Assembly (NCBI GenBank): GCA_000004985.1
Contig: GG739109.1
Reading direction: 5' to 3' (one strand)
Source of the DNA: Naegleria gruberi
Lineage: Eukaryota
DNA: 7,767 nt
In this document: in pieces, positions 1-7,767 of the stretch
How positions within the stretch are numbered: position 1 is the first letter of the stretch
How the letters are laid out: each line of letters begins with the position of its first letter
Program-made: the position numbers and the translations under genes
The notes under the pieces: generated by a model
Told to the model about the DNA's origin: nothing
What the model saw: only the letters and a program-made list of their open reading frames with translations
Database searches by the model: none

Positions 1-616
1 GAAGTGGGAATACACGAGAAGATACAGAGCTAGAGGAAGAGGTTGTTGATTTACCTTTTTTAGCAAGAGTAGAAGCACCTCCAGAAGATCTCATTCTGGG
101 AATTCTCTTATTGGAGGTTGATTTCTTGGTTGGCTTTGAAGTTCGTTTTTTTGGAGAAGTGGAAACTGAAATTTTCATTGTTTTGGATGCTGCTTTTTGG
201 CCGCGAACTTTCTTATTGGAAACTGGTGCTGAATTCTTCTTTCCTTTTGTTTTTCTTGCAGTTTTTCCATTAGACTTGTTCTTTGTTTCTAATTGTCCAT
301 TGTTATTAGAAACTTTGGACGAATCTACTTCCTTTTCTTTCTTTTGCGAATGAATCTTATCCAATACATCTTTAAAACGATCCATCACAGACGAATCCAT
401 GCTAAATATCTTCTTCAAGTCACCCAAAGTTTTTCCTGCGAATACTTTGTGAGCTTTCGCTCTCCATCCAAAGTTATTCGAATTGATTCTTTGAATTAAA
501 GATGGATCGTTGGCTGGAGTGTTATTTGGCTTTCCTGCAAGAACTGTCATCACACAACAAAGCAATAAAAATAATGTCAAGAGATGACAAGTGGCGTTTG
601 TGTGAATTTTGCTCAT
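1..616 (-). CDS. Secreted Lys/Ser-rich protein with an N-terminal signal peptide and a cathepsin-B-type propeptide-like segment. 5' complete (ATG 616-614) and 3' partial, running off the window at position 1.
   Basis: The frame is uninterrupted for 205 codons from ATG 616-614 to position 2, and an in-frame TAA lies 3 codons upstream (625-623). Both other minus frames hit stops quickly. Translation begins MSKIHTNATCHLLTLFLLLCCVMTVLA|GKP (n-region, a 16-aa hydrophobic core, V-L-A cleavage motif). It continues ...PSLIQRINSNNFGWRAKAHKVFAGKTLGDLKKIFSMD, then a K/S-rich tail (..SPKKRTSKPTKKSTSNKR..). The three plus-strand track ORFs here (111-353, 293-499, 502-690) are antisense to it. The track missed this ORF because it has no stop inside the window. 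Confidence 0.7.
   Translation of the reverse strand, partial: MSKIHTNATCHLLTLFLLLCCVMTVLAGKPNNTPANDPSLIQRINSNNFGWRAKAHKVFAGKTLGDLKKIFSMDSSVMDRFKDVLDKIHSQKKEKEVDSSKVSNNNGQLETKNKSNGKTARKTKGKKNSAPVSNKKVRGQKAASKTMKISVSTSPKKRTSKPTKKSTSNKRIPRMRSSGGASTLAKKGKSTTSSSSSVSSRVFPL
536..616 (-). other. Predicted signal peptide (residues 1-27) of the secreted protein
   Basis: MSKIHTNATCH, then LLTLFLLLCCVMTVLA, then cleavage context VLA|GK. I judged this by eye against the n/h/c rule, not with a predictor. Confidence 0.6.
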
Positions 617-793
617 TTTTTTTTAACGATGTTCGAATAAGAGATCTGTTATTTTCAATATTTCACAAATCACTTTCCCCAAGGAGGTGACATGATTAAT
701 ATGGCAGGAGTTTTTATCATTTACAATTATTCCAATAATTTTAAAAGAATGTTATTCGAAACACTGGATTATTGTAAAGTATAGTAAAGACTA

Positions 794-843
794 TTAAAAA
801 TACAACTTGATCAATGAATATTCAGGAGTAATTCCCATTCTCA
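794..843 (-). CDS. Terminal exon of the metallophosphoesterase gene (..LRMGITPEYSLIKLYF*), with stop TAA at 796-794
   Basis: The preceding exon ends ...GGA TTT CCA T immediately followed by a perfect GTAAGT donor, the T of which would otherwise begin an in-frame TAA. Joining the 1-nt overhang T(891) to TG(843-842) gives L, then RMGITPEYSLIKLYF*. The P-x-R..PE..L..L pattern matches the C-terminal tail I recall for YaeI-family proteins, but that recollection is from memory. The acceptor (gaatag) is weak by the C. elegans TTTCAG standard. Confidence 0.6.
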
Positions 844-890
844 CTATTCGAAATTCAAATAAAACCAAATATAGACATCATATTACTTAC
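844..890 (-). other. Intron, 47 nt (GTAAGTAAT...TTCGAATAG) on the minus strand
   Basis: The donor is a perfect GTAAGT. The length equals the modal Caenorhabditis intron size. The splice is phase 1 and continues the frame into a family-consistent tail. Confidence 0.6.
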
Positions 891-1387
891 ATGGAAATCC
901 GTAATGTCCAGTTCCTCTATGACTATACACTCTTAACTTTCCTCTTCCATATAATCCCTGATCTGGTGGATAAACCTTCTCATACCTTTCCTTCTTAATC
1001 AATTTCATAATCTTGTACATTGTCTTGACAAGTGTCATTCGTTTTTTTGGCCCTATTCGAATCTGACCTCCATGATAATGTCCTGAAAAGATTATCTCAC
1101 AACTATCATCCAATGGCACGTATGAAATCATGGCTGGATTGTGAATTAGGAAAATTCTTGGAATTTCATTTGATTTTCTTGGGAAATTCTTGAATAATTT
1201 TTCAGTTTTTTCTTTTGCAATTTTTCGGTCAAAGTAAAATAAAGAGCCAACAATTTGGACTTGAAATGGTTTGTTCAATATTTTGGTCAATCTGGGGATT
1301 TCGATGAGTAATTCGTCGTTTTCTAAGAGAGGAATGTTGTTTTCAATGTAGGCTTGTTTGATTTTTTCGTGAGCTTCATAATCATGA
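891..1387 (-). CDS. Main exon of the YaeI/YkuE-type (calcineurin-like) metallophosphoesterase gene
   Basis: Translation: HDYEAHEKIKQAYIENNIPLLENDELLIEIPRLTKILNK...PRIFLIHNPAMISYVPLDDSCEIIFSGHYHGGQIRIGP...GLYGRGKLRVYSHRGTGHYGFP. It contains the hallmark LIHNP and SGHxHGGQIR motifs of this family. Track ORF 883-1290 is its 3' part: the track's 'M' at 1290 is TTG (Leu), and the frame is open upstream to the splice acceptor at 1387/1388. Confidence 0.85.
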
Positions 1388-1444
1388 CTGAGAAAGGTTT
1401 AGTTTTAAAGAGAGAGGTAAGGAAAATATTCGAAAGTTACTTAC
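1388..1444 (-). other. Intron, 57 nt (GTAAGTAAC...CCTTTCTCAG) on the minus strand
   Basis: Removing it joins ...KVVACIGN to HDYEAHE..., rebuilding motif III (GNHD) of metallophosphoesterases. The Asn codon is split AA|T across the intron (phase 2). The unspliced read-through hits a stop (TAA 1401-1399) instead. Confidence 0.85.
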
Positions 1445-1534
1445 TTTCCAATGCATGCTACTACTTTATAAGAAATATCTTTCAGTGGAGAAAGGGCTTC
1501 TTTTAAACATGTGAAATCTTCATGACAATCACGT
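1445..1534 (-). CDS. Upstream exon (partial) of the metallophosphoesterase gene; its 5' boundary is uncertain and the rest of the gene is in the N gap
   Basis: Translation: (x)RDCHEDFTCLKEALSPLKDISYKVVACIGN. The LSPL...AC-GNHD spacing fits the region between motif II and motif III in YaeI-like proteins. There is an in-frame TGA at 1572-1570, so an acceptor must lie between; the candidate is ..aaatatag|A ending at 1535. The family's GD-x-x-D motif II would then sit in a further upstream exon hidden by the gap. Confidence 0.45.
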
Positions 1535-1574
1535 CTATATTTGGTAATATTTAAATTTTTTTTTGAATTTCATT

Positions 1575-4500
1575 NNNNNNNNNNNNNNNNNNNNNNNNNN
1601 NNNNNNNNNNNNNNNNNNNNNNNNNNNNNNNNNNNNNNNNNNNNNNNNNNNNNNNNNNNNNNNNNNNNNNNNNNNNNNNNNNNNNNNNNNNNNNNNNNNN
1701 NNNNNNNNNNNNNNNNNNNNNNNNNNNNNNNNNNNNNNNNNNNNNNNNNNNNNNNNNNNNNNNNNNNNNNNNNNNNNNNNNNNNNNNNNNNNNNNNNNNN
1801 NNNNNNNNNNNNNNNNNNNNNNNNNNNNNNNNNNNNNNNNNNNNNNNNNNNNNNNNNNNNNNNNNNNNNNNNNNNNNNNNNNNNNNNNNNNNNNNNNNNN
1901 NNNNNNNNNNNNNNNNNNNNNNNNNNNNNNNNNNNNNNNNNNNNNNNNNNNNNNNNNNNNNNNNNNNNNNNNNNNNNNNNNNNNNNNNNNNNNNNNNNNN
2001 NNNNNNNNNNNNNNNNNNNNNNNNNNNNNNNNNNNNNNNNNNNNNNNNNNNNNNNNNNNNNNNNNNNNNNNNNNNNNNNNNNNNNNNNNNNNNNNNNNNN
2101 NNNNNNNNNNNNNNNNNNNNNNNNNNNNNNNNNNNNNNNNNNNNNNNNNNNNNNNNNNNNNNNNNNNNNNNNNNNNNNNNNNNNNNNNNNNNNNNNNNNN
2201 NNNNNNNNNNNNNNNNNNNNNNNNNNNNNNNNNNNNNNNNNNNNNNNNNNNNNNNNNNNNNNNNNNNNNNNNNNNNNNNNNNNNNNNNNNNNNNNNNNNN
2301 NNNNNNNNNNNNNNNNNNNNNNNNNNNNNNNNNNNNNNNNNNNNNNNNNNNNNNNNNNNNNNNNNNNNNNNNNNNNNNNNNNNNNNNNNNNNNNNNNNNN
2401 NNNNNNNNNNNNNNNNNNNNNNNNNNNNNNNNNNNNNNNNNNNNNNNNNNNNNNNNNNNNNNNNNNNNNNNNNNNNNNNNNNNNNNNNNNNNNNNNNNNN
2501 NNNNNNNNNNNNNNNNNNNNNNNNNNNNNNNNNNNNNNNNNNNNNNNNNNNNNNNNNNNNNNNNNNNNNNNNNNNNNNNNNNNNNNNNNNNNNNNNNNNN
2601 NNNNNNNNNNNNNNNNNNNNNNNNNNNNNNNNNNNNNNNNNNNNNNNNNNNNNNNNNNNNNNNNNNNNNNNNNNNNNNNNNNNNNNNNNNNNNNNNNNNN
2701 NNNNNNNNNNNNNNNNNNNNNNNNNNNNNNNNNNNNNNNNNNNNNNNNNNNNNNNNNNNNNNNNNNNNNNNNNNNNNNNNNNNNNNNNNNNNNNNNNNNN
2801 NNNNNNNNNNNNNNNNNNNNNNNNNNNNNNNNNNNNNNNNNNNNNNNNNNNNNNNNNNNNNNNNNNNNNNNNNNNNNNNNNNNNNNNNNNNNNNNNNNNN
2901 NNNNNNNNNNNNNNNNNNNNNNNNNNNNNNNNNNNNNNNNNNNNNNNNNNNNNNNNNNNNNNNNNNNNNNNNNNNNNNNNNNNNNNNNNNNNNNNNNNNN
3001 NNNNNNNNNNNNNNNNNNNNNNNNNNNNNNNNNNNNNNNNNNNNNNNNNNNNNNNNNNNNNNNNNNNNNNNNNNNNNNNNNNNNNNNNNNNNNNNNNNNN
3101 NNNNNNNNNNNNNNNNNNNNNNNNNNNNNNNNNNNNNNNNNNNNNNNNNNNNNNNNNNNNNNNNNNNNNNNNNNNNNNNNNNNNNNNNNNNNNNNNNNNN
3201 NNNNNNNNNNNNNNNNNNNNNNNNNNNNNNNNNNNNNNNNNNNNNNNNNNNNNNNNNNNNNNNNNNNNNNNNNNNNNNNNNNNNNNNNNNNNNNNNNNNN
3301 NNNNNNNNNNNNNNNNNNNNNNNNNNNNNNNNNNNNNNNNNNNNNNNNNNNNNNNNNNNNNNNNNNNNNNNNNNNNNNNNNNNNNNNNNNNNNNNNNNNN
3401 NNNNNNNNNNNNNNNNNNNNNNNNNNNNNNNNNNNNNNNNNNNNNNNNNNNNNNNNNNNNNNNNNNNNNNNNNNNNNNNNNNNNNNNNNNNNNNNNNNNN
3501 NNNNNNNNNNNNNNNNNNNNNNNNNNNNNNNNNNNNNNNNNNNNNNNNNNNNNNNNNNNNNNNNNNNNNNNNNNNNNNNNNNNNNNNNNNNNNNNNNNNN
3601 NNNNNNNNNNNNNNNNNNNNNNNNNNNNNNNNNNNNNNNNNNNNNNNNNNNNNNNNNNNNNNNNNNNNNNNNNNNNNNNNNNNNNNNNNNNNNNNNNNNN
3701 NNNNNNNNNNNNNNNNNNNNNNNNNNNNNNNNNNNNNNNNNNNNNNNNNNNNNNNNNNNNNNNNNNNNNNNNNNNNNNNNNNNNNNNNNNNNNNNNNNNN
3801 NNNNNNNNNNNNNNNNNNNNNNNNNNNNNNNNNNNNNNNNNNNNNNNNNNNNNNNNNNNNNNNNNNNNNNNNNNNNNNNNNNNNNNNNNNNNNNNNNNNN
3901 NNNNNNNNNNNNNNNNNNNNNNNNNNNNNNNNNNNNNNNNNNNNNNNNNNNNNNNNNNNNNNNNNNNNNNNNNNNNNNNNNNNNNNNNNNNNNNNNNNNN
4001 NNNNNNNNNNNNNNNNNNNNNNNNNNNNNNNNNNNNNNNNNNNNNNNNNNNNNNNNNNNNNNNNNNNNNNNNNNNNNNNNNNNNNNNNNNNNNNNNNNNN
4101 NNNNNNNNNNNNNNNNNNNNNNNNNNNNNNNNNNNNNNNNNNNNNNNNNNNNNNNNNNNNNNNNNNNNNNNNNNNNNNNNNNNNNNNNNNNNNNNNNNNN
4201 NNNNNNNNNNNNNNNNNNNNNNNNNNNNNNNNNNNNNNNNNNNNNNNNNNNNNNNNNNNNNNNNNNNNNNNNNNNNNNNNNNNNNNNNNNNNNNNNNNNN
4301 NNNNNNNNNNNNNNNNNNNNNNNNNNNNNNNNNNNNNNNNNNNNNNNNNNNNNNNNNNNNNNNNNNNNNNNNNNNNNNNNNNNNNNNNNNNNNNNNNNNN
4401 NNNNNNNNNNNNNNNNNNNNNNNNNNNNNNNNNNNNNNNNNNNNNNNNNNNNNNNNNNNNNNNNNNNNNNNNNNNNNNNNNNNNNNNNNNNNNNNNNNNN

Positions 4501-6383
4501 NNNNNNNNNNNNNNNNNNNNNNNNNNNNNNNNNNNNNNNNNNNNNNNNNNNNNNNNNNNNNNNNNNNNNNNNNNNNNNNNNNNNNNNNNNNNNNNNNNNN
4601 NNNNNNNNNNNNNNNNNNNNNNNNNNNNNNNNNNNNNNNNNNNNNNNNNNNNNNNNNNNNNNNNNNNNNNNNNNNNNNNNNNNNNNNNNNNNNNNNNNNN
4701 NNNNNNNNNNNNNNNNNNNNNNNNNNNNNNNNNNNNNNNNNNNNNNNNNNNNNNNNNNNNNNNNNNNNNNNNNNNNNNNNNNNNNNNNNNNNNNNNNNNN
4801 NNNNNNNNNNNNNNNNNNNNNNNNNNNNNNNNNNNNNNNNNNNNNNNNNNNNNNNNNNNNNNNNNNNNNNNNNNNNNNNNNNNNNNNNNNNNNNNNNNNN
4901 NNNNNNNNNNNNNNNNNNNNNNNNNNNNNNNNNNNNNNNNNNNNNNNNNNNNNNNNNNNNNNNNNNNNNNNNNNNNNNNNNNNNNNNNNNNNNNNNNNNN
5001 NNNNNNNNNNNNNNNNNNNNNNNNNNNNNNNNNNNNNNNNNNNNNNNNNNNNNNNNNNNNNNNNNNNNNNNNNNNNNNNNNNNNNNNNNNNNNNNNNNNN
5101 NNNNNNNNNNNNNNNNNNNNNNNNNNNNNNNNNNNNNNNNNNNNNNNNNNNNNNNNNNNNNNNNNNNNNNNNNNNNNNNNNNNNNNNNNNNNNNNNNNNN
5201 NNNNNNNNNNNNNNNNNNNNNNNNNNNNNNNNNNNNNNNNNNNNNNNNNNNNNNNNNNNNNNNNNNNNNNNNNNNNNNNNNNNNNNNNNNNNNNNNNNNN
5301 NNNNNNNNNNNNNNNNNNNNNNNNNNNNNNNNNNNNNNNNNNNNNNNNNNNNNNNNNNNNNNNNNNNNNNNNNNNNNNNNNNNNNNNNNNNNNNNNNNNN
5401 NNNNNNNNNNNNNNNNNNNNNNNNNNNNNNNNNNNNNNNNNNNNNNNNNNNNNNNNNNNNNNNNNNNNNNNNNNNNNNNNNNNNNNNNNNNNNNNNNNNN
5501 NNNNNNNNNNNNNNNNNNNNNNNNNNNNNNNNNNNNNNNNNNNNNNNNNNNNNNNNNNNNNNNNNNNNNNNNNNNNNNNNNNNNNNNNNNNNNNNNNNNN
5601 NNNNNNNNNNNNNNNNNNNNNNNNNNNNNNNNNNNNNNNNNNNNNNNNNNNNNNNNNNNNNNNNNNNNNNNNNNNNNNNNNNNNNNNNNNNNNNNNNNNN
5701 NNNNNNNNNNNNNNNNNNNNNNNNNNNNNNNNNNNNNNNNNNNNNNNNNNNNNNNNNNNNNNNNNNNNNNNNNNNNNNNNNNNNNNNNNNNNNNNNNNNN
5801 NNNNNNNNNNNNNNNNNNNNNNNNNNNNNNNNNNNNNNNNNNNNNNNNNNNNNNNNNNNNNNNNNNNNNNNNNNNNNNNNNNNNNNNNNNNNNNNNNNNN
5901 NNNNNNNNNNNNNNNNNNNNNNNNNNNNNNNNNNNNNNNNNNNNNNNNNNNNNNNNNNNNNNNNNNNNNNNNNNNNNNNNNNNNNNNNNNNNNNNNNNNN
6001 NNNNNNNNNNNNNNNNNNNNNNNNNNNNNNNNNNNNNNNNNNNNNNNNNNNNNNNNNNNNNNNNNNNNNNNNNNNNNNNNNNNNNNNNNNNNNNNNNNNN
6101 NNNNNNNNNNNNNNNNNNNNNNNNNNNNNNNNNNNNNNNNNNNNNNNNNNNNNNNNNNNNNNNNNNNNNNNNNNNNNNNNNNNNNNNNNNNNNNNNNNNN
6201 NNNNNNNNNNNNNNNNNNNNNNNNNNNNNNNNNNNNNNNNNNNNNNNNNNNNNNNNNNNNNNNNNNNNNNNNNNNNNNNNNNNNNNNNNNNNNNNNNNNN
6301 NNNNNNNNNNNNNNNNNNNNNNNNNNNNNNNNNNNNNNNNNNNNNNNNNNNNNNNNNNNNNNNNNNNNNNNNNNNNNNNNNNN
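1575..6383. other. Scaffold gap (4809 N)
   Basis: Directly visible. The non-round length suggests a size-estimated gap from paired reads. The three kb-long track ORFs through this region (1535-6442 minus, 1541-6472 plus, 1563-6515 plus) are artefacts of N being translated as X. Confidence 0.99.
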
Positions 6384-6620
6384 ACCATATTTATTATCAG
6401 TTTTTCATTATTNTATGTTTTGGCTTGGAGAGAGATTTCCAAACCTTTTTTGATTCACTCCTTCAAGAGTGATTCAAAAATTATCAAACTCATTGTGAAC
6501 ATATTTCAAAGATAACCAACTTTTTCAACATCTACAAGATAGGGATCACACTCATATCAATTTTTTTGGTATGGTTCGAGCCTCAGTTTCTTTAATAAAT
6601 ACAAGACGTAGAATTCTGGA

Positions 6621-6818
6621 ATGTTTCTAGTTGATGTACACAAATCATTGCAATATCCATGGAAAGAAACACTGGAAATGAGTATAAGAGATTCTGGAGT
6701 TACACAATTGGCTGATCAGGATGTGCTCAATACTCTCGATAGAAAAACGAATGGAACATGGTTTCATGAAATGTTATTGGAAGATTGTCATAATTATGTG
6801 GGGGTGGGTGGGTCGTGA
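6621..6818 (+). CDS. Hypothetical 65-codon ORF (MFLVDVHKSLQYPWKETLEM...), coding status unresolved
   Basis: The composition looks protein-like, but codon usage is poor (CTA, GTA, ATA, ACG, TTA). No convincing donor site lies inside it. Its last 10 codons are encoded by the repeat and inverted-repeat sequence. The opposite strand is not coding here. Confidence 0.2.
   Translation: MFLVDVHKSLQYPWKETLEMSIRDSGVTQLADQDVLNTLDRKTNGTWFHEMLLEDCHNYVGVGGS
6778..6796 (+). repeat. Left arm of a perfect 19-bp inverted repeat (TGGAAGATTGTCATAATTA)
   Basis: This is the exact reverse complement of 7282-7300. Both flanking bases on each side mismatch, so the arms are exactly 19 nt. Confidence 0.85.
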
Positions 6819-6864
6819 AAAAAGGATGTCCATAATTACGTGGTCCAGAGTGGGTCAGAAAGTA
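6781..6864 (+). repeat. Two ~42-nt tandem direct repeat units (6781-6822 and 6823-6864), each with a GTC(C)ATAATTA(Y)GTGG...GTGGGTC core
   Basis: Hand alignment of aagattgtcataattatgtgggggtgggtgggtcgtgaaaaa against aggatgtccataattacgtggtccagagtgggtcagaaagta gives about 70% identity. The first unit overlaps the left inverted-repeat arm. A second repeat pair, 'aaagtagagc', sits at 6859-6868 and 6891-6900. Confidence 0.55.
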
Positions 6865-7208
6865 GAGCAGAGCAAAAACAAAAATTGGCAAAAGTAGAGC
6901 CGAAGGTTTATTAGCCAAGAGTGAGACAGCGTTCAAAGTATCAATTATCACTTGTTCTGCTAGCAACAAGTACTTCTGGGTTCTTGATTGTTTGTGTACC
7001 AACAACTTTGGGTAGGCATTCATCTAGATTGTTATGGTTGAATGTGCTATGGCTGATGTGGAAGGAAGCAAAGGGAGAACTCTCCTCCTGGTGGTACTGA
7101 TGAAGGTTGGTAGTTAGCAGGGTGGTGATGAAATCATGAGTAATTGTTGTTTGTTGTTTTTTTTTGTTGAATTTATAACGGTCAGAACATTCAACTTTCA
7201 GCGGTAAC

Positions 7209-7358
7209 ATGTTTGCTGGTAGTGTGAAAAAACTCACATGCAGTGGCCAGGATTTGTTGGGACGATCTTACAGTGGGGTTGTAATTATGACAATCTTCCA
7301 TTCACAACAATCCAGACACTTTCAAATCCAAATTGTGGAAATACCATCTTTCCACGAC
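7209..7358 (+). CDS. Candidate plus-strand first exon (50 codons) placed directly behind a TTTCAG acceptor. This is an alternative model to the minus-strand ORF at the window end.
   Basis: TTTCAG at 7196-7201 sits 7 nt before ATG 7209, a spacing typical of trans-spliced nematode gene starts. The exon ends GAC|GTGAGC at 7358/7359 in phase 0. A frame-compatible acceptor ..cttatacag|ATA lies at 7615/7616 and opens a frame to the window end. Against it: the exon runs through the right inverted-repeat arm, and codon usage is mediocre (ACG, GGC, GTA). Confidence 0.2.
7282..7300 (-). repeat. Right arm of the 19-bp inverted repeat
   Basis: Plus strand reads TAATTATGACAATCTTCCA, the reverse complement of 6778-6796. 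The spacer is 485 nt and the total span 523 nt. Confidence 0.85.
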
Positions 7359-7621
7359 GTGAGCACTTATTTGATTGGATTGAAAATCCTAACTATACTC
7401 TTACATGTTCTTGAACTCGTATTTAACAATCTTGTGCAAGAACAAAAAAAATAATTTAGCAATTATCTATCAACATTATCCTTTTCTGTGCAATGCACTA
7501 ATTCTTCATTCAACACCTCTGTTGTGAAATATTCACTAAAATCAAAAGTTATACTCTTTCTGTCTCAAAATTAAGAATGACATGAAATAATTTGATTCTG
7601 TTTAAACTTATACAGATACTC

Positions 7622-7767
7622 TCAAGCACATACCAGACCATCAAAACCATGAACCAAGAAGGTATCTGCATCCAAAAACAAGAAATGTGCCAATTTATGT
7701 TGAAAGTATTCAATCAACTTCTTGTTGGCAGAACGAGCCACTATAATNGTGTAGATTTGACATGGAT
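7622..7767 (-). CDS. 5'-partial minus-strand ORF with a glycosyltransferase GT-A-like DxD context (..KLIEYFQHKLAHFLFLDADTFLVHGFDGLVCA*). It may be a terminal exon or a gene fragment.
   Basis: The frame is open from the window edge down to TGA at 7624-7622. Codon choice (TAC, AAC, AAG, ATC, TTC, CGT) is more Caenorhabditis-like than the overlapping plus frame. hhhh-DADT-hh is the classic DxD nucleotide-sugar-binding context. A CTG|GTATGT donor at 7634/7633 exists, but no downstream acceptor yields an extended frame. A stop so soon after DxD is atypical for an intact enzyme. Confidence 0.35.
   Translation of the reverse strand, partial: PCQIYXIIVARSANKKLIEYFQHKLAHFLFLDADTFLVHGFDGLVCA

What the first reader, a model, noticed from the sequence alone, without database searches (positions are those of the whole stretch)
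1..616. Secreted protein pairing a cathepsin-B-type propeptide-like segment with a long Lys/Ser-rich basic tail and no visible peptidase domain
After a canonical signal peptide, residues ~39-70 (nt ~502-407) read SLIQRINSNNFGWRAKAHKVFAGKTLGDLKKI. This matches the pattern I recall for the cathepsin-B pro-region (Pfam Propeptide_C1), [LI][VI]..[VI]N..N..W.A...[HN] ........ L.DLKK[LI]. Human CatB has ELVNYVNKRNTTWQAGHNF...SYLKRL. Where the Cys-protease domain (QGSCGSCWAF) would follow, there is instead a 130+-residue open frame that is K/S/T/N-rich with SPKK-like motifs. It could be a standalone propeptide-like protease inhibitor with a polycationic tail. It could equally be a CatB-like gene whose catalytic exons lie beyond position 1. 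Either reading is unusual.
Basis: partly seen in the sequence, partly recalled or inferred. Interest (0 to 1): 0.6.

Follow-up and report, generated by a model that had tools for sequence, protein, structure and literature searches.

The report
Truncated Naegleria cathepsin-B-pro-like secreted ORF
At the end of a small Naegleria gruberi scaffold lies the start of a probable secreted protein whose first part weakly but non-randomly resembles the cathepsin B pro-region and then becomes a long basic Lys/Ser-rich tail; the assembly ends before one can see whether a protease domain follows, and the public annotation wrongly fuses this ORF to the neighbouring phosphoesterase gene.

Summary
The ORF is real. 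It starts at the ATG at 616 (minus strand) and is open for 205 codons to position 1. It has a signal-peptide-like leader, a cathepsin-B-pro-region-like segment (residues 39-69) and a very basic K/S/T-rich tail. PF08127 is the top Pfam hit, at 16.9-19.8 bits (E 0.006-0.0008), below the 32.7-bit gathering score. Shuffled controls and an independent profile from solved zymogens (1/50,000 shuffles) support the match. The window appears to be a whole 7,767-bp Naegleria gruberi scaffold, so the assembly ends at position 1 and a downstream peptidase domain cannot be checked. No frame of 1-420 hides one. The public model XP_002668361.1 fuses this ORF to the upstream metallophosphoesterase through a 347-nt intron that deletes the ATG and leader. 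That model is wrong. The phosphoesterase splices over a 47-nt intron to a conserved terminal mini-exon with its own stop (843-794). The ORF is therefore an independent gene with no detectable orthologue. The most likely reading (about 0.4) is the pre-pro end of a divergent member of the N. gruberi-expanded cathepsin B family, with a low-complexity-inflated pro-region. A domain-less derivative, a chance resemblance and a decaying gene copy remain open. Interest is modest.

The parts
1..616 (-). ORF of interest: ATG at 616-614, 205 codons, still open at the scaffold end (3' end missing)
   Evidence: Translation. In-frame TAA three codons upstream of the ATG. Open frame in 2 of 20,000 shuffles.
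536..616 (-). Signal-peptide-like leader, residues 1-27 (MSKIHTNATCH / LLTLFLLLCCVMTVL / A|GK)
   Evidence: Hydropathy maximum 2.9 over residues 12-26, and the -3/-1 rule is satisfied after A27. This is heuristic only; SignalP was not available.
410..502 (-). Cathepsin-B-type pro-region-like segment, residues 39-69 (SLIQRINSNNFGWRAKAHKVFAGKTLGDLKK)
   Evidence: PF08127 positions 4-32 of 40: 16.9 bits, E 0.0064; 19.8 bits, E 0.0008; GA 32.7. Independent zymogen profile 11.5 bits, 1 of 50,000 shuffles.
332..394 (-). Predicted helix, residues about 75-95 (SVMDRFKDVLDKIHSQKKEKE), replacing the cleft-spanning part of a canonical CatB pro-region
   Evidence: AF2 single-sequence model: helix 48-68 of the 73-residue fragment, block pLDDT 66-85, mean pLDDT 68. 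Low-to-moderate confidence.
1..331 (-). Basic Lys/Ser/Thr-rich low-complexity tail, residues 96-205 (pI 11.9; one SPKK at residue 154)
   Evidence: Composition. Codon-position bias p=5e-7. No Pfam family.
49..55 (-). Donor-like G|GTAAAT (GT at 54-53), used as the last exon boundary by the public model; use unproven, and the frame stays open through it
   Evidence: P0001 ends ...STLAKK.
617..793 (-). Intergenic spacer (177 nt) between the phosphoesterase stop and the ORF's ATG
   Evidence: No codon-position bias, p=0.8. Not conserved with L001 or L002.
794..843 (-). True terminal exon of the upstream metallophosphoesterase: (L)RMGITPEYSLIKLYF plus TAA
   Evidence: conserved with L002, two N. 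lovaniensis paralogues and Willaertia magna.
844..890 (-). 47-nt intron (GTAAGTAAT...CGAATAG) of the phosphoesterase gene
   Evidence: An equivalent intron of about 55 nt is in L002.
891..1387 (-). Main phosphoesterase exon (HDYEAH...GHYGFP)
   Evidence: 100% identity to P0001. Alignment A1. The re-spliced protein scores 22.4 bits on Metallophos against GA 21.5.
1388..1444 (-). 57-nt intron (GTAAGTAAC...TTTCTCAG) whose removal restores the GNHDYE motif
1445..1574 (-). Upstream phosphoesterase exon, cut off by the N gap
   Evidence: tblastx 1548-1432 to L002 and 1530-1432 to L001.
544..890 (-). 347-nt 'intron' of the public model XP_002668361.1, which removes the ORF's ATG and leader; judged an annotation artefact
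   Evidence: P0001 sequence ...GHYGFP|FLAGKPNN..., against the conserved terminal exon and stop inside this interval.

Best explanation
Window 616..1 (minus strand) is the 5' part of an independent Naegleria gruberi gene that the public annotation has merged by mistake with the upstream metallophosphoesterase. It encodes a secretory-pathway protein with four parts: a cleavable-looking signal peptide (residues 1-27); about 11 residues later, a divergent copy of the N-terminal helix/Trp-turn/helix element of the cathepsin-B-type pro-region (residues 39-69); a further helix; and at least 110 residues of very basic, Ser/Thr-rich, probably disordered sequence that runs off the scaffold.

I think it is most likely the pre-pro end of a divergent member of the cathepsin B family, which is expanded in N. 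gruberi. In this reading the link between the pro-region's docking element and the catalytic domain has been inflated by low-complexity sequence, and the catalytic domain lies in unassembled DNA beyond position 1.

Inferred mechanism, not shown: the pro element docks on the occluding-loop face of its own enzyme and keeps it latent through secretion or lysosomal delivery. The whole pro-region, tail included, is removed on acid or autocatalytic activation. The polycationic tail could additionally tether the zymogen to anionic surfaces.

Shown: the ORF, its separateness from the phosphoesterase, its coding character, and the sub-threshold but non-random PF08127 match.

Inferred: signal-peptide cleavage, homology, the existence of a downstream catalytic domain, and all function.
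For: ORF and start. Coding character of the tail.

Independence from the upstream gene: the conserved terminal mini-exon 843-794 with its stop aligns with four relatives. The annotated fusion diverges exactly at the splice point.

Pro-region resemblance: PF08127 is the top hit at E 0.0064 and E 0.0008. Dividing by the 24,736 models gives a per-family p of about 3e-8 to 3e-7, so fewer than 0.01 chance hits would be expected across a proteome of about 15,700 proteins. None of 9 reversed or shuffled controls hit. An independent zymogen profile gives the same register, reached by 1 of 50,000 shuffles.

Position: the motif begins 11 residues after the predicted cleavage site, as in human procathepsin B (RSRPSFHPLSD|ELVNYVN, sequence verified against 1pbh).

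Context: N. gruberi encodes 35 C01 cathepsins, with at least three lineage-specific expansions in the cathepsin B clade (PMC8296547).

Genuine CatB pro-regions are themselves barely alignable pairwise: human against S. mansoni gives 24-26 bits, and kinetoplastid zymogens are missed by a 3-sequence profile. A weak score is therefore expected for a distant member.
Against: The PF08127 score is well below Pfam's gathering threshold (32.7 bits) and covers only positions 4-32 of 40. The part of a CatB pro-region that runs through the active-site cleft, and the LPxSFDxRxxWPxC junction, are not recognisable.

No catalytic domain is seen, and none can be with the available sequence. A pro-region of at least 178 residues would be far longer than the roughly 60-90 usual for cathepsin B.

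BLASTP against human procathepsin B finds nothing, and phmmer against PDB finds no procathepsin. An unrelated beta-mannanase reached 16.8 bits on my small profile by chance, which shows how short-motif hits can mislead.

No orthologue was found at the syntenic position in N. lovaniensis or the closest metagenomic relative, and there were no hits among 1.84 billion representatives. There is no expression evidence.

Confidence: 0.4

Rival explanations
1. Domain-less derivative. The gene ends not far beyond position 1 without a peptidase domain. It encodes a secreted protein made of a CatB-pro-region-derived head and a polycationic disordered tail. This could be a partial duplicate of a cathepsin B gene that acquired a new function: a trans-acting modulator or inhibitor of the expanded CatB family, or a cationic surface- or nucleic-acid-binding secreted factor.
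For: The same homology evidence applies. No peptidase domain appears within 178 residues after the leader or in any other frame. The head has diverged strongly, which fits release from intramolecular constraint. Lineage-specific CatB expansions provide raw material for partial duplicates. Propeptide-like standalone inhibitors exist for the cathepsin L type (family I29: CTLA-2, crammer, BCPI; PMC4089206).
Against: The segment that actually blocks the active-site cleft in CatB zymogens is not recognisable, so inhibition has no structural basis here. No CatB-type standalone pro-like inhibitor is known (my own knowledge). No homologue was found in any other organism. The 3' end is unseen.
Confidence: 0.18
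2. Chance resemblance. This is a lineage-specific (orphan) secreted, low-complexity Naegleria protein with no evolutionary link to cathepsin B. The PF08127 match is a short-motif coincidence that the first reader's pattern-based selection singled out.
For: The match is below threshold and only 29 profile positions long. There is no pairwise similarity to any solved zymogen. A comparable chance hit occurred in an unrelated mannanase. No homologues were found anywhere. The AF2 model is generic helices with no fold match.
Against: The per-family p of about 3e-8 to 3e-7 makes a chance PF08127 hit improbable even proteome-wide. An independent profile gives an empirical p of about 2e-5 in the same register. 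The match sits at the canonical distance after a signal peptide. The genome carries an expanded CatB family.
Confidence: 0.22
3. Non-functional remnant. This is a decaying or recently arisen fragment (a partial CatB duplication followed by unrelated low-complexity DNA), or an assembly oddity on a tiny gap-ridden scaffold, that is not expressed as a stable protein.
For: The scaffold is 7.8 kb, 62% of it is N, and it ends inside the ORF. There is no orthologue at the syntenic site in relatives. The pro motif is strongly diverged. No expression data were available.
Against: The ORF has 205 uninterrupted codons in 33% GC DNA (2 of 20,000 shuffles). The tail shows marked codon-position bias (p=5e-7). 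The ATG context (AAAAAAAAATG) and the signal peptide are intact.
Confidence: 0.15
4. The public annotation is right. The region is the 3' extension of the metallophosphoesterase (XP_002668361.1), joined by a 347-nt intron (890..544). The 'signal peptide' is then intronic and the protein is not secreted.
For: The deposited model reads ...GHYGFP|FLAGKPNN...STLAKK. The GTAAGT donor at 890 is a genuine splice donor.
Against: That donor pairs with an acceptor 47 nt downstream to give LRMGITPEYSLIKLYF plus a stop. This matches GFPLR[MLI][GA]Ixx[ST]ExSLIxLY[FY] at the C-terminus of four relatives. No relative carries the extension. The supposedly intronic last 72 nt are in frame with the downstream ORF, start with an ATG preceded by a stop, and encode a canonical leader.
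Confidence: 0.03

Closest known systems
Cathepsin B-type papain-family zymogens (MEROPS C1A; Pfam PF08127 Propeptide_C1 + PF00112 Peptidase_C1), including the expanded N. gruberi/N. fowleri cathepsin B clade
   Same: A signal peptide is followed about 11 residues later by the [LI][IV]xx[IV]N..N..W.A...F....L.. element. PF08127 is the top Pfam hit, in the same register as solved zymogens. The host genome is rich in this family.
   Different: The score is below the gathering threshold. The C-terminal, cleft-spanning half of the pro-region and the junction motif are absent. At least 135 residues of helix plus polycationic low-complexity sequence follow instead of the roughly 30-50 residues to the mature N-terminus. 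No catalytic domain is visible because the scaffold ends.
Propeptide-like cysteine-protease inhibitors of family I29 (mouse CTLA-2alpha/beta, Drosophila crammer, Bombyx BCPI)
   Same: The concept is shared: a free-standing protein derived from a papain-family pro-region that inhibits cathepsins in trans (PMC4089206, PMC3551606).
   Different: I29 proteins derive from the cathepsin L-type (ERFNIN) pro-region, not the cathepsin B type. They are small (about 80-110 residues) and lack a basic tail. No PF08246 signal appears here at E<=10.
Protist papain-family peptidases with unusually long pro-regions (e.g. cathepsin F-like and apicomplexan enzymes; my own knowledge, not tested here)
   Same: They are a precedent for pro-regions of well over 150 residues preceding a C1 catalytic domain.
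   Different: Those extensions are not Lys/Ser-rich polycationic tracts inserted after a CatB-type docking element, and no sequence similarity was tested or found.
Public gene model XP_002668361.1 / EFC35617.1 ('predicted protein, partial', N. gruberi)
   Same: It contains residues 26-188 of this ORF verbatim.
   Different: It is a chimera. It joins the phosphoesterase to the ORF over a 347-nt intron and skips the phosphoesterase's conserved terminal exon and stop as well as the ORF's own ATG and leader.

Membership tests
Cathepsin B-type C1A peptidase zymogen | N-terminal signal peptide | tested here: met
   The leader has an n-region with K3, a 15-residue h-region (KD 2.9) and V-L-A|G at -3/-1 after residue 27. 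An in-frame stop lies before the ATG. This is heuristic; SignalP was not available.
Cathepsin B-type C1A peptidase zymogen | Pro-region matching Pfam PF08127 at or above the gathering score (32.7 bits) | tested here: inconclusive
   The score is 16.9 bits, E 0.0064, and 19.8 bits, E 0.0008. That is below GA, but PF08127 is the top hit and covers positions 4-32 of 40. Controls were negative. The independent profile score was reached by 1 of 50,000 shuffles.
Cathepsin B-type C1A peptidase zymogen | C-terminal half of the pro-region (cleft-spanning segment) and the LPxSFDxRxxWPxC junction to the mature enzyme | tested here: not met
   Profile positions 33-40 are unmatched. Nothing resembling the junction occurs in residues 70-205. 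It could still lie beyond position 1.
Cathepsin B-type C1A peptidase zymogen | Peptidase_C1 catalytic domain (Cys/His/Asn, CGSCWAF motif, occluding loop) | not testable with these tools
   It is absent from all three minus-strand frames of about 1-420. However, the window appears to be the whole scaffold, and no overlapping or orthologous sequence could be retrieved.
I29 propeptide-like cysteine-protease inhibitors (CTLA-2/crammer/BCPI) | Homology to the cathepsin L-type pro-region (Pfam Inhibitor_I29, ERFNIN motif) | tested here: not met
   No PF08246 hit at E<=10 for the whole ORF or for the isolated segment.
I29 propeptide-like cysteine-protease inhibitors (CTLA-2/crammer/BCPI) | Small free-standing protein that ends after the pro-like domain and inhibits cathepsins | not testable with these tools
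   The ORF continues for at least 135 residues beyond the motif and its end is unseen. Inhibition needs an experiment.
Calcineurin-like metallophosphoesterase with C-terminal extension (the annotated fusion XP_002668361.1) | The phosphoesterase reading frame continues into the ORF through intron 890..544 | tested here: not met
   A conserved terminal exon with a stop at 843-794 lies inside that 'intron'. Four relatives end ...GFPLRxGIxxExSLIxLYF.

The most novel reading that the evidence does not exclude
The gene ends shortly beyond the scaffold without a catalytic domain and encodes the first known free-standing cathepsin-B-type pro-region derivative. It would be a secreted head that docks on the occluding-loop face of the many N. 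gruberi cathepsin B paralogues, fused to a polycationic disordered tail that tethers it (or the bound enzyme) to anionic surfaces such as bacterial prey or extracellular matrix. That would be a trans-acting regulator born from a partial duplication in a lineage-specific protease expansion.
Probability: 0.12. Interest if true: 0.6.

Novelty: new variant of a known kind. Interest (0 to 1): 0.27.

Why it matters
If the ORF is a cathepsin B family member with a pro-region of more than 170 residues carrying a polycationic tract, it would add an unusual zymogen architecture to a protease family that is expanded in Naegleria and linked to pathogenicity in N. fowleri. If it lacks a catalytic domain, it would be the first cathepsin-B-type counterpart of the I29 propeptide-like inhibitors.

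The practical result stands either way. A deposited N. gruberi gene model (XP_002668361.1) is a chimera of two genes. The phosphoesterase's real C-terminal exon and the downstream gene's start codon and signal peptide are both missing from the public protein set, and that absence may have contributed to the empty homology searches. The case also shows how much weight a sub-threshold short-domain hit can bear, and how much it cannot.

Tried and rejected
1. Word-indexed homology search. Two runs with the full or N-terminal ORF timed out. The 64-residue core found no candidates, and so did a synthetic bait of the pro-like segment plus the DQGSCGSCWAFG motif. These negatives are unreliable, because P0001 contains the 64-residue core exactly and was still not found.

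2. Exhaustive phmmer against 1.84 billion representatives gave 0 hits. P0001 is probably hidden behind a phosphoesterase representative at 50% clustering.

3. Synteny. In the N. lovaniensis locus L001 a PIG-U gene follows the phosphoesterase. The metagenomic relative L002 has an unrelated TM-rich ORF downstream. tblastn and tblastx of the ORF gave only low-complexity matches.

4. Two metagenome scans, one with the ORF core and one with the phosphoesterase as anchor, found nothing.

5. Exact-product look-ups for P0001, P0002 and two start variants of the in-window phosphoesterase exon ORF, aimed at longer read-set contigs, were not on record.

6. phmmer of the ORF and of the segment against PDB sequences found no procathepsin. 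BLASTP against human procathepsin B gave no alignment.

7. AF2 on a single sequence gave pLDDT 68 and an all-helical model. Foldseek against PDB gave nothing below E=4.8. This is uninformative.

8. Frameshifted-pseudogene idea: the other two frames of 1-420 carry no Peptidase_C1 signal. Rejected.

9. Intron reading of the tail: rejected on open-frame and codon-bias statistics.

11. A supplement search of PMC8296547 for Naegleria CatB sequences found only tables, no sequences.

12. Extending my zymogen profile to kinetoplastid enzymes failed. They are too divergent to be pulled in by the N-terminal pro-region alone.
Full report
WHAT IS THERE

On the minus strand an ATG at 616-614 opens a frame that stays open for 205 codons to window position 1. 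An in-frame TAA lies three codons upstream of that ATG. The product reads MSKIHTNATCHLLTLFLLLCCVMTVLA|GKPNNTPANDP-SLIQRINSNNFGWRAKAHKVFAGKTLGDLKKI-FSMDSSVMDRFKDVLDKIHSQKKEKE- followed by a Lys/Ser/Thr/Asn-rich tract.

The leader has a 15-residue hydrophobic core (mean Kyte-Doolittle 2.9) and a V-L-A|G site after residue 27. Residues 96-205 contain 29 K+R and 35 S+T, have no Cys and a pI of 11.9, and contain one SPKK.

The long open frame is not an accident of composition. Only 2 of 20,000 shuffles of the 135 codons after residue 70 remain open, and the other two frames of the strand carry 11 and 14 stops. The tail also shows strong codon-position composition bias (p=5e-7), whereas the adjacent spacer shows none (p=0.8). 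The K/S-rich stretch therefore behaves as coding sequence, not as intron.

WHERE IT COMES FROM

The neighbouring gene upstream on the same strand identified the source. Its translation is 100% identical to a protein named 'predicted protein, partial [Naegleria gruberi]', whose only contig is 7,767 bp, the length of this window. The window therefore appears to be a complete small scaffold of the N. gruberi NEG-M draft assembly. 62% of it is an N gap (1575-6383). Position 1 is thus an assembly end, not a window edge: sequence extended leftward does not exist in that assembly. The organism is a heterolobosean amoeboflagellate, not a nematode, so the 'cpr-like' framing does not apply.

THE PUBLIC ANNOTATION IS A CHIMERA

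The deposited model (XP_002668361.1 = EFC35617.1) reads ...SHRGTGHYGFP|FLAGKPNNTPANDPSLIQRIN...STLAKK. It joins the metallophosphoesterase exon to the ORF of interest through a 347-nt intron (donor GT at 890-889, acceptor AG at 545-544). This discards the ORF's ATG and its whole leader.

Comparison with relatives shows this model is wrong. In the closest available relative (metagenomic contig L002), the sequence after ...GFP is cca t|gtaagtag...ttaattaatcag|tg cgg att gga.... Removing an intron of about 55 nt gives GFP-LRIGIPSEHSLIQLYF*, which matches the annotated N. lovaniensis C-terminus GFPLRLGISSEQSLIHLYF. The window has the same structure. The GT at 890 pairs with an AG at 845-844, giving a 47-nt intron, and the following mini-exon (843-794) encodes LRMGITPEYSLIKLYF and a TAA.

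The re-spliced protein aligns to the very end with L002, two N. lovaniensis paralogues and Willaertia magna. The public model departs from all of them exactly at the splice point. tblastx independently aligns window 844-794 to L002 4246-4296 and to L001 10937-10987, the end of the N. lovaniensis gene, and finds no conservation in window 1-793. The re-spliced protein passes the Pfam Metallophos threshold (22.4 bits against 21.5). A second intron (1444-1388, 57 nt) restores the GNHDYE motif.

The phosphoesterase therefore ends at 794. The ORF of interest starts 177 nt further on, with its own ATG and leader, and is a separate gene.

IS THE PRO-REGION RESEMBLANCE REAL?

It scores 16.9 bits (E=0.0064) for the whole ORF and 19.8 bits (E=0.0008) for residues 28-91 alone. 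Pfam's gathering score is 32.7. The reversed sequence and eight shuffles gave no PF08127 hit, and the best noise for any family was E=0.076.

Those E-values are already multiplied by 24,736 families. The probability for this one family is therefore about 3e-8 to 3e-7 per sequence, so fewer than 0.01 chance hits are expected across a proteome of about 15,700 proteins (gene number from PMC8296547).

As an independent check I built a profile from the N-terminal pro-regions of three solved zymogens: human 1pbh, rat 1mir and S. mansoni 4i04. Their sequences were read, and the alignment is A3. The profile aligns LIQRINSNNFGWRAKA to linYiNkrNttWqAgk at 11.5 bits, and only 1 of 50,000 composition-matched shuffles reaches that score. 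The motif also starts 11 residues after the predicted signal cleavage site, the same spacing as in human procathepsin B.

There are points against. BLASTP against the verified human pro-region finds no alignment. phmmer against all PDB sequences finds no procathepsin. My small profile gave an unrelated beta-mannanase 16.8 bits by chance.

The pairwise failures carry little weight, because genuine CatB pro-regions hardly match each other. Human against S. mansoni gives 24-26 bits, much of it from the junction motif, and the kinetoplastid zymogens are not recovered at all by the three-sequence profile.

I judge homology to the cathepsin-B-type pro-region probable, at roughly 0.75, but not established. 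Only the N-terminal docking element is recognisable. The segment that threads the active-site cleft, and the LPxSFDxRxxWPxC junction, are not.

WHAT FOLLOWS THE MOTIF

Inside the window nothing peptidase-like follows. The tail matches no Pfam family, and the two alternative frames of 1-420 show no Peptidase_C1 signal, which excludes a frameshifted pseudogene. A single-sequence AlphaFold model of residues 28-100 is helical with mean pLDDT 68 and matches nothing in the PDB. That result is uninformative.

ATTEMPTS TO SEE BEYOND POSITION 1 OR TO FIND RELATIVES

All attempts failed.
- Exhaustive phmmer against 1.84 billion representatives found nothing.
- Word-indexed searches found nothing. That index missed an exact substring of P0001, so its negatives are weak.
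- The syntenic position in N. lovaniensis holds a PIG-U gene, and L002 holds an unrelated ORF.
- Two metagenome scans found nothing.
- Four exact-product look-ups found nothing.

As far as these data go, the ORF is specific to N. gruberi or evolving fast.

INTERPRETATION

N. gruberi has 35 C01 cathepsins, with at least three species-specific expansions in the cathepsin B clade (PMC8296547). This gives a natural source for a divergent or partial CatB-derived gene. My ranking is as follows.

(a) About 0.40: the pre-pro end of a divergent CatB-family zymogen. Its pro-region is inflated by low-complexity sequence of the kind also seen in an N. lovaniensis ORF fetched here, and the catalytic domain lies in unassembled DNA.

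(b) About 0.18: a catalytic-domain-less derivative, with a secreted pro-like head and a polycationic tail.

(c) About 0.22: a chance resemblance in an orphan secreted low-complexity protein.

(d) About 0.15: a non-functional remnant on a poor scaffold.

(e) About 0.03: the annotated fusion.

The 'standalone inhibitor' idea has a conceptual precedent only in the cathepsin-L-type I29 family (CTLA-2, crammer, BCPI; PMC4089206). There is no sequence support for it here, because the cleft-binding part is missing.

VERDICT

The solid new result is a curation one. A public gene model merges two genes, hiding both the real C-terminus of a metallophosphoesterase and the start of a probable secreted, CatB-pro-like, polycationic protein.

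Interest is modest (about 0.27). It would rise if the missing 3' sequence showed either a peptidase with an exceptional pro-region or no peptidase at all.

Noticed in passing
window 544-890 and 794-843 (minus strand): The public N. gruberi gene model XP_002668361.1/EFC35617.1 is a chimera of two genes. It skips the phosphoesterase's conserved terminal mini-exon (LRMGITPEYSLIKLYF*) and splices over 347 nt into the downstream ORF.
   Followed up: yes
window 844-890; L002 about 4193-4247; L001 10892-10987: The intron right after ...GHYGFP is present in N. gruberi (47 nt) and in the metagenomic relative L002 (about 55 nt). It is absent in N. lovaniensis, where the two tblastx pieces are contiguous and in the same frame. 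This is an intron presence/absence difference within the group.
   Followed up: partly
L002 3769-4200: The ENA gene call P0003 ends at ...GFPCK* because the stop codon (TAG) lies inside the GTAAGTAG splice donor. A non-splicing gene caller truncates the protein there. The N. gruberi ORF 883-1290 shows the same false end (GFPCK*, TAA inside GTAAGTAA).
   Followed up: yes
window 1388-1444 (minus strand): A 57-nt intron (GTAAGTAAC...TTTCTCAG) restores the GNHDYE metallophosphoesterase motif when removed. Together with the 47-nt intron it gives two homology-verified examples of short N. gruberi introns with a GTAAGTAA donor.
   Followed up: yes
window 1575-6383 and 6384-7767: 62% of the scaffold is an N gap. 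The right arm (1.4 kb) has no Pfam, Rfam, tRNA or tblastx signal. It has higher GC (0.37-0.41) and a strong positive GC skew (up to +0.36 at 6751-7250), including a G-run (gtgggggtgggtgggtcgtg) near 6797-6816. Its relation to the left arm is unverified.
   Followed up: partly
P0004 (N. lovaniensis, L001 10001-10987): The N. lovaniensis model P0004 lacks the HGGQIRIG... block that all other relatives have in alignment A1 (columns about 250-267). This suggests that its gene model is also mis-spliced at that point.
   Followed up: no
tool behaviour (against 33): The word-indexed protein search reported no candidates for a 64-residue query that is an exact substring of a representative in its own database (P0001). 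Its negative results should not be read as absence.
   Followed up: partly
window 1-21 (minus strand; residues 199-205, ...SSRVFPL): The ORF leaves the low-complexity tract just at the scaffold end (…VSSRVFPL). Whether this is the approach to a folded domain cannot be told. It is pure speculation, noted only as a reason to extend the sequence.
   Followed up: no

What the first reader, a model, noticed from the sequence alone, without database searches (positions are those of the whole stretch)
794..1574. Bacterial-type (YaeI/YkuE-like) metallophosphoesterase gene with two short introns
Splicing out two short introns (57 nt and 47 nt) yields a protein carrying the diagnostic metallophosphoesterase motifs. 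The first splice recreates GNHD from ..ACIGN + HDY.., and LIHNP and SGHYHGGQIRI are also present. A family-typical ..LSPL..AC-GNHD spacer is present too. The tail after the second splice (..GFP|LRMGITPEYSLIKLYF*) agrees with the YaeI C-terminus as I remember it, which is from memory rather than a database hit. This gives an independent, sequence-only confirmation of both splice sites. The family is mainly prokaryotic and has eukaryotic relatives (TMPPE-like). The exons holding motifs I and II fall in the gap, so the gene model is necessarily partial.
Basis: partly seen in the sequence, partly recalled or inferred. Interest (0 to 1): 0.5.

Follow-up and report, generated by a model that had tools for sequence, protein, structure and literature searches.

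The report
Naegleria membrane metallophosphoesterase gene, mis-annotated

Summary
On the minus strand, 1534..794 holds three exons of a calcineurin-like metallophosphoesterase gene. They are separated by a 57-nt intron (1444..1388) and a 47-nt intron (890..844), both with GTAAGT...AG boundaries. The window is a 7767-bp Naegleria gruberi scaffold. A profile built from 65 homologues, without the window, picks out exactly these three pieces in a six-frame scan. Each exon adds score (156, then 201, then 225 bits). Intron 1 is at the same codon and phase in N. fowleri, two N. lovaniensis paralogues and a metagenomic Naegleria contig. Intron 2 is shared with that contig.

There are two corrections. 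First, exon A starts at 1534, not 1574. There is an in-frame TGA at 1572..1570, and a third intron's acceptor lies at 1536/1535. Second, the deposited model (EFC35617.1) skips the true last exon through a 347-nt intron and fuses the gene to the next one.

Full-length orthologues are about 465 aa: five TM helices followed by the phosphoesterase domain. YaeI is the nearest curated model, but its cutoff is not met (52-72 bits against 188). Outside protists, the nearest relatives are Myxococcota-type bacterial proteins. The substrate is unknown. This is an ordinary gene and a useful re-annotation, of low novelty.

The parts
1535..1574 (-). 3' end of a third, upstream intron that runs into the assembly gap. 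It is A/T-rich, ends in ...CCAAATATAG, and contains the in-frame TGA at 1572..1570.
   Evidence: Searches show the stop codon and the AG at 1536/1535. The homologous intron in L004 (2746..2789) is at the same codon and the same phase 2 (AC|A). The profile alignment of this peptide begins at about 1530.
1445..1534 (-). Exon A (90 nt), encoding (T)RDCHEDFTCLKEALSPLKDISYKVVACIG(N). It holds the spacer between motifs II and III and the first part of motif III (GN).
   Evidence: +44.5 bits when added, and E 4e-7 on its own. The orthologous L004 exon 2790..2879 has the same 90-nt length.
1388..1444 (-). Intron 1, 57 nt, GTAAGT...CAG, phase 2, splitting the Asn codon of GNHD.
   Evidence: The same codon and phase are found in N. 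lovaniensis P0003 and P0004, N. fowleri P0013 and L004. P0165 reads through as ...ACLGK.
891..1387 (-). Exon B (497 nt). It holds the HD of motif III, motif IV (LIHNP), motif V (SGHYHGGQ), PDQGLYG and HRGTGHYGFP.
   Evidence: 157 bits alone. It is identical to the first 166 residues of deposited EFC35617.1.
844..890 (-). Intron 2, 47 nt, GTAAGT...TAG, phase 1.
   Evidence: L004 has an intron at the same codon and phase (3425..3478, 54 nt). The metagenome ORFs P0005 (...GFPCK) and P0002 (...GFPRKF) end by reading into a GTAAG at this point.
794..843 (-). Exon C (50 nt): (L)RMGITPEYSLIKLYF plus the TAA stop. This is the conserved C-terminus of the family.
   Evidence: All full-length homologues end ...GFPLR(M/L)GI.SE.SLI.LYF. 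It adds +24 bits. The YaeI profile aligns to its position 270 of 271.
1..616 (-). A separate downstream gene, not part of the phosphoesterase. It has an ATG at 616..614, a hydrophobic signal-peptide-like start, a weak cathepsin-B-type propeptide motif, and then a K/S-rich tail that runs off the scaffold.
   Evidence: The deposited model joins 891 to 543 and so fuses this ORF to the phosphoesterase.

Best explanation
Window 1534..794 (minus strand) encodes the C-terminal 211 residues of a Naegleria gruberi nuclear gene. The product is a five-transmembrane-helix, membrane-anchored binuclear metallophosphoesterase of about 465 aa. The gene has at least three short spliceosomal introns here. Two are complete (57 and 47 nt), and only the acceptor end of the third is visible before the gap. 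The 5' exons lie in the assembly gap; by analogy with L004 they should occupy about 850 nt. They encode the TM bundle, motif I (DxH) and motif II (GD). The visible part carries the other three metal-binding and catalytic motifs intact: GNHD, the His of LIHNP, and GHYH. The inferred mechanism follows from what is established for the calcineurin-like phosphoesterase superfamily. Two divalent metal ions held by these motifs activate a water or hydroxide that attacks a phosphoester or pyrophosphate bond. The membrane anchor suggests a membrane-proximal, possibly lipid-linked, substrate, as for LpxG. By the positive-inside rule, the K/R-rich loops 1-2 and 3-4 put the catalytic domain on the cytosolic face; this is a weak inference. 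The substrate is unknown. The public gene model for this locus is wrong at its 3' end.
Against: No transcript data were available, so the junctions rest on comparative evidence only. Motifs I and II and the TM region cannot be seen in this window; they are inferred from orthologues that are 58-64% identical. No enzymatic activity has been shown for any member of this clade. The closest solved structures are only 12-18% identical, so nothing indicates a substrate. The Pfam score of the truncated product is only just above threshold (22.5 against 21.5).
Confidence: 0.9

Rival explanations
1. The deposited model EFC35617.1 is correct. After ...GHYGFP the transcript splices across 347 nt (890..544) into the downstream ORF, producing a fusion protein that lacks the LRMGI...LYF tail.
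For: The model is reproduced exactly, 328 of 328 residues, with a canonical GT...AG intron and an open frame. It uses the same donor at 891|890.
Against: The fusion removes 16 residues that are conserved to the very C-terminus in all homologues, including invariant Arg, Glu and Ser. It adds nothing to the family score (156.1 bits against 156.4 for exon B alone, and 225 for the three-exon model). Its acceptor lies inside the hydrophobic signal-peptide-like start of an ORF that has its own ATG 177 nt after the phosphoesterase stop codon. The closest relative, L004, uses the short intron. No relative carries the appended sequence. A 347-nt intron is far longer than the 43-57 nt introns in this gene and in L004.
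Confidence: 0.05
2. The sequence is bacterial contamination, or a very recent bacterial insertion with no introns, and the 'introns' are chance frame interruptions.
For: The best curated model hits are bacterial (YaeI, LpxG), and many close relatives are bacterial.
Against: Both interruptions have GTAAGT...AG boundaries and exactly restore conserved motifs. Intron positions are shared with other Naegleria genomes. GC content is 33-34%, like the flanks. The window groups with Heterolobosea at 100/100 bootstrap. The bacterial relatives are only 35-40% identical.
Confidence: 0.01
3. The locus is a decaying pseudogene copy. It sits on a small, gap-ridden scaffold and is a divergent paralogue.
For: It is only 58-64% identical to its nearest relatives and has the longest branch in its subclade. 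The scaffold is 62% gap. No other N. gruberi copy appeared in the searches.
Against: There are no frameshifts or internal stops in the three exons. All invariant family residues are retained. Splice sites are intact, and the terminal exon and its stop codon are conserved in position. Because no second N. gruberi copy was found, this is more likely the functional gene.
Confidence: 0.05

Closest known systems
Naegleria fowleri FDP41_002680 (XP_044562878.1; UniRef 'Calcineurin-like phosphoesterase domain-containing protein'), with the N. lovaniensis and Willaertia magna homologues
   Same: Same clade (bootstrap 100/100) and 58% identity over the 208 aligned positions. The C-terminus is the same, the motifs are the same, and the intron at ...ACxG|N is shared. 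The full-length architecture is 5 TM helices plus the phosphoesterase domain.
   Different: The N. gruberi gene has an extra intron at GFP|L and one after GDME-T, and it lacks the GHL|H intron. None of these proteins has a known function.
E. coli YaeI phosphodiesterase (NCBIfam NF008460) and B. subtilis YkuE-type C-terminal metallophosphatase domain (COG1408, 'predicted MPP superfamily phosphohydrolase')
   Same: YaeI is the best-scoring curated model and aligns end to end over the catalytic domain, including the C-terminal ...P.R.G..PE..L..L tail. The five motifs are the same. JGI gives the COG1408 name to the nearest metagenome relatives.
   Different: The scores are 52 bits (window) and 72 bits (full-length orthologue) against a cutoff of 188, so it is not an equivalog. 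The Naegleria protein also has a five-helix membrane domain that the 271-position YaeI profile does not cover.
Myxococcota-type bacterial TM-metallophosphoesterases (e.g. Nannocystis exedens P0136, Polyangiaceae P0087)
   Same: The full architecture is shared, TM region plus catalytic domain, with 80-96% coverage. Identity is 30-34% overall and 37-40% in the catalytic domain. This is the sister group of the protist clade in the NJ tree.
   Different: They have no introns, are about 390-405 aa long, and lack the heterolobosean insert around ...RWSKL.... None is characterised.
Chlamydia LpxG (UDP-2,3-diacylglucosamine diphosphatase)
   Same: It is a membrane-associated, Mn-dependent calcineurin-like phosphoesterase with the DXH...GD...GNHD...GHXH motifs (PMC4807358). 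It is the second-best curated model.
   Different: The scores are 41-49 bits against a cutoff of 350. LpxG has one TM helix, not five. To my knowledge Naegleria has no lipid A pathway, so the substrate must differ.
Animal TMPPE (transmembrane protein with metallophosphoesterase domain; C. elegans F40B5.2)
   Same: The described architecture is the same, five TM helices plus a metallophosphoesterase domain, and the function is also unknown (PMC8327215; PMC6934317).
   Different: No TMPPE-named protein appeared among the listed hits of either profile search. The AlphaFold-database libraries were unavailable, so homology beyond the shared superfamily and architecture was not tested.

Membership tests
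Calcineurin-like metallophosphoesterase superfamily (Pfam PF00149) | Score at or above the Pfam gathering threshold | tested here: met
   The window's spliced product scores 22.5 bits against a cutoff of 21.5. The full-length orthologues score 40 and 46.6 bits.
Calcineurin-like metallophosphoesterase superfamily (Pfam PF00149) | Motifs III (GNHD/E), IV (His) and V (GHxH) | tested here: met
   GNHD (recreated by splice 1), LIHNP and SGHYHGGQ are present. All are invariant columns of the family alignments. The motif definition is from PMC4807358.
Calcineurin-like metallophosphoesterase superfamily (Pfam PF00149) | Motifs I (DxH) and II (GDxxD) | not testable with these tools
   They lie in the assembly gap 1575..6383. 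They are present in the orthologues L004, L005 and P0013 (TDVHLG, ITGDME).
Calcineurin-like metallophosphoesterase superfamily (Pfam PF00149) | Alpha/beta sandwich fold | tested here: met
YaeI phosphodiesterase (NCBIfam NF008460, equivalog) | Score at or above the curated cutoff of 188 bits | tested here: not met
   52.1 bits for the window product and 72.3 bits for the full-length orthologue P0013.
LpxG (NCBIfam NF033458, equivalog) | Score at or above the curated cutoff of 350 bits | tested here: not met
   41.5 bits and 48.6 bits for P0013.
TMPPE-type architecture (5 TM helices plus a C-terminal metallophosphoesterase domain) | N-terminal five-helix membrane domain | tested here: inconclusive
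   It is not visible in the window because of the gap. It is present in all orthologues: L004 and L005, P0013 with model helices 4-37, 41-65, 70-92, 99-135 and 140-169, and the unannotated upstream DNA of L001-L003.
TMPPE-type architecture (5 TM helices plus a C-terminal metallophosphoesterase domain) | Sequence or fold orthology to animal TMPPE | not testable with these tools
   No TMPPE sequence was available. The afdb libraries are offline. No TMPPE-named hit is listed.
Spliceosomal introns of Heterolobosea | GT...AG boundaries, short length, and positions conserved in orthologues | tested here: met
   The boundaries are GTAAGT...CAG and GTAAGT...TAG, at 57 and 47 nt. Positions are conserved. 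Acrasis introns are reported at 9-95 bp (PMC11589745).
Spliceosomal introns of Heterolobosea | Transcript evidence for the junctions | not testable with these tools
   No RNA-seq or EST resource is available here.

The most novel reading that the evidence does not exclude
The heterolobosean and protist 5TM-metallophosphoesterase clade arose by one ancient transfer of a complete TM-plus-catalytic gene between a Myxococcota-like bacterium and a protist ancestor. It then duplicated and gained introns lineage by lineage. The ACxG|N intron is shared by all Naegleria paralogues examined. The GFP|L and GDME-T introns occur only in the N. gruberi lineage, and the GHL|H intron only in the N. fowleri, L005 and N. 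lovaniensis P0003 genes. If so, the family would be a small natural record of intron gain after horizontal transfer.
Probability: 0.35. Interest if true: 0.3.

Novelty: already known. Interest (0 to 1): 0.15.

Why it matters
The main value is as an annotation correction. The public N. gruberi model EFC35617.1/XP_002668361.1 fuses two genes and drops the conserved last exon. The deposited N. lovaniensis and Willaertia models lack, or split off, the five-helix membrane domain. Anyone using these records for orthology, HGT screens or domain counts in Naegleria would be misled. Biologically, the family is an uncharacterised membrane metallophosphoesterase shared by amoeboflagellates, including the pathogen N. 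fowleri, and by Myxococcota-type bacteria. It is a modest candidate for functional study. The existence of the gene is not surprising.

Full report
WHAT THE WINDOW IS. The 7767-base window consists of a 1574-base left arm, a 4809-base run of N (1575..6383) and a 1384-base right arm. The best protein hit of the spliced product is 'predicted protein, partial [Naegleria gruberi]' (EFC35617.1 / XP_002668361.1). Its only contig is 7767 bases long, so the window is that N. gruberi scaffold.

CHECK OF THE OBSERVATION. Intron 1444..1388 is 57 nt (GTAAGT...CTCAG) and intron 890..844 is 47 nt (GTAAGT...AATAG). Removing them joins ...VVACIG|NHDYE... and ...GHYGFP|LRMGITPEYSLIKLYF*, with the stop at 796..794. 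The product passes the Pfam Metallophos threshold (22.5 bits against 21.5). It aligns to the NCBIfam YaeI model through both junctions to the end of the profile (query 14-221 to profile 94-270 of 271, E 6e-14).

I then scanned all 198 stop-to-stop peptides of the six frames. The top three hits are three collinear minus-strand pieces: 1569..1444 (profile 207-234), 1398..886 (profile 236-376) and 877..797 (profile 376-391). Nothing else in the window scores. Exon B alone scores 156 bits. Adding exon A gives 201 bits, and adding exon C gives 225 bits.

COMPARATIVE SUPPORT FOR THE SPLICE SITES. All homologues read ...VVAC(L/I)GNHDYE... across junction 1. All full-length homologues end ...GTGHYGFPLR(M/L)GI.SE.SLI.LYF exactly where the window's third exon ends.

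I mapped the exon structure of the deposited orthologues. The intron that splits the Asn codon of GNHD (phase 2) is at the identical position in N. lovaniensis P0003 and P0004 and in N. fowleri P0013. It is also there in a metagenomic Naegleria-like contig, L004. It therefore predates the split of the paralogues.

The intron after GFP (phase 1) is shared with L004, where it is 54 nt (GTAAGT...CAG). It also explains why the prokaryote-style ORF calls P0005 and P0002 end in ...GFPCK and ...GFPRKF: they read into a GTAAG. This intron is absent from N. fowleri, N. lovaniensis, Willaertia and L005, so it is specific to the N. gruberi lineage.

CORRECTION OF THE 5' BOUNDARY. However, the frame carries a TGA at 1572..1570. 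The residues encoded upstream of ...RDCHED (NSKKNLNITKY) also fail to align with the homologues' DLVxITGDME motif. An acceptor...CCAAATATAG|A, lies at 1536/1535. In L004 an intron sits at exactly this codon and phase (GDME-AC|A-FDC), and the following exon is 90 nt, the same length as 1534..1445. The profile alignment of this peptide also starts at about 1530. So 1574..1535 is the tail of a third intron, and the visible coding part is 1534..794.

THE PUBLIC GENE MODEL IS A FUSION. EFC35617.1 is reproduced residue for residue (328/328) by joining 1387..891 to 543 and downstream, through a 347-nt intron. That intron removes several things: the conserved last exon, its stop codon, a 177-nt spacer, and the ATG (616..614) and most of the hydrophobic signal-peptide-like start of the next ORF. 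The added sequence gives no gain against the family profile (156.1 bits).

The same TM region (...LKPKWYL...CLPGxWYLGW...) is encoded just upstream of the annotated N. lovaniensis and Willaertia genes. There it was left out or called as a separate gene. In the window this part and motifs I and II must lie in the gap. The right arm holds no exon of the family.

HOW IT PROBABLY WORKS. The family membership and the intact motifs III-V are shown. Every column that is invariant in the family alignment is conserved in the window product. The rest is inferred from the superfamily's established chemistry (motifs and metal dependence as summarised for LpxG in PMC4807358). Two metal ions bound by the five motifs activate water to hydrolyse a phosphoester or pyrophosphate bond.

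The membrane anchor suggests a membrane-proximal substrate. The K/R-rich loops between helices 1-2 and 3-4 suggest that the catalytic domain faces the cytosol, which is a weak inference from the positive-inside rule. No substrate can be named. Animal TMPPE, the protein with the same described architecture, is also uncharacterised (PMC8327215).

RELATION TO KNOWN FAMILIES. YaeI is the best curated model and LpxG the second. The cutoffs are missed by a wide margin even with full-length orthologues: 72 bits against 188 for YaeI, and 49 against 350 for LpxG. The bacterial sister proteins miss them as well. So the protein is YaeI-like but is not a YaeI or an LpxG.

Profile searches show three tiers of relatives. 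First come the Heterolobosea. Next come unnamed metagenome proteins whose contigs carry eukaryotic neighbours such as CCT, Ras, F-box/UBX, WD40 and TMEM230. Then come hundreds of bacterial proteins of about 395 aa, named where known as Polyangiaceae, Nannocystis or 'Deltaproteobacteria'. These share the TM region too.

In an NJ tree, Heterolobosea are monophyletic (100/100). The wider protist group has 92-98% support, and its sister is the Myxococcota-type group. A EukProt transcript falls outside both. This fits 'bacterial-type' and is compatible with an old horizontal transfer followed by intron gain. That pattern is documented for other genes in the heterolobosean Acrasis (PMC11589745). However, the tree is crude, and animal TMPPE could not be included because the AlphaFold-database libraries were offline.

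RIVALS. Bacterial contamination is excluded by the introns, by the composition (34% GC in the exon against 33% in the arm) and by orthologues on 0.7-Mb eukaryotic contigs. A pseudogene is unlikely, because the frames, splice sites and invariant residues are all intact. It cannot be fully excluded while the 5' half is unsequenced. The deposited fusion model is discussed above.

VERDICT. It needs one boundary correction and one caveat on family membership. The gene is ordinary: a member of a known superfamily, already deposited (although mis-modelled) and annotated in sister species. Interest is low. The practical result is a corrected gene model, together with the observation that several public Naegleria and Willaertia models of this family are truncated or fused.

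Noticed in passing
window 1..616 (minus strand): An independent downstream ORF with an ATG at 616..614. It starts with a hydrophobic signal-peptide-like segment (MSKIHTNATCHLLTLFLLLCCVMTVLAG) and has a weak match to the cathepsin-B-type propeptide (Pfam Propeptide_C1, 16.9 bits, cutoff 32.7, E 0.006). A long K/S/T-rich low-complexity tail follows and runs off the scaffold. No homologue lies next to the orthologues in other species.
   Followed up: partly
window 544..890 (minus strand): The deposited N. gruberi model EFC35617.1 / XP_002668361.1 treats this 347-nt stretch as an intron. It thereby fuses the phosphoesterase to the downstream ORF and skips the conserved last exon 843..794.
   Followed up: yes
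L001 3237..4000, L002 about 3500..4000, L003 about 3500..4000: The deposited N. lovaniensis (C9374_002927, C9374_002182) and Willaertia magna (ABK040_007543) models start after the TM domain. The conserved five-helix region is encoded just upstream. In L001 it is called as a separate 203-aa gene, so these public models appear to be N-terminally truncated or split.
   Followed up: partly
L001 4597..4745: The N. lovaniensis P0003 model removes 149 nt after ...FSGHL and so lacks HGGQI... (the second half of motif V) and about 17 further residues that all relatives have. N. fowleri and L005 have an ordinary intron at exactly GHL|H. The 149-nt 'intron' therefore probably includes coding sequence, meaning either a mis-set acceptor or a degenerate copy.
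   Followed up: no
cluster of P0013: A 547-aa N. lovaniensis protein (C9374_002996), named 'Chromatin accessibility complex protein 1' in UniRef, sits in the same 90%-identity cluster as the N. fowleri phosphoesterase. This suggests a third N. lovaniensis copy whose model may be fused to a neighbouring gene.
   Followed up: no
L004, L005, L010 compared with the window: Intron positions in this family differ strongly between close relatives. ACxG|N is shared widely. GHL|H occurs in N. fowleri, L005 and N. lovaniensis P0003. GFP|L and GDME-T occur only in the window and L004. QLT|D occurs only in L004, SKQ|R only in L005, and CLPGF|W in N. fowleri. This indicates rapid intron gain and loss.
   Followed up: partly
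window 6384..7767: The right arm has only short ORFs (108 aa or less) with no Pfam match and no exon of the phosphoesterase family. Peptides resembling glycosyltransferase DxD and DQD motifs (FLFLDADTF on the minus strand at 7765..7625, LADQDVLN on the plus strand at 6612..6815) were seen by eye but are not supported by any search. Single N bases occur at 6413 and 7748.
   Followed up: partly
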